NCBI GenBank assembly: GCA_965213705.1
Contig: OZ243913.1
Coordinates: forward strand, 864,001-928,000
Origin: Trueperaceae bacterium
GTDB lineage: Bacteria; Deinococcota; Deinococci; Deinococcales; Trueperaceae
Direction of reading: 5' to 3'
Length of the DNA stretch: 64,000 nt
Below are positions 1 through 64,000 of this stretch, in pieces. The position numbers were made by a program, and so were the translations under genes. Within the stretch, counting starts at the first letter, position 1; each line of letters opens with the position of its first letter. Below the pieces are notes generated by a model. The model did no database searches. It had not been told where the DNA came from and was given only the letters and a program-made list of their open reading frames with translations.

Positions 1-707
1 ACGCTGTGCGTCTCTAAGAGTTCGCTGCAAAGAGGCGCCAGGTCGGCGACGTAGTCGTCCCGCCGCAACCGTGCCAGCACGACCCTTCGGCCCATCACAG
101 TGACTTTCTCGGCGTTCTGCGAAAGCTCTTCGAAGATTTCCCTTTGTCCGTCACCGTGAGCGCCGCGCAAGTAGCGCCGGACAAACGCCAAACTCGCGCC
201 GGAGCGCAGCAGGTGGGCCGCGGCGTCGTAATCTTCGGCGCGGGTGAGGTCGTAGCTGAGACCGCCGGTGTCGTCGTGGATGCCGAGCAGCGCCAGACTC
301 GCCAGCTCGGGGGGGATGACGGTGTTTTGCGACTCGAGCAGCAGCGTCAGCAAACTTGCCGTCGCCCCGACCTCGCGCTGGACGCCGTGCGCGGCTTGAA
401 TGGCGTTTTCGGGGCGCGGGTGGTGGTCGTAAAGGGTGACCGGCACCTGCCCCAGCAGCGCGTCGAAGGGCGCGACGCGCGCCGGGGCCGAAGTGTCGAC
501 GATGACGAGTTCTTCGACCGCCGCCAAGTCGATGTCCGCAGCCCGGCGCAGGCCCAGGCGGTCTTCATAAAGCCGCGCGACCGCCTCGACCTCGTCGCCC
601 AAACCGCCCGCCACTACCGCTACCGCGCCCGGATGCGCCAAGCGCGCCAGCGCTACACTCGCCAGCGCGTCGAAGTCCGGGCTGAGGTGGCCGACGATGA
701 TTTTCAC
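1..707 (-). CDS. DHH-family phosphoesterase domain protein (probably the N-terminus of a DHH-CBS tRNA nucleotidyltransferase); truncated by window start
   Basis: Not in the ORF track. Manual minus-strand translation from GTG at 707 gives VKIIVGHLSPDFDALAS...LVIVDT...LYDHH...LLGIHDDTG (DHH motifs). TACACT lies 7 nt upstream. Confidence 0.8.
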   Translation of the reverse strand, partial: MKIIVGHLSPDFDALASVALARLAHPGAVAVVAGGLGDEVEAVARLYEDRLGLRRAADIDLAAVEELVIVDTSAPARVAPFDALLGQVPVTLYDHHPRPENAIQAAHGVQREVGATASLLTLLLESQNTVIPPELASLALLGIHDDTGGLSYDLTRAEDYDAAAHLLRSGASLAFVRRYLRGAHGDGQREIFEELSQNAEKVTVMGRRVVLARLRRDDYVADLAPLCSELLETHS

Positions 708-727
708 GCGTCCCAGTGTAGCGCGGG

Positions 728-875
728 AAAGTACCGAGGACCGAGTGGAAAGTGCCGAGTTCGGTACCGAGTCGGCCTCTTGCCTTGATTTTTGCCTTTC
801 CTACAACCTACATGCCACATGCTCAGGCCCCTTTGTAACCCCCACTTTTTACTCGACACTCAGTCCTCGGTACTC
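728..875. repeat. Heptamer (GTACCGA-type) array with forward and reverse arms
   Basis: gtaccga ggaccga gtggaaa gtgccga at 731-758 and reverse arm actcgac actcagt cctcggt act at 851-874; the same units recur at 8 other sites. Confidence 0.8.
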
Positions 876-882
876 TCTGCTG

Positions 883-1359
883 GTGCTCCACCTCGCCCTG
901 CTCGAGCCCGAAATCGCCCTCAACGTCGGCAGCGTCGCGCGGACGGCGCTCGCCACCGGGGCGCGGTTGCACCTGGTACGGCCGCTGGGCTTCCGGCTCA
1001 CCGACGCGAGTTTGCGCCGCTCGGGGCTGGACTATTGGGACGAGGTCGACGTGACGGTTCACCCCGGGTTTGGGGCGTTTGCAGAGGTTTTCGCCGACCG
1101 GCTCGCCGAACGCCGCGTTTTTTCGCTCACTACCAAGAGCCAGCGGTCCTACAGCGAGGTCTCGTACCGCAACGAAGACGTGCTCCTCTTCGGCCCGGAG
1201 TCGCGGGGTTTGCCGGAAGCGGTGCGCGCACAGACCGAACAGCTCCGCATTCCCATGACGCCCAACACGCGTTCGCTCAACTTGGCCGTCAGCGTGGGGG
1301 TAGTGGTTTATGAGGCGTGGCGGCAGTTGGGGTTTGGCAAAGAGGCCTGTAGCCAGTAG
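883..1359 (+). CDS. trmL: tRNA (cytidine/uridine-2'-O)-methyltransferase TrmL (SPOUT)
   Basis: LLEPEIALNVGSVART, LRRSGLDYW, FGPESRGLP, RSLNLAVS motifs; start moved to GTG 883. Confidence 0.93.
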   Translation: MLHLALLEPEIALNVGSVARTALATGARLHLVRPLGFRLTDASLRRSGLDYWDEVDVTVHPGFGAFAEVFADRLAERRVFSLTTKSQRSYSEVSYRNEDVLLFGPESRGLPEAVRAQTEQLRIPMTPNTRSLNLAVSVGVVVYEAWRQLGFGKEACSQ

Positions 1360-1389
1360 CTTGTAGTTTTTTCTACAGGCTACAGGCTA
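1344..1389. repeat. Heptamer (CTGTAGC-type) inverted array between convergent genes; likely bidirectional terminator
   Basis: ggcctgtagccagtagcttgtag...ctacaggctacaggcta; related copies at 3749-3806 and 6112-6145. Confidence 0.7.
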
Positions 1390-1914
1390 AGGCGCCGGGG
1401 TAACGGTGACAGGGGCTATAACCTCGAAGTCCCGGTACGGCTTCGACGGGTCGCTGCTGACAACGGTGAGCAGACCGACCGCCTCATAGGTGCCGACGGG
1501 AAGGGGGTCACCGTTTGCATTCTCACCTGTCCAAACCAGCGTGAACTCGGCGGCTTCCTCCGGTTTCAACGTTTTGGGAATTGGCGGAAGCGAGGGCCGG
1601 GGTCCGCCGCGCTCGTGCAACGACCACATCACCGTTCCGTTTTGCCCAATCAACAAGTTTGCCGGAACGGGGTCGACGAGGTACGCGGTTTGGGAGGCGT
1701 TGCACGTGTTGGTGAGCTTGAGGAGGGCTTCCAACCCCGCCCCTACCGAAACCTGTGTGGGGGCCTCGAGGGTTGGTTTTAGGCACGGGTCGATGTAGGG
1801 TGCGTTTGTGTACCGGGGTCCGCTCCCCGCAACGTCCGCACGGCCACACGACACAAGGGCACACGACACGAGGGCGACGATGCTGAGAAAGCCGAGCAAG
1901 GTTCTTGGTATCAT
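1387..1914 (-). CDS. Lipoprotein with BsuPI-like (intracellular proteinase inhibitor) domain
   Basis: Signal peptide with lipobox (ALVSC); LKPEE..FTLVW...GDPLPVGTY C-terminal pattern. Confidence 0.6.
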   Translation of the reverse strand: MIPRTLLGFLSIVALVSCALVSCGRADVAGSGPRYTNAPYIDPCLKPTLEAPTQVSVGAGLEALLKLTNTCNASQTAYLVDPVPANLLIGQNGTVMWSLHERGGPRPSLPPIPKTLKPEEAAEFTLVWTGENANGDPLPVGTYEAVGLLTVVSSDPSKPYRDFEVIAPVTVTPAP

Positions 1915-1969
1915 CTCTTCTCCTTGGGAACTACCGCGTCCGGGTTGGGCGAGGTCGAGTGGCGCTTTT

Positions 1970-2563
1970 CTAGTCGCTCTGTTCAGCTGAACGCAAGTAA
2001 GCCAGCACGTCGGCGGCGTTTTGGTCAGGTGGAAAGACGGGATAAAAGACGTGCTCTATTCTCCCCGCCGACAATATCAAGGTCACTCTTTTCAAAAGGC
2101 GCTGGGGAATGTCGGGGCTGAGCGCGGCAAGCTCCTCGACCTCGAGCGTCGGAAGTCCCAACGCCTCGCCGAACTCAAGCTCGGCGTCGCTCAACAGCTC
2201 GAAGGGCAAGTGCAACCGTTCTTTTGCCTCACGCTGATAGGGGCTCGGCTGCGTGCTGAGGCCGTACACGGACGCGCCCAACCCGCTCAACTCGGCGTGG
2301 TGGTCGCGAAAAGAGCAAGACTGCGGGGTACAGCCCCGTGCGCCGGGAATCGTCTCCCAGTCTTCCGGCAGGGTTCGGTCCGGTCGGCCCGTCATCGGGT
2401 AGACGTAGAGCACCGTGCGCTTTGCGGCGAGGTCTCGCAAGGACACCCTTTCGCCCGAGGTTTCAAGCAGCGCCACGTCGGGGACGCGCGTTCCGACGAG
2501 ACGCGCGCAGGCACCGTCGTCTTGCGGAACGGGCAAGTTTTCGGGTAGGTTCTCGAGGGCCAC
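1970..2563 (-). CDS. Peroxiredoxin (BCP/PrxQ-like)
   Basis: YVYPMTGRP...PGARGCTPQSCSFRD; AGGAGG RBS before GTG 2563. Confidence 0.9.
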   Translation of the reverse strand: MALENLPENLPVPQDDGACARLVGTRVPDVALLETSGERVSLRDLAAKRTVLYVYPMTGRPDRTLPEDWETIPGARGCTPQSCSFRDHHAELSGLGASVYGLSTQPSPYQREAKERLHLPFELLSDAELEFGEALGLPTLEVEELAALSPDIPQRLLKRVTLILSAGRIEHVFYPVFPPDQNAADVLAYLRSAEQSD

Positions 2564-2620
2564 GAACACCTCCTTTTATGCGCCGAGTCTATCACCCAAA
2601 GCAGACGCTACCGTCTCCGG

Positions 2621-3679
2621 CTAAGGCTGCTCGAGCCCCATCCCCTCTTCAACACCGGCCACAAAGGTAGCGATGAGGTTGATGACCTGCTCTAAGTCGG
2701 CCAAGTCAATCATCTCGTTGGGCGAGTGCATGTAGCGGTTGGGAATCGACACGACCGCCGTAGGCACGCTGCCGCGGGCGGCGGCAATCTGGTCGCCGTC
2801 GGTGAAGGTTCGGCGCGGCGCGGCTTCTATGGCGTAGGGGATGTTGTTCGCTTCGGCCGTTTCGACGAGCCGGTTGAACAGGCCGCGGTGTACCGTCGAG
2901 CCGACCGTGAGGGTCGCGCCCGAGCCGAAAGGCACGTCGCCGTTTTCTTGCTTGCTCACGCCCGGCACGTCGGTCGCGTGGGTCACGTCGACGGCGACGG
3001 CCAGGGCGGGCTGCAGCGCGTACGCCGCCACGCCCGCGCCGACGTGGCCGATTTCTTCTTGCACGGTCGCCACCGCGACAACTTCGGCGCTCAGGCCCTG
3101 CTCGTCGGCACGCCGCGCGGCCTCCAGGACGATGTACGCCCCGATGCGGTTGTCGATGGCCTTGCTCACCACGCGCTCGTTCAGGAGTTCTAAGTACGGC
3201 TGCTCGACGACCGCCACGTCGCCGACGCGCACGTGCTCGCGCGCCTCGTCCGCACTTTTCGCGCCGATGTCTATCCACATGTCCTCGATTTTCGAGGCCT
3301 TGCTGCGGTCGTCGGGTTTGAGGAGGTGGACGGGTTTTTTGCCGACGACGCCCAGCAGCTCGGTTTTGTAACCCAAGATGCGCACCCGCTGGCCGACGAG
3401 TTGCTGCGCGTCCCAACCGCCGATGCCGCTGAAGTACAGCAAACCCTTGTCGTCGATGTGGGTAATCATCAGGCCGATTTCGTCGATGTGGCCCGCCAAC
3501 ATCACCCGCGGGCCTGACGCGCCGAAAGTGGCGAACGAGTTGCCGTAGGCGTCGGTGCGGAGCGCCGCGCCGTACGCTTGCGCCTGGTCGCGCCACACGC
3601 GCGCGGGTTTGGACTCGAACGAGCTGGGGCCGGGGGCGGAAAGAAGGTTTTTTAGAAAAGTCTTGTCGGCGTCGGTCAT
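2621..3679 (-). CDS. M42 family metallopeptidase (aminopeptidase)
   Basis: GHIDEIG, KAIDNRIG, VQEEIG, VDVTH, RYMHSP motifs. Confidence 0.92.
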   Translation of the reverse strand: MTDADKTFLKNLLSAPGPSSFESKPARVWRDQAQAYGAALRTDAYGNSFATFGASGPRVMLAGHIDEIGLMITHIDDKGLLYFSGIGGWDAQQLVGQRVRILGYKTELLGVVGKKPVHLLKPDDRSKASKIEDMWIDIGAKSADEAREHVRVGDVAVVEQPYLELLNERVVSKAIDNRIGAYIVLEAARRADEQGLSAEVVAVATVQEEIGHVGAGVAAYALQPALAVAVDVTHATDVPGVSKQENGDVPFGSGATLTVGSTVHRGLFNRLVETAEANNIPYAIEAAPRRTFTDGDQIAAARGSVPTAVVSIPNRYMHSPNEMIDLADLEQVINLIATFVAGVEEGMGLEQP

Positions 3680-3748
3680 GAGGGGAGAATACCTCACGCC
3701 GGGCTCGAGCCTCTAAAAAAGTTCACAGTTTGCTCAAAAGCGCTGGTA

Positions 3749-3806
3749 GCCTGTAGCCAGTGGTTTGTAGGTTGTAGAAAAAACCTACAAACCACTGGCT
3801 ACAGGC
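3749..3806. terminator. Perfect 25-bp hairpin built from CTGTAGC-type heptamers, just after the stop of the 3812-4831 gene
   Basis: gcctgtagccagtggtttgtaggtt (3749-3773) pairs with aacctacaaaccactggctacaggc (3782-3806). Confidence 0.7.
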
Positions 3807-3811
3807 CTTTT

Positions 3812-4831
3812 TTACCGAATCGTCAACGCCCCCGAGCCCGCGTCCTCGACCTTCAGGATAATCTGCGCGCCGCCGGGGTCGAAGCCTCCGGTTTGCCAGG
3901 TGCCCTCCTTGCCCCGGCCCGCGCCGACTCGCACCAGCCGCTCGCTCAGGTCGAAACGGCCCGAACCACCGTCCTCGACCTCCAACTTGATGTTCGCGCC
4001 CGCTGGGGTTTCTACCGTGACCGGGCCGCTGCCGTAGTCGAGGTTCAAGGTGACGTAGCTGTCCTCGCCGATGACGAAGCGGGTCGCGCCCGAACCCAAG
4101 TCCGCTGTGAGCGCGACTTGCGCGCCCGCGGCTATCCTCACTTCGCCGCCGCCCGAGCCGCCCTCCAACTCGACCTCGTAACTGCCGGGCGTTGCGGGCA
4201 GCGCCAGCTCGAGCGGACCCGAGCCCAAGTCGAGCGACGCTGCCCGCAGGTTCAAGCCGCTCAGGTCAAGCTCTAGCGGACCCGAGCCGCCGTCGACCTC
4301 CAGTTCCAAGGGGATGCGCCTGGTCAAACCGACGTCCCAACGCTTGCCGGCCCCGCTCGAGCGCGGCCTGTTAGAACGCTTTGCCAGCTCGAGCGTTTTC
4401 GAGGTGTCGCCCCGGACTTGCAGCCGCACCTCGCCGGAGTCGCGAATATCCGCCCGCAGCAGGTCGTCGCGCGTCTCCGAAGCGGTGACGCGCACGGGTG
4501 CGCTGCCCAAGTCGAGGCGGACGTCGGCTTCTGTCGCCGCACCCACGGGTTCGCTGAAAACGCGCTCGAGCCGGTCCCCCCGAGTTGCACCGGTTGGGCT
4601 GAAAAGCGAAAAAACGAGCAAGGCTGCCAAAACGATTCCCGTGTAGGGCAACCCGAACGGCCGCCGCCGTACTAGAATATCCACCCCGACGCCGATGAGC
4701 AGCACCGGCCAGTAACGCGCGAGCACCCCGACGAACGCGCCCGCCACGGCCCCCAACGACACGAGCAGCCACAAAACCCCGATGCCGACCAAAATAAGAG
4801 CGATGATTTGACGCTGGTCTTTCAAGTTCAT
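3812..4831 (-). CDS. LiaF/LiaI-like membrane protein (DUF5668-type N-terminus) with beta-strand repeat C-terminal domain
   Basis: LILVGIGVLWLL...YWPVLLIGVGVDIL transmembrane segments followed by repeated (D/G)GSG-x-beta motifs. Confidence 0.7.
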   Translation of the reverse strand: MNLKDQRQIIALILVGIGVLWLLVSLGAVAGAFVGVLARYWPVLLIGVGVDILVRRRPFGLPYTGIVLAALLVFSLFSPTGATRGDRLERVFSEPVGAATEADVRLDLGSAPVRVTASETRDDLLRADIRDSGEVRLQVRGDTSKTLELAKRSNRPRSSGAGKRWDVGLTRRIPLELEVDGGSGPLELDLSGLNLRAASLDLGSGPLELALPATPGSYEVELEGGSGGGEVRIAAGAQVALTADLGSGATRFVIGEDSYVTLNLDYGSGPVTVETPAGANIKLEVEDGGSGRFDLSERLVRVGAGRGKEGTWQTGGFDPGGAQIILKVEDAGSGALTIR

Positions 4832-4917
4832 ACCGTCCTCCCCTAAAAACGCCTGAGCCCGTCGAGCATAGAGCGCGGCGGGCTCAGAAGCAACTTACTT
4901 TTGGAGGAGGTAGAGGG

Positions 4918-5058
4918 GAGTACCGAGGACCGAGTCGAAAGTACCGAGTTGCATTCGCACTTGGATGTTTGTTGATTTTACCGATCCATCGTTACGTGCT
5001 CGAGCCCCACAAGTCTCTTCTTTTTTACTCGGTACTCGTCACTAGGTACTCGGTACTC
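4918..5058. repeat. Heptamer (GTACCGA-type) array, forward and reverse arms
   Basis: gtaccgaggaccgagtcgaaagtaccgagt at 4920-4949; actcggtactcgtcactaggtactcggtact at 5027-5057. Confidence 0.8.
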
Positions 5059-5060
5059 CT

Positions 5061-6053
5061 CTACACCGCAACAGGCTCCCGCGCCAGCTTGGCGACGATG
5101 TCGTCCAGCGCCTTATTCGCGTGGACGATGCCGTTTTCGATAAACACGTCGCTCGTGCGCGTGCCGTACCCGGCCGAGCCGATGACGTACAGTCCCGGAA
5201 CATTCGTTTCAAACGTCTCTTCGCTGTGCCGCGCCGAGCCGTCCGCGGGGTCGACCGCGACACCTACCTGCTGCAACAACTTGGCCGAGGCGTAGTAGCC
5301 GGTCAGCAAAAAGGTCTGGTCGGTCGGGATGACGAGGCGTTCGCCTTTTTTGTCGGCAATGACCGCGTCGGGCGTGATTTCGGTAATGACCGTGTCGAAG
5401 TGCGCGACGATAGAACCTTCTTTGACACGGTTTTCCAGGTTGGGCCGAATCCAGTATTTGAGGCTGTGGCGAAACCCTTCGCCACGGTGAATCATGGTGA
5501 CCTTCGCGCCGCCCTTGAACAGGTCCAGGGCCGCGTCCGCCGCCGAAGAGCCCGCCCCGACGATAGTGACGTTGCGGTTGTAGAACGGGTGCGCCTCGGT
5601 GTAGTAGTGGCTCACGTTGTCCCGGTCTTCGCCGGGAACGCCTAAAAACTTCGGGTTGTCGAAGTACCCCGTCGCGACAGCGACTTTTCGCGCGCGGAAG
5701 GTTTGGGTTTCGCCCTTGTCGGTCCGCGCGACCAGTTCGAAGCCGTCGGGCGTTTGCGCCAACCCCGTCACCGTGGTGTACTGCCGCACGTCCAAGCGTT
5801 CGTTGTGGACGACCTTGCGGTAGTAGTCGAGGGCTTCTTTGCGGGTCGGTTTGTCGGTCGCGGTGACGAGCGGGTGCGAGCCGATTTCCAGACGTTCCGA
5901 GGTCGTAAAAAAGGTCATATAGGTCGGATAAGCGGCGATAGCGTTGACGATGCAACCCTGCTCCAGAACAACGTAGCGGAGCCCCGCCCGCTTGGCGCGG
6001 ATAGCGGCCTCGAGCCCGATGGGTCCAGCACCGATGATGGCTAAGTCAAACAT
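5061..6053 (-). CDS. ypdA: YpdA family putative bacillithiol disulfide reductase
   Basis: GAGPIG FAD motif; YPTYMTFFTTSERLEIG; KPTRKEALDYY; HYYTEAHP; FIENG. Confidence 0.92.
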   Translation of the reverse strand: MFDLAIIGAGPIGLEAAIRAKRAGLRYVVLEQGCIVNAIAAYPTYMTFFTTSERLEIGSHPLVTATDKPTRKEALDYYRKVVHNERLDVRQYTTVTGLAQTPDGFELVARTDKGETQTFRARKVAVATGYFDNPKFLGVPGEDRDNVSHYYTEAHPFYNRNVTIVGAGSSAADAALDLFKGGAKVTMIHRGEGFRHSLKYWIRPNLENRVKEGSIVAHFDTVITEITPDAVIADKKGERLVIPTDQTFLLTGYYASAKLLQQVGVAVDPADGSARHSEETFETNVPGLYVIGSAGYGTRTSDVFIENGIVHANKALDDIVAKLAREPVAV

Positions 6054-6195
6054 AAAAAGTACCTTAGCAAAGGGGGCTTGAGCGGCGCTGCTAGACCGCT
6101 TACAAATGAGTTTGTGGCACGGGGCTTGTGGCTTGTAGCTTGTAGGAAAAGGAGATCTACGAGAATAAGGTGAACACTGTCGGCAATTCGCTTTT

Positions 6196-6280
6196 TGTCA
6201 TTCTGAGCGAACGCGAAGAATCCCTCGAGGGTGAGCTGTGAAGAAATTCTTCACTTCGCTGCGCTTCGTTCAGAATGACA
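6196..6280. repeat. REP-like palindromic element (TGTCATTCTGA...TCAGAATGACA)
   Basis: Terminal inverted repeat tgtcattctgagcgaa / ttcgttcagaatgaca with inner gaagaat / attcttc. Confidence 0.7.
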
Positions 6281-6311
6281 GGAGGGCAATCGGCTCGCGC
6301 TTGCCGAACCC

Positions 6312-6959
6312 CTAAACCAAACTGCTCGGGCAGTAAGGGCTGAGCGCGCAAACGTCGCAGTGTGGCTTCCGCGCGGTGCAGACGCGGCGACCGTGCAAGA
6401 TGAGCGCGTGGTGGACGAAAATCCACTGGTCTTGCGGGAACAAGGTTTCCAAGTCCTGCTCGACCTTGTCGGGGTTTTCGTGCTTGCTGAAGCCTAAGCG
6501 CCGCGCCAGCCGCCCGACGTGCGTGTCGACGGCGATGGCGGGGCGGCCGAAGGCGTTCGACAACACCACGTTCGCCGTCTTGCGCCCCACGCCGGGAAAG
6601 GTTACAAGGGTTTCGAAATCGTCCGGCACTTCGCCCGCAAACTCAGCGGCGAGCTTTTGCGCCGTAGCGACGATGTTCTTGGCCTTGTTTTTGTACAAGC
6701 CGATGGTGCGGATGTACGGTGTGACCTCGTCCGGCGTTGCTTGCGCCAGGGTATACGCGTCCGGATAACGCGCGAACAGCGCGGGTGAGGCTTCGTTGAC
6801 GCTTTTGTCGGTCGCCTGGGCCGAAAGAATGGTGCAAACCAACAGTTCAAACGGGTTGCGGTGCATCAACTCGGTCGTCGCGCCGGGGTAGAGGGTTTGC
6901 AACTCGGTCAGGACCGTGTGGGCGCGCTCGAGCTTGGTTTTTTTGCTTTCGCGGGGCAT
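6312..6959 (-). CDS. nth: Endonuclease III
   Basis: LSAQATD, HhH motif PGVGRKTANVV, VDTHV, C-x6-C-x2-C-x5-C 4Fe-4S motif. Confidence 0.96.
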   Translation of the reverse strand: MPRESKKTKLERAHTVLTELQTLYPGATTELMHRNPFELLVCTILSAQATDKSVNEASPALFARYPDAYTLAQATPDEVTPYIRTIGLYKNKAKNIVATAQKLAAEFAGEVPDDFETLVTFPGVGRKTANVVLSNAFGRPAIAVDTHVGRLARRLGFSKHENPDKVEQDLETLFPQDQWIFVHHALILHGRRVCTARKPHCDVCALSPYCPSSLV

Positions 6960-6974
6960 GAGGTCAGTATAAAG

Positions 6975-7715
6975 TCAGTGGGGGTTCGCAGAAGCGGGAC
7001 CGATTTTCGTGCCGACCGACTTGCCCTGACAAATGGCGACCAGCGCCCCCTTTTCGGTGATGTCGAAAACGTGGAGGGGCAGCGCGTGGTCTCGAGCCAG
7101 GATGAAAGCCGACTGGTCCATCACTTTCAGGTCTTTGCCAATAACCTCGTCGTAAGAGAGGTGGTCGTACTTCAGCGCGCCTGCGTAACGGTTGGGGTCT
7201 TTGTCATAAACGCCGTCGGTGCCGTTCTTGGCGACCAAAAGGGCTTCACAACCCGTCTCTAAAGCACGCTGCACCGAAGGATAATCCGTGGTGACGAACG
7301 GTTGGCCGTTGCCCCCGGCGAAGATGACGATGTGGCCTTTGTTTAGATGTTCGAGGGCTTTTAGACGGATAAACGGCTCGGCCACGGCGGGAATCGGCAC
7401 CGAGGTCATGACGCGCACCTGCCTCGCACCGGTCACGCGGCTCTTGAGCGCCCCGCGCAACATGAGGCTGTTGATGACCGTGCCGAGCATCCCTATGTTG
7501 TCGGCCTCGACCCGGTCGATGCCCCAGTAGGTCGCGGCGCTGCCCCGCATGATGTTGCCGCCGCCGATGACGACGCCGGTTTGCACGCCGCGCTCGACTA
7601 GCGCGAGCAGTTCGTCTACAATCCCGCTCAAGCTGTCGTTGTCGAACCCGAAGCCGCTGCCGCCCGCCACGGCCGCCCCACTGAGTTTCACCAAAACCCG
7701 CTCGTAAGTTTTCAC
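6975..7715 (-). CDS. pyrH: UMP kinase (non-canonical paralog type)
   Basis: KLSG, GGGNIMRG, GNGQPFVTTD, DGVYDKDP, VMDQSA; TATAAT 8 nt upstream. Confidence 0.9.
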   Translation of the reverse strand: MKTYERVLVKLSGAAVAGGSGFGFDNDSLSGIVDELLALVERGVQTGVVIGGGNIMRGSAATYWGIDRVEADNIGMLGTVINSLMLRGALKSRVTGARQVRVMTSVPIPAVAEPFIRLKALEHLNKGHIVIFAGGNGQPFVTTDYPSVQRALETGCEALLVAKNGTDGVYDKDPNRYAGALKYDHLSYDEVIGKDLKVMDQSAFILARDHALPLHVFDITEKGALVAICQGKSVGTKIGPASANPH

Positions 7716-7733
7716 GAGCCCCCATTATACCTG

Positions 7734-7808
7734 TTAGGCTTGCAGGGTGGTCCCTTTAACACCCGGTTGGGCGCGCTCGAGCTTAGCTTTTTTGCTTTCG
7801 CGGGCCAT
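7734..7808 (-). pseudogene. Duplicated 5' fragment of nth
   Basis: 7768-7808 matches nth 6919-6959 at 38/41 nt; reads MARESKKAKLERAQPGVKGTTLQA* versus MPRESKKTKLERAH. Confidence 0.8.
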
Positions 7809-7975
7809 AAAGTTTAGCTCTTGGCTCGCAGTAGGATTAACTCGAGCTAAAATTAGCTTCTGCCCAACGAATGCGACCTTGAGTTATAAGTCCTATGCCG
7901 AAAGCGGTACCTGCTTTTCTGAACTGTTGTACCTCCAAACTACCGTTGTTTGAGCATTTGACATGAAGGTGAATC

Positions 7976-8278
7976 ATGTACGTGTTTATAGCAAATAAGA
8001 AAGAAGCTAGGGTTCTAAGCAAGGAGCTAAACCAGACGGGGATTTTACATTTTTCAACGCGTGTAGAAATTCGTGGGAATCATCTAAAAGGCAACGTTCC
8101 GGTCAAGGTTCGCTACGAAGCACGTTTTATTCCCGATGAGGAGTTCTGGGGGAAGGATGACAGGTATCCCGATGAAGAACCGTACCCTGTAAGTTACACG
8201 AGAGCGTTTTTGACGGAGAATGAGCGTAGGGAGCACTGCGCGACCTGGTACAGGGCTATCGCGGAAGGAGCCGCCTAG
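7976..8278 (+). CDS. Hypothetical protein (lower GC)
   Basis: 100-aa ORF with GAAGGTG RBS-like sequence; no recognisable motif. Confidence 0.45.
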   Translation: MYVFIANKKEARVLSKELNQTGILHFSTRVEIRGNHLKGNVPVKVRYEARFIPDEEFWGKDDRYPDEEPYPVSYTRAFLTENERREHCATWYRAIAEGAA

Positions 8279-8328
8279 CAGAGAACGGCGCTTCCAGCTC
8301 CTCGAGCCGTTTTTGTTAGGCTTAACGT

Positions 8329-8913
8329 GTGACCCAACCAACCCCCGGCGAGGTGCGCGAGCGCGTGTGGGTGGCGCTGCAACGGGCGGGCGCGGTGGCT
8401 TATCCTGCGCCGGCGTTCGGCCATCATCCAAACTTTGTGGGCGCGGGGCAAGCCGCGAAGCTGCTCCTCCCCGAGTTGTTTGCCCGTGGGTACGTCAAAC
8501 CGGGCGACACCGTGCTGAGCTATCCCGACTACGTTTTGAAACCCTTGCGTAAGGGCTTGTTGGAGGGCGGCGTCAGCGTGGTCGTGCCCGCCAAACACGG
8601 CGACGACTACCGGCTGCTGACTGTCGGCAAGGTTGCGCCCGCCAAGGCCTCGAGCATCGCCGGGGCCGAACAAGTGGGCGAGCGCGTTACCGAACTGCCG
8701 AGTTGCCGGGTGGCGCTGGTCGCTTGCGTGGCGGTCTCGGCGCTGGGCGAAGGACTCGGGAAGGGTTACGGGTTCAGCCTGCCCGAACGAGCGCGCGGGC
8801 TGCCCCTGTTCACGCTCGCCCACCCGTTGCAAGTTTCAACCGAAATGCCCACTTCCGACCACGCCCTCACGGCTTTTGCAACCCCCAAAGAGGTCGTGTG
8901 GCGTCCGAAGTAA
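8329..8913 (+). CDS. 5-formyltetrahydrofolate cyclo-ligase family protein
   Basis: RERVW..L, PNFVGA, GKGYG, LAHPLQ motifs. Confidence 0.75.
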   Translation: MTQPTPGEVRERVWVALQRAGAVAYPAPAFGHHPNFVGAGQAAKLLLPELFARGYVKPGDTVLSYPDYVLKPLRKGLLEGGVSVVVPAKHGDDYRLLTVGKVAPAKASSIAGAEQVGERVTELPSCRVALVACVAVSALGEGLGKGYGFSLPERARGLPLFTLAHPLQVSTEMPTSDHALTAFATPKEVVWRPK

Positions 8914-8978
8914 AGGATTCATCAGCGAGCCGAAAAAGGGTGGCGTAAACTGGTCGGCGACGATGAAAGGGACCGTTC

Positions 8979-10211
8979 ATGCCTACTTATGAGTACGTTG
9001 CCAAAGACCGCGTCGGGAAGGCATTGACCGGCACGATAGAGGCGACGTCGCAACGAGACGTCGCCGTCATGCTCCGCGAAAAAGGCGCCGTCGCCATCAC
9101 CAAAATCGCCGAGCCCAAAACGGGCATCAACGCCGACCTCAAACTGCCGGCGTGGTTGGACTTTGGCAGCAAACCCAACGTTCGCGACATCGCTATTTTC
9201 AGCCGTCAGTTCGCCACCGTCATCAACGCCGGTCTGCCGGTGGTGCAGTCGCTCGCCATTTTGCAGCGGCAGGCCGACAAAGAAGGGTTGAAAAACGCGC
9301 TCAAAGACGTGCGCGGCGACGTCGAGACGGGTTTGCAGCTCTCGGACGCCCTCGCCAAGTTTCCTAAAATTTTCAACAAGCTCTACATTTACCTGGTCAA
9401 AGCGGGCGAGGTGTCGGGTAACTTGGACGGCATTTTAGAGCGCATCGCCGCTTACCAGGAAAAAGAACAGGCGCTGCGCGGCAAAATTCGCTCGGCCCTG
9501 ACGTACCCGGTGGTCGTTTTGACCATCGCCTTGGCCGTGACCTGGTTTTTGCTGACCGGCATCGTGCCGCAGTTCGCGGGTATCTTGACGCAGCTGGGTG
9601 GCGAGTTGCCCCTTATCACCCGCATCCTCATCGGCATCAGCGACTTTTTGAGGTACCAGTGGTACTTGCTTTTCGGAATTATCGGCGGGGCGGTCGGGGG
9701 CATCATTTTTTACTACCGCACCCCGAACGGTCAGCACGTCATCGACCGCTTTTTGCTCAAGGTGCCCATCTTCGGCACGCTGATTCAAAAAACCTCGATT
9801 GCGAGTTTCTCGAGCACCTTTGGCCTGCTCCTGAAAAGCGGCGTGAACATCATCGAGTCGTTGGAAATCACCAAGGGCACGGCCGGCAACGTCATCGTTC
9901 AGAACGTGCTGAGCGAGGCCAAAGAAGCGGTGCAGCGCGGCGAGCAAATCAGCGAAACGCTTGTCAAACACCCGGTCGTTTTTCCGCCGCTCGTCACCTC
10001 GATGATTGCCATCGGTGAAGAGACCGGCGCGATTGACAACATGCTGGAAAAAATAGCCTCGTTTTACGAGCGCGAAGTCGACGAGGCCGTCGACGCCCTC
10101 ACCGCCGCGCTCGAGCCCGCCTTGATAGTTTTTCTGGGTGTCGTGGTCGGCTTTATCGTCGCGGGTATGTTTCTGCCGATGTTCGCCATCATCGGCAGCT
10201 TGAGCGGGTAA
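8979..10211 (+). CDS. pilC: Type IV pilus platform protein PilC (T2SS F family)
   Basis: FSRQFATVINAGLP, AGEVSGNLD, ALTYP, IGEETG, LEPALI. Confidence 0.93.
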   Translation: MPTYEYVAKDRVGKALTGTIEATSQRDVAVMLREKGAVAITKIAEPKTGINADLKLPAWLDFGSKPNVRDIAIFSRQFATVINAGLPVVQSLAILQRQADKEGLKNALKDVRGDVETGLQLSDALAKFPKIFNKLYIYLVKAGEVSGNLDGILERIAAYQEKEQALRGKIRSALTYPVVVLTIALAVTWFLLTGIVPQFAGILTQLGGELPLITRILIGISDFLRYQWYLLFGIIGGAVGGIIFYYRTPNGQHVIDRFLLKVPIFGTLIQKTSIASFSSTFGLLLKSGVNIIESLEITKGTAGNVIVQNVLSEAKEAVQRGEQISETLVKHPVVFPPLVTSMIAIGEETGAIDNMLEKIASFYEREVDEAVDALTAALEPALIVFLGVVVGFIVAGMFLPMFAIIGSLSG

Positions 10212-10269
10212 GCAGGGGCAAACGGCGCCGGCGCGCCCGAAAGGGGGCGCCGGGTGATAGGGTTTTGGG

Positions 10270-11226
10270 ATGAGCGACCTTTTGCTGGCCCTGGACTTCG
10301 GCGGCACCAAACTCAGTGCGGGCGTCGCCGCGCGGGGCGAAACTGTATGGCGCGGGTTGAAACGTGCGCCGTCGAAACACGGCGCGACCGCCGCAGACGA
10401 CCTTGCGCTGATGTTCACACTCGTGGACGGTCTGTTAAAGGGTGACCGACCCGCCGCCGTCGGTGTGAGCTTCGGTGGGCCGGTGGACGCTTCTCGGGGC
10501 GTCGTGCGGCTCAGCGACCACGTGCCGGGCTGGGAGAACTACGGGTTGAAGGAACGGCTCGAGCAACGTTTTTCAGTCCCGGCAAGCGTCGACAACGACG
10601 CCAACGTGGCGGCTTTAGGCGAATACGTTTACGGGGCCGGGCGCGGCTGCCACAGTCTGCTCTACGTCACGGTCAGCACCGGCGTCGGCGGCGGTTGGAT
10701 TTTAGACGGCAAAGTCTGGCACGGTTTTGACGGTATGGCCGGGGAAATCGGCCACACAACGGCCGACCCGAACGGCCCCGAGTGCTTTTGCGGCAAGCGC
10801 GGCTGTGTCGAACGGCTGGCCTCGGGACCGTACCTGGCCGAGTACGCACGCGAGCTTCTCGCCGCCGCGCCGGAACGGGGTAAAGCGTTGAGAGACCAAG
10901 TTGAGGACGAACGCCAACTTACCGCCCAGCACGTCAGCGCCGCCGCGGCGGTGGGGGACAGTCTCGCCTGGCAAGCCCTGGCGCGCTCGGCTTGGGCGCT
11001 CGGCTTGGGTCTGGGCAACGCGGTGAACTTTATGAACCCGCAACGTATAGCGCTGGGCGGCGGCGTGACGAAGTCGGGTGAGCGCTACTGGGCGGCGGTG
11101 CGCGAGGTTGCACGCGCCACCGCCCGCCCGCAAGCCATCCTCGACCTGGTGCCCGCCGCGCTCGGTGACGACGCGCCACTGTGGGGCGCAGTGGCGCTGG
11201 CCGAAGAGGCGCTCAGGCCTGCGTGA
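10270..11226 (+). CDS. ROK family sugar kinase
   Basis: DFGGTK, DNDANVAALGE, GEIGH, CFCGKRGCVE. Confidence 0.92.
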   Translation: MSDLLLALDFGGTKLSAGVAARGETVWRGLKRAPSKHGATAADDLALMFTLVDGLLKGDRPAAVGVSFGGPVDASRGVVRLSDHVPGWENYGLKERLEQRFSVPASVDNDANVAALGEYVYGAGRGCHSLLYVTVSTGVGGGWILDGKVWHGFDGMAGEIGHTTADPNGPECFCGKRGCVERLASGPYLAEYARELLAAAPERGKALRDQVEDERQLTAQHVSAAAAVGDSLAWQALARSAWALGLGLGNAVNFMNPQRIALGGGVTKSGERYWAAVREVARATARPQAILDLVPAALGDDAPLWGAVALAEEALRPA

Positions 11227-11229
11227 CCT

Positions 11230-11250
11230 CTGCCGACGTAAGCGTCGGCA
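11230..11250 (+). terminator. Hairpin after the ROK gene
   Basis: tgccgacg taag cgtcggca. Confidence 0.5.
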
Positions 11251-11265
11251 CGGCTCGAGGCTGGC

Positions 11266-11385
11266 CGGATTCCGGTGCTACACCTGTCAAACTTGAAGGG
11301 GTTTTTCGGTGCCTTGTCAGAATCCGCAACAGTTTCTTCTCGTTCCGCTCGGGTTAACTGAGGTCATGAACCACAAAGGGTATGA
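11266..11385. mobile_element. SNR-like repeat / putative IS630-type MITE, copy 1
   Basis: cggattccgg...aatccgcaacagtttcttctcg...ctcgggtt...aaagggtatga; reverse complement of the copies at 30134 and 41556. Confidence 0.8.
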
Positions 11386-11428
11386 GAACGTCCTGACAAA
11401 TCCGCCGGGGGTTAGACCGGTGTGGCGG

Positions 11429-13363
11429 TCAAAAAACGCGCGCCTCCCGCAGCCGGGCTATTTTCTCCAGGTCGCGCAGCAGGTCGCCGCTGTTCTCCGA
11501 GGTGTCGAGCGGGGACAGGCCGGGCGACCTGAAAATTGCTAAGCAGACCCCGACGATTTCGGGGTCGAAGTGGCTGCCGCCGCACCGCTCGACTTCGGCC
11601 AAAGCTTCCTCGGCGGACCAGGCCCGCTTGTAGGGCCGTTCGTGGGTGAGCGCGTCCAGCACGTCGGCTACGGCGACGATGCGGGCGGCCAGCGGGATGT
11701 CGGTGCCGGCCAGGCGGTGGGGGTAGCCTTGACCGTCCCAGCGCTCGTGGTGGGCTATCGCTACGCTCTCCGCCAACTGCAACAAAGCCGAATGGCCGTT
11801 CGCCAGGATGCTCGCGCCTATGGCCGCGTGCGTCCGCATAACGCTGAACTCCTCGTCGGTAAGCTTGCCGGGCTTGAGCAGGGTCGCGTCCGGGATGCCT
11901 ATTTTGCCCACGTCGTGCAGCCGCGCGGCCGTGTAGAGCAGCTGCGTTTCCTCCAAAGACCAGCCCAGGGCGTAGGCCAGCAGGGCGGCGGTCCGGCCGA
12001 CCCGGCGCGTGTGCTCGGCCGTGTCGTCGTCGCGGTACTCGGCGGCGACCGCGAGCCGCGTCACGACTTCTAGGTGAGCCTCTTCAAGCTCGCGGGTACG
12101 CTCGCGCACCAGGCGTTCGGCCTCTTCGTGGGCTTGGCGGCTCAGTTCGGACTTGAGCCGGTACACCTCGGCTTCGCGGTGCGCCTTTTCGAGGTCGATT
12201 TTGAGCGTCAGGCGGCGCGTTTTCTCGGCGTTTTCGTCGTTGAAGATGCGTTCTTTCAAGCTGTGAAACGCTTCTAGGTGGTAGACCGCCTTCTCGAAGC
12301 CGCCTTGCAGCTTGTAGGCCTGCGCCAAGAGTTCGTGAGCCTCGTACAAGGCTTTGGGCTGCTCGGTCTGCTCGGCCAGCAACAGCGCGGCCTGGGCGTG
12401 CGCGACGGCGTCGGAGAACGAGCGCGTCGCCAGTTCGTCTTTCGCCAGGTTGAGGGCGCTGCTCAGTTTTTTGGGCACGTCGTTGATAGAAGCGGCCAGT
12501 TCGGCGGCCAGCCGGTGGGCCTCGCGCGCCCTCGAGAACAGGCCCTTTTTACGAAAAACGTTGCCCAGACCCTCGGTCGCAGCTATCTGGTAGACGACGA
12601 GACCGTGGTGCTCGCTCAGGTCTTCCGCCGCCACAAAAGCGGTTTCCGCGTCCGCGAAGCGCGCCAGTTCCAGGTAAACCTCGCCTAAGTTGATGAGCGA
12701 CACGACCTCTAAGATGTCGTCGCCGAGGTGGGCGGCTATGCCCAGGGCGTCGTTGTAAAAGGAGGCTGCCCGTTCGAACTTGCCGAGCGCGGCGTAGGTC
12801 AACCCGAGGTTTTGCAAGTTGATGGCGGCGCTGCGCGACTCGGGGTCGTGGTCTTTGAGAATTTCGTAAGCCTCTTGCAAGGACACGAGGGCGGTTTGGT
12901 ACTCGGAGAGTTCGCGGTAGATGTCGCCGGCGTTCGTGAGCACGTCGGCGAGCAGCCTGGTCTGCCCGAGCACCTTGAGGAGGGTTGCGGCCCGTTCCAG
13001 GTGGGTGAGCGCGGCGGAGAGGTCGCCCAACAGGGCGAAGACGCTGGCAAGCTGGTTGAGGGCGTTGGCCTCCAAGTCCTTCAAAGCCTCGTCCTGGGCG
13101 AGCTTCAGGGCTGTTTCGAAGTGCGTTTTCGCCGCTGCAAAGTCGCCGTGCTCGCGCGCGATTTTACCGAGCAGCAACTCGGCCTCGCCGCGGTGTTGCG
13201 GCGCGAAATCGTCAGCGGCGAGGCCTTCCAACAGACTCGTCTGGGCGGCGCTCAGCTGGCCCAGCTCGAAGGCTTTTTGGGCTTGCTCGAGGCGTTCTAG
13301 CGCGGCGGGAAAGTCGGCTTCTTCGCCGTCCCGCGCCCTGAGCTGTAGGGTGACTTCAGCCAT
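11429..13363 (-). CDS. TPR-repeat HD-GYP phosphodiesterase
   Basis: Multiple TPR helices; HTRRVG, LHDVGKIG, HHERWDGQGYP, VADVLDAL, RPYK. Confidence 0.92.
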   Translation of the reverse strand: MAEVTLQLRARDGEEADFPAALERLEQAQKAFELGQLSAAQTSLLEGLAADDFAPQHRGEAELLLGKIAREHGDFAAAKTHFETALKLAQDEALKDLEANALNQLASVFALLGDLSAALTHLERAATLLKVLGQTRLLADVLTNAGDIYRELSEYQTALVSLQEAYEILKDHDPESRSAAINLQNLGLTYAALGKFERAASFYNDALGIAAHLGDDILEVVSLINLGEVYLELARFADAETAFVAAEDLSEHHGLVVYQIAATEGLGNVFRKKGLFSRAREAHRLAAELAASINDVPKKLSSALNLAKDELATRSFSDAVAHAQAALLLAEQTEQPKALYEAHELLAQAYKLQGGFEKAVYHLEAFHSLKERIFNDENAEKTRRLTLKIDLEKAHREAEVYRLKSELSRQAHEEAERLVRERTRELEEAHLEVVTRLAVAAEYRDDDTAEHTRRVGRTAALLAYALGWSLEETQLLYTAARLHDVGKIGIPDATLLKPGKLTDEEFSVMRTHAAIGASILANGHSALLQLAESVAIAHHERWDGQGYPHRLAGTDIPLAARIVAVADVLDALTHERPYKRAWSAEEALAEVERCGGSHFDPEIVGVCLAIFRSPGLSPLDTSENSGDLLRDLEKIARLREARVF

Positions 13364-13517
13364 TCGAAACACTCCGTCCCAGGGGTCCGGTCTACCGCCG
13401 CCCCGCTTGACTGGAGTTTAAAACGGCGACTGTCACGGGGTTCTTACAACGTGACAAAGTGGGCGCGTCAAACACGCGCCCACCGGATTTTGCCGTTTCA
13501 AAGCGTTTCGGTTTTGC

Positions 13518-14873
13518 TCAGAATTTCAGGACGTCGCCCAGGAACTGTCTCAGGTCGAGCCGGCCCTTACCCATGCCGTCTTTGTAAAGTGCTTCGTTCA
13601 TGCCGACGTCGTAGAGTTTGTCCATAACTTTTTCGCCGACGAGTTTGGGCAGGTCTTTAGGAGCTTTGTCCAGGTTCGGCTGGCCCAGGGCCAGCGCCAG
13701 CGCGCCCGAGACCATCGGCGCGGCGAACGAGGTGCCGCTCACGTAAGCAACTTGGCCGTTAGGGTAAGCGGTGAAGACGATTTCACCTGGAGCGACCGTT
13801 TCAACCATGTCTTTTTGATAGGTCGAAAAGGCGGACTTTTCGTCGACGGCGTTGACACTGCCGACGCTCACGAGTGCGTCTTTGTAAGGCGTGTCCTTGA
13901 GCGCCCCTCGAGCCGGAAAGGTGACGCTCCGGTCGCCCGAGTTGCCCGACGAGGCGACGACCGCGACGCCCTTGTTTTTCGCCTTCTCCAAGACCTTTTC
14001 CACCGCGGCAGAGGTTTCCGCTGCGCCGAGCGATACGTTGACAACCTTCGCGCCGCGATCAACGGCCCAGTTGATGGCGAGGGCTAAGTTGTCGGTGTCG
14101 CCCTGACCGTCGGCGCCCAGCACCCGCAAGGGCATGATTTTCGCCAGCGGCGCGACCTGCAGAATGATGCCCGCCACCGCGGTGCCGTGGCCGTAGCCGT
14201 CTCCGAAACCCTCGTCCTGGGGCCGCGCGTCGCCGTCTACAAAGTCCCAACCCGGCACGAGCCGGTCGGTAAACACGGGGTGAGCGAGGTCGAGGCCGGT
14301 GTCGATGACGGCGACGACGACGCCGTTGCCCAAGTGAGGGGCCAGCTTGGTGTGCGCTTCGAGAAGACCTATTTGCTGCCAAGCGCGCGCGTTGTCGAGT
14401 GGGGTAAAGGTTAGTTGGGTGGGCACAGAGCCGTCCCAAGCTGTTGCGCCGCCAGCCCAAGCCCGGACACCGCCGGCCCAGGCGCGCACGCCGCCGGCCC
14501 AAGCGCGCACGCCGCCGGCCCAAGCGCGCACGCCGGCCGCGCTGAGTTCGGGCAGTGCGAACGCGTTTTGGTTTTGCTCCAAGGAAAGCGTGGTGAGCCC
14601 GGCCATCCCGTCGGCAAAGCCCAGTACGGCGAAACCCGCTTCGGCGTCGAAAAGAACGACGCTGCCGCCGTAAAGCGCCTCGAGTTCGGCCGGGGTGGTG
14701 TCGGAACCGACAGTGACCGTGGTGAGCGAAGCGAAGTCCTGATTCGTGTTCAGCTCAGGCGCGCTGCTGAGGCTGCACGACGACAGCGCCCCCACCAAAA
14801 GGGTGAGCAGCCAGAACAGGAGCCAGCGATGTTTGGTTTGATGCCCGGTGTGATTCAAATCGGTGTAAGACAA
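13518..14873 (-). CDS. S8 (subtilisin-like) serine peptidase, lipoprotein, with WAGG repeats
   Basis: Lipobox ALSSC; catalytic VIDTG, HGTAVAG, GTSFAAP; tandem GVRAWAG repeats. Confidence 0.92.
   Translation of the reverse strand: MSYTDLNHTGHQTKHRWLLFWLLTLLVGALSSCSLSSAPELNTNQDFASLTTVTVGSDTTPAELEALYGGSVVLFDAEAGFAVLGFADGMAGLTTLSLEQNQNAFALPELSAAGVRAWAGGVRAWAGGVRAWAGGVRAWAGGATAWDGSVPTQLTFTPLDNARAWQQIGLLEAHTKLAPHLGNGVVVAVIDTGLDLAHPVFTDRLVPGWDFVDGDARPQDEGFGDGYGHGTAVAGIILQVAPLAKIMPLRVLGADGQGDTDNLALAINWAVDRGAKVVNVSLGAAETSAAVEKVLEKAKNKGVAVVASSGNSGDRSVTFPARGALKDTPYKDALVSVGSVNAVDEKSAFSTYQKDMVETVAPGEIVFTAYPNGQVAYVSGTSFAAPMVSGALALALGQPNLDKAPKDLPKLVGEKVMDKLYDVGMNEALYKDGMGKGRLDLRQFLGDVLKF
14447..14538 (-). 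repeat. 21-nt coding tandem repeat (GVRAWAG x4)
   Basis: Repeated gcgcgcacgccgccggccca units. Confidence 0.85.
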
Positions 14874-15319
14874 GATGGTTCTCCAAAACGAAACGTAAGT
14901 CGGTCGCGCTACTGGCTCGCCGCCGTTCTAGCGCCCGGTTAAGAGCGGCGGGTCTGCACCTCTTACTTGCTCCTTTCGGAATAAACTTGGGTAAACTCAG
15001 TCTTCTACCCGTGTTTCGTTTACCAATGTACGAGGTTGGGTCTCACGAAACTCTTACAAAACTTTTCGGCAGCGGTTTCGTGAGAGGTTGAGCCAGCCCC
15101 GTTGTGACCTCGTCGCAAATCTCTTGGACTCCACGTTGGCGAGGTGTAAGCCTTTTCGTTTCGACGCGCTAAGGAAAGGCTGTAAGTTCTGGGACACAGG
15201 GCACGCACTCTCAACTACCTGAGTTGCCTCGAGCCACCAAGACTCCCGTCTGCAAGGCGTGCGTTTTTGGGCGGCCGCTGGTGTAAAGTTCTCTACGAAG
15301 ACTTTTTCAGGAGGCTCTT

Positions 15320-17116
15320 TTGGCGCTCACCACAGCCCGCCCGCATAAAAACAGCGAGTTCAGCGTCGCGAACGAGTACGTTTACGACCGCAGCGGCGGG
15401 CCGGTGCGCTGGCTTGTGTCGCACCTGCTGCGCTACAAGCTGTTGTTGGGCCTGTTTTTACTTGCGGTGACCCTGACTAACATCCTCTTTTCGGCGGTGC
15501 CGCGCCTGACGGGTGTGGCCTTCGACGTGGTGCTCCAGCCCGACCCGAGCGCGCGGCGGCTATTGACCCTCGCCGCGCTTATTTTGGGTGCCGTGCTGGT
15601 GCGCGGCGTTATCGACCTCGGCAACAGTTTTTCGATAGAGACCCTGGGGCAGCGGCTCGAGCGCGACGCGCGCGAAGAGCTGTACCTGAGTTTGCTGGGC
15701 AAAAGCCAGACCTTTCACAACCGCCAGCGCGTCGGCGACATCATGGCGCGCGCGACCGGCGACGTGCGCCAGCTCAACCCGATGATGAACCCCGGCGTGG
15801 CGCTCATCTCCGAGTCGGTCGTCGCGACGGTCGTGCCGCTCGTTTTCATCGCCTTTATCGACCTGCGGCTGTTGCTTTCGCCCGCACTGTTCGTCGTGGT
15901 GTTTGTGCTCGCGCTACGCGACTACATGCGGCGGCTCAACCCCGTGTCCGGCGCGATGCGCCGCCGGTTCGGGACGATGAACGCCGGGCTGAACGAGGCC
16001 ATCACCGGCATCGAGGTAGTTAAGTCGACGGTGCAAGAAACGCAGGAACAGCGCAAGTTTGTCGGCGACGCGACGAACTACCGGGACGCCTTTGTCGCGC
16101 AGGGCCGGGTGCAGGCGCGCTACCTGCCGATTTTGCTGTTCGGCTTCGCGCTGACGGGGGCGTTCGCGCACGGCTTGTGGCTGTTGTCAAAGGGCCAGCT
16201 CACGGTCGGAGACCTGGTGGCTTACCTGGGACTGGTCGGCGCGATGCGTTTTACCGCGTCCATTTCGGTGTTCACTTTTTCGCTCGTGCAGTTGGGTTTG
16301 GCCGGGGCCGAGCGGATTCTCGAGCTGATGAGCGAAGAAACCGAACTCGACGAAAACGTGGGCGGCCACGCCTCACCGATTCGTGGGCGCATCGTGTTCG
16401 AGAACGTGAGTTTCGGCTATGTGGGCGCGGACGGCAAACAAAGCTTGCACAACGTCTCGTTCGAGGCCGCGCCGGGCGAGACCGTCGCCATCGTCGGGCA
16501 GACGGGCTCGGGCAAGAGCACGCTGACCAAGCTCGTCAACCGCGCCTACGACGTGAGCGCGGGCCGTATCCTCATCGACGGGGTGGACGTGCGGGACTGG
16601 AACTTAGAGTCCTTGCGCCAGCAGGTTTCGGTCATCGAGCAAGACGTGTTTTTGTTCTCCCGCTCCGTCGCCGACAACATCGCCTTCGGGCTGGGTGAAA
16701 AAGCGACGCGGGCGGCCGTTCTGGAGGCCGCCAAGGCCGCGCAAGCGCACAGTTTCATCACGAACTTTGCCGACGGCTACGGGACGGTTATCGGCGAGCG
16801 CGGCGTGACGCTCTCGGGAGGGCAGCGGCAGCGTTTGGCGATTGCTCGAGCCCTCCTCACCGACCCGCGCATTCTCATCTTGGACGACTCGACGAGCGCG
16901 GTCGACAGCGCCACCGAGGACGCGATTCAGCGCGCCATCGACAAGGTGCTAGAGGGCCGCACCACGCTCATGATTACGCACCGGCTGTCGCAGATTCGCC
17001 GCGCCGACAAAATCTTGGTCTTGGAGCGCGGCGAAATCGTCGCCCAAGGCACACACGACGAACTGCTGATGCGCTCAAAACTCTACCGCCGAATCTTCGC
17101 GAGGCAAGACGCATGA
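15320..17116 (+). CDS. ABC exporter half (TMD+NBD), heterodimer subunit 1
   Basis: Transmembrane domain; GQTGSGKS; LSGGQRQR; degenerate Walker B ILDDSTS. Confidence 0.93.
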   Translation: MALTTARPHKNSEFSVANEYVYDRSGGPVRWLVSHLLRYKLLLGLFLLAVTLTNILFSAVPRLTGVAFDVVLQPDPSARRLLTLAALILGAVLVRGVIDLGNSFSIETLGQRLERDAREELYLSLLGKSQTFHNRQRVGDIMARATGDVRQLNPMMNPGVALISESVVATVVPLVFIAFIDLRLLLSPALFVVVFVLALRDYMRRLNPVSGAMRRRFGTMNAGLNEAITGIEVVKSTVQETQEQRKFVGDATNYRDAFVAQGRVQARYLPILLFGFALTGAFAHGLWLLSKGQLTVGDLVAYLGLVGAMRFTASISVFTFSLVQLGLAGAERILELMSEETELDENVGGHASPIRGRIVFENVSFGYVGADGKQSLHNVSFEAAPGETVAIVGQTGSGKSTLTKLVNRAYDVSAGRILIDGVDVRDWNLESLRQQVSVIEQDVFLFSRSVADNIAFGLGEKATRAAVLEAAKAAQAHSFITNFADGYGTVIGERGVTLSGGQRQRLAIARALLTDPRILILDDSTSAVDSATEDAIQRAIDKVLEGRTTLMITHRLSQIRRADKILVLERGEIVAQGTHDELLMRSKLYRRIFARQDA

Positions 17117-17199
17117 AAATTTATGCAGCTGCGAGCAGGGGAGCAAACGTTGTTCGTCCTCCGCTCAGCGCGACGAACCCCCAATTGACGGCTTTCTTC

Positions 17200-17233
17200 T
17201 ACTCGGTCCTTTCCACTCGGTCCTCGGTACTTT
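17200..17233. repeat. Heptamer (GTACCGA-type) array, reverse orientation
   Basis: Reverse complement reads gtaccgaggaccgagtggaaaggaccgagt. Confidence 0.8.
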
Positions 17234-17252
17234 CTGCTCGAGCGAGCAGCTG

Positions 17253-19076
17253 ATGGGCTTCATCATGGACGGCGTCGCCACCGAGGCGTACGACCGCAGC
17301 TACAGCGACCGCCAACTCTTGCGCCGCATCTTCGCCTATTTCCGGCCGCACCTAAAAACGATGGTGTTCGTCGCCCTCATGACCTTTTTGGACGCGCTGA
17401 TGGGCGCGGCGCTGCCGGTCTTAATCTCGCGCGGCATCGACGTGTTGGACGGCTCGAGCGACTTGCAAGCCGGGCTGTGGCAACAAGCGGGCGGTCTGCT
17501 CGTCGCCGTGTTGCTGGCCGGGGCGCTCGCCTGGACGTTCAACTTTTTTCGCCAGACCTATACCGCTCGCGCAGTGGGCGACGTGGTGCTCGAGCTGCGC
17601 AAGGACGCCTTCGACGCGGTGCTGGCGCGCGACATGTCGTTTTACGACGAGTTCTCGACCGGCAAAATCGTCAGCCGCGTCACCTCGGACACGCAAGACT
17701 TCGCGACCGTCGTCACCCTGACGCTCAACCTCATGAGCCAGGTGTTGCAAATCCTCATCATCGTCGGCGTGCTGTTTTACCTGAACGTGCGCCTCACGCT
17801 CATCGCGCTTGTTATCGCGCCCTTTATCGTCGCGGCGGCCCTGGCATTTCGCTACGTCGCGCGCTTTACCGCGCAGCAGGCGCGGCGCGTCCTCGCCGAG
17901 GTAAACGCGAACGTGCAGGAGTCTGTCACGGGCATCTCGGTGGCGAAGGCGTTTCGGCAGGAGCGGACCGTGTTCGACACCTTCAGCCGGGTCAACGAGC
18001 AGTCCTACGACCTGAACTTGCGGCAGGGCCTCGTCTTCAGCTCGATTTTCCCCATCCTCGGCACCATTGCGGGAGTCGGCACGGCGCTGGTCGTGTACTT
18101 CGGCGGGCGCAGCGTTTTGGCGGGTACGGTCACGGCGGGCGAGTGGTACTTGTTCGTCCAGAGCGTCGCGCTGTTCTGGTTTCCGCTGACGAGCATCGCC
18201 TCGTTTTGGAGCCAGTTTCAGCAAGGACTGGCGGCGAGCGAGCGCGTTTTCGCCCTCGTCGACGCCGAGCCTCGAGTGGTGCAGATCGGCGCTGAACAGG
18301 TTGGGGATTTGCGGGGGCGGCTCGAGTTCGTGAGGATGGACTTTCGATACACCGAACAGGAGCAGGTGCTCCGCAGTTTCGACCTGACGATTCCGGCCGG
18401 GGAGACCGTCGCCTTTGTCGGCCACACCGGGGCGGGCAAGTCGAGCCTTGGCAAGCTCGTCGCGCGTTTTTACGAGTTTCAGGGCGGTCAGTTGCTCGTC
18501 GACGGGCGCGACATCCGCACGCTCGACTTGCAAAGTTACCGCCGTCACCTAGGCATCGTCCAGCAGACGCCCTTTTTGTTCCGCGGCACGGTGCGCGAAA
18601 ACATCCGCTACGGGGCTCCAAACGCCTCGGACGAAGAGGTGGTTGCGGTGGCGCGGCGGGTCGGCGGCGGCGACTGGCTGGACGTGTTGCCGCAGGGTTT
18701 GGACACCGACGTGGGCGAGTCCGGCAAGGGCATTTCGGGCGGGCAGCGGCAGCTCGTGGCCTTGGCTCGAGTGCTGCTGCAAAACCCGCGTATTTTAATC
18801 CTGGACGAGGCGACGGCGAGCGTCGACCCATTGACCGAGGCGCAGATTCAAGAGGGGCTCGAGCTTGTCCTGCGTGACCGCACCGCCATCGTCATCGCCC
18901 ACCGGCTCTCGACCATTCGCAGCGCCGACCGAATTATCGTGTTGAGCAAGGGCGAAATTGTCGAGGAGGGTACGCACGAGGGCTTGCTCGAGCAAGGTGG
19001 TCACTACGCCGAACTCTACAACACCTACTTCCGGCACCAGTCGCCGGACTACGACCCGGTAGGGGCGGGGTCTTAG
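17253..19076 (+). CDS. ABC exporter half (TMD+NBD), heterodimer subunit 2
   Basis: GHTGAGKS; ISGGQRQ; ILDEATAS; IAHRLST. Confidence 0.93.
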   Translation: MGFIMDGVATEAYDRSYSDRQLLRRIFAYFRPHLKTMVFVALMTFLDALMGAALPVLISRGIDVLDGSSDLQAGLWQQAGGLLVAVLLAGALAWTFNFFRQTYTARAVGDVVLELRKDAFDAVLARDMSFYDEFSTGKIVSRVTSDTQDFATVVTLTLNLMSQVLQILIIVGVLFYLNVRLTLIALVIAPFIVAAALAFRYVARFTAQQARRVLAEVNANVQESVTGISVAKAFRQERTVFDTFSRVNEQSYDLNLRQGLVFSSIFPILGTIAGVGTALVVYFGGRSVLAGTVTAGEWYLFVQSVALFWFPLTSIASFWSQFQQGLAASERVFALVDAEPRVVQIGAEQVGDLRGRLEFVRMDFRYTEQEQVLRSFDLTIPAGETVAFVGHTGAGKSSLGKLVARFYEFQGGQLLVDGRDIRTLDLQSYRRHLGIVQQTPFLFRGTVRENIRYGAPNASDEEVVAVARRVGGGDWLDVLPQGLDTDVGESGKGISGGQRQLVALARVLLQNPRILILDEATASVDPLTEAQIQEGLELVLRDRTAIVIAHRLSTIRSADRIIVLSKGEIVEEGTHEGLLEQGGHYAELYNTYFRHQSPDYDPVGAGS

Positions 19077-19114
19077 AAAACTCGAGAAACCTCAGCCACG
19101 TGCTCGAGCAAAAA

Positions 19115-19141
19115 CGAGGTGTGGGAAAATCCCACACCTCG
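19115..19141. terminator. Hairpin between the convergent ABC and rhodopsin genes
   Basis: cgaggtgtggga aaa tcccacacctcg (12-bp perfect stem). Confidence 0.65.
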
Positions 19142-19170
19142 ACTTTCGTCAAGCTGTTTTTACCGGAACC

Positions 19171-20013
19171 TCACGCCATCTGCCGCTGCGACACCACGCT
19201 TTCTTCCGGCACCATGCGCTCGCCGATTTTGGCGGCGGCGATGTAGAGCACGACCGCTGCGCCGATTTTGTTGACCATGTCGGCCACCGTAAAGGCGATG
19301 TGTACCCAGTTGAGCGACAAACCCGGCGCGAGCGCGGGCAGCATGTAGCCGATGGGGTAAACGCCCCACGTGGTCACGGTCGCAAAGGCCAACCACTTGT
19401 AGGCGGTGCGTTCCTCGGGTTTGGCGTCCGCGCCGTGGCGGCGGTAAAGGCTGAACAGGATGATGGGGATGAAGACGTAACCTATCGTCGAGACAAAGCC
19501 CCAAAAGTAAAGCCTGCCGTTTAAGTAGTTGCCCGTCGCGGTGAACTGCTGCTCGCCGATGTACCCCGTGACAATCATAAACAGGTCGGCCAACAAGAGC
19601 AGCGCGAGCGCGCCCTTGATGTTTTTGGGTTTGATGCGCAGGGTCATGACGGTTTTTAAGAGCAGTAGCGGCGTCGTGATAAACCAGTCGATGTAGCGGT
19701 ACTGGCCGATTGCCAAAAATGAGTCGCGCACGAGCGTTTGCCGCGCGGCCGCGTCGGGGGTGTTGGCGAGTTCCACCAACATCGAGTGGTAATACTGGTG
19801 AATGAAAAAGTAAGACACCCCGGCCACGCCCACGATGACCGCCGAGAGCACAATCGAGTCGCGGTGCTCGGGCGCAATTCGGTCACGGTTCGAAAGTGCC
19901 CACACGAATGTACCTGCAAAACCGAATACGGAGACGAAAAGAGCGTAGTTGGTGATGGCGGCGAGTAGCCCCACCGACGCCGCCGTCGGAATAAACTGGT
20001 CTGCAAAACGCAT
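19171..20013 (-). CDS. Microbial (type 1) rhodopsin, DTK motif
   Basis: Seven hydrophobic segments; helix C YRYIDWFITTPLLLLK; helix F WGVYPIGY; helix G ADMVNKIG (retinal Lys). Confidence 0.95.
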   Translation of the reverse strand: MRFADQFIPTAASVGLLAAITNYALFVSVFGFAGTFVWALSNRDRIAPEHRDSIVLSAVIVGVAGVSYFFIHQYYHSMLVELANTPDAAARQTLVRDSFLAIGQYRYIDWFITTPLLLLKTVMTLRIKPKNIKGALALLLLADLFMIVTGYIGEQQFTATGNYLNGRLYFWGFVSTIGYVFIPIILFSLYRRHGADAKPEERTAYKWLAFATVTTWGVYPIGYMLPALAPGLSLNWVHIAFTVADMVNKIGAAVVLYIAAAKIGERMVPEESVVSQRQMA

Positions 20014-20390
20014 GTTTCCCCCCGGCCGTTTAACGGTCTGAACTAAAACGTTTAACCTTTTAGAGTCGTTTGTCGTCTCACCCCCACGCGACCCTTGCGC
20101 CGCTTCTGATGGCTGAGATAGTAGCGCCGCGTGAGAACGCCGACTATTCCTGGAATTACTATTTTCGGGCGGGCTCGAGCTTACAAAAACTTCGTATTCT
20201 TAAACCTCTATTTTGTGGTGACCTCGAACCCTAGCCGGCGTCTGTTGGGTGACCGGACAACCCTTACGGCGGCAGGGTTCAGTTCGAAAACAAAGCTTGG
20301 CTCGAGCGTGTTGAAAGATTCGCTTTTCTCAAAGTCAAGTGTCGAAGCAATCCGCCTTTTGCTACAATCAACTCACCCACGGAGGCGCAC

Positions 20391-20936
20391 ATGAGCCTGA
20401 CCATCAAAAAAGAACCCTTCACCTACCACGACCTGGACAACTTCCCCGACGACGGTAAGCGCCGCGAAATCATTGGAGGCGACCTTTACGTGAGCGCAGC
20501 ACCTAACACACGCCACCAGCGGCTTATCGTCGAATTAGTCTTTCTGATTCGTAGCTTTTTACAAGACAATCCAGTGGGCACTGTGTTTGCAGCACCTACC
20601 CAAGTCGTCTTCGACGAAATGGAGAGCGTCGAGCCGGATATTTTTGTGGTCCTCAAAGAAGGACGTGCCGAAATTACCGAACGAAGAATCTTGGGCGCAC
20701 CCGCCTGGGTCGTCGAGGTGTTGTCGCCCTCGAACCGAGACTACGACCTGGAAACGAAGCGCAAACTTTACGCTCGCTACGGCGTGGTCTACTGGGTCGT
20801 CGACCCTGAAGCTGAGGAGATTTTGAGCTGGGATACAGAGGGAAAAGTAGTCTACCAGAGAGGTGACGAGGCGAAAGTTTCTGTGTTGCCGGGGTTTGGG
20901 CTCGAGCCCACCCTGCTGTTCGACGCTGTTAGTTAA
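20391..20936 (+). CDS. Uma2 family endonuclease (DUF820)
   Basis: REIIGGDL..SAAP..RHQ, EPDI, VEVLSPS, D...K..LY, YWVVDP. Confidence 0.9.
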   Translation: MSLTIKKEPFTYHDLDNFPDDGKRREIIGGDLYVSAAPNTRHQRLIVELVFLIRSFLQDNPVGTVFAAPTQVVFDEMESVEPDIFVVLKEGRAEITERRILGAPAWVVEVLSPSNRDYDLETKRKLYARYGVVYWVVDPEAEEILSWDTEGKVVYQRGDEAKVSVLPGFGLEPTLLFDAVS

Positions 20937-20949
20937 GCTGGCGTTTTCT

Positions 20950-21294
20950 ATGAAGCAGGTTGCACTCCTCCTGTTTATAACTTTCACGATAGGTTTTCTC
21001 ACCAGTTGTGGTGGCGTCAAAGTTACCGTCCAAAACGTGAGTGATAAACTGTTGCAGGATGTTGAATTACGTACAACGTCGGACGTGTACGAACTCGGTA
21101 GTATCCCGCCCGGAAGCAGCGTCAGCGAGCGGATTAGGCCTACAGAGGATACAGATTTAGCCTTGTCTCACCGGGACCATCCCGAACGGCTGATGGTAGG
21201 CACTTACCTGACGGGTGGGCTCACCGGACAAATCACGATAGACCTTAACGACGACGCTATTACGAAAGTTTCCGACGACATAAAAGTCCGGTAA
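20950..21294 (+). CDS. Small hypothetical lipoprotein
   Basis: MKQVALLLFITFTIGFLTSC lipobox. Confidence 0.65.
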   Translation: MKQVALLLFITFTIGFLTSCGGVKVTVQNVSDKLLQDVELRTTSDVYELGSIPPGSSVSERIRPTEDTDLALSHRDHPERLMVGTYLTGGLTGQITIDLNDDAITKVSDDIKVR

Positions 21295-21422
21295 GAGGCG
21301 GTGGACGATGCGGGTTTCAAAAGCTTTATGCTCAACTCGTCGTCAGCTCTACGCCTAGCTTCGTGAGTTACGTCAGCAGTTCAAATGTTTTTCCCCCTTC
21401 TCTTTAATTTTCGTTCTTCGCA

Positions 21423-23372
21423 CTACCGAACTTCACTCCCACTCGCAATATCTCTGTCTAGCGCAGACACGCTCAGGTTTCCTTCATCGTCCTCGGCGGC
21501 CAGAATCATCCCCTGCGACTCGACGCCGCGCAGTTTCACGGGTTTGAGGTTGGCGACGATGATGACTTTTTTGCCGGTCAACTCTTCGGGCTTGTACCAC
21601 TGCCGGATGCCCGAAACAATCGTGCGCTCTTCCGAACCGAGCTTCACGCTCAAAACGAGGAGTTTGTCGGCCTTCGGGTGCGGCTCGCACTTGACGACCT
21701 CGGCGACGCGGAACTCGAGCCTCGCAAAGTCCTCAATCGTCACCTCGTCCTTGTGCTCGAGGGGCGTTTCCTCGCGCAACACGTCTTTCATAAGCGCCTC
21801 CAAGTCGATGCGCGGGAAAAGCGGGTCGCCGGGTTGGGTCTTCGTGTCGGCGGGCGTGTCGCCCCACACGGCGGCTTTGTTCAGGTCGTAGTAGAGGGTC
21901 TCGAGCCCGAGCTGCTTACGCAACTCCTGCGCCTTGGTCGGAATCACCGGGTCGAGGAGGATGGACGCGACGCGCAAGCCCTCGACGCAGTTGTACAGCA
22001 CCGTGTTCAAGCGCTCGGCGTCGGCCTCGTCTCGAGCCAGCACCCAGGGCTGCGTCTCGGCGATGTACTTGTTCGCCTTGCGCACAGCTTCCAACACGCT
22101 CTCGATGGCGCGGTCGAACTGGAGGTCGTCGAACTGCTGCGTGACGGTTGCGGGGAGGGCAACAAAGGCGTCGCGTAGCGCCTCGTCGGTGGGCTCGAGC
22201 GCGCCCGGCCCCTTCACCACGCCGCCCCGGTACTTGCCGAGCATCCCGAGCGTGCGGTTGAGCAAGTTGCCTAAGTCGTTCGCCAGGTCCGAGTTGATGC
22301 GCTCGGCCAGCCCCACCTCGCTGAACGAAGCGTCCAGCCCGAAGGTCATGTCGCGCAACAGGTAGTAGCGAAAGGCGTCGTTGCCGTACTTGTCTTTCAA
22401 GTCCAGGGGCCGCACCACGTTCCCTTTAGACTTGCTCATCTTGCCGCCGTCCACCAACCAGTAACCGTGGACGTTGAGGTGCTGGTAAATCGGCAAGCCC
22501 GCCGCTTTCAGCATCGTCGGCCAAAAGACGCCGTGGGGTTTCAAGATGTCCTTGGCGATAAAGTGCTCGACGTGGGGCCAGTAGCGCTCGGTCAAACTTT
22601 GGCTCTCGAGGGCCGAGAAATAGTTGATGAGCGCGTCGAACCACACGTAAGTCACGTGGTTTTCGTCCCACGGGAGCGGGATGCCCCAGGGCACGCGGCT
22701 TCGGGGGCGGCTTATCGAGAGGTCGCCGATGGGCTCGCGCAGGATGCCTAAAACCTCGTTTTTGTAGCGCTCGGGCCGGATGAAGTCCGGGTTTTGCTCG
22801 ATGTAGTCTTTCAGCCAGGGGCGGTACTTTTCCATGCGGAAAAAGTAGTTTTCTTCCGACCGGTACTCGAGCCTTATGTCGTGCTGCGGACACTTGCCGT
22901 CGACGAGTTCTTTCTCGGTGTAGTAGCGCTCGCAGCCGACGCAGTACAAGCCGCCGTACTCGCCGAAGATGATGTCGCCGGAGTCGTAAACGCGCTGGAG
23001 GATTTCACTGACGACTTTTTTGTGCCGCGCCTCGGTCGTGCGGATGAACTCGTCGTAGTGGATGCCCAGGTCGTCCCAAACCGCGCGGAACTGCCCTGAA
23101 ATCCGGTCGGTGTAGGCCTGCGGACTCAAGCCGGCGGCCTCGGCGGCTTTTTGTACCTTTTCGCCGTGCTCGTCGGTGCCGGTCAGGAAATAGGTGTCGT
23201 CGCCCTTGAGCCGGTGAAGCCTCGTCACCACGTCAACGAGCGTCGTCGTGTAGGCGTGGCCGATGTGCGGCTCGGCGTTGACGTAAAAGATGGGCGTGGT
23301 GGCGTAGTAGATGGTTTGGTTTGGGTCGGCGGGACTCGCGTCTTCCGGTTTGGGCTGTGTCTCCGTGGTCAT
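21423..23372 (-). CDS. metG: Methionyl-tRNA synthetase with C-terminal tRNA-binding domain
   Basis: HIGH, CVGC zinc knuckle, YVWFDAL, KMSKS, HPKADKL...SQGMIL; AGGAG RBS before ATG 23372. Confidence 0.97.
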   Translation of the reverse strand: MTTETQPKPEDASPADPNQTIYYATTPIFYVNAEPHIGHAYTTTLVDVVTRLHRLKGDDTYFLTGTDEHGEKVQKAAEAAGLSPQAYTDRISGQFRAVWDDLGIHYDEFIRTTEARHKKVVSEILQRVYDSGDIIFGEYGGLYCVGCERYYTEKELVDGKCPQHDIRLEYRSEENYFFRMEKYRPWLKDYIEQNPDFIRPERYKNEVLGILREPIGDLSISRPRSRVPWGIPLPWDENHVTYVWFDALINYFSALESQSLTERYWPHVEHFIAKDILKPHGVFWPTMLKAAGLPIYQHLNVHGYWLVDGGKMSKSKGNVVRPLDLKDKYGNDAFRYYLLRDMTFGLDASFSEVGLAERINSDLANDLGNLLNRTLGMLGKYRGGVVKGPGALEPTDEALRDAFVALPATVTQQFDDLQFDRAIESVLEAVRKANKYIAETQPWVLARDEADAERLNTVLYNCVEGLRVASILLDPVIPTKAQELRKQLGLETLYYDLNKAAVWGDTPADTKTQPGDPLFPRIDLEALMKDVLREETPLEHKDEVTIEDFARLEFRVAEVVKCEPHPKADKLLVLSVKLGSEERTIVSGIRQWYKPEELTGKKVIIVANLKPVKLRGVESQGMILAAEDDEGNLSVSALDRDIASGSEVR

Positions 23373-23390
23373 CTTCGTTCTCCTAACGGC

Positions 23391-23423
23391 AAAAAAAGAA
23401 GGGCGCTTTCGCAAAAGCGCCCC
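23391..23423 (-). terminator. Intrinsic terminator in the metG leader
   Basis: Minus strand gggcgcttt tgcg aaagcgccc followed by ttcttttttt, about 20 nt before the metG start. Confidence 0.8.
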
Positions 23424-23443
23424 GTAACGACTAGGTTGAAAAC

Positions 23444-23482
23444 CTATCCGACTCCAGGGCAAAGTTGCATCAGTCGCTTCAT
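23444..23482 (-). promoter_or_regulatory. Putative metG leader peptide MKRLMQLCPGVG*
   Basis: TATACT (23489-23494) 6 nt before the ATG; two Met codons; followed by hairpins and the terminator. Confidence 0.55.
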
Positions 23483-23634
23483 AGGGCAAGTATAGCAGAC
23501 CTTTGGAACGCGCGTGCTGTAGGCGTTTGCCGACTCGAGATACTGGGTGGCGGCGTAGCAAGCGGTGGCGGTTACTCCGGCTCGTCCCTTACAAAGCTAC
23601 AATCGGACTATGTTTTTCAGAAGAGGTGACCCCC

Positions 23635-24240
23635 ATGACAAACGTTGAAATTCCCGATATTTCCCGAACCGAACGCCTCGAGCTGCCCGCCCCCCGCACC
23701 GCCTTAATCGTCGTGGACATGCAAAACGACTTCGCCCACCCCGACGGAACGCTTTACGGCGAGGACGCGACGCGCGTCATCCCAACCATTCAAGGACTGC
23801 TCGAAAAGGCTCGAGCCGCGGGCATGCGCGTCATCTTTACCCAGGACTGGCACGGTGACGCCGACCCCGAGTTCGAGATTTGGGGCGAGCACGCTCTAGC
23901 CGATACCTGGGGCGCGGAGATTGTGGAGGGCTTGGAGCCGCGCGACGATGAAACCCGCATCCGTAAACTTCGCTACGACGCGTTTTACGGCACGTCTTTG
24001 GAGCACCTGCTAAACCTCTGGGGCATCACCCACACCGTCATCGTCGGCACCGTCGCCAACATCTGCGTGCTCCACACGGCGGGCTCGGCGGCGCTGCGCT
24101 ATCTGGACGTGGTCGTCCCCGAAGACGCGGTCGCCGCACTCACAGATTTCGACAAGGAAAGCGCGCTGCGGCAGGTGACTTTCCTCTACCGCGGTGAGGT
24201 CACGAAAGCCGACGGCATCACTTTCGTCCAATCAGCGTGA
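23635..24240 (+). CDS. Isochorismatase-family cysteine hydrolase, nicotinamidase-like
   Basis: VVDMQNDF, metal ligands QDWH and WGEH, catalytic K (IRK) and C (ANICV). Confidence 0.85.
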   Translation: MTNVEIPDISRTERLELPAPRTALIVVDMQNDFAHPDGTLYGEDATRVIPTIQGLLEKARAAGMRVIFTQDWHGDADPEFEIWGEHALADTWGAEIVEGLEPRDDETRIRKLRYDAFYGTSLEHLLNLWGITHTVIVGTVANICVLHTAGSAALRYLDVVVPEDAVAALTDFDKESALRQVTFLYRGEVTKADGITFVQSA

Positions 24241-24923
24241 GGGAGGTTCAAGGCGTCCTGTTCGATATGGACGGCCTGCTCCTCGATAGCGAGCGATTGT
24301 ATTTAGAGGCGACTCGGCAGGCATTCGAGGAGCACTCGTTCGATTTTCAAACAGATGCGTACTTAGAGTGCATCTGTACACCTGACGTGGAAGCGGTGAA
24401 GATTATGCGCACGGCTTACGATGACACTTTGCCCGTTGAGAAAGTGATGGCTCGAGCTGCGGAACTCTACAGGAAGCGCGTACATTCGGAACCCGTGCCG
24501 CTCAAAGAAGGTTGTTTGGAGTTGTTGGGCTTTTTGGAAGAGAACGACATCAAGTGCGCGGTCGTCACTTCGACGCGCACCGAACTGGCTGAGCACAAGC
24601 TGCGGCTTGCCGGAATTCACGACGCGTTTTCTTTTGTTATAGGTGGCGACCAGGTGACGCGCAGCAAACCCGCGCCGGACATCTACCTCCGCGGCGTCGA
24701 AAAAATGGGTGTTCCGGTTGAAGCCTGCCTCGCTCTGGAAGATTCGGAAAACGGCGTGCGGGCGGCGGTGGTGGCGGGTCTGCAGGTCGTTCAGGTGCCG
24801 GATTTGAAAGCGCCGTCGGACGAATTCTTGACGTTGGGCCATGAGGTTCTACCTTCGCTCAGGGCAGTTAAGGATTATTTGGCGGGGTTGGGAAGCGTTT
24901 CGGTTGATACATACAGCGTTTGA
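24237..24923 (+). CDS. HAD family phosphatase
   Basis: FDMDGLLLDSE, VVTST, KPAPDIY, LEDSENG. Confidence 0.92.
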   Translation: MREVQGVLFDMDGLLLDSERLYLEATRQAFEEHSFDFQTDAYLECICTPDVEAVKIMRTAYDDTLPVEKVMARAAELYRKRVHSEPVPLKEGCLELLGFLEENDIKCAVVTSTRTELAEHKLRLAGIHDAFSFVIGGDQVTRSKPAPDIYLRGVEKMGVPVEACLALEDSENGVRAAVVAGLQVVQVPDLKAPSDEFLTLGHEVLPSLRAVKDYLAGLGSVSVDTYSV

Positions 24924-24991
24924 CTCACCCCTGCCTCCCCTTTGAGGGTAGGTGCCGAAGGGTGGAGGGCTCGAGGGTCGGATTGAAACCT

Positions 24992-25591
24992 TCAAGCCTC
25001 CACCAACGCCCCGAAGTCGATTTCAGCCGCGGGCCGCACGTCGGCCTTCAGCACGCGCTCCATAATCCGCAGCGCCTCGTCGCCATAGTCGTCACGCTCC
25101 GCCGCCACGCAGTCGGGCGGGACGACGAGCTTGAAGTCCTGCATGTAGGCGTCGTTGGCGGTGAACAGCACGCAGATGTCGGTGGCGACGCCGCAGAGGA
25201 TAAGCGTTTCGACGCCCAAGTCGCGCAGCAGCGTGTAGAGCGAGGTGAGAAAGAAGCCCGAGTGTTTCGGTTTGAGGACGAAGTAGTCGTCCTCTTCGGG
25301 CCGCAAAAGCTCGACCATTCGTTTGCCGGGCGTGTCGCCCAAGCAGTACTCGACGACGCGGGTAAAGTCGCTCTGCCAGCGCCCGAAGTTGTCGTTGACG
25401 TAGACCACCGGTACCCCGGCGATTTTGGCGCGGCATTTCAGGTCGGCAATCGTCTCAGCTACCGGCAGGGCGCGTTCCAGCAAGTTTTCAGCGCCTTCAA
25501 ACTCGAGCGGGTTGATAACGTCGATAAGCAAAAGTGCGACGACGGACTCGTCGGCTTTGTCGTGGTGCAAGGCTTTCGGGTCTCTCGGCAT
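24992..25591 (-). CDS. Isochorismatase-family cysteine hydrolase (YaaI-like)
   Basis: LIDVIN, YVNDNFG, KPKHSGF, GVATDICV. Confidence 0.88.
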   Translation of the reverse strand: MPRDPKALHHDKADESVVALLLIDVINPLEFEGAENLLERALPVAETIADLKCRAKIAGVPVVYVNDNFGRWQSDFTRVVEYCLGDTPGKRMVELLRPEEDDYFVLKPKHSGFFLTSLYTLLRDLGVETLILCGVATDICVLFTANDAYMQDFKLVVPPDCVAAERDDYGDEALRIMERVLKADVRPAAEIDFGALVEA

Positions 25592-25751
25592 GGTTGCCCC
25601 CTGGGCTTTATCAAAAAACCGCCCGGCGAAAAGAACCGTATCCCGACGCACCTTCTACCGTAGGACGACGCTGGAAACGCGTGCGGACAAGCTGATATTC
25701 TCGGCTTATGCACCTTCCCTGAGCAGGGGAGCGGAGGAGAACAGGCTTTTG

Positions 25752-25808
<57 letters not shown>

Positions 25809-25810
25809 CC

Positions 25811-27946
25811 ATGAACCTCGTCACCCTCGCCACCTGCAACTTAAACCAGTGGGCGCTCGACTTCGGCGGCAACTTGGAGCGCATCGCCGCGTCCATCCGC
25901 GTCGCTAAAGAGCGCGGCGCGCGCTACCGGCTCGGGCCGGAGTTGGAGATTCCGGGTTACGGCTGCCAGGACGCTTTTTTAGAGGGCGACACGATTCGCC
26001 ACTCGTGGGAGTGCTTGGCGGAAATCTTGGACAGCGACCTCACCGACGACCTCCTCTGCGATGTCGGGATGCCCGTGCTGCACCGCGACGTGCGCTACAA
26101 CTGCCGGGTGTTTTTGCTGAACCGGAAAATCCTCCTCATCCGTCCGAAGATGGCGCTGGCCCAGGACGGCAACTACCGCGAGGCGCGCTACTTCGCCGCC
26201 TGGGCACATACACGCCACACCGAGGAGCACGTGCTGCCGCGCATGATTCGTGAGATTACGGGACAGGCTACTGTGCCGCTAGGCGACGCGGCCGTCGCCA
26301 CGCTCGACACGGTCGTCGCTGCCGAGACCTGTGAAGAACTGTTCACGCCGGACAGTCCGCACATCCATCTCGGACTCGACGGGGTCGAGATTATCAGCAA
26401 CGGCTCGGGCTCGCACCACGAACTGCGCAAGCTGCAAAAACGGGTCGACCTCATCCTGAGTGCGTCGGCGAAGGGGGGCGGCGTGTACCTTTACGCCAAC
26501 CAGCAAGGCTGCGACGGCGGGCGGCTGTACTTCGACGGCTGCGCCCTCATCGCGGTGAACGGGCGGGTGGTGGCACAGGGCTCACAGTTCTCGCCTCGAG
26601 ACGTCGAGGTCGTCACCGCGACCGTCGATTTGGAAGAGGTGCGTTCGTTCCGCGCGGGCTTTATCAGCCGCATGGTGCAGGGCAGCGAAGCGCCGCCGGT
26701 GCCGCGGGTCTACACGGACTTCGAACTGACCGAACGGGGTTTCTCGCGCGGCCCGAGCCCGGTAGTCGCGCTGAAGTTCCACACGCCGGAAGAAGAAATC
26801 GCCCTCGGCCCGGCCTGCTGGCTGTGGGACTACCTGCGGCGTTCTAGCCTGGGCGGTTTTTTCCTACCGCTTTCGGGCGGCTCGGACTCGGCGGCGGTGG
26901 CGGCGCTGGTGGGTTCGATGTGCCAGCTCGTGGTGCGTGAGGCGCGGGCGGGCAACGAAACCGTCAGCGCGGACGCGCGCCGCATTACCGGGCAGGGCGA
27001 CGACTGGACGCCGGACGACCCCCAGGCCCTCGCTCACGCCCTGCTCCACACCTGTTACATGGGGACGGAAAACTCGTCTAAAGCTACGCGCGCTCGAGCC
27101 AAGCGCCTCGCCGCAGAAATAGGTGCTTACCACCTCGATGTGGACATCGACCAGATTATCTCAGCCTGGCGCACTACCTTCGAAACTCTAACCGATAAGC
27201 GCCCGCGCTTCAAAACGGCGGGCGGCACGAACGCCGAAAACCTCGCACTGCAAAACATTCAGGCGCGCAGCCGCATGGTGCTGGCCTATTTTCTGGCGCA
27301 ACTGTTGCCCTGGGTGCGCGGCCGAGAGGGTGGCCTGCTCGTCCTCGGCACCTCGAACGTGGACGAGGCGTTGCGCGGCTACATGACGAAGTACGACGCG
27401 AGTTCGGCCGACATCAACCCCATCGGCTCGGTGTCAAAAACGGACTTGCGGAGGTTTTTGCGCTGGGGCGTTGAAAACCTCGGCTATGAAAGTTTGTTGG
27501 AAATCGTTGAAGCCGTCCCGACCGCGGAACTCGAGCCCACCACCGAAACCTATACTCAGTCCGACGAGGCCGATATGGGCATGACTTATGAAGAGTTGTC
27601 CGTCTTCGGGCGGTTGCGCAAAGTGGACAAGTGCGGCCCGGTGGCGATGTTCGAACACCTGGTGTTCGCCTGGGACTACTTGAGCCCGGCGGAGGTGGCC
27701 GAAAAGGTGAAGCGGTTTTTCTTCTACTACGCCATCAACCGCCACAAGGCGACCGTCTTGACGCCCGCCTACCACGCCGAAAGCTACTCGCCCGACGACC
27801 ACCGTTACGACCTCCGGCAGTTTCTCTACAACGCCCGCTGGACCTGGCAGTTTCGGAAAATCGACCGATTGGTGGAGGAGATTGAAGGCTCGAGGCCGAA
27901 CGACAAAGCGTCCTCGGCTCCGGGTTTGCAAAGGGAAGACGAGTGA
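25811..27946 (+). CDS. nadE: Glutamine-dependent NAD+ synthetase, eukaryote-type (Qns1/NADSYN1-like)
   Basis: Nitrilase-fold glutaminase triad (GPELE, RPKM, ETCEE); SGGSDS PP-loop; [21 protein letters not shown]. Confidence 0.95.
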
Positions 27947-28046
27947 GTCCAGCTCTTTTTTACCAAGCCCTCGAGCACGACCTTTTTCTCTTCTTTTCCC
28001 CTTCCCAAAGGAGTGCGCTCGAGCGCAGCGCCGAGCGAGGGGTTTC

Positions 28047-28619
28047 ATGAGGCTCGGCCTTTACGGCGGCCGCTTCGACCCGCCGCACTTAGGTCACCTC
28101 CTCGTCGCGGAAGGGGCGCGGGCGACCCTCGAGTTAGACCGCGTCTTCTTCATCCCCAGCAAAACCCCGCCGCACAAAGGAACCGAGGCGAGTGCGCAAG
28201 CGCGTTATGAGATGACCCTGCTCGCCACCGCCGAGAACCCCCACTTTTTTGTACTGGACTTGGAACTGAAACGCGAAGGCACCTCTTACAGCGTCGACAC
28301 CGTCGAAACGCTGCTCGAAGCGTACCCGGACGCCGAAATTTTCTACCTGACCGGCGTCGACGCTTACCAGGACATCGCTACCTGGCAGCGCGCTCGAGAC
28401 CTCGTTACAAAAGTGCAGATGGTCGCCTACCCGCGGCCCGGTTACAGCCTGGACGGGCTCGAGCCCCACTTTTCAGACCGCGTTAAGCTTTTGGAGTTGC
28501 CGCTGTTCGAGGTCTCGAGCACAGCCATAAGACAGCGTTTGCGAACGGGGGAGAGCGTGCGCTACTTGCTGCCGGACGCCGTCATGGCTTATGTTGAAAA
28601 ACATACCCTTTACCGCTGA
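28047..28619 (+). CDS. nadD: Nicotinate-nucleotide adenylyltransferase
   Basis: YGGRFDPPHLGH, TPPHK, SYSVDT, VSSTAIR. Confidence 0.94.
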   Translation: MRLGLYGGRFDPPHLGHLLVAEGARATLELDRVFFIPSKTPPHKGTEASAQARYEMTLLATAENPHFFVLDLELKREGTSYSVDTVETLLEAYPDAEIFYLTGVDAYQDIATWQRARDLVTKVQMVAYPRPGYSLDGLEPHFSDRVKLLELPLFEVSSTAIRQRLRTGESVRYLLPDAVMAYVEKHTLYR

Positions 28620-28730
28620 TGTCGCAAGGTCAGCGGTCGCACAGTAGGCAGCCTCACAGTTGGCGGTTTTACAGCCGGTACCCTTTCCGGACAGCCGACA
28701 AGGTCGGGGGACCGAGTTCAACCTGCCCGT

Positions 28731-29969
28731 TCACCGTACCCCCGCGGTCGTACAAACTTGTCGAGTCTCAGACAGCGCGGTGAGTGGTAACCGCATAGAC
28801 ATCCGCTGCCCACCGCGCAGCACGACCACGTCGCACAGGCGACCGGCGGCACCGACCACGGCGTCGGTCTTTTTCGCTTGGTCGACACCTGTCGGCGTGT
28901 CCACGGCCGCGTCTCGGACCGCCACGATAACGTCGCCTCCCAACAGCCAGCGCGCGCCGCCGTAGTCCACGGGGCGCGACCCCCCCAAAAGGCCGGCCTG
29001 AGCGGCCGCACCGCCCGGCACGACGTTGAGCACCAGCCAGCCCTCGTCGGGCATACCGTACAGAACCTGCACACTTCTGGGTAAGTCGCGCACGTCGACC
29101 CCCGTCATGGCGGTGCTCATGGTGGCGCTCGGACGCTGCAGGGGCTCGGGCGACGACCCGGGTACCGGAGTTGGTACCAGGGCCAACCCCGCCAAACGCT
29201 CGAGCAGCGGCTGAATCGGCACAGCCAAGCTGACCCCGGCAAAGCTGTCGCCGCTGGGATTGTAAATCGCTGTGGCGACGCCCACAACCTCCCCCTGAGC
29301 CGTGAGCAGCGGCCCGCCCGAGCTGCCCTGGTTGAGGGCGGCGTCGGTCTGAATCATGGGCGGAAACTCACCCGGGAACTGTCGGTTCAACGCCGAAACG
29401 GTCCCGGTGGTTACCGAACCGCTCAGGCCGAAAGGGTGGCCGATAAGGATGACCTTCTGGCCGAGTTGCAAACCGTCTGTTTTGGTCAAGGGGATAGGCG
29501 GAACGTCGGGTACCGCGTCGGGCTCTACGGGTTCCAACAGCGCCATGTCCCACTCGGGCAGCGCGTACCTTTCCCGCACGCTCAAGGTGGTGCGGGGCTG
29601 CGACCCTGCAAAAGTGACCTTGAGTTCGACAGCCTCCTCCAAACCGGGTTGGGCCGCGTTTTTGGAATGCACGACGTGGTAGCTCGTCACGATGTAAGGC
29701 CGACCGGACAGGTGCACCAGAAAGCCGCTTCCGCCGCGCACGGCGGCAGGTCCGGGTGTGTTTGCGAGCGACACGTTCGCTGTCACGCGCGCGGCCGGAA
29801 AAACGCTGACGCCGACGACGCTCGCCTGGTAGCGCCCCGCCACCTCGACCGTGTTGGCTTCGTACTCGAGCAGCGCCCGCGTCTCGTCGTAGGGAGCAGA
29901 CGGTTGAGCCGCAGCCCAGCCCAAAAGGCTGAATAGGGTGAGGTTAAGAAAAAGTAGGTGACGTCGCAT
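28731..29969 (-). CDS. S1C (HtrA/DegP-like) trypsin peptidase with PDZ domain
   Basis: Signal peptide; GSGF, TSYHVV, DMALL, IQTDAALNQGSSGGPL; PDZ PGGAAAQAGL. Confidence 0.88.
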   Translation of the reverse strand: MRRHLLFLNLTLFSLLGWAAAQPSAPYDETRALLEYEANTVEVAGRYQASVVGVSVFPAARVTANVSLANTPGPAAVRGGSGFLVHLSGRPYIVTSYHVVHSKNAAQPGLEEAVELKVTFAGSQPRTTLSVRERYALPEWDMALLEPVEPDAVPDVPPIPLTKTDGLQLGQKVILIGHPFGLSGSVTTGTVSALNRQFPGEFPPMIQTDAALNQGSSGGPLLTAQGEVVGVATAIYNPSGDSFAGVSLAVPIQPLLERLAGLALVPTPVPGSSPEPLQRPSATMSTAMTGVDVRDLPRSVQVLYGMPDEGWLVLNVVPGGAAAQAGLLGGSRPVDYGGARWLLGGDVIVAVRDAAVDTPTGVDQAKKTDAVVGAAGRLCDVVVLRGGQRMSMRLPLTALSETRQVCTTAGVR

Positions 29970-30133
29970 AAGAGGCAAGTGTGAAGAACTTAACACCCGC
30001 AGTTTAACGCTTCAAGTGGACGAGGTCGGTGACCGTTGCAAGCTGTGTACTACAACCTTGCAGGAAACGAGTACGAACCCCCTTGCCTTGGGAGCGCGCG
30101 GGCAAGAGGTTCGCCTCGACAGACCTCAGGGTT

Positions 30134-30334
30134 TAATACCCTTTCCGGTTCATGACCTCGGTTAACCCGAGCCGACAGTCCTGAACCAGCGGAACTATCG
30201 GTGACGGTTTAACGCTCAGCCGTTAAAATCACAACCTATGGTTCAGGACTGTCCAGCGAGAAGAAACTGTCGCGGATTCCGGTGAGCCGAAAAACCTCTT
30301 TACGTCTAACAGGTGTACTACCGGAATCCGTATA
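30134..30334. mobile_element. SNR-like repeat / putative IS630-type MITE, copy 2, with nested module
   Basis: ataccctttccgg...gagaagaaactgtcgcggatt...ccggaatccgtat; insert 30174-30253 bounded by the 15-bp IR gacagtcctgaacca. Confidence 0.85.
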
Positions 30335-30415
30335 AACTGCGCACTTCAGGCGCGAGGCGGGGTCTTGGTCTGCGCGAGGTTTTGTGGCTGGGAAGTGCTC
30401 GAAGGCGTTTGCGTT

Positions 30416-31024
30416 TCAGCTGCGAGCGCGGCGCAAGGGCCGGCTTTTTTTCGGCGGTGCCACCGCGATACGCTGCCGCAGTTGGGGTTTGTCGAGGATG
30501 GCCTTGGCTAGCTTTTCGTTACCTTGAGCTTTGGCCTCGGCAATTTGAGACTCGAGCGCGAACAGCTCATAGGCTAACGCCGTTTCCAACCCTTTGCGAC
30601 GGGCACCCGCAGAGACGTCCTCGAGAAATTGGTCCAGTTTCACGCACAGGTAAAAGGGCAACTCGGATGACATGCCCCAATGTAGCCCCAGTCCGCTGCC
30701 CGGTTGTCGGCAGTCGTCACAGGCCGGGCAAGCGGTAGGGGCGGCCGGACCACCCTGGCACAGCCGTCATGCACGCCGTCGGAGCGTGTCGCCTTTTTGC
30801 TGGGCAGAGGTACACCCGCCACCGGTTTGGCAGCGCGAGGCCGGAACACGCACACCGTCGAGGTGAAGGTTATGTAGGCACGTGTGGAACGGCTCGCGCT
30901 GGTGGAGACGTGTGACGCTCAGAAAGGTCCTTCGGAGGTAGAACGCTCGGCTCTCAGCTCGAACGGCCGCAGGCTCGAGCCCTGCCTCCAAAGATTTTTG
31001 CCACCTTTTTAGCGCCGCCGTCAC
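30416..31024 (-). pseudogene. Cys-rich hypothetical reading frame interrupted by one in-frame TGA (30767-30769)
   Basis: ORFs 30767-31024 and 30416-30673 share a frame; the region between reads *RLCQGG...CPACDDC. Confidence 0.3.
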
Positions 31025-31194
31025 CGACTTGCGCTAGTATGCGTTAGGGAGGACCCAGTGCAACAACCGTGTTTTCTCAGTTCTCGCAATCCGACTCTCC
31101 CCGTCGTTTCCTGCGCTTGTATGATGGCGCGCGGTCACGTCAGCCTCCGTTGCGCCGTAGAAGAGGGTGGGTTCGGCCGCGGTCTCGAGCCGGC

Positions 31195-32232
31195 ATGACG
31201 ACAGTCCGCAAAGACACCAAATACGCAACGCGCAAGGACAACCTGGCGCTGTGGGGCGGCGTCCTCTTCAGCTTGCTGTTCACCCTGCTCGTTTGGGGCC
31301 TGGGCGGACGCTTGGAAAGCGTGCGTCTTTTGCCCGACCAGGGGGCGGCTTGGTACTACTGGAAGCTCCCCAACCCCACCTTCTGGAGCCGCGCGAGCGC
31401 CTGGGGCTTGTATCTCGCCCATCAGCTCGCCATTTGGGGCACTATCTTTTACGCGCAGACGCGGGTGCGGCGCTACGCTAAAGGGCTTCACCGCGTCAAC
31501 TTCGTCGCGCTCTCACTCAACGCGCTTTTCGTCGCGTTGCACCTCGTACAGACGCACCTGTGGTACGACGGGCTGGCCCAGGACACCAGCGTTTTTTCGT
31601 CCCAGGGCTCGGTCATCGTGCTCTTGGTCTGGGTCTTGCTGATGGAAAACCGGCGGCGCGGCCTGCTGTTCGGCTGGAAGGCCCCCTTGGGTGCGCAGAT
31701 CATGGACTTCGCGCGGCGGTATCACGGTTACTTTTTCGCCTGGGCAATCATCTACACGTTCTGGTTTCACCCGATGGTGGCGACGAGCGGCCACCTCGTC
31801 GGCTTGTTCTACACGCTGCTGCTCATGCTTCAGGGCAGCCTGATGTTTACGCCCGCGCACACCAACCGCTACTGGACGTTCTTTTTGGAGGTCATCGTCT
31901 TGGTTCACGGCACCCTGGTCGCCGTGATGCAGGCTAACGGCCTCTGGCCGATGTTCTTTTTCGGCTTCGCGGGCATTTTCGTCATCACGCAGATGCACGG
32001 TCTGGGTCTTTCCAAGTGGGTAAGGGGCGCTATCCTGGCGGGGTACATCGGCGGGGCGCTCTGGGTCTACAACAGCCGCGGCTTTGACAAGCTCAACGAA
32101 ATCGTGCGCATTCCGCTGATAGACTACCTGGCCGTACTCGTGCTGGCCGGATTGTTTGGGGTAGGGTTGTGGACAGTGCGGCGGCTGCGCGGCGCTTTTT
32201 CCGCGCGGCCCCGGGACCTGGGAGCGCCCTGA
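31195..32232 (+). CDS. Multi-pass membrane protein of unknown function
   Basis: About 9 hydrophobic segments rich in His/Trp; genome-like codon usage; ATG 31195. Confidence 0.8.
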   Translation: MTTVRKDTKYATRKDNLALWGGVLFSLLFTLLVWGLGGRLESVRLLPDQGAAWYYWKLPNPTFWSRASAWGLYLAHQLAIWGTIFYAQTRVRRYAKGLHRVNFVALSLNALFVALHLVQTHLWYDGLAQDTSVFSSQGSVIVLLVWVLLMENRRRGLLFGWKAPLGAQIMDFARRYHGYFFAWAIIYTFWFHPMVATSGHLVGLFYTLLLMLQGSLMFTPAHTNRYWTFFLEVIVLVHGTLVAVMQANGLWPMFFFGFAGIFVITQMHGLGLSKWVRGAILAGYIGGALWVYNSRGFDKLNEIVRIPLIDYLAVLVLAGLFGVGLWTVRRLRGAFSARPRDLGAP

Positions 32233-32268
32233 ACCCAGAAGCCGGGTGTGGTTTAGGGCGGCGTTCAG

Positions 32269-33087
32269 TTAAACCCGCTCCGCCTTGACCCGCTTGAGCT
32301 GCGCCACAATCATAAAGCTGACGATGACCAACAAGCCCCAGGAGCTGAGCTTGCTCAGCTCGACCACGCGCCAACCGCCTGCCTGGTGAGGGTAAACCCA
32401 CGCGCCCAAGTACGTCGAGATGTTCTCGGCCAACCACACGAACAAGCCGATGAGCAAAAAGGCAACCACCAGGGGCATGGCAAACGTACTGCGGTAGGGC
32501 GTAAACAGAATCCTGGTCTTGACGAACACCGCGAACACCGCCCCCACCAACACCCACCTCAGGTCGAACACAAAGTGATGGCTGAAAAAGTTGAGGTAAA
32601 TGGCCGCCCCCAAGGGTACGACCAGCGCCGGTGACGGCCAACTGACCAGGCGCAAGTCGAAGCGCCGCCACGCCTGGGTCATAAAGCTCGCCACGCTCGC
32701 GTACATAAAACCGCTGTAAAGAGGCACCGCGCCCAGTTTGCTGTAAGCGGCCTCGGGGTACGACCACGAGCCCTGCTGGGTTTTGAACAGCTCGAGCGCC
32801 AACCCCAGCAGGTGAAACACGCAGACCACCTTGAGTTCGTCCCGACTCTCAAAGCCCGCCCCGACCATGACGACTTGCAGCCCCACGCAACCGAGCAGCA
32901 AAAAGTCGTAGCGCGGCAGGGGCAAGGCGAACACTTTCGAAAAGGCGAGCAGGATAAAAATAAAGCCTGGAAACACACACGAAGCTGCGTTTTTATAAAC
33001 GAACGCGCCTCCCTCCAGCGCGTAGCGGCCCAGCTGGGTGGACTCGAGCCTGGCGAGCAAAGCGGGGTAGACCTTTGAGGGCATCAT
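32269..33087 (-). CDS. DUF817 family membrane protein
   Basis: PRYDFLL, DELKV..VFHLLG, WSYPE, VPLYSGFMYASV, AENISTY.GAW.YP. Confidence 0.85.
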   Translation of the reverse strand: MMPSKVYPALLARLESTQLGRYALEGGAFVYKNAASCVFPGFIFILLAFSKVFALPLPRYDFLLLGCVGLQVVMVGAGFESRDELKVVCVFHLLGLALELFKTQQGSWSYPEAAYSKLGAVPLYSGFMYASVASFMTQAWRRFDLRLVSWPSPALVVPLGAAIYLNFFSHHFVFDLRWVLVGAVFAVFVKTRILFTPYRSTFAMPLVVAFLLIGLFVWLAENISTYLGAWVYPHQAGGWRVVELSKLSSWGLLVIVSFMIVAQLKRVKAERV

Positions 33088-33193
33088 GTGAGTATCTTAC
33101 ACAAATTACACACTCAACCGGTCGATAAGTCCACAGGGCTGCTCGGGCGCGAGAGTCGGGCAAGCCAAAACGGAGACTGCAGGCTCGGTCAGG

Positions 33194-33973
33194 CTACCGT
33201 GAACCAGCGGGCTCGAGGGAGGAAACCAACTTTTCCAAGTAGTCAAAGCTGCGCCGAACCGTTTTTACCGGGTCTGCGGGCGCGTCGTGCTCGACGACGA
33301 ACCATTCGGTTCCAGCATTCTTGGCGGCTCTCAAGAGCGGTGCCCAGTCGATGACCCCGTAGCCCACGTCCGCCCACCCGTCTTGCCCTAAGTTCTCACC
33401 CGCCGGCGCGCGGTCTTTGACGTGGACGCGCTTCAAGCGGCCGCTGTACTTTTCGATGAGCGGCGTGGGGTCCACCCCGCCCTCCCGACACCAACCCAGG
33501 TCCAGCTCGAGCCCTAAGTCCGGCGCGCTGTCCAGGAGGTGCTCCAAACCTAACTTGCCGTCGTAGTAGCCGAACTCGAACGAGTGGTTGTGGTAGAGGA
33601 GCGTCATCCGTTCGGCTTTGACCTGCTGCGCAAGTTTGTTGAAACGCTCGCCAAGTTTTTGCCAGCTCTCGGCGTCGTCGCCGTAGTGCGCGGCGCTTAG
33701 CCAGGGAATGACGAGGGTGTCGTTGCCGAGGGTTTTCTGGAAAGCGGCGACGGCGCCCAGATGGTTCTCGAGCACGTCCAACGTCACGTGCGCGGAGACC
33801 ATCTCGACGCCGTTTTCGTCAAGCACTTTCTTGAGTTCGTCGGCGTCTATGTCGGGGCCGTAGCCACCTTCGATGCCCGCGTAGCCCGCGTCGGCAGCGA
33901 TTTTAACGAGTTCTTTCGCGTCGTCTGAAAGGTGGCGGAGGGTGTAAAGCTGTACGGCTAGGGAATAGGTCAC
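33194..33973 (-). CDS. Sugar phosphate isomerase/epimerase (xylose-isomerase-like TIM barrel)
   Basis: VQLYTLR, YHNHSFEF, ELDLGW, HVKD, VEHD. Confidence 0.9.
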   Translation of the reverse strand: MTYSLAVQLYTLRHLSDDAKELVKIAADAGYAGIEGGYGPDIDADELKKVLDENGVEMVSAHVTLDVLENHLGAVAAFQKTLGNDTLVIPWLSAAHYGDDAESWQKLGERFNKLAQQVKAERMTLLYHNHSFEFGYYDGKLGLEHLLDSAPDLGLELDLGWCREGGVDPTPLIEKYSGRLKRVHVKDRAPAGENLGQDGWADVGYGVIDWAPLLRAAKNAGTEWFVVEHDAPADPVKTVRRSFDYLEKLVSSLEPAGSR

Positions 33974-34003
33974 GGGTGGCTCCTTTTTGCAGGTGTCAGG
34001 TGT

Positions 34004-35158
34004 TTAATCATCGAGTTCGCCTACTTTCAAGCCCGGCGGCAACGGGGCGGGGCGGTCGCAGGTGCTTTCAACATCGACAAATCTCCGCGCGTCCGAGGCG
34101 TCTTGGACAGCTTGCAACGTGTCCAGGACGTGATAGGCCAGCTCGCCGCTGGCGCGGTGGGGGCGGCCGGAGCGCAGCGCGTAGGCCAGGTCGGCGACGC
34201 CCAGGCCCCGGTCATACCCTGAATAGCTGTGGGTGAGGGGCATGGTTTGCCAGGTTTCGTCCCCCTTTTTCTTGAGGCGCACCGGGCCGTCGAAGGTGTT
34301 GGGGTCGGGGACGCTCAAAGTGCCCTCGCTGCCGTAGATTTCAAGGCGGGGCAGTTCCGAGGCGACCACCTCGCCGCTGACAATCAAGGTGACGGGTTTG
34401 CCGGAGGCGAGTTCCAAGAGCGCTGTTGCGTGAACGGGCGCGTCAACCTTGATAACCGTGCCCGCGTGGGGCTCACTCGTCACGGTGCGCTCGGGCACAC
34501 CGGTCGTCGTCAACCCGACGACCGACCCGACCGGCCCGAGCAGGTTGACAAGCGCGGTGAGGTAATAGGGTCCCATGTCGAACAAGGGATGCCCGCCGTA
34601 CTTAAAAAAGAAGAACGGGCTCGGGTGCCAGGTCTCGACGCCGTGACCGAGCATAAAGGCGCTCGCCGAGAGCGGCTCGCCGATCGCACCCTCGTCTAAG
34701 AGTTTGCGGCACGTTTGGATGCCGCCGCCCATGAAAGTGTCCGGGGCGCAAGCGAGCCGCAGGTTGGCAGCGTCTGCGGCGTCGAGCAGCGCCTTGCCGT
34801 CTTCGCGCGTAATGGCTAAGGGCTTCTCGCTGTAGACGTGCTTGCCCGCGTTCAGCGCGTTCAAGCTCACCTCGGCGTGGACGGTGGGAACGGTTAAGTT
34901 GACGGCGATGTCGAGCGTGTCGTCGGCCAAAAGGTCTTCGACCGAACAGCCTTTGGCGACGCCGTACTCGCGGGCCTTGGTTTTTGCCCGCTCGACGTTG
35001 ATGTCGCTCAGGGCGGTCAGCTCGAGCCACGGAAACACCCCTAAGCCCCGGATGTAAGCGTCCGAAATGGTGCCGCAGCCAACCAAGCCGACCTTGTAGA
35101 CGTCTTTACCGTAAACGTCTTTACTGAGAACGTCTTTACCGCAAACGTTTTTACTCAC
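34004..35158 (-). CDS. Gfo/Idh/MocA family oxidoreductase
   Basis: VGCGTIS, KHVYSEKP, CAPDTFMG, DMGPYY. Confidence 0.92.
   Translation of the reverse strand: MSKNVCGKDVLSKDVYGKDVYKVGLVGCGTISDAYIRGLGVFPWLELTALSDINVERAKTKAREYGVAKGCSVEDLLADDTLDIAVNLTVPTVHAEVSLNALNAGKHVYSEKPLAITREDGKALLDAADAANLRLACAPDTFMGGGIQTCRKLLDEGAIGEPLSASAFMLGHGVETWHPSPFFFFKYGGHPLFDMGPYYLTALVNLLGPVGSVVGLTTTGVPERTVTSEPHAGTVIKVDAPVHATALLELASGKPVTLIVSGEVVASELPRLEIYGSEGTLSVPDPNTFDGPVRLKKKGDETWQTMPLTHSYSGYDRGLGVADLAYALRSGRPHRASGELAYHVLDTLQAVQDASDARRFVDVESTCDRPAPLPPGLKVGELDD
35095..35154 (-). repeat. 15-nt tandem repeat x4 at the oxidoreductase N-terminus
   Basis: gtaaaaacgtttgcg gtaaagacgttctca gtaaagacgtttacg gtaaagacgtctaca (SKNVC GKDVL SKDVY GKDVY). 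Confidence 0.8.
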
Positions 35159-35203
35159 ACGCGGCCCTCCTGAAGGGGTTTGCTCCGACTGAACAACGGC
35201 GCG

Positions 35204-37585
35204 TCACCTTGCCACAAAGTTAGACAGCAGCTTAACGTACGCCGCCTGGTAGTAGATAGCGGGCTCGGTAATTTCCCACGGTGACGCGGAGGCGGTGTTC
35301 CAATCGCGGTAGGCTTTTTGCGCGGGCTCGCCCGCAGGCGGCGCGGCTCGCCCGGAATAAGCTGCGTTCGGGCCGCCCGTCACGTAACCCGGAGCCGGAC
35401 CCCGCTCGCTCGTCCGGGCGTTGTCCCAAACAGAGCCGTCACGAAACCAGTCGTGCCACATCTCGGCGGCTGAATACTCCGCGCCGTACTCGACCATGTT
35501 GGTCAGGTAAACCATGTTGAGCGGGTTCACCCCGTGCAGGTAGTGGACGATGCCGAGGGCTTTTTCCCTGTAAGTCTCACTCGCACCGGCGTCGAGGTTG
35601 TAGTGAAGCATGTCGAGGTTGGTGTTGCCGAGCGCGGCGCGGACGTAGTTGCTGCCCCAGTGGTAAGACGCTTGGGGCAAGTAGGCGCGGTAGAGGTCTT
35701 GGTCGGGCTGAAACCCGTAGAGTTCGGTGGAGGTTAGGGTGGCTTGCTCGAGCTTCGCGTTCAGGATGGTCTGCGCCAGCTCGGGGTCGGCGTCTTCCAG
35801 GGTCGTGTAGTAAAGCAGTGCGTCACCCTGGTCGGGGTTGTACATCGACCACCTCAGGGCATGTTCGTCGTTGAAGGGGTTGGTGCTTCGGTAAGTCGCC
35901 TGAAGCGCCGCCTGGTAAACCCGTTCGCCCGTTAGGGCGTAGAGGTACACGGCGGCTACCGCCTGGGTCGCGTCTTGCTCGTTCAGAGTCCAGTCGGCGT
36001 CGCCCGCTTTAATCTCACCCGTGTCGCAGTCTTCGCGGCGCTCGTTGTTCACGTACCAGTCGTAAGCGCGCGCCGCACGTTTTCCTAAGTCGGCGGCGTA
36101 GTCGCTCAGCTTTTCAAACTGCTCGAACACAAGCGCCCCGTGCGCGAACATGCTGGCGGCGGCGATGCTCGAGCTTGAACAGACAGGCGCGTAGTAGCGG
36201 GGCCGCGCGTCCTCAGACGGAGGCGAAACGGAGTTGTAGTCGATGTTGCCGACCTTGATAAGCACGCCGCCATTGTCAAGCTGCATCTTTTTGAGCCAGT
36301 CGAACTCCCACAGAAGTTCGTCTATCAGGTCGGGAAGACCGTTGCCCGATTCGGGAATGCCAAAGGCGTCGGTGAAGGCGTTGGGGTTTTGTTCGTAAGC
36401 GCTTAGCAGCGTGTGAACGGGCGCGTGGGCGAAAGTCACGTACTTGTTGTAGTCGCCCGCGTCGAACCAGCCGCCGGAGAGGTCTCGGGCCGTGTCCGGG
36501 TTCTCCTTGGCCTCGACGAAACGCGCCTCGGTGTCCTGGCCCGGCCCCAAAAAGCTTTTGCCGTCCGTCCAGCGGGGGTCGGCGTAAGGCTCCTCTTTCG
36601 CCGTGTTGGCGCGGTTGTAGTAAAACATGCGCGTGGCGGCTTTCAGCACTTCGTCGTAAACGTCCTCAGCAATTTCAAACTCATGGGAACGTGCGTCTTT
36701 TTCAACGTCGTAAACGTAGTAGTTTCCTGGCTCGCTGACGTTACTAAAGTCGAACCACCAGCCCCTATCACCGGAGGTTTCTTGCACCGCCCCGTCCTGC
36801 CAGGCTTCGGGAGCGCTGGAGAAGACGGTGAAACCGTCTTCTCTTCTAACCTCGAGCACCGCCCCCGGCACGTACTCGTCTTGGGCGTTGAAGCCCGTTT
36901 GTGGGTCGACCAACACCGCGACCTTGGCGTCATTGGGACGGTAGCCGAACTGGTCGACCACGATGTAGGGAGTCTCGCGTCCGCCCGTCACCGGGACCTC
37001 GGACAACGTGAAGTTGTCAAAACAGACTTTGACCGGTGTGTCTGGGTTGAGGGAGCCGCCCAGAAACAGCTCGAGCGCCAAGTCGCTGGCCCGCACCTCG
37101 ACGTCCAGGCTGTAACGGCGCGGCGCGGGCCCGACCGGCTGCACTTGGTAAAAATATTCGGCGTAGGGTGCGCCTGCTTGACCGATTTTTACGCCGACCG
37201 CGGCGTCTTTGTCGGCGTAGGCTTCAAAACCCAAAGAGTAAGTTTGGCCTGCCAGGTTCAACCCGGCTTGGCGTAACGTGACGCTCCAGGGATTTTCCCC
37301 GCCGGCGTTTACCACGGCGCAGTAGGCGCCGCCGGTCACGCCGCCTTTGGCTTCGGCAGGCGCGTAGACGCCGAACGACCAGTTTGCGTCGCTGTGGTCG
37401 AAGTTTGGATTCCGAAAGAGGTTTGCGCCCGCTTGCGCCGCGCCGTTCTCGGTGAGGGTGTTTACTGAGGTCCGCTCGTCGGTCTTGGTAACCGTGCCAA
37501 ACTCCTGCACGGTCAAACTGTTCAGAGTTTGGACGCTGGGCGTCAGCGCGAGCAGCGCGAGTCCTATCAACAGGTGAATGGTCAT
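35204..37585 (-). CDS. Secreted glycoside hydrolase family 9 with CBM4/9-like and Ig-like domains
   Basis: Signal peptide; NLFRNPNFD...CFDNFTL (CBM); VDQFGY (Ig-like); GGWFDAGDYNKY; WEITEPAIYYQA. Confidence 0.88.
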   Translation of the reverse strand: MTIHLLIGLALLALTPSVQTLNSLTVQEFGTVTKTDERTSVNTLTENGAAQAGANLFRNPNFDHSDANWSFGVYAPAEAKGGVTGGAYCAVVNAGGENPWSVTLRQAGLNLAGQTYSLGFEAYADKDAAVGVKIGQAGAPYAEYFYQVQPVGPAPRRYSLDVEVRASDLALELFLGGSLNPDTPVKVCFDNFTLSEVPVTGGRETPYIVVDQFGYRPNDAKVAVLVDPQTGFNAQDEYVPGAVLEVRREDGFTVFSSAPEAWQDGAVQETSGDRGWWFDFSNVSEPGNYYVYDVEKDARSHEFEIAEDVYDEVLKAATRMFYYNRANTAKEEPYADPRWTDGKSFLGPGQDTEARFVEAKENPDTARDLSGGWFDAGDYNKYVTFAHAPVHTLLSAYEQNPNAFTDAFGIPESGNGLPDLIDELLWEFDWLKKMQLDNGGVLIKVGNIDYNSVSPPSEDARPRYYAPVCSSSSIAAASMFAHGALVFEQFEKLSDYAADLGKRAARAYDWYVNNERREDCDTGEIKAGDADWTLNEQDATQAVAAVYLYALTGERVYQAALQATYRSTNPFNDEHALRWSMYNPDQGDALLYYTTLEDADPELAQTILNAKLEQATLTSTELYGFQPDQDLYRAYLPQASYHWGSNYVRAALGNTNLDMLHYNLDAGASETYREKALGIVHYLHGVNPLNMVYLTNMVEYGAEYSAAEMWHDWFRDGSVWDNARTSERGPAPGYVTGGPNAAYSGRAAPPAGEPAQKAYRDWNTASASPWEITEPAIYYQAAYVKLLSNFVAR

Positions 37586-37860
37586 GTCTTTCCTCTCAAG
37601 TGGGATTCGGGACTGCCTTTGAGGATACAGGTTTAAAGGCAGCCGACTTAAAAGACGACCGACTTTGAAGATAAAAAACTAAGAGCGACACGGGCTAAAA
37701 CCGCTGTGTACAAAACCGCTGCAGAGTTCGGTAGAACAGTGAGAAACCTTTCTCGGAGATTCGGGGTATTATCGAACCTCGAGCAAGCTTGAAAAGCCTT
37801 TTTCCGACCCCTTTCTAGCACCCTACGAGCCGAGGTAACGCCCATGCCGAAGGTAAACCT

Positions 37861-38904
37861 GTGACCGCCAAGCCTGTCAAGGGGCGCAACTCCGTTCACC
37901 GCTCAGGGTGGTTTTTGCTCGGCGGGGCCGCCCTGCTCAACTTAGGCGTGACCCTGTTGGGACTGTGGCAGCTCCTCTGGGGGGCGGTGCTGTTCGCCGA
38001 CTTCGTCCTGCTCGTGCTGTTCGCGGAGCGACTGCAAAGCCGTGTGCGGCTACGTTTCCAGACCGTTTACAAACGTGTTTTGGCCTTCGGTTTTCCGGTG
38101 CTTGTGCTCGTCGTCTGGGAAATAGTCGTGGGCGCGGGCCTGCTGAACCCGCGTTGGTTTCCGCCGCCGACCAAGATTGCCGGGGCGCTATGGGACCTCA
38201 CCGTCAGTTACGACCGCTTCAACGAGACAAGCCTCATCGGACGCCCCTGGCTTATCCCGAGCCGCCTGGGGTCGGACGGCTGGCCGGGCGTAGCCGCGCT
38301 TTTTGCAGAAAGCCACGTCTTCGCCACGCTCAGCCGGGTGTTGGCGGGCTTTGCCATCGGCGCGCTGCCGGGGATTGTGCTCGGCATCGTTATGGGCCTC
38401 AACAAGACGGTACGCACCATGCTAGACGCGACCTTGTCGGCGGTCTACGTGCTGCCCAAAATCGCCATTTTTCCGCTGATGATGTTGATTTTCCCGAACC
38501 CGTTCGGTGAAGGCCCCAAAATTGCCGTCGTCGCCATTTCGGCTTTTTTCCTGGTGGCTATCAGCACGATGGCGGGGGTGCGCGACATCGACCCGGTGTT
38601 TTTGCAAGCGGGCAAAAATTTCGGCGCCGGCCCACTGCAGATGTTCCGGCACGTCATCTTGCCTGCGGCCCTGCCGATTATCTTCTCGGGCTTGCGGCTG
38701 GCCCTCGGCACCGCCCTGATAGTCATCGTGGCGGTCGAGTTCGTGCGGGCGCAGACCGGGGTGGGGTTTGTCATTTTCTACAGTTGGCAGGTGTTGGCAA
38801 CCGAAAAGATGTACGCCGGCTTGTTCGTGGTCATGCTTCTCGGCGTAGCGCTCACCTACGGCCTGCAAACGCTGGAACGTCACGCGATGCCGTGGCGAAA
38901 GTGA
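37861..38904 (+). CDS. ABC transporter permease (SsuC/TauC/NitT-like)
   Basis: PPPTKI, LPKIAIFPL, EAA-like loop QAGKNFGA, HVILPAALP. Confidence 0.88.
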   Translation: MTAKPVKGRNSVHRSGWFLLGGAALLNLGVTLLGLWQLLWGAVLFADFVLLVLFAERLQSRVRLRFQTVYKRVLAFGFPVLVLVVWEIVVGAGLLNPRWFPPPTKIAGALWDLTVSYDRFNETSLIGRPWLIPSRLGSDGWPGVAALFAESHVFATLSRVLAGFAIGALPGIVLGIVMGLNKTVRTMLDATLSAVYVLPKIAIFPLMMLIFPNPFGEGPKIAVVAISAFFLVAISTMAGVRDIDPVFLQAGKNFGAGPLQMFRHVILPAALPIIFSGLRLALGTALIVIVAVEFVRAQTGVGFVIFYSWQVLATEKMYAGLFVVMLLGVALTYGLQTLERHAMPWRK

Positions 38905-39337
38905 CCGGTGAGAGTGACTGGCGCAAGTGACCGATGAAAGTGACCGCAAAACCAAAAAGGCTTCTGATTTTTGTGCCCCTTTCACGCTTGCCGGGTCGGT
39001 GAGAAAGGTGTTGGCGGGGCCTCGAGACCTACCCCGCCGCAGCCCTAGGGCCGGTCCCGGTTCTAACCTCCTACCTACCAAGGTTCCTTCGACCCCCTCC
39101 AGCCCGCAGACATCGTTCCGCGCCGAGAGTTGCCAAACAGCCAGCAGCCCGACCTTCGAACAGCTCGGTACGGTTTTGGGTAAGTCTGCGGCCTGAACCT
39201 ACCAGCTTGTGAAATCGGGGAATCGACGGGACAGGGGGTTGAGCAGAACCCGCAACCCTCAGTCTCTTTTTGACTTTTGGCAGGCCTCGGTACAGGTCCT
39301 TGTATGGGTCGTCACCCTTTGACTTGTCTGGCAAGCG

Positions 39338-39367
39338 TTGACAAAACCGTACGCCTTCCGGTATCAT
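39338..39367 (+). promoter_or_regulatory. Sigma70-type promoter of the tRNA cluster
   Basis: TTGACA-N18-TATCAT, 33 nt before tRNA-Asp. Confidence 0.75.
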
Positions 39368-39400
39368 GCCGTTCGCTCCAGCAACGCTGTGAGCTTACGA

Positions 39401-39476
39401 GGCCCGGTAGTGTAGCGGTTAGCATATCTGCCTGTCACGCAGAAGGTCGCGAGTTCAAATCTCGTCCGGGTCGCCA
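39401..39476 (+). tRNA. tRNA-Asp(GTC)
   Basis: Cloverleaf; acceptor ggcccgg/ccgggtc; anticodon arm tctgc-ctGTCac-gcaga; CCA end. Confidence 0.96.
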
Positions 39477-39595
39477 AATTCCTAGCAGCAGCTGTAAGTG
39501 GTTTACAGCTGCTACCGCTAACCCGAAAACGCCGTTCGTGACGTGTCACGCGGGTTTCTGTTCAAAGGCCTTGTTTTTACGTCGCCTTTGACCTC

Positions 39596-39671
39596 GGCCA
39601 GATAGCTCAGCCGGTAGAGCACACGACTGAAAATCGTGGTGTCGGCGGTTCAAGCCCGCCTCTGGCCACCA
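39596..39671 (+). tRNA. tRNA-Phe(GAA)
   Basis: Acceptor ggccaga/tctggcc; cacga-ctGAAaa-tcgtg; CCA end. Confidence 0.96.
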
Positions 39672-39724
39672 AAGGATTCATTGGTATTATCAATGATACA
39701 TCATTGATAATACCAATGAACTTT

Positions 39725-39799
39725 GCCAACGTAGCTCAGCGGTAGAGCAGCCCACTCGTAATGGGCAGGTCGTCGGTTCAATTCCGACCGTTGGCTCCA
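39725..39799 (+). tRNA. tRNA-Thr(CGT)
   Basis: Acceptor gccaacg/cgttggc; gccca-ctCGTaa-tgggc; CCA end. Confidence 0.96.
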
Positions 39800-39940
39800 G
39801 AAAACGCTGTTAAGAACGGTAAACTTGGGCGCGGTAGGCTGACAGCCTACCGCGCTGTTATTGCGTGTCGGTTGTGCGCCGACCGAGTGGTCGGGTTTGT
39901 CGGCTCACCTGGGTAGAGGCCCGAGGCCGAACTATTTAGG

Positions 39941-41554
39941 TCAGGTGCGCTCGTCGTCACTTAGATAAGCGCGCGCTTCGGTGATGTCGGCAAGACGGGT
40001 CGCGTCGTCCCAACCCAAGGTTTCTGCAAGCAAACCGGCGACCCTGGGAACGGCCTCGAGCGCCGCGCAGACGTCTAGGAAACTGAGTCGCGTCCGGCGC
40101 GCGAGAATGTCGACCGTGGAGCGGGCGGCTTCTTGTTGCGCTCCGTAGACGACCTCCGCGTTTAAGTAAGCGTGACCCGGTACAATGCGGCCCCCGGCCC
40201 CGTTTTGGGCCAGCTTGGCGACGTCTTGAGCGCGGTCGCCGTAAGCGCGGTTGAGGTAGCTGGCAGCGTCCGGCTCCAAGCCGAACACCTCCTGAAGGTG
40301 ACCGGCACCGCTCGGGCTGTAGTCTTGCGCGCCCACGAGCTTGATGTGCTCGGTGCGGGAGGCGTCCGCGCCGCCCAAGCCCAGGCGTTGCGCCTCGTCG
40401 ACCGTGTCCAGGGCCATTTTGCGGTAGGTCGTCCACTTGCCGCCCGCGATGGTGAGCAGTTTGGAGGTGCTCACGTTGATAACGTGGTCACGTGAGAGCT
40501 TGGCGGTGTCGGCGGCGGCAGGGTCGGACACCAGCGGGCGCAAACCCGACCAGGCGGCTTTGACGTCGTCTCGAGAAACCGGCACCGAGAAATACTTGTG
40601 GACATGGCGCAAAATGTAGGCGATTTCGTCCTCGGTGGCGCGGGGGTTGCTGCGGATGTCGGCCGGGTTGTCGGTCGTGCCGACGAGCGTGTGACCGAGC
40701 CAGGGCAGCAAAAACAAAACCCGACCGTCCTCGGTCTCGGGAATGAGCAGGCCCGTTTCGGGAGGCGAAAAACGCGCGTCCAGCACGATGTGCGCGCCCG
40801 AGCTGGCCGACAGCATGGGGGCGGCCTGGGGGTCGTCCATACGCCGCACGGCGTCGGCGAAAGGCCCGGTGGCGTTGACGACGACCTTGGCCGCTATCTC
40901 CCAACTTTTACCACTGAGCGCGTCACGCACGCCCGCGCCGCGCACCATGCCCGAGTGTTTAACCAGGTGCGTCACCTCAACGTGGTTGGCGACCGCCGCG
41001 CCTTCCCTGACCGCGGTCAGGGCGATAGCGACGTTCATGCGCGCGTCATCAAATTGCCCGTCGTAGTAGATGACGCCGCCGCGCAAACCTTCTTTTTTGA
41101 GCATCGGGAAGCGGTGCAGCGCCTCGTGGGCGTCCACGAAGCGGCTCGGGTGGAGGTTCGCCTTGCCCGCCAGCCAGTCGTAGAGTTTCAGCCCCGTCAT
41201 GATGTAGGGCACGTCCAGCCAGTTGTAAATGGGCGTGACCAGGGGCAGCGGGCGCGCCAGGTGCGGGGCGATTTTGAGCAGCACCGCCCGCTCTTTGAGC
41301 GCGTCGCGGACCAGGTTGAACTGGCTGCGGTCAAAGTGCTTGACGGCCGCTTCTAGGTAACGCACCCCGCCGTGGATGAGCTTCGTCGAGCGGCTGCTCG
41401 TGCCCGAACTGAAGTCGAACCGTTCGACCAAGGCCGTTTTGAGCCCGCGCGAGGCGGCGTCCAAAGCGACGCCGGCCCCGGTCGCGCCGCCGCCGATGAC
41501 GAGCAGGTCGAACGCCTGACTCTGTAAAGCTGCTACTTGTTCTTCGCGGTTCAT
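39941..41554 (-). CDS. glpD: Glycerol-3-phosphate dehydrogenase/oxidase
   Basis: GGGATG, GTSSRSTKLIHGGVRYL, DGQFDDAR, GLRPL, GGKWTTYR. Confidence 0.95.
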   Translation of the reverse strand: MNREEQVAALQSQAFDLLVIGGGATGAGVALDAASRGLKTALVERFDFSSGTSSRSTKLIHGGVRYLEAAVKHFDRSQFNLVRDALKERAVLLKIAPHLARPLPLVTPIYNWLDVPYIMTGLKLYDWLAGKANLHPSRFVDAHEALHRFPMLKKEGLRGGVIYYDGQFDDARMNVAIALTAVREGAAVANHVEVTHLVKHSGMVRGAGVRDALSGKSWEIAAKVVVNATGPFADAVRRMDDPQAAPMLSASSGAHIVLDARFSPPETGLLIPETEDGRVLFLLPWLGHTLVGTTDNPADIRSNPRATEDEIAYILRHVHKYFSVPVSRDDVKAAWSGLRPLVSDPAAADTAKLSRDHVINVSTSKLLTIAGGKWTTYRKMALDTVDEAQRLGLGGADASRTEHIKLVGAQDYSPSGAGHLQEVFGLEPDAASYLNRAYGDRAQDVAKLAQNGAGGRIVPGHAYLNAEVVYGAQQEAARSTVDILARRTRLSFLDVCAALEAVPRVAGLLAETLGWDDATRLADITEARAYLSDDERT

Positions 41555-41555
41555 C

Positions 41556-41684
41556 TTACACCCTTTCCGTTTAATTCCCTCGGACTTAAATGCGAGCAGA
41601 GCGAGAAGAAACTGTTGCGGATTTCAATAAGAAAGCGAACAATCCTTCCAAGGTTTACAAGCTGTAGTATCGGAATCCGTATGA
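41556..41684. mobile_element. SNR-like repeat / putative IS630-type MITE, copy 3
   Basis: acaccctttccg...gcgagaagaaactgttgcggatt...cggaatccgtatga; abuts the glpD start. Confidence 0.8.
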
Positions 41685-41875
41685 CCCTCTCTGTGCTGCG
41701 TCGCTAGTTGCTCTTTGCTAACCCTGTTTGTGCTGAATCCCGAAAGTGCCGACGCCGCGCAGCTTTTCCCCGGTTCCCTCTCAGGATACAGCGGTCGCGG
41801 CCGTCACCCGGCTCCAGAATCTAGTCCTCGAACCCCGTCCTGACAACCCGGCCCTGATGACTCAGCCCTAACAAC

Positions 41876-43363
41876 CTAGTCCTCGGCCCAATTTTTGGCC
41901 CGACCCAGGGCTTCGTTCCAGCGGTCGCGCAAGAGGGCTCGAGCCCCCTCACCCAGACCCGGCTCGAAGCGTTTCCCCTCACGCCACTGCTCGGAAACCT
42001 CCGCTTGACCGTCCCAAAAACCGACCGCCAGCCCCGCCAGGTAAGCCGCGCCGAGGGCGGTGGTTTCGGTAATTTTGGGCCGCACCACGCTCACGCCGAG
42101 CAGGTCGGCCTGGAACTGCAGCAACAGGTCGTTGTTCGCAGCGCCGCCGTCCACCCGGAGTTCGTCCAAGGATACGTCGCTGTCCGTTTCAATCGCGTCG
42201 ACGATGTCGGCGACCTGGTAAGCGACGCTCTCCACGGCGGCCCGCGCCAGGTGCGCGGCCGTGCTGCCCCGCGTCAGGCCCAGCACCGCGCCGCGCGCGT
42301 ACGGGTCCCAGTGGGGCGCACCCAACCCGGCAAAAGCGGGCACAAGGTAAACGCCGCCGTTGTCCGGCACGCTTCTCGCCAAGGCCTCGACTTCCCCGGA
42401 CGTTTTAATGATCCCCAAGCCGTCGCGCAGCCACTGCACCACCGCGCCCGCGACAAAGACGCTGCCCTCGAGCGCGTAGGTCAGCCCGGCGGGCGTCTGC
42501 CAAGCGACCGTGCTGAGGAGCTTGTGCTGCGAGGCCACGGCCTCGGTTCCGGTGTTCATGACCATAAACGCGCCCGTGCCGTAGGTGTTTTTGCCCTGTC
42601 CCACGGCGAAACAGGCTTGTCCGAAGGTCGCCGCCTGCTGGTCGCCCGCGACGCCCGCAATCGGCACGTTCACGCCGGGCAGACGGGTCTCACCGACAAC
42701 CTCGGACGAGGACTTGACCTCGGGCAGCAGCGCGGCGGGGATGTTCAGGACGCCCAGCAGTTCCTCGTCCCAGGCCAGGGTGTGGATGTTGTACAGCAGC
42801 GTGCGGCTGGCGTTCGTCACGTCGGTGACGTGAACTTTTCCCCCGGTGAGGTTGTAAACGAGCCAGCTGTCCACCGTGCCGAAAGCCAGTTCACCGGCCT
42901 CGGCGCGCTCCCTGGCACCGGGCACGTGCTCCAACAGCCAGTGCAGTTTGCTCCCCGAAAAGTAGGGGTCGAGGACCAGGCCGGTTTTGGCTTGAAAGGT
43001 GGGCTCGAGCCCGTCCGCCTTGAGCGTGTCTATAAAGCTCGCGGTGCGCCGGTCCTGCCAGACGATGGCGTTGTGCACGGCCTCGCCCGTGGACCGGTCC
43101 CAGAGCAGCGTCGTCTCGCGCTGGTTGGCAATTCCCAGGGCCGCGACGCTGCCCCACGGCACACCGGCTGCGGCGACGACCTCTTGCATGACCGCGCGTT
43201 GGCTGGCCCACAGTTCTTCGGGGTCGTGCTCGACCCAGCCGGGTTTGGGGTAGTGCTGGGCAAACTCTTGTTGGGCGACGCCGCGCACCGCGCCCGCGTG
43301 GTCGAACAGCAGTGCCCGCGAACTCGTGGTGCCCTGGTCGAGCGCCAATATAAACTTGTCCAC
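41876..43363 (-). CDS. glpK: Glycerol kinase
   Basis: [38 protein letters not shown]. Confidence 0.96.
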
Positions 43364-43379
43364 CTTTCCTCCTGACGGG

Positions 43380-43826
43380 TTAAAAAGCAAAAGCCTCGGT
43401 AAGCCGGACGGCGGCGTAACTCCGCTCGCCTTGCAGGGTGCGCGTGCGGCGCACGTCTTCTTTAGACATGGTGCGGCTGTGGTTGCTGAGGTGACTTTCG
43501 AAACGGCGCACGCCGAACGTCTTCGCTAGGCTCTCGGTCAGCTCGCCCAGCGCCAAGCCGTGCCGGGAAAACACGCTCAAGGTGAGAATTCGGTCCTCGT
43601 TGAAAGTGTGCAGCGACAGGTGCGATTCGGGCAACAGCAAGGCGGCCGACAGCCCGGTCGGCAACACCTCGACCGTGTGAACTTCGGGCGCGGCGCGCTT
43701 GCCCGGTTCCAAGCGGGCGGCCTGCTCGAGCAAAAAAGTTTCTAAAACAGCCGTGTCGAGCAGCGCCGCCGCTTCGGCCGCAAAGCCGTCAATAATCAGG
43801 TGTGTGCCGTAGCCGAGGCTTTCCAT
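43380..43826 (-). CDS. speD: S-adenosylmethionine decarboxylase proenzyme family
   Basis: [18 protein letters not shown] autocleavage motif. Confidence 0.8.
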
Positions 43827-43850
43827 AAGCCTCGAGCCTACCACGGCAGA

Positions 43851-43921
43851 AAGTATCGAGTACCGAGTGAAAAGTACCGAGTGAGAGCTACTTTCCCCTC
43901 GATACTTCGGTACTCGGTACT
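43851..43921. repeat. Heptamer (GTACCGA-type) array, forward and reverse arms
   Basis: gtatcgagtaccgagtgaaaagtaccgagt...ctcgatacttcggtactcggtac. Confidence 0.8.
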
Positions 43922-45253
43922 CTAGCCCTTCACCCCGCCCGCCGTGTACTGGCCCGTCAGCGCGCCCTGGAAAGCGTAAAAGATGAACAAAATCGGCAAA
44001 CTGCCTAACACCGCGCTCGCGGCCAACGCCCCCCACTGCGTGGCGAACTGCCCGCTCGTGAAACTTCGCAAACCGATACCGACCGTCCACATGTCGTCGC
44101 CGGTGAGCAGGATGTTGGCGAGGATAAACTCGCTATAGGTGCCGATAAACTGTAGCAAAAAGATGAACAGCAGCATCGGCACGCTGATGGGCAAAATCAC
44201 CCGCCAGAACGCGCCCCAGCGGGTCGCCCCGTCGACCATCGCGGCTTCTTCCAAGCTCGGACTGATGGACTCCAGGTAGCCCTTGAAAATCCAGGCCGCG
44301 AACGAAATCGCCCCGCCCGAATAAGCCAAAATCAGGCCCGTAAAGGTGTTGAGCAGCCCAAGGTAGTTCATGAGGTAAAAAATCGCCACCAGCGCCATAA
44401 AACCCGGAAACATCTGCACGAAGATAAACGTCAGCAGGGTGCCGTAGCGCCCGTCGAACTTCATGCGCGCAAACGCGTAGCCCGCCGTCGTGCTGATGAG
44501 GACGGCAAAAATACCCGTGATGCCCGAGACCAACAGGGTGTTGCGGATAAACAAAATCACCTTGCGGTCGCTTGCCGAGGCGACGCGCTCGCCGGCCTCG
44601 GTGAGCCGGTAAAACTGGTCCGGCCCGACGCTCACTATCAGCGCGGCGGCCGCCGCGAACAGCGTCCAGCCGAAAATAGCGCGCAGGCGTTCAAAGCGGT
44701 ACGGGTTTTCCCCGTAGCGGCCCAGCAAGCTCACCACCGCCACGCCGAGCACCGCCAAGACGAGCACCCCCACAAACAGCCACTGGAGCGTGTTGAGGTG
44801 CGTCTCTCCCGTCACTTTGGCGTACTGGACGAGCGAAAAGTTGGTGGGGTCGGGCAACAGCCCGGCGCGCACCAGCAAGTTGCCTTCGGCGGGCGGCGGG
44901 CTGTTTAAGTTGTTCGAGCGGTTGAGCGACACCGCGACTAAGTTGATGACCGGGTAGAGCGTCAGCAAAATGACTACCCAGATAAACAGGTGCGTCGCCG
45001 CGGCGAGCGCGTACTGCCCCGCCTTGGCGGGCCGGGTCGCGCGGCCGTACAAGTAGACCGCCAACGCCAAGCCCCCGGCGACGAGGACGAAGCCAATCAA
45101 AAACTTCAGCCAGCCGTAGGGCACCACCAAAAACAGCCCGCGCCGCTCTTGGGCAAAAGCCAGCGAAGCGAAACTCAGCAGCAAAACCGACACCGAAGTG
45201 CCGACCAAACCGGCTCCTCGCCCCTTACTTCTCGTTCCTCGCTTCTCGCTCAT
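43922..45253 (-). CDS. malG: Maltose/maltodextrin ABC permease MalG
   Basis: AGYAFARMKF, QMFP, LEEAAMVDGA, SEFILA. Confidence 0.88.
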   Translation of the reverse strand: MSEKRGTRSKGRGAGLVGTSVSVLLLSFASLAFAQERRGLFLVVPYGWLKFLIGFVLVAGGLALAVYLYGRATRPAKAGQYALAAATHLFIWVVILLTLYPVINLVAVSLNRSNNLNSPPPAEGNLLVRAGLLPDPTNFSLVQYAKVTGETHLNTLQWLFVGVLVLAVLGVAVVSLLGRYGENPYRFERLRAIFGWTLFAAAAALIVSVGPDQFYRLTEAGERVASASDRKVILFIRNTLLVSGITGIFAVLISTTAGYAFARMKFDGRYGTLLTFIFVQMFPGFMALVAIFYLMNYLGLLNTFTGLILAYSGGAISFAAWIFKGYLESISPSLEEAAMVDGATRWGAFWRVILPISVPMLLFIFLLQFIGTYSEFILANILLTGDDMWTVGIGLRSFTSGQFATQWGALAASAVLGSLPILFIFYAFQGALTGQYTAGGVKG

Positions 45254-46866
45254 CGTCCCGGCTCCTCTTTGAGCGCGCCGGTCACTCGGAAGTTGATAAG
45301 CGAGACGGCGATGGTAATAAAAAATATCAGGATGGCGATGGCCGAGCCCAAACCGTAGGCGTAGCCGCCCTGCGACCGGAACGCCTCGTTGTAAGCCCAG
45401 CTGATGAGGATGTCGGTCGAGCGGGCGGTGGCGGGCCGTCCCGCCGCCGCCGGGCCGCCGTCGGTGAGGAGGTAGATGAGGTTGAAGTTGTTGAAGTTGA
45501 AAGCGAAGCCGGTCAGGGTAATCGGCACGAGCGCGGTCAAGAGCAGCGGCGCGGTAACGCCCCAGAACGACCGCCAGGCGTTGGCCCCATCAATTTTGGC
45601 CGCTTCGTAGAGTTCGCCGGGAATGGCTGAGAGTGCGCCCAGGGTCGCCGTCATCATAAACGGCAAGCCCAACCACAAGTTGACCAGCAAAATCGCGCCC
45701 TTGGCGGCCGTGGGGTTGCCGAGCCAGTCGTAGGTCGGCAGGTCGAGGAGCGCCAAGAGGCGGTTGATGGCCCCGAAGTTGGTGTTTAGGAAGCCTTTCC
45801 ATACCTGGATGGTGATGACGCTCGGCAGCGCCCAGGGGACAATCAGCAGGGTGCGGTAGATGCCGCGGAAGCGCAAACTCGGGTTGTTTAAGAGCACCGC
45901 CATAAACACGCCCGCCACGCTGTTGATGACAATGGTGAGCACCGCGAAGATGATGTTCCATATGAACACAGGGACGAGCGCGGTGTTCGCTTGGGCGAAA
46001 ATACGCCGAAAGTTTTGGAAACCGACCGCGCCGAAGTCGTTGTAGCGGGCTATTGTTTCGTACTCGAGCCCCTCGGGCAACGCCTCGTTCAGGGTGACCG
46101 CGTCGCCCTCGAGACTCACCATCGTGCGCTCTATCGGCACCCGGTTGAGCGTCAGGCGCAGGTTGCTCAGGTCGACGTCGGCCGGGGCGGCGTTGGCGAG
46201 GATGGGCGGCACGTTTTGCAGGGTCAACGTGTCGCCCTCGGCGGCCGCGACGCTGACCTGGACCGGAAAACCCTGCGCGGCGATTTCGACCGCCGTCACG
46301 TCGCGGCCTTCGGGCAGGGGTTCGTTCAAGGTGAGGGTGTCGCCGTCTAAACTCGCCCCTACCGCGGTGAGGGTGCCCGAGGCGTAAACCACCGCCCGGA
46401 CGCCGTCGCAGCCGTTGCGCAGCACCCGGCAGTTGAGGGTGGCGGCGTTTTGCAGCGTCAGCGTGGCACCGTCGACCGCCGTCAGGGCGGTCGTGCTGCT
46501 GACGTTGAGTTCGCCGTTGCGCGTTCCCGCGTAGTCGCTGAAGGCGAGGACGACGGTCAAGACGACCGGGAAAATAGTAAAGGTAATCAAAAATAGCAGC
46601 GCGGGCAGCAAATAGTACCAGGGCATAATCCACTCGAACCGTCGGGCGATAACTTGCAGCACCACGACGAGCGCGACCGCGGCGATGACCACCGCGTAAA
46701 AGGGGGGTGCGTCCGGTAAGGCCAGCCGCAACCCCAAAAAGCCGGCGACACCCACCCCGCTCGCAACGAGGACGGCCAGGAACAGCAAGCCGAGCGAGGC
46801 GAGTAAACCGCCCCGTCCGCCCCGCTTTCTCGGCATGAAGTCACTTACCGGTTGCGACAGGTCCAC
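45250..46866 (-). CDS. malF: Maltose/maltodextrin ABC permease MalF with large extracytoplasmic insert
   Basis: LIVPWALP, VNLWLGLP, YEAAKIDGA, FAFNFNNF, TDILIS. Confidence 0.88.
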   Translation of the reverse strand: MDLSQPVSDFMPRKRGGRGGLLASLGLLFLAVLVASGVGVAGFLGLRLALPDAPPFYAVVIAAVALVVVLQVIARRFEWIMPWYYLLPALLFLITFTIFPVVLTVVLAFSDYAGTRNGELNVSSTTALTAVDGATLTLQNAATLNCRVLRNGCDGVRAVVYASGTLTAVGASLDGDTLTLNEPLPEGRDVTAVEIAAQGFPVQVSVAAAEGDTLTLQNVPPILANAAPADVDLSNLRLTLNRVPIERTMVSLEGDAVTLNEALPEGLEYETIARYNDFGAVGFQNFRRIFAQANTALVPVFIWNIIFAVLTIVINSVAGVFMAVLLNNPSLRFRGIYRTLLIVPWALPSVITIQVWKGFLNTNFGAINRLLALLDLPTYDWLGNPTAAKGAILLVNLWLGLPFMMTATLGALSAIPGELYEAAKIDGANAWRSFWGVTAPLLLTALVPITLTGFAFNFNNFNLIYLLTDGGPAAAGRPATARSTDILISWAYNEAFRSQGGYAYGLGSAIAILIFFITIAVSLINFRVTGALKEEPGR

Positions 46867-46919
46867 ATCCCACCTCTTTCCATGATTTTGCCCTGGGTTG
46901 TTTCGGCCCCTAAACCGTC

Positions 46920-46946
46920 GAGCCAAGGATAAAGTCCTTGGCTCGA
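46920..46946. terminator. Intercistronic hairpin between malE and malF
   Basis: cgagccaagga taaag tccttggctcg. Confidence 0.6.
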
Positions 46947-46965
46947 GCTGTTCAGCTTGTTAAAG

Positions 46966-48156
46966 CTAGTTGCCTTCGATTTGGTTGACGGCGTTGTCGA
47001 GAATCTGCTGCACGTCCGAGTCTTGGCTTTCTAAAGCCAGGGTGAGCGCGTCACCCATCGGGCCCCAGACGTTGCCCATCGCCGGGATGTTGGGCATCGG
47101 CACGGCGTCGGTCAAGGCCTCGGCAAAACCGGCCAAGACCGGGTCGTCGGAAACCTGCTCGGCGGCGCTCTGCGAAGAAGGAATGCGCCCGCTGAGTTGG
47201 GCCAAGCTGACCTGCGCGTCGCCGCGCGTTATCCACTTGGCAAAGTTGGCGGCGGTCGTCTTGTTGGTGGAGAACTCGTTCATGAGTACGCCCTGCACGC
47301 CCATAAAGCCGCCGAACTCGACGCCTGATTCGGTCGGCGGAACCGGCAGAACTTCCAGAGGAATACCCGCGGCGCGGCTGTTGGCAATCGACCAAGGGCC
47401 GTTGTAAATCATGCCGAGCGAGCCGGTGTTGAACAAGCCCTCGGCCACGGCCGTGTCGGTGCCCGACGGGATAAGGCCGTAGTCGTACTGGAACTTTTTG
47501 ACTTCTTGAACGCCCTGCACCGCGCCTTCGCTGTTCAGGCCGACGTCGTCCGGGTTGAGGTCGCCCCCGTCCCCACGCCCGAACACGTAGCCGCCGAACG
47601 AGTTTATCCAGTTGTACGAAAAGTAAAAGTTTTTGTCGTCGTACAAAAATCCAAAGGTGTCGTCGGTGGTCAAGTCTTGCGCCTTTTGAATCATCTCTTC
47701 GTAGGTCGCGGGCGCTTCGGGGACGAGGTCGGTGTTGATGATGAGGGCGGGACCCTCGACGTACAGGGGCAGGCCGAAGAGCTTGCCGTTGAAGGTAAAC
47801 GCCAGCCGCGCCTGTTCGGAGAGGTCGGTGAGGTAGTCTTGGGTCGCGTACTGGCTCATGTCGGCGAGCACGCCGCCCTGGGCCATTTCACCCAGTTGGT
47901 CGTGAGGAATAGTAACGACGAGGTCGGCCGCCTCGCCCTCGGGCGCGGACAGCAGCATTTTTTGCTTGATTTCACCGAGGTCGATGCGGGTCAGGGCGAC
48001 CGGCACGCCAAAAGCGGCCTCGAAGCTGTCGGCCTGACTCTGCAGCCATTCTAAGTCGGTATCGCCGTAGTGCGTCCAGACGGTCAAGCCTTGTTGGGCA
48101 AAGGCCGCACCGAACAGGGCGAACACAGCGGTAAGGGTTAGCAAAACTTTTTTCAA
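46966..48156 (-). CDS. malE: Maltose/maltodextrin ABC substrate-binding protein
   Basis: Signal peptide; PHDQLG; NGPWS; MPNIPAMGNVW. Confidence 0.88.
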   Translation of the reverse strand: MKKVLLTLTAVFALFGAAFAQQGLTVWTHYGDTDLEWLQSQADSFEAAFGVPVALTRIDLGEIKQKMLLSAPEGEAADLVVTIPHDQLGEMAQGGVLADMSQYATQDYLTDLSEQARLAFTFNGKLFGLPLYVEGPALIINTDLVPEAPATYEEMIQKAQDLTTDDTFGFLYDDKNFYFSYNWINSFGGYVFGRGDGGDLNPDDVGLNSEGAVQGVQEVKKFQYDYGLIPSGTDTAVAEGLFNTGSLGMIYNGPWSIANSRAAGIPLEVLPVPPTESGVEFGGFMGVQGVLMNEFSTNKTTAANFAKWITRGDAQVSLAQLSGRIPSSQSAAEQVSDDPVLAGFAEALTDAVPMPNIPAMGNVWGPMGDALTLALESQDSDVQQILDNAVNQIEGN

Positions 48157-48415
48157 AACTGCTCCTTTCGAATAGGCAATTCAGACCGGAGGGTGTGACG
48201 CGCACGCTTTGCGACCACGGTTCAACGTGACGCGGTCACGCGGCGCACAGTTCAGCCTCTGGCACGATTTGCTGCCGTAAGTTTACCCCGCAGCGACAAG
48301 ACTGTCTAGCGGTCAGGGTTTCAATCGGCCCTGCGCGTGGACGGCCCGAGAACCTCCGCCGAACACGGTTCGAAAGCGACCCGTGGAGGCTGAAAATTGA
48401 GTTCGGGCCCTTTTT

Positions 48416-48478
48416 GACTCAGTCTTTTTGACCCGCGTCTTTCTGACTCGGTACTTTCCACTCGGTCCTCGGTACTTT
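48416..48478. repeat. Heptamer (GTACCGA-type) array, reverse orientation
   Basis: Reverse complement contains gtaccgaggaccgagtggaaagtaccgagt. Confidence 0.8.
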
Positions 48479-48501
48479 TTGGTCTTAGAGGCGTGTTGGT
48501 C

Positions 48502-49593
48502 TTAAAGGCCTGTGTAACGCCCGCCGGGCAACACCTTGACCTGGCCTTTGAGTTCCAACATCGTCAGCAGCGGCAGCAGCTCGGCGGCGCTCTTGCCCGC
48601 CGCCGCAACGAGGTCGTCCAGAAGCGGGTTGCCGAGGCGCTGAATCGTCTCGAGCAGCGCCGCTTCTTGCGGGGGTAAGTCCGGCGGGGTGGGTGCCGGG
48701 TGTCGGCTAGAGCCTGCGTCCCAACCCAGTTCGTTCAAAACGTCGTCCACGTCCTGCACGAGCACCGCACCTTGCTTGAGCAGCGATAGCGTGCCGCTAG
48801 AGCGCGGGTCGCCCACGCGCCCCGGCACCGCGAAAACCGTGCGCCCTTCTTCCGAAGCGTAGTCCGCGGTGATGAGCGCGCCCGATTTAGCCCCGGCCTC
48901 GACGACCACGACGCCGCTTGCGAGCCCGTTGATAATCCGGTTGCGGCCCGGAAAGTTGCTCGAGCGCGGCCCGGTCCCGAGCGGGTACTCGCTGACAAGC
49001 GCGCCGCGCCCCGAGAAAATGGTTTTCGCCAAGTCCTGGTTTTGCCGCGGATACACGACGTCCACCCCCGAGCCGAGCACCGCCACGGTCAGCCCGCCGG
49101 GCGCGCTGAGTGCGCCCCGGTGGGCCGCCGTGTCGACGCCGAGCGCCAAGCCCGACACTATCACCACGCCCGCCCCGGCTAAGTCGCGAGCCAGCTGTTC
49201 GGTCAGGCGCAGTGCGTACTCGGACGCGTCGCGCGTGCCCACCATACCGACGGCTTTGGGCTGGGTAGGCAGTTCCCCGCGGACGTACAACACGGACGGT
49301 GGGTCGTAGACGGCTTTCAAACTTTCTGGGTAGCGCGGGTCTTCTAAATGCACGAGCGCCACGTTTAAGCGTTCGGCCCTCAAGACTTCCCGTTCGGGCC
49401 AGTCGCTCTCTTTTGCGCTCAGCACCGCTCGAGCCAGGCTCGGGCCGACTTTTTCGACGGCGAGCAGTTCGTCCTGGGCAGCTTCCAACACCGCCGCCGC
49501 ACTCCCGAAATGCTCGACCAGGAGTTTGATTTTGCGCGGCCCCAACCCCTTGGCGTGGCTGAGGCTGAGGTAAGCGAGGGTGGCGTCGGTCAC
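48502..49593 (-). CDS. dprA: DNA-processing protein DprA
   Basis: YDPP.VLYVRG, VGTR, VSGLALGVD, FPGRNRII, SGALITA. Confidence 0.95.
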   Translation of the reverse strand: MTDATLAYLSLSHAKGLGPRKIKLLVEHFGSAAAVLEAAQDELLAVEKVGPSLARAVLSAKESDWPEREVLRAERLNVALVHLEDPRYPESLKAVYDPPSVLYVRGELPTQPKAVGMVGTRDASEYALRLTEQLARDLAGAGVVIVSGLALGVDTAAHRGALSAPGGLTVAVLGSGVDVVYPRQNQDLAKTIFSGRGALVSEYPLGTGPRSSNFPGRNRIINGLASGVVVVEAGAKSGALITADYASEEGRTVFAVPGRVGDPRSSGTLSLLKQGAVLVQDVDDVLNELGWDAGSSRHPAPTPPDLPPQEAALLETIQRLGNPLLDDLVAAAGKSAAELLPLLTMLELKGQVKVLPGGRYTGL

Positions 49594-49733
49594 GGCGGTT
49601 AGCCTAGCAGGTTTGCTCACGCGGCGCGGGCATAGGGGAGAGAACCGAGTGAAAAGTGAAAAGAGGGTCATTGGTCATTCGTTTTTGGTTACTCGTAAAA
49701 ATTAAAAACGAACGACGAAAAACGTTTCAATCT

Positions 49734-51158
49734 TCAGCCAATCTTCCAGCGGCTCCCCTCCGCCGTGTCCTCGACCTCGACACCGAGTTCGGCCAACCGG
49801 TCGCGAATCGCGTCGGAGGTAGCGAAGTCCCGCCGCGTTCTGGCCGCCTGGCGCTGGGCCAGGACGAGCTCGAGCACGCCGGAAAGCGTTTCTAGACTCG
49901 CTTCTTTGGCCGCGTCTTGCGTTTCACCGAGCACGCCCAACACCGCGCCCAGCGTCTCTTCAAAAAAAGCTTTTGCCGCACTTAAGTAAGCCTGGGACGG
50001 ATTTTTCGCCAGCTCGGTGTTGACCCCGCGCGCGGTGTCGAATAGGGCCGCGACCGCCTGGGGCGTGTTGAGGTCGTCGTTCATGGCGGCGGCAAAAGCG
50101 GCTCGAGCTTTTTCAAACGCCGTTTCGTCGTTACCGTCTGCACGCCGGCTGACCTCGCGGTAGGTCTCAAGCAGGCGCTTCAACCCCTGCGAGGACGCGA
50201 GCAAACTCTCCTCGCTGAAGTCGAGCACGCTGCGGTAGTGGCTGCGGAGGAGGTGAAAGCGCACCGTCAGCGGGTCGTTTGTCTCGAACAGCTCGCTCAG
50301 CGTGACGAAGTGCTGTTTGGACTTCGACATCTTCTCGCCGCCCAACGTAATCATGTTGAAGTGCAGCCAATAGCGCGCGAACGCCTTGCCCGCGCCGTGC
50401 GCCTGGGCCAACTCGCACTCGTGGTGCGGGAACAGCAGGTCCAGCCCGCCGCCGTGGATGTCGAACTCGTCGCCCAAGTACTTTGTACTCATTACCGAGC
50501 ATTCGATGTGCCAGCCCGGATAGCCCTCGCCCCACGGGGACGGCCAGCGCATGATGTGTCCCTCGTCGGCGCGTTTCCACAGCGCGAAGTCGCGCGGGTC
50601 GTCCTTGTCGCCGCGCACCGCGACGCGTGTGCCCTCGACGAGGTCGTCCGGGTTGCGCCCGGAGAGTACCCCGTACTCGGCCCAGGCCGACACGTCGAAG
50701 TAAACGTTGCCGTCCGAGACGTAAGCGAGACCGTTGTCGAGCAGGGTTTGGGTCATCGTAAGCTGCTCGGTGATGTGCCCCGAAGCTCGCGGCGTCACGT
50801 CGGGACGGCGCACCCCCAGTTCGGCGAGCGCGTCGAAGTAAGCCCAAAAGTATTTCTCGGCAATTTCCATCGGCTCGAGCTGTTCGAGCTTGGCTCGTTT
50901 GGCGAGCTTGTCCTCGCCTGTATCAGCGTCGTCGACCAAGTGCCCCACGTCGGTGATGTTCGAGACGAGGCGCACCCTGTAACCTTCGTGCTCCAACCAG
51001 CGCTTCAGGGTGTCGAACACGACGGGGCCGCGCGCGTGGCCCAGGTGTGGCTCGGAGTACACCGTCGGGCCACAAAAATAGATGCCCACCCGCCCCGGTA
51101 TAAGGGGTTCGAACAACTGTTTTTCGCGCGTCAGCGTGTTGTAGAGGTGTAACGACAT
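49734..51158 (-). CDS. cysS: Cysteinyl-tRNA synthetase
   Basis: CGPTVY, HLGH, DFALWK, PGWHIEC, FPHHECE, KMSKS. Confidence 0.97.
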
Positions 51159-51317
51159 GGCAAGCTCCTCGGCAAAGCGTACTCTAAAGTTCGGGTTGTA
51201 AAGGTTGGAGGTGACCGGTCTACGTTAAGCCCGACATCGCTTCAGGTTGGCTTGGAGAGGCGTGGTCACGCGCCAAGTGTAGCACGCGGAAGTTCGGGGC
51301 GAAGCGGTCGTTCCAAC

Positions 51318-51414
51318 AGTACCGAGTACCGAGTGGACAGTACCGAGTACCGAGTGAACAGTACCGAGTGAGCAATACCGAGTCAAAGCCACTTTCGACG
51401 CTGGACTCGGTACT
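51318..51414. repeat. Longest GTACCGA-type heptamer array (21-nt higher-order unit)
   Basis: (gtaccga gtaccga gtgRaca) x2, gtaccga gtgagca ataccga; short reverse arm actcggtact. Confidence 0.85.
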
Positions 51415-51521
51415 GTTCAAACCCTTGCAAACGCGCCACCGAAATTCGACACCGTGCCCACCCGCTCGGCGTGACAGGTAAGTTAACAAAGGTCGACTCA
51501 GATTATGTATACTGTAGTCTA

Positions 51522-52490
51522 GTGGCAAACGTTTTACGCAACCCTTACGAGGTGCTTGGCATTGAGCGCAGCGCGTCCGCCGACGAGATTAAGGCGGCCT
51601 ACCGGCGCTTGGCGCTGCAAAACCACCCCGACCGCAACCCCGGCGACAGAGCGGCCGAGGAGCGCTTCAAGGAGATTTCCGAGGCCTACGCGACGCTCCG
51701 CGACCCCGAAGCGCGCGAGACCTTCGACCGGTACGGCTCCCGCGGCTCCAGTGCGGGCCGCCCCGACTTCAGCACCGTCGACTGGCAAACCGTGTTTCAA
51801 GAAGCCGACATCAACATCAACTGGGATGTTCGGGGCGGCACCCCGCAGACCGGCAACGTGATGTTCGACGTGCTGTTCGGCTACATGACCGGCATGATGC
51901 GCTCCAACGGCCTGCTGCCCGGCGAGGACCGTACTGCAAGGCTCGAGCTGCCCCTGGACTTTGCCAGGACGGGCGGTGTGCGCCGCGTGCGTGTTCCGGG
52001 ACCGAGCGTGTGCGCCACGTGCCGCGGCAGCGGTTTTGTGGACGGCCAAACGTGCCCCGTGTGCGGCGGTCAGGGCGTCCTGCGCGGCGGCGCGAACGTC
52101 GACGTGACTGTGCCCAAAGGCGTGCGTGACGGGGTCAAGTTGCGCCTGAAGGGTTTGGGCGGACCGGGCGGCCCGCCGGGCGACGCGCTCGTCACCGTGC
52201 ACCTGCGGGTACCGAACAACGTGCGTTTGGCCGGTCAAGACCTCCACGTGGACTTGCCGCTGACCCCGCTGGAAGCCTTGCGCGGCCGCACCGTAAAGGT
52301 CTTCGGCTCGGCTGTGAAGCTGCCGGCGGGGGCCAAAGACGGTACAGAGTTGCGCGTTCCGCAAGGCGGTTTGGCCGGGGGCGACCTTGTGGTGACCGTG
52401 TCGCTCGACGTGTGGCGAGGCTTGTGGCGCAACGTGCAGGACTGGTGGACGACCCTGACAAGTAGCGAAGCGCAACCGCAACAGCCTTAA
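51522..52490 (+). CDS. dnaJ: DnaJ-family co-chaperone with partial zinc finger
   Basis: J domain with HPD; only two CxxCxGxG repeats; DnaJ C-terminal domain. Confidence 0.85.
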   Translation: MANVLRNPYEVLGIERSASADEIKAAYRRLALQNHPDRNPGDRAAEERFKEISEAYATLRDPEARETFDRYGSRGSSAGRPDFSTVDWQTVFQEADININWDVRGGTPQTGNVMFDVLFGYMTGMMRSNGLLPGEDRTARLELPLDFARTGGVRRVRVPGPSVCATCRGSGFVDGQTCPVCGGQGVLRGGANVDVTVPKGVRDGVKLRLKGLGGPGGPPGDALVTVHLRVPNNVRLAGQDLHVDLPLTPLEALRGRTVKVFGSAVKLPAGAKDGTELRVPQGGLAGGDLVVTVSLDVWRGLWRNVQDWWTTLTSSEAQPQQP

Positions 52491-52499
52491 AGGAGAGCG

Positions 52500-52922
52500 A
52501 TGCCGAACGAAACAAAAGACAAACAAACGGCGACCGGCGAAAAAGACCGACCTCTTTACGTTATCAGCGTGGCGGCCGAACTCGTCGACATGCACCCGCA
52601 GACCTTGCGGCTTTACGAACGCAAAGGTCTTATCGAGCCGAGCCGCAGCGCGGGCAAGACGCGGCTTTATTCACAACGCGATATCGAACACCTTCAAGAG
52701 ATTCGCCGCCTCACCCAGGAGTTGGGCGTAAACTTGGCGGGGGTCGAAGAGATTATTCGCTTGCGCCGCAAACTCGACACCTTGCAGGGCAACATGGAAC
52801 GCAACATAGAAGGCTTGCAGCGGCGGCTCGAGCGCAGTATGACGTCCTACCGCGGCGCGTTGGAAGCGCCCGACGACCCCGGTGACAGTCCCGGTGACAG
52901 TGACGAATCGTCCGTTGACTGA
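52500..52922 (+). CDS. hspR: Heat-shock repressor HspR (MerR family)
   Basis: [29 protein letters not shown]. Confidence 0.92.
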
Positions 52923-52954
52923 CCCCCGAAGGACGTGCTAGCCTCTTTAAGCTC

Positions 52955-53029
<75 letters not shown>

Positions 53030-53050
53030 AAAGAAACAGCGTTCACCACG

Positions 53051-53094
53051 AAGACACTGCCACTTGACATAGTTTCATCAAGTGGCAGTGTCTT
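53051..53094 (+). terminator. 17-bp hairpin after tRNA-Cys
   Basis: aagacactgccacttga / tcaagtggcagtgtctt. Confidence 0.6.
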
Positions 53095-53196
53095 TGGCTT
53101 CCCTCTGTTACTTGACGCCCAACGCCCGTATAACGTAACTTTTACGTAAGCGTTTAAAAGTTGCCGAGCAGGTTCAAAAGCCGTAAGGAGGTGTCC

Positions 53197-53376
53197 GTGA
53201 GGTCGACCTTGGAGGATGCGCAACAGCTCGAGGTTTCGTCTGCAACCGTTCCCAGGGCCCTGAACGGAAAAACCGGGGTTTCGGGAGAACACCGCAGCGC
53301 GTTTTTGAGGTGGCGAACGAACTCGGCCTTTCCCGAACTTGACGGCTCGAGATACCCCGAGGAGGCCGTAGCGTGA
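53197..53376 (+). pseudogene. LacI-family regulator remnant (HTH only)
   Basis: AAGGAGG RBS; STLEDAQQLEVSSATVPRALNGKTGVS is a degenerate LacI HTH; no sugar-binding domain follows. Confidence 0.7.
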
Positions 53377-54095
53377 AACGCTCGCAGGTGAACAAGGTTA
53401 TCGGCGAAGCGCTCGTTTTTTGTCAGGAGCGGAACTTTTTGCTGCCCCCCTTCGCCCACTGGACCCTGAGCGACTGGCTCGCTAACCACGAGGCCTACCA
53501 GGAAATCGTCGACAACCAGATGGGCTGGGACATCACCGACTTCGCCAGCGGGGATTTTGCCAAGGTCGGCGCGCTCATCTTCGTCCTGCGCAACGGCAAC
53601 TCCAACAATCCCGCTTACCCTAAGCCTTACTGCGAAAAAATCCTGATTCAGGCCGAGGGCCAACTGTTGCCCACCCATTTCCACTGGAAAAAAATGGAGG
53701 ACATCGTCAACCGGGGCGGCGGCACGCTGTTAGTAGCGCTGCACAACGCGCTCAGCGACGAGGCGCTTGACCCCGCCACCCCCGTCACCGTGACGATGGA
53801 CGGCAGGAGCGTAAAGGTTCCGGCGGGTGAGCCCCTCGAGGTGGGGCCGGGCGAAAGCGTCACGCTGACCCCCAGACAGTTTCACAGCTTCTGGGTGAAG
53901 CCGGGCAGCGGGAAAGTTTTGCTGGGTGAGGTGTCCACCGTTGCCGACGAAGAAGCGGATAACAACTTCCCCGACCACCACGGCCGCCTGCCCGACATCG
54001 AAGAGGACGAGGCGCCCAGACACCTGCTTTTTAAAGACTACGTCCTACTGAAAAACCCCGACGCCTGGCCCGACGCTTGGAAAGATGCCGGCTGA
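53373..54095 (+). CDS. D-lyxose/D-mannose family sugar isomerase (cupin)
   Basis: MKRSQVN, LPPFA, GWDITDF, YCEK, PTHFHWKKMEDIVNRGGG, GEVS. Confidence 0.88.
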   Translation: MKRSQVNKVIGEALVFCQERNFLLPPFAHWTLSDWLANHEAYQEIVDNQMGWDITDFASGDFAKVGALIFVLRNGNSNNPAYPKPYCEKILIQAEGQLLPTHFHWKKMEDIVNRGGGTLLVALHNALSDEALDPATPVTVTMDGRSVKVPAGEPLEVGPGESVTLTPRQFHSFWVKPGSGKVLLGEVSTVADEEADNNFPDHHGRLPDIEEDEAPRHLLFKDYVLLKNPDAWPDAWKDAG

Positions 54096-54392
54096 AGCGC
54101 CAGCGCACCTTGTTCACACTTTCCTCGAGAAGTTGCAAACCCTTTGTCGGTGCAGCCGGACGACGCCAACGCATCCCCTGAAGACGGTCACCCAACATAA
54201 ATCTGTCCTACAGTGTCGAGGCCACGATTCTTCGACAATGAAGGCAGTTTTACGCCGAAGACAGGGTCACGCGCTCCTGAGCCTCCGTGTCTTTTTGTCA
54301 CCCGGTCCGGGATGAGAACAGTTCAAACTCGGTTCGTGACTTTCCAAACCTTCCCTCACGAAGGTGCAACCCTCACAAACAAAGGAGAACAT

Positions 54393-54668
54393 ATGGCAGC
54401 TCTTCCCGACGAACAGCTTGAGATTCTCAAACTGCTTGCGGCAGACCCTCAGCAAAACACCCTCGTCGAAAACGCGCCGGAGCAGAGTTGGTACGTTTAT
54501 GAGTTTACCGAGCAGCCACCGCGCATTACCGACGTGCGGCGGGATGTAGCCGCCGCCCTTCGAGACTATGTTGAGCGCGTCGAGCCCGGCCTGCAAAGAA
54601 AAGACTTACCCGCTACCTACACGGTTTACACGCTTTCCGACTTGGGCAAAGACATTGTGAGTTCTTAA
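54393..54668 (+). CDS. Small hypothetical protein
   Basis: AAAGGAG RBS; 91 aa; genome-like codon usage. Confidence 0.6.
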   Translation: MAALPDEQLEILKLLAADPQQNTLVENAPEQSWYVYEFTEQPPRITDVRRDVAAALRDYVERVEPGLQRKDLPATYTVYTLSDLGKDIVSS

Positions 54669-54810
54669 AACCGTCAGTGTCAGCTGTTCAGGGCAACCCC
54701 AGCACCACGAACTCGCTTAGGAGGAGGCAACGTCAAAAAAGGCTCTTGCGTTTCCCTCACCCTTGGCGGTGAAGTCTGACGCCGTTCGGTTTCACCCTAC
54801 CGGATAAAAC

Positions 54811-55003
54811 TAACCCTTTCGTTTGATTCCGAGGAATTGAACGTGAGCAGGCAGTCCTGAGCCGTTGGAAACCGCCAACGCTTTCCAAGCGCTCAGCGAT
54901 GATGGTCACTGCACAGGGTTCGGGACCCTGTGCAGTGACCACGAATAAAAGACAAAAGCGAAAAACTTTTCCAAAGTTTATAAGCTGTAATACCGGAATC
55001 CTT
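54811..55003. mobile_element. SNR-like repeat / putative IS630-type MITE, copy 4, with nested module and fold-back
   Basis: accctttcg...cagtcctgagcc...ggttcgggac...aagctgtaataccggaatcc. Confidence 0.7.
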
Positions 55004-55145
55004 GTCGGCTTGCGAATTCTGGCCGTGACAACCTTGTCAAGCCGTAGGTTTGTGGTCGAACAGCCCGCCGACTCGAAAGACACAGGGCGTCAACCCTCGA
55101 GCAAAACGGGTAGACTCATGTTGGGGCGGCGAGAGAGCAGGAGCG

Positions 55146-56291
55146 ATGAACCTAGCCGACCCCGGTATCCGCCAGCACGAGCAAGACGACCGGCAAGGCC
55201 GCACCTACGCCGAAGCACTTGTCGACACCCTGCAAGAAGGTCTGCTGGTTTTGGACGCCGACCTAAACGTCGAAACGGCCAACGCCTCGTTTTACAACAT
55301 GTTCGGGGTCGACGAGGCCGAAACCGCAAACAAACGCGTCTTCGACCTGGGCAACGGCCAGTGGGACATTCCCGAGCTGCGGCGGCTGCTCGAAGAGGTG
55401 CTGTCCAAAGACAAGACCGTCGCAGGCTTCGAGGTGACCCACACTTTTGAAACCATCGGTCGGCGCGTCATGGTGCTGAACGCCCGGCGACTCGACCACA
55501 TGCAGCTCGTGTTGACCTTCACCGACACGACCGAGACCAACGCGGCGCAAACGGCGCTTGCCGCGTTGAACGACACGCTCGAGGCCAAGGTTACCGCGCG
55601 CACCCTTGACCTAGCGCGCAGCGATTTGCGCTTCCGCCGCGCTTTCGAGATGGGTCCGGTCGCCGCCGCCATGACCACGCTGGACGACGAGCACTTTACA
55701 GACGTCAACGACAGCTTTTTGCAGCTGACCGGCTACTGCCGGAACGAGGTCGTCGGCCACAGCGCTGGCGAACTGGGCATGTGGTCGAGCCGCGAGGACC
55801 GGAGCAAGCTCGAGGTCGCCGAGCGAGCGGGCGGTTTTCGTGAACTGCAGCTCAAAATCACAGACAAAGCCGGAATAACCAGAGACGTTTCGGCGTCGGG
55901 CGAGCTTATCCGCACCGACGGGCACGAGGGCTGGTTGAAGATGTTCGTGGACGTGACCGACAAAAAGCGCAGCGAAGAGGAACTGCTGCGGGCCATTGAT
56001 GAAGTCATGCGCGACACGGGCTGGTTCAGCCGCAGTGTGGTCGAGAAGCTCGCCAACCTGCGGGCTCGAGCCCAGGACCTTCCTTCAACCGAAATCCAAG
56101 ACCTTACCGGGCGCGAACGCCAGGTGCTCGGGAAAATAGCGCAGGGCTTAAGCAACGACCAAATTGCCGAGACCCTTGCCATCAGCCGAAACACGGTACG
56201 CAACTACGTCGCGAACGTGTACGGCAAACTCGGCGTGTCCTCCCGCGCCGAGGCGGTGGTGTGGGCGCGCGAGCGGGGTATCGTGAGCTAG
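55146..56291 (+). CDS. PAS-PAS-LuxR HTH transcriptional regulator
   Basis: Two PAS domains (LGNGQWDIPELR; VNDSFLQLTGY); LTGRERQVL...GLSNDQIA...KLGV. Confidence 0.9.
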   Translation: MNLADPGIRQHEQDDRQGRTYAEALVDTLQEGLLVLDADLNVETANASFYNMFGVDEAETANKRVFDLGNGQWDIPELRRLLEEVLSKDKTVAGFEVTHTFETIGRRVMVLNARRLDHMQLVLTFTDTTETNAAQTALAALNDTLEAKVTARTLDLARSDLRFRRAFEMGPVAAAMTTLDDEHFTDVNDSFLQLTGYCRNEVVGHSAGELGMWSSREDRSKLEVAERAGGFRELQLKITDKAGITRDVSASGELIRTDGHEGWLKMFVDVTDKKRSEEELLRAIDEVMRDTGWFSRSVVEKLANLRARAQDLPSTEIQDLTGRERQVLGKIAQGLSNDQIAETLAISRNTVRNYVANVYGKLGVSSRAEAVVWARERGIVS

Positions 56292-56593
56292 AAGCTCAGC
56301 CGCGGCTATACGTGCCTTGACGCGTTCGGGTTGGTGGCTGACGCGCTCACGTCGGACGGTTGGGCTTTGCTTTTCGGTCGTCAAGGTCGTCGGGGCGGCG
56401 GTCGGCAAACGGTCGGCCCGAGCGGCGAGTTGATTGGGGAAACTACCGCCTTGTCTCGGTGTTCTCAGGCGTGACCGCCCTCGCACACTTCCCAAAGTAC
56501 CCGCAGCGTGGTGGGGTTAGGATGAAAAGGAAAAGGCCCCGCCCGACACCTACGTCGGTTTGGTGGGCACGCTGCAGCTACCTCAATGACGGG

Positions 56594-57040
56594 ATGGTCA
56601 AAGCTATCTACCTGCGTCACGCAACTCTGGCCGACCTGGCCGCGCTCGAGGTTCTTGAGCAAACGTTTCCCGGCGACCGTCTATCGCGCCGCGGTTTGCG
56701 TCACCTGCTGACCCGCGCCAACGCCGCCGTGCTCGTCGCGGAGCAAGACACCCTGCTGGGCGACGCCGTCGTGCTGTTTCGAAAAGGCTCGAGCCGCGCC
56801 CGCCTCTACTCGCTCGTCGTCGCCCCGGAAGCGCGGGGGCGAGGTTTGGGAGCAAGGCTGTTGAACGAGGTCGAGACGGAAGCTCGAGCGCGGGGTTGCA
56901 CCAAACTGAGGCTCGAGGTCCGCGAGGACAACGTAGCCGCCACCCGTCTTTACGAACGTGCCGGGTTTCAACACGCAGGCCGCGTGGACGACTACTACGA
57001 AGACCACGCTGGTGCTGTGAAGATGGTTAAAAATTTGTAG
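56594..57040 (+). CDS. GNAT (RimI-like) N-acetyltransferase
   Basis: DRLSRR, LYSLVV, RGRGLG, LEVREDN, LYERAGF, DYYED. Confidence 0.88.
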   Translation: MVKAIYLRHATLADLAALEVLEQTFPGDRLSRRGLRHLLTRANAAVLVAEQDTLLGDAVVLFRKGSSRARLYSLVVAPEARGRGLGARLLNEVETEARARGCTKLRLEVREDNVAATRLYERAGFQHAGRVDDYYEDHAGAVKMVKNL

Positions 57041-57121
57041 GGGCGGCTCGAGAGTTTGTTGGAACTTTTCAAATTTCACTCAAACCGCACTTGTTTACCG
57101 CGTATCTCGGTGTACTGTAGC

Positions 57122-57247
57122 TAATACGGATTGCGATAATACGCTAAATAAACTCGGTAGAGATACTCCGCTCCTTACTGCAATCCGTATTTTTCTTCTC
57201 GTTACACTCGGGTTTATTCCTTTAGGAATAAACCGGAAACGGTATGA
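57122..57247. mobile_element. SNR-like repeat / putative IS630-type MITE, copy 5 (divergent subfamily)
   Basis: atacggattgc...aatccgtatttttcttctcg...ctcggg...ccggaaacggtatga. Confidence 0.75.
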
Positions 57248-57249
57248 GG

Positions 57250-57528
57250 ATGAACAGAAAACGAGACACGGCGCTGACCGTGGCGGCCATTTTAAGTTTT
57301 GCCGTCATTCACTTTGCCGCGAGTTTTTCCGTGGCGTTCGTCGGGGGCATCTTGGGCGGCGCTTACGTGGTAGCGGGCTACATCCTTCTGTTTCCCCTGT
57401 CGCTTTGGCAAGGGCCGGACAGTGCAGTGCTGGGCTGGTTGGGCTGGGCGCTCACCAGTTTGGTGTGGGGCTGGGGACTGTACACGCTGAGTCTCTTTTT
57501 GGCGCAGTCGCTGAGGCGTAAAGCTTAA
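57250..57528 (+). CDS. Small membrane protein
   Basis: About 3 hydrophobic segments. Confidence 0.6.
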   Translation: MNRKRDTALTVAAILSFAVIHFAASFSVAFVGGILGGAYVVAGYILLFPLSLWQGPDSAVLGWLGWALTSLVWGWGLYTLSLFLAQSLRRKA

Positions 57529-57548
57529 AAAACAGCTTGCAGAAACAG

Positions 57549-58208
57549 TCACGAAGCTACCGGAAGACGCTTCGCTCGTCTGAACAACCTTATCAAGAAG
57601 AACCCAAACATCATCAGGAAGCCGTAGAAGTACATAATGGAGGGCCAAAAAAAGTAAACACCGAGCGCGAAGAACGAGACCAGCGGCACGACCGCCGCGC
57701 GCAGCATGATGTAGCGCACTTGTGCGGGCTCGAGCGCGGAGTCAATCAAGCGGTGCTTGTGCGACGCGTATCCCCACAACAGCATGTTGACCAGGCCGAG
57801 GAGCGCGACGCACGAAGTATAAAAAGTCATGGTGACGGGTTGGAACAGCGAACGTGCGACGATGGCACTCGGCACGGGCAAAAAAGCGATTACGAGCAAA
57901 AAGACCAGGTTGAGCCACAGCAGCGTGTTGTCCCCCCGTTTGATAAGTCGGAACATACGGTGGTGAACAATCCAGTAAATGCCGATAATTAGAAAGCTCT
58001 GAACAAAAGCCAAGACGGAAGGTGTTATCGTTGCCAGGAGCGGCCAGAACTGGTCCGCGACAACCTCCGGTTCGGCCTCGGGAAAGCGAATCTCCAAGGC
58101 CAACAGCGTAATCGCGATGGCGAAGACCCCGTCGCTGAAGGCGTACAGACGCGGTAAGTCGACTTCTGAAACGTCCTCAGCGGGAGGTTGACCGGGCGCT
58201 GGCTTCAT
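57549..58208 (-). CDS. TMEM175 family (DUF1211) potassium channel
   Basis: RLYAFSDGVFAIAITLL; YWIVHH; LNLVFL. Confidence 0.9.
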   Translation of the reverse strand: MKPAPGQPPAEDVSEVDLPRLYAFSDGVFAIAITLLALEIRFPEAEPEVVADQFWPLLATITPSVLAFVQSFLIIGIYWIVHHRMFRLIKRGDNTLLWLNLVFLLVIAFLPVPSAIVARSLFQPVTMTFYTSCVALLGLVNMLLWGYASHKHRLIDSALEPAQVRYIMLRAAVVPLVSFFALGVYFFWPSIMYFYGFLMMFGFFLIRLFRRAKRLPVAS

Positions 58209-58216
58209 GGGCCAGT

Positions 58217-58405
58217 CTATCCTAACCCAGTGTGGCACCCGGTCGAGCTCTGAGTTGTAAAGACGGCTATCCAAAAGTCTATGTCACCCGTCGCGCGCGG
58301 GTAGCCGTGATAACCGACTGCGTAACCGCCGACCAGCAGATACTCAGCGCTTTTGGAGTTCAGCAACTGCAAAAACTCTTTGAAGTCGGGCGGTAGTTGG
58401 GTCAT
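58217..58405 (-). pseudogene. Truncated nucleotidyltransferase (DUF6036-like)
   Basis: DFKEFL.LLN....YLLVGGYAV..HGYPRATGDIDFW, then a stop after 62 aa. Confidence 0.7.
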
Positions 58406-58556
58406 AGCTATAGTTCAACTGACGCAAAAGTTCGACGGTTCGCAAACGCTCCTGAGGCGTTTTCGCCCACCAAAAGGTTTTATCGTCCGGTTCATCCTCG
58501 AGGGAAACCACAGAAAAAGCTGTTTTATCTACCTTGACTGTCGAGATGGCGTTCAT
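58344..58556 (-). CDS. Small protein coupled to the nucleotidyltransferase fragment (antitoxin-like)
   Basis: 70 aa, FW..KTPQERL..E.LR; overlaps the NTase start. Confidence 0.6.
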   Translation of the reverse strand: MNAISTVKVDKTAFSVVSLEDEPDDKTFWWAKTPQERLRTVELLRQLNYSYDPTTARLQRVFAVAELQKR

Positions 58557-58683
58557 ACTTTCAATCTCTTGTTGATTGTACAGCTTTTTGTTGAGTTGCG
58601 GCTCGAGCGATAAATCATTCGTTCGTCAAAAAGTTATGGGCAATTCAGCGTCCTTTGCAGTGCTTAGGTGGGGTAAAAATAGC

Positions 58684-59025
58684 TTACATCATGCCATAAA
58701 AATAGTTGGGGACAGACGCCTGCCGCCATTTAGCAAAAATGACACCAAGTTCTTTTGGGGTAACCGAAATATAATCCTGCCAGACATCTTGTCGCCCGTG
58801 GGGATAACCGAGCAAGTTATTGATAGAATTGTTGATGGCGAGAACGACTTCTTCTGAATCTTCGTTAACGTTCGGCCAATCATCAACTACCTGCCTAACT
58901 TCTTGACGGTACAGGCCGAACAAAATATGGAACTCCCAATCGGGGAAAAATGGTCCTTTTGCCGCTGCTGTAAGGCACTCAAGAATAACTTGCTGCTCGT
59001 CTTTACTTAGGTCACTAATTGCCAT
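58684..59025 (-). CDS. Hypothetical protein (low GC)
   Basis: GAGGAG RBS before ATG 59025; GPFFPDWEFH..FG...NNLLGYPHG. Confidence 0.7.
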   Translation of the reverse strand: MAISDLSKDEQQVILECLTAAAKGPFFPDWEFHILFGLYRQEVRQVVDDWPNVNEDSEEVVLAINNSINNLLGYPHGRQDVWQDYISVTPKELGVIFAKWRQASVPNYFYGMM

Positions 59026-59076
59026 GATCTCCTCAAAAACTTTACCTCGAGAAATGTTCACGCCCTAACAAACGCT

Positions 59077-59949
59077 CTACTCCCCCGCCAAATACCGAAT
59101 AATCTCCTGATAAATCTCCGGGTTGGCCGCGTCCTCGCCGTCGGCCTCGATGGTCGGGTTGTCGTTCACCTCGATGACGTAAAACTCGCCGTCGATTTCT
59201 TTCAAGTCCACGCCGTATAAACTCTTGCCGACGGCGTCGGCGGCTGCCAGCGCGACGGACACAAGCTTAGGGTTGGCCTCGTCGCGCGGCACGGCTATTA
59301 CTTGCGCCCACTCGCCTTCTTTGCCGCGCTCCATCAGTTTCCACTTGTCCTGCACAAACACGTAGCGGATAACCGCGAGCAACTTGCCGTCCAGCGTCAG
59401 CACGCGCCAGTCGAACTCGCTTGGTAAATACTGCTGCACGACGAGGCGGTCGGCGCGGCGCAGGAACTTTCTCCCGGTTTTGACGAACCCTTCGGGCGTG
59501 GTCACTTTGTCGACGTAGTTCGAAAAGCTCGAGTTCGGCGCTTTCAAGACCAGCGGCGTGCCGAGCGCCTCGAACAGCTCCCCGGCGTTTTCGCGCGTCA
59601 CCTCGGGGTCGTTCAAAAAGCGCGTCTCCGGCACGGGCACGTTGCTAGCCATGAGCCGCGCGTACATGTTCACCTTGTCGCAGCAAATGCGAATCGACTC
59701 GCTGTGGTCGAGCACGCGCAGCCCGCGCAGTTCGGCCATGCGCGCGACCGCATAGGAGGCGTTGCGCGGGTCGGTGAGGGCGCGGATGAAGACGCCGTCG
59801 TAGTTTGACAGGTACTTCAACTCGTTTTTAAACAGAAAGTCGAGCCCGTGCCCAAGCTCGAACGCCGCTATTCGAAAGTTCGACAGCGCGGTGAGTTCGA
59901 CCGACGAGCGAATCGTGTAGCGCTCGGTGTAGATGGCTAGCTTTGCCAC
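59077..59949 (-). CDS. RimK-family ATP-grasp ligase
   Basis: CCDKVNM, PLVLKAP.SSFS, VQQYLPSEFDWRV, YGVDLKE, VIEVNDNP. Confidence 0.9.
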   Translation of the reverse strand: MAKLAIYTERYTIRSSVELTALSNFRIAAFELGHGLDFLFKNELKYLSNYDGVFIRALTDPRNASYAVARMAELRGLRVLDHSESIRICCDKVNMYARLMASNVPVPETRFLNDPEVTRENAGELFEALGTPLVLKAPNSSFSNYVDKVTTPEGFVKTGRKFLRRADRLVVQQYLPSEFDWRVLTLDGKLLAVIRYVFVQDKWKLMERGKEGEWAQVIAVPRDEANPKLVSVALAAADAVGKSLYGVDLKEIDGEFYVIEVNDNPTIEADGEDAANPEIYQEIIRYLAGE

Positions 59950-60518
59950 GGCTCGAGTCCCTCCAGCAGCTTTTTCTCGTTCAGGGTGAGGCTGTCGAAG
60001 GGCAGCGGCTCGAGGGCGGACAACAAGTAGTTTGTAGCGCTCACGATGACCCGGACCCGCATCAGGGGCAGCCGGAACACGCCAAACACCTCGGCGGCGA
60101 GGTCGCGGTACTCTTCGGTTAAGCACTTGCCGAGCACGCAGCGCGCCACGTCGACGCGGTAGTCCCCCGTCAATCTTTGACAAATCACCGCGTACTTGCC
60201 GCTCATGGTGAGGGCCTTGCGCCGCTGTTTGAGCGTGTCCTTGTCACTGACGAGTTCGCCCTGGTCCATAAACGGGTTGATGGGGTAGGCCAGCACGGGC
60301 GGCGGCAACAATTTTTCGGTGACGATTTCGTAGTCCGGCACGGCCAAACCCGCGGCCCGCGCCTTTTCCATCGCGATGGGCACCACGTAAGCGTCGAGCG
60401 CGTCTTGGGTCGTCGGGATGATGCTCAAGCCTGCGAGTTCGGCGTCGAGCGAGTCGTAGTAGCCGCTGAGCAGGTAGCTGTAGTCGCCGGACAAGTTGAC
60501 GTGCGTCACGTCCTTCAT
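59937..60518 (-). CDS. RimK-like ATP-grasp N-terminal (RLAN) domain protein
   Basis: VNLSGDYSYL.SGYY.SL.AE motif; overlaps the ligase start. Confidence 0.8.
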   Translation of the reverse strand: MKDVTHVNLSGDYSYLLSGYYDSLDAELAGLSIIPTTQDALDAYVVPIAMEKARAAGLAVPDYEIVTEKLLPPPVLAYPINPFMDQGELVSDKDTLKQRRKALTMSGKYAVICQRLTGDYRVDVARCVLGKCLTEEYRDLAAEVFGVFRLPLMRVRVIVSATNYLLSALEPLPFDSLTLNEKKLLEGLEPWQS

Positions 60519-60578
60519 GCCGTCCGGGCTGTGCTTGTAAATCAGGGTCGGGCTCAGACCATCACCTCAGCAAAAAGA

Positions 60579-60644
60579 AAGTACCGAGTACCGAGTGAAA
60601 AGTATCGGGTAAAAAGCGGCAAGACCAAAGAATCATACTCGGTT
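60579..60644. repeat. Heptamer (GTACCGA-type) array
   Basis: gtaccgagtaccgagtgaaaagtatcgggt...actcggt. Confidence 0.75.
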
Positions 60645-60886
60645 TCTCGCGCTTTGCAAAACCAGCAAGGTCATCACCCCGAAAGCGAGCATCACGTAAA
60701 TCCAAGCTGAGAGCGGCGAACGGCAGCCGCAAGGGAACGACGAGACCGACAAACCCAATATTCCGAGGCTGTTGAAAAGGCTCGAGCCACCTTGACCGAG
60801 CGTCGCTGACATTCGGGGCTTGGGGCGAGGGGCTCGAGGTTAGCAGGAAAAGTTTTTTGTTGAGCCGCCCGTTGTTTTCAAAAGCT

Positions 60887-61102
60887 TTATAATCTTTCAC
60901 GCCCTTCGCGGATTAGCTCAACAATTTCTTTAGTCGAAACACCTAAATCAATGCCCGCTACGTCAAGGGCGGAACGCTTGATTTTTTCCGGCTTGAGAAT
61001 AAACACTTGTCCGTCCAGCCGTCTAATCCGAACTTCACCTTCTTCACGGGCGCGCTCAAGCAAAACGGACAAACTTTCTTGGGTTTCCAGGTAGGTTTGC
61101 AT
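60887..61102 (-). CDS. Phd/YefM-like antitoxin
   Basis: LSVLLERAREEGEVRIRR.DGQVF; TAATG overlap with the upstream PIN gene. Confidence 0.7.
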   Translation of the reverse strand: MQTYLETQESLSVLLERAREEGEVRIRRLDGQVFILKPEKIKRSALDVAGIDLGVSTKEIVELIREGRERL

Positions 61103-61503
61103 TAGTCGGCCTCCCAAACTTCTACGCCCGCCGCTTTTGCCGCGTAAACTAAACCGCCGTCTAACGTCAGTAGCGGACAACTTCGGTTTAACGCGCAAAC
61201 AATCATATAAGCGTCATAGGCATAAACTTTGTGCCTGTCAACAATTTCCAAGGCTTGTTCTAAATCGACATCAACTAAGTCAACCGAAATTTGCCCGTAC
61301 ATTTCAACCGCCATCGCTGCTTGCTCCAGCGTAATGCGTCCGCGTTTGAGCATCGCCGAAAATGCGTTGCCGATTTCCCAGTACAACGAACGCGGCGCAA
61401 TCAAATCATAGCCTTGCGTTTTGGCAATCAGCAAAGGCTTCTCCGGTTCGTTAGCAATGACGGCGATAACGGTTGACGTATCTACGACTAAATCGTTGTT
61501 CAT
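61102..61503 (-). CDS. vapC: PIN-domain (VapC) toxin
   Basis: VVDTS, WEIGNA, YAYDAY, LLTLD acidic PIN residues. Confidence 0.9.
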   Translation of the reverse strand: MNNDLVVDTSTVIAVIANEPEKPLLIAKTQGYDLIAPRSLYWEIGNAFSAMLKRGRITLEQAAMAVEMYGQISVDLVDVDLEQALEIVDRHKVYAYDAYMIVCALNRSCPLLTLDGGLVYAAKAAGVEVWEAD

Positions 61504-61551
61504 GACTACACGAACGTAAGTTTAGCAAATATGTGTCTGAAGTGCCTGCTC

Positions 61552-62050
61552 ATACCCATTCCGGGTAATTCCCTAGTAAACTAAGCGGATGAACAAAGGC
61601 GGCAGACCCGGAATAGAATTGAAGGCGCAGCATAGCGTCGAGGAGCTTAAAGAGCACTTCAGAGCCTGCACGTGTGCGGTAGAAAGACGGCGCATCCAAG
61701 TGGTGTGGTGGCTGGTAGAAGGCCGCAGTCGCAAGGAGGCGACGGCACTTTCAGCGTATTCGAGCTTTAGTGTGTTGGACATCATCAAGCGCTATAACGA
61801 GCAAGGTTTGGAAGGACTCAAAGACCGCCGTCACGAGAATAGGGGTGCGCCCAGCTTACTGAGTGATGAAGAGCTACTGCGCCTAGCTCAGGTGCTGCGC
61901 AAAGACTACGCCGAGGGCAAAATCTGGAACGGACAAAAAGTGGTTGACTGGTTACAAGAAGCGTTGGGCAAAGACGTACATCTCAGCCGCGCTTACGAAC
62001 ACTTTGCAGCGACAGGGTTCAGCCTGCGAGCACCCCGACCCGCGCATGTC
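61552..62050 (+). mobile_element. IS630-family element remnant (left end plus HTH half of transposase)
   Basis: End ATACCCATTCCGG; ORF from 61589 with ERRRIQVVW, RYNEQG.EGLKDRR, FSLRAPRPAH; DDE domain absent. Confidence 0.8.
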
Positions 62051-62086
62051 AATGAGGACATCCGTGTCGATGAGCAACTCCGCCAT
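62045..62086 (-). pseudogene. VapC (PIN) toxin 5' fragment
   Basis: MAELLIDTDVLID directly after the antitoxin, then runs into IS630 sequence. Confidence 0.7.
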
Positions 62087-62100
62087 AAGCGTCTGCGCCT

Positions 62101-62334
62101 TTAGAATCTATCCCATTCAGTACGCAGTTCTTCAAAATTAGGCAAGTCTTGTCGCTCTTTCCAAATACCACGTGCCTGACGTAAAACCGCCAGACGAGTC
62201 TCGAGTTGGTGATGAGTCAAGAAGTGCTTAACGGCTTCGTGCAGTATTTCCTCTTGCGTCTTGCCCCTACTTTGGCTGAGAGCTTGAAGGGCTCGGCTTT
62301 CCGCTTCGCTCAAAGTGATTTGCGCTGTGGTCAT
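62101..62334 (-). CDS. Ribbon-helix-helix (CopG-like) antitoxin
   Basis: QITLSE.E..AL..L....GKTQ.E.L.EAV; ARGIWK.R.DLP...LR.EW. Confidence 0.75.
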   Translation of the reverse strand: MTTAQITLSEAESRALQALSQSRGKTQEEILHEAVKHFLTHHQLETRLAVLRQARGIWKERQDLPNFEELRTEWDRF

Positions 62335-62448
62335 GACGCACCTCTTTCCACAACCTATTTTACCATTCTGATGTGGAATTTGTAGCCGAACCGCGCGCAA
62401 GTGACAAAACGATTCAGCGTCCCTGGCAACACCTAGTTGTAGCGCCCA

Positions 62449-62736
62449 CTAATTACAGGTTAGAGTCTTGTTGAGATTTTGCGAAACAGTTGCTAGAGAA
62501 AGACCCGAGAAAAAGTTGCGCCATTGAGTAGGGGCAAGGAAACCCATACGTCCATTACCTGCATCCCAAACTGTAACAACTGTGCCAGCTAACCCCGCAG
62601 CGGTAGCACATTGCTGAAAGGAATCCTTAATCTGATTTCGCTCAGCATTAGTTTTAAAATTATAGTCTCTACTGAGGGGAATAATTATCATATTTTGACC
62701 CTGTTGATTCAAGTGGGCAATTTTAACCTGAGCCAT
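62449..62736 (-). CDS. Hypothetical protein (low GC)
   Basis: AAGGAG RBS; 95-aa ORF. Confidence 0.7.
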   Translation of the reverse strand: MAQVKIAHLNQQGQNMIIIPLSRDYNFKTNAERNQIKDSFQQCATAAGLAGTVVTVWDAGNGRMGFLAPTQWRNFFSGLSLATVSQNLNKTLTCN

Positions 62737-62918
62737 ATTGTCTCCTTCGACTTACAAAATCTGATAATCCACCTCTGCCATTTGAACAACTTAGCAGTTC
62801 AGAACATAGGTACAGAATACCTTAAATTTTAAGTATTTTGCAAATCTGGATGTTCACACAAACTTAAAGCGTGCGAGATTACCGTACAGCTCGGAAAAGA
62901 CTTCTTAACTTCGGTAAA

Positions 62919-63236
62919 TCAGGATGTGATGCTCTGTATAAGAACGCTTATATCGGTATTAGTTTCATGCTTTACCCTCTCGAGTATGTAATAGGCTGGA
63001 GTCACTTCCTGCTCTATTTTACCACTTAGATAAGGAATCATTACCGTTCTTTGTGTATTTCCTACTGCAAGGCGAAACCCATTCCCACCAAAAAAATTCA
63101 GTACATCGTGAAAAGTGTAATGCTTACTCATTGTAACTCCATTTATTTTTGAGCTAACCGTTTCATCAGTATGTCCGCTACCCAAAGCCATACCGTAGCG
63201 AATAACAATGAACTCATATGTGAGTTTGTCACTCAT
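62919..63236 (-). CDS. Hypothetical protein (low GC)
   Basis: Open frame in AT-rich DNA; start uncertain (63236 or 63275). Confidence 0.55.
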   Translation of the reverse strand: MSDKLTYEFIVIRYGMALGSGHTDETVSSKINGVTMSKHYTFHDVLNFFGGNGFRLAVGNTQRTVMIPYLSGKIEQEVTPAYYILERVKHETNTDISVLIQSITS

Positions 63237-63403
63237 TTGATTCCATAGTCCTTTCCCAACAACTGTATTCAACAACTAAAGAAATGTTTGACCTAATTAT
63301 TCCTCCTTTTTGAGGTATGCAGTTCGTGTTCTGTAACTTGAAACTGCCCCTAGGGTTTCTGACCAACCTTTTATCGACTCACTCTAGTAGGAGTGATTTG
63401 CGT

Positions 63404-64000
63404 TTACGTGTACTCCTGCATCAATTCCCTGAGCGCTTGTTGGCTCGGCCGCAGTTGCCCCTCATTCAAGCTCGCCAGCGGCGTCTCGGTCAGGTGACTC
63501 ACCTCGGCAAGATTCGGCCGGCTGTCGTCAAAATAAATCAATCCCGTGATAAATTCACCCGTGTCGTTGGCGCGCTGCAAGCGCTCCATCGCCGCTAACT
63601 TATTCGTCGGGTCGAAGTCGTGCTCGAGCTTGCGCAAGGAAATTCTCGAGCCGTCGTGCAGGTCGACCACTTTCAACTCGCCGGGGTCGTAGTCGCCGAT
63701 GGTGATTTCTTCGGCGAAAGGCACGTAGCCGATGTCTTGCAGCGGTTGCTCGTTTTTCATGCCGTAGCTGTAGCTTTTGGGCGAGGCGTCGTCGTTGTTG
63801 AAAGCCACGCACGGGGAAATAATGTCGAGCACCGCCGTCCCCCGGTGCGACAGCGCCGCCTTGAGGAGTTCCCGCACCTGTTTCGCGTCGCCCGCGAAGC
63901 TCCGCGCCACGAAGCCGCAACCGGCAATCAAAGCCTCCATGCACACGTCGATTTGCGGAAAATCGTTGTGGCCCGCATATTTCAGTTCTAAGTCTTGCTC
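63404..64000 (-). CDS. 2-oxoacid:ferredoxin oxidoreductase beta subunit, C-terminal part; truncated by window end
   Basis: GFVARSFAGD, ALSHRG.AVLDIISPCVAFN, ITGLIY. Confidence 0.88.
   Translation of the reverse strand, partial: EQDLELKYAGHNDFPQIDVCMEALIAGCGFVARSFAGDAKQVRELLKAALSHRGTAVLDIISPCVAFNNDDASPKSYSYGMKNEQPLQDIGYVPFAEEITIGDYDPGELKVVDLHDGSRISLRKLEHDFDPTNKLAAMERLQRANDTGEFITGLIYFDDSRPNLAEVSHLTETPLASLNEGQLRPSQQALRELMQEYT

Follow-up and report, generated by a model that had tools for sequence, protein, structure and literature searches.

The window, a stretch of 64,000 nucleotides, contains a single uninterrupted, intact reading frame at 25811-27946. Judging from its domains and active-site residues, the 711-aa product is almost certainly a glutamine-dependent NAD synthetase (NadE) acting at the final salvage step. 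The gene lies among the following features.

23638..24240, + strand: isochorismatase-family hydrolase (PF00857), pncA-like and a probable nicotinamidase judging from its neighbourhood
24237..24923, + strand: HAD-family phosphatase (domain match; position kept in the sister genome)
24992..25651, − strand: second isochorismatase-family hydrolase, divergent from nadE (domain match; position kept in the sister genome)
25754..25810, + strand: 7-bp pyrimidine-rich tandem repeat directly 5' of the nadE start codon, part of a dispersed repeat
25811..27946, + strand: nadE, predicted eukaryote-type two-domain glutamine-dependent NAD synthetase, 711 aa (ORF, domain searches, PDB comparison)
25826..26653, + strand: nitrilase-type glutaminase domain of NadE, residues 6-281 (PF00795, 127.5 bits)
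26819..27598, + strand: synthetase domain of NadE, residues 337-596, with the SGGSDS loop at residues 355-360 (PF02540, 94.5 bits; TIGR00552, 91.3 bits against a cut-off of 63.65)
28047..28619, + strand: nadD, nicotinate-nucleotide adenylyltransferase (NF000840, 207.6 against a cut-off of 150; TIGR00482, 177.5 against 112)

Relationship of the window NadE to known NAD synthetases

A sequence-only reading of this DNA had described an intronless 711-aa gene for a eukaryote-type enzyme, and both parts of that description held. All five motifs that it quoted occur in the translation, and a phmmer comparison with the PDB gave 929.5 bits to 6OFB, covering residues 4-697, versus 216 bits to the best bacterial structure, 3ILV, and 76-80 bits to the M. 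tuberculosis chains. We took 6OFB as the human enzyme (NADSYN1, hsNadE) because its residues fit the numbering in the available passages of PMC6946656; those of PMC3376133 identify 3ILV as the enzyme of Cytophaga. The scores against the NCBI models of long bacterial NadE lay far under the cut-offs (PRK02628, 132.8 against 473; PRK13981, 115.8 against 479). In a protein atlas, 89-97% of the neighbours of the window NadE belonged to Eukaryota, and the protein did not cluster with ordinary bacterial NadE. Named yeast orthologues, a set to which Qns1 itself does not belong, showed 62-63% identity over residues 150-553.

The window NadE is collinear with human NADSYN1 over residues 4-697, with gaps of only one residue. 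The catalytic residues E44 (codon at 25940), K113 (26147), and C174 (26330), together with the second glutamate E124, align with human E45, K114, C175, and E125. The residue map obtained by alignment also showed Y122 and H202 (human Y123 and H203), D529, and H645 to be retained. Human Tyr123 and His203 are described as eukaryote-conserved in the passages of PMC6946656 available to us. H202 is also present in 3/3 branch I rows, so that only the tyrosine discriminates there. The window gene differs from its human counterpart in its bacterial host, its lack of introns, and its adjoining nadD. The protein carries Ala530 in place of Cys531, where the human tunnel ends; alanine at this position was also found in 4/35 eukaryotic rows and 8/27 Chloroflexota.

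The accessible parts of PMC3376133 assign the eukaryotic glutamine-dependent NAD synthetases to branch II of type F, and the window NadE is of that type. Bacterial branch I of type F (Cytophaga 3ILV; Spirosoma, Hymenobacter, and Vibrio) has the two-domain layout, the triad, and H202 in common with it and is the nearest ordinary bacterial family, yet the identity is only 29-32%, compared with 58-65% to slow-evolving eukaryotes. Branch I differs at Y122 (His in 3/3 rows), D529, and H645, and several segments are missing. The M. tuberculosis NadE and the PRK02628 and PRK13981 families have the same reaction and domain order, at only the 76-80 bits given above. The short NadE of other Trueperaceae and of Deinococcus radiodurans performs the same pathway step with a single domain of about 280 aa, and its gene adjoins pncA and pncB in some genomes.

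Host chromosome and predicted NAD route

The genome consists of one contig, 98% complete and with 1.2% contamination. A sister genome of the same Trueperaceae genus encodes a 93% identical NadE and keeps the order metG, pncA-like gene, HAD phosphatase, isochorismatase-family hydrolase, nadE, nadD. Contigs from the likely source sample span 22000-31000 with even depth across the flanks, one of them matches 23716-27813 without any difference, and a relative from another study extends across 25391-26184. Together with host-like codons, these observations make an assembly chimera or contamination exceedingly improbable. At the 25754-25810 repeat, which is 18 bp longer than its sister-genome counterpart, the metagenome contigs showed a depth spike and loose ends. 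Tandem 7-bp units (ACTTTCT, TACTCGG, AGTACCG) lie between genes at window positions 25754-25810, 5026-5058, and 51315-51383, and a 10-mer from the first unit has 38 copies genome-wide.

In codon-usage distance, nadE ranked at percentile 40 among 272 host ORFs of comparable length, chosen by a composition filter, and its GC3 was 0.814 versus a host median of 0.809, in agreement with the earlier description of the gene as ameliorated. The CTCGAG sites pointed out in the same reading are present (four in nadE) and are no mark peculiar to the gene: their density of 1.87 per kb compares with 2.09 per kb genome-wide, which is 6.3 times the base-composition expectation and akin to a highly iterated palindrome, so that they represent a host signature. 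A bacterial nadD does follow directly downstream, as had been stated, after a gap of 100 bp, and shows 50-58% identity to other Trueperaceae nadD. A promoter scan at the locus returned 0 sites, and terminators appeared there at chance level only. Elsewhere in the window we observed a bacteriorhodopsin-like protein (19171-20013, − strand; PF01036, 113.7 bits), a GH9 glycoside hydrolase with CBM4/9 and CelD_N domains (35204-37585, − strand), and a hydrophobic 387-aa protein that matched nothing in Pfam or NCBIfam (31069-32232, + strand).

The window nadE is the only nadE found in the genome, and the short single-domain NadE was not found there. The other PF02540 match, considered as a second nadE, is a GMP synthase by its sequence. 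The genes nadA and nadC were not found in this 98% complete genome; pncB is present elsewhere on the chromosome (C1:24156-25016). The product of 23638-24240 scores 37 against the PncA model, under its cut-off of 174, and owes its pncA label to the neighbourhood of its orthologues, which adjoin short nadE in 5/26 Trueperaceae loci and the long form in L085. The pncB gene adjoins short nadE in 7/26 such loci. The nadD product, NaAD, is the substrate of NadE. These genes suggest a salvage-only route in which nicotinamide would be converted to nicotinate by the putative PncA, to NaMN by PncB, to NaAD by NadD, and finally to NAD by the window NadE; as the end of such a route, the enzyme would be essential.

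In the N-terminal domain, the E44-K113-C174 triad would hydrolyse glutamine and hand the ammonia to the synthetase site. From the similarity in sequence, this transfer probably takes place inside one subunit, as in the human enzyme; the NADSYN1/Qns1 type is characterised by an octamer whose ammonia tunnel runs within the subunit. The human enzyme is reported to use both glutamine and ammonia (PMC6946656, available passages), and by analogy the window NadE may use both as well. The likely gain over the short NadE would be that NAD can be made even when free ammonia is scarce. In one Trueperaceae genus, the long nadE has very probably displaced the native short NadE. The chemistry of the window NadE is ordinary; its history is unusual.

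Carriers of the eukaryote-type enzyme

In a homologue search, 119 of the 120 homologues listed were 69-93% identical to the window NadE. The eight that carried a taxon name among the matches listed were Chloroflexota or Poribacteria, and the sole named eukaryote reached 53%. Over the locus and whole-genome searches and the alignments, identity to the window NadE was 68-74% for named Chloroflexota and 63-71% for Poribacteria. GTDB yielded 219 loci, and the 80 of these that were listed comprised 51 from Poribacteria, 27 from Chloroflexota, one from Trueperaceae, and one without a taxon. A whole-genome search detected the eukaryote-type NadE in 113/121 Poribacteria, so that the bacterial sister clade proposed as one option by the sequence-only reading can hardly be called rare in that phylum. 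Eight genomes of the Poribacteria phylum lacked this type, and ordinary NadE was present in all five that were checked. Among Anaerolineae, 30/142 genomes of the order of Ca. Leptovillus carried it, and in the Chloroflexota set it occurred in 1/401, namely the centre genome. The corresponding figure for Deinococcota was 5/301, all in Trueperaceae, with 0/198 in the other four families. With the window NadE as query, the 101 Trueperaceae genomes divided into four with the long form, 34 with only weak matches to the short NadE (G033 being counted here), and 63 with no match. A separate search with the window nadD found nadD in only 7/30 other Trueperaceae genomes, a hint that many of them may adenylylate by a different route.

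A second Trueperaceae genus, g10, carries a strongly diverged long nadE (L085:886-3027 in G074; also L086 and L155) in the run pncA-like gene, nadE, nadD, pncB. In G074, where this copy is the only nadE found, the catalytic lysine, the cysteine, and the YRE loop are all lost. From these losses, the G074 enzyme is predicted to be ammonia-only. The g10 genomes G009 and G044, 95-98% complete, gave no nadE match. A related protein, P0142, keeps the triad. The divergence of the g10 copy is accompanied by strong GC bias and decay. Its rows drift among the long branches in broad trees and join a Chloroflexota-Trueperaceae cluster once the fast eukaryotes are left out.

Six metagenome loci were found with P0131 and P0156. 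Five of them, encoding three distinct proteins, form a separate clade (SH-aLRT 99-100), and the sixth groups with animals. Members of this second bacterial lineage (L149-L153; P0131, P0156) are 49-64% identical to each other and about 54% identical to the window NadE. Bacterial genes surround these loci: L152 has apt, a nadD-like gene, pncB, and an ORF recognised by eye only as pncA-like; L153 has a CCA enzyme, endonuclease IV, and gapA; and L150 has Fur and a metal-binding protein. Our impression is that L149-L153 look like CPR bacteria. An uninterrupted eukaryote-type NAD synthetase gene was also observed on a giant-virus contig (L122:2890-5193; also L123), and we take several of P0220, P0224, P0225, P0228, P0235, P0159, and P0205 to have termini typical of giant-virus proteins. 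A search of viral contigs for the genomic context of P0265 and P0131 returned none, and the phage collection gave six records, all of them weak partial matches.

Phylogeny and origin of the bacterial genes

Three branch I proteins served as the outgroup in the trees. For the first tree, 77/359 hits were dropped beforehand as partial or intron-broken. Nematode, trematode, ciliate, and fast rows, which form long branches, were left out of several trees and of the first root scan, and P0142, P0156, L150, Toxoplasma, Lygus, Lupinus, and Chondrus were left out of the tree and AU test with both bacterial lineages. No Discoba or Metamonada sequence was identified among the tree rows. Fungi, Opisthokonta, green plants, and red algae each come out well in the gene tree. 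The window NadE joined the Chloroflexota copies in four trees (SH-aLRT 93-97), and its clade adjoins a Caldilineaceae/Anaerolineae cluster (SH-aLRT 91) on a short branch among Chloroflexota. Monophyly of Chloroflexota without the Trueperaceae clade was borderline (p-AU 0.067), and that of Poribacteria was not rejected (p-AU 0.258). The group of Poribacteria, Chloroflexota, and Trueperaceae had supports of 98, 71, 87, and 94 and was lost in one further tree.

The proposed tree check, nested within or sister to eukaryotes, concerns the whole bacterial group rather than the window gene. In seven of seven trees with broad eukaryote samples, the group fell inside the eukaryotes, with a neighbour that varied among Amoebozoa, Opisthokonta, Phalansterium, and Archaeplastida (red algae plus plants). 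An early link to red algae and plants, from a tree in which the bacterial hits ranked just after red algae, disappeared with better eukaryote sampling. The group branches from the base of the eukaryotic radiation on a stem of 0.035-0.065 changes per site, shows only one or two private consensus differences at outgroup-polarised sites, and is separated from other bacterial long NadE by about 10 changes per site. Constraining eukaryotes to be monophyletic cost 5.3 log units with the distant outgroups (p-AU 0.211) and 3.4 log units against both bacterial lineages (p-AU 0.385). The two lineages stay apart in free trees. Identity is 64-73% inside the bacterial group and 55-62% between eukaryotic supergroups.

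The best root among 31 branches was the stem of the second lineage (AU 0.73), followed by other long branches. A non-reversible model placed the best root on a branch within Poribacteria (AU 0.71), with all 51 positions within 8 log units; in neither scan did the differences exceed 10 log units. As a root, the stem of the Poribacteria group received AU values of 0.047 in the outgroup scan and 0.004 under the non-reversible model. When fast eukaryotic or viral rows were added, the outgroup moved onto them. We distrust the root on the second lineage, because the outgroup tracks longer branches and the count of shared outgroup states (2/5 and 5/10, versus 5/7 and 6/11 for Apicomplexa) is no better than in the controls.

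Since the window gene branches among Chloroflexota copies, its immediate donor was probably a bacterium. We consider it highly probable that the short NadE seen in other Trueperaceae gave way to a gene of bacterial provenance, the donor most likely being a carrier of the Anaerolineae type. A direct transfer from a eukaryote into the window genus has the high similarity to eukaryotic enzymes on its side and is nevertheless very improbable: the bacterial relatives are closer than any eukaryote (63-74% versus 58-65%), the window gene pairs with a eukaryote in none of the trees, and to this extent the transfer from a eukaryote suggested by the sequence-only reading is not supported for this lineage. 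The type might instead go back to an early stage of Trueperaceae or Deinococcota, have been lost or displaced in most of their lineages, and have reached Chloroflexota from there, as the far more diverged g10 copy with its order pncA-nadE-nadD and its place in the Chloroflexota-Trueperaceae cluster would allow. We regard this as improbable in view of its presence in only 2/55 genera and 0/198 genomes of the other families, the short branch of the window clade, and the GC bias and decay that go with the g10 divergence.

For the bacterial group as a whole, we lean slightly towards the suggested eukaryote-to-bacterium direction. In this chain, an early eukaryote, or a giant virus that carried the intron-free gene, would long ago have passed it to the ancestor of the main Poribacteria lineage; Anaerolineae and Trueperaceae would have acquired it afterwards, and the second bacterial lineage may have picked it up separately. 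Our reasons are the narrow and patchy spread (113/121, 30/142, 1/401, and 5/301), the ordinary NadE in other genomes of the Poribacteria phylum, the near absence of a stem, and the fact that the two lineages do not join; the uninterrupted copy on the giant-virus contig also counts in favour. The chain is opposed by the non-rejected monophyly of eukaryotes, the unstable eukaryotic neighbour, and the best roots on bacterial branches. A tentative second candidate, to which we give distinctly less weight, is that eukaryotes received their NAD synthetase from a bacterium shortly before LECA and that the Poribacteria-centred group and the second lineage are living relatives of this donor, the window gene remaining a later bacterium-to-bacterium transfer. 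Such a lineage existed if the eukaryotic enzymes are bacterial in origin, as the available parts of PMC3376133 state. The monophyly tests and best root positions fit it, as do the attachment near the Amorphea-Diaphoretickes split, expected for a sister of eukaryotes, the two separate bacterial lineages, some members of both having adjoining salvage genes, and a divergence inside the bacterial group that nears that of eukaryotic supergroups. However, broad samples never gave it as the best tree, the outgroup goes to the longest branch and leaves the bacterial one when fast eukaryotic or viral rows are added, Apicomplexa have at least as many outgroup states in common as the second lineage does, the Poribacteria-group stem is disfavoured as root, and no bacterial intermediates were identified between about 32% and 50% identity.

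According to the available parts of PMC3376133, the eukaryotic branch II is eukaryote-only and derived from bacterial branch I, with a long stem, and the tables there contain no Poribacteria, Anaerolinea, or Truepera. The passages of PMC13468126 covered here place K01950 in ancestral eukaryotic modules, give no donor, and leave Poribacteria unmentioned. We found no report of a eukaryote-type NAD synthetase in these bacteria in the literature searched, which mostly excluded subscription papers, so that an earlier mention is possible. New here are the Trueperaceae recipient, a copy with a dead glutaminase in related members of the family, and the second bacterial lineage, which has the same enzyme beside salvage genes. 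Bacteria of at least three phyla and one further lineage sit on a supposedly eukaryote-only branch. In one reading, an essential eukaryotic housekeeping gene entered bacteria very early, took over from NadE in most Poribacteria, and went on to move from phylum to phylum; in the other, these bacteria point to where the human enzyme came from. Under either reading, the gene ties a bacterial lineage to early eukaryotes in a way that can be dated. If the latter were true, the bacterial and eukaryotic ancestors would have had nearly the same sequence (stem <0.07 changes per site), NAD synthetase would be among the last bacterial genes acquired before eukaryotes diversified, and the donor group would be one not named for this enzyme in the literature searched.

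The bacterial proteins could be useful stand-ins for the tunnel and coupling mechanism of the eukaryotic enzymes, and the putatively ammonia-only Trueperaceae copy would be a natural example of an enzyme that has reverted to ammonia. In the red alga Galdieria phlegrea, the gene model P0367 combines NAD synthetase with a NadD/NMNAT-family nucleotidyltransferase domain and ribosomal L6. This fusion is perhaps a merged gene model, with the final two NAD steps side by side.
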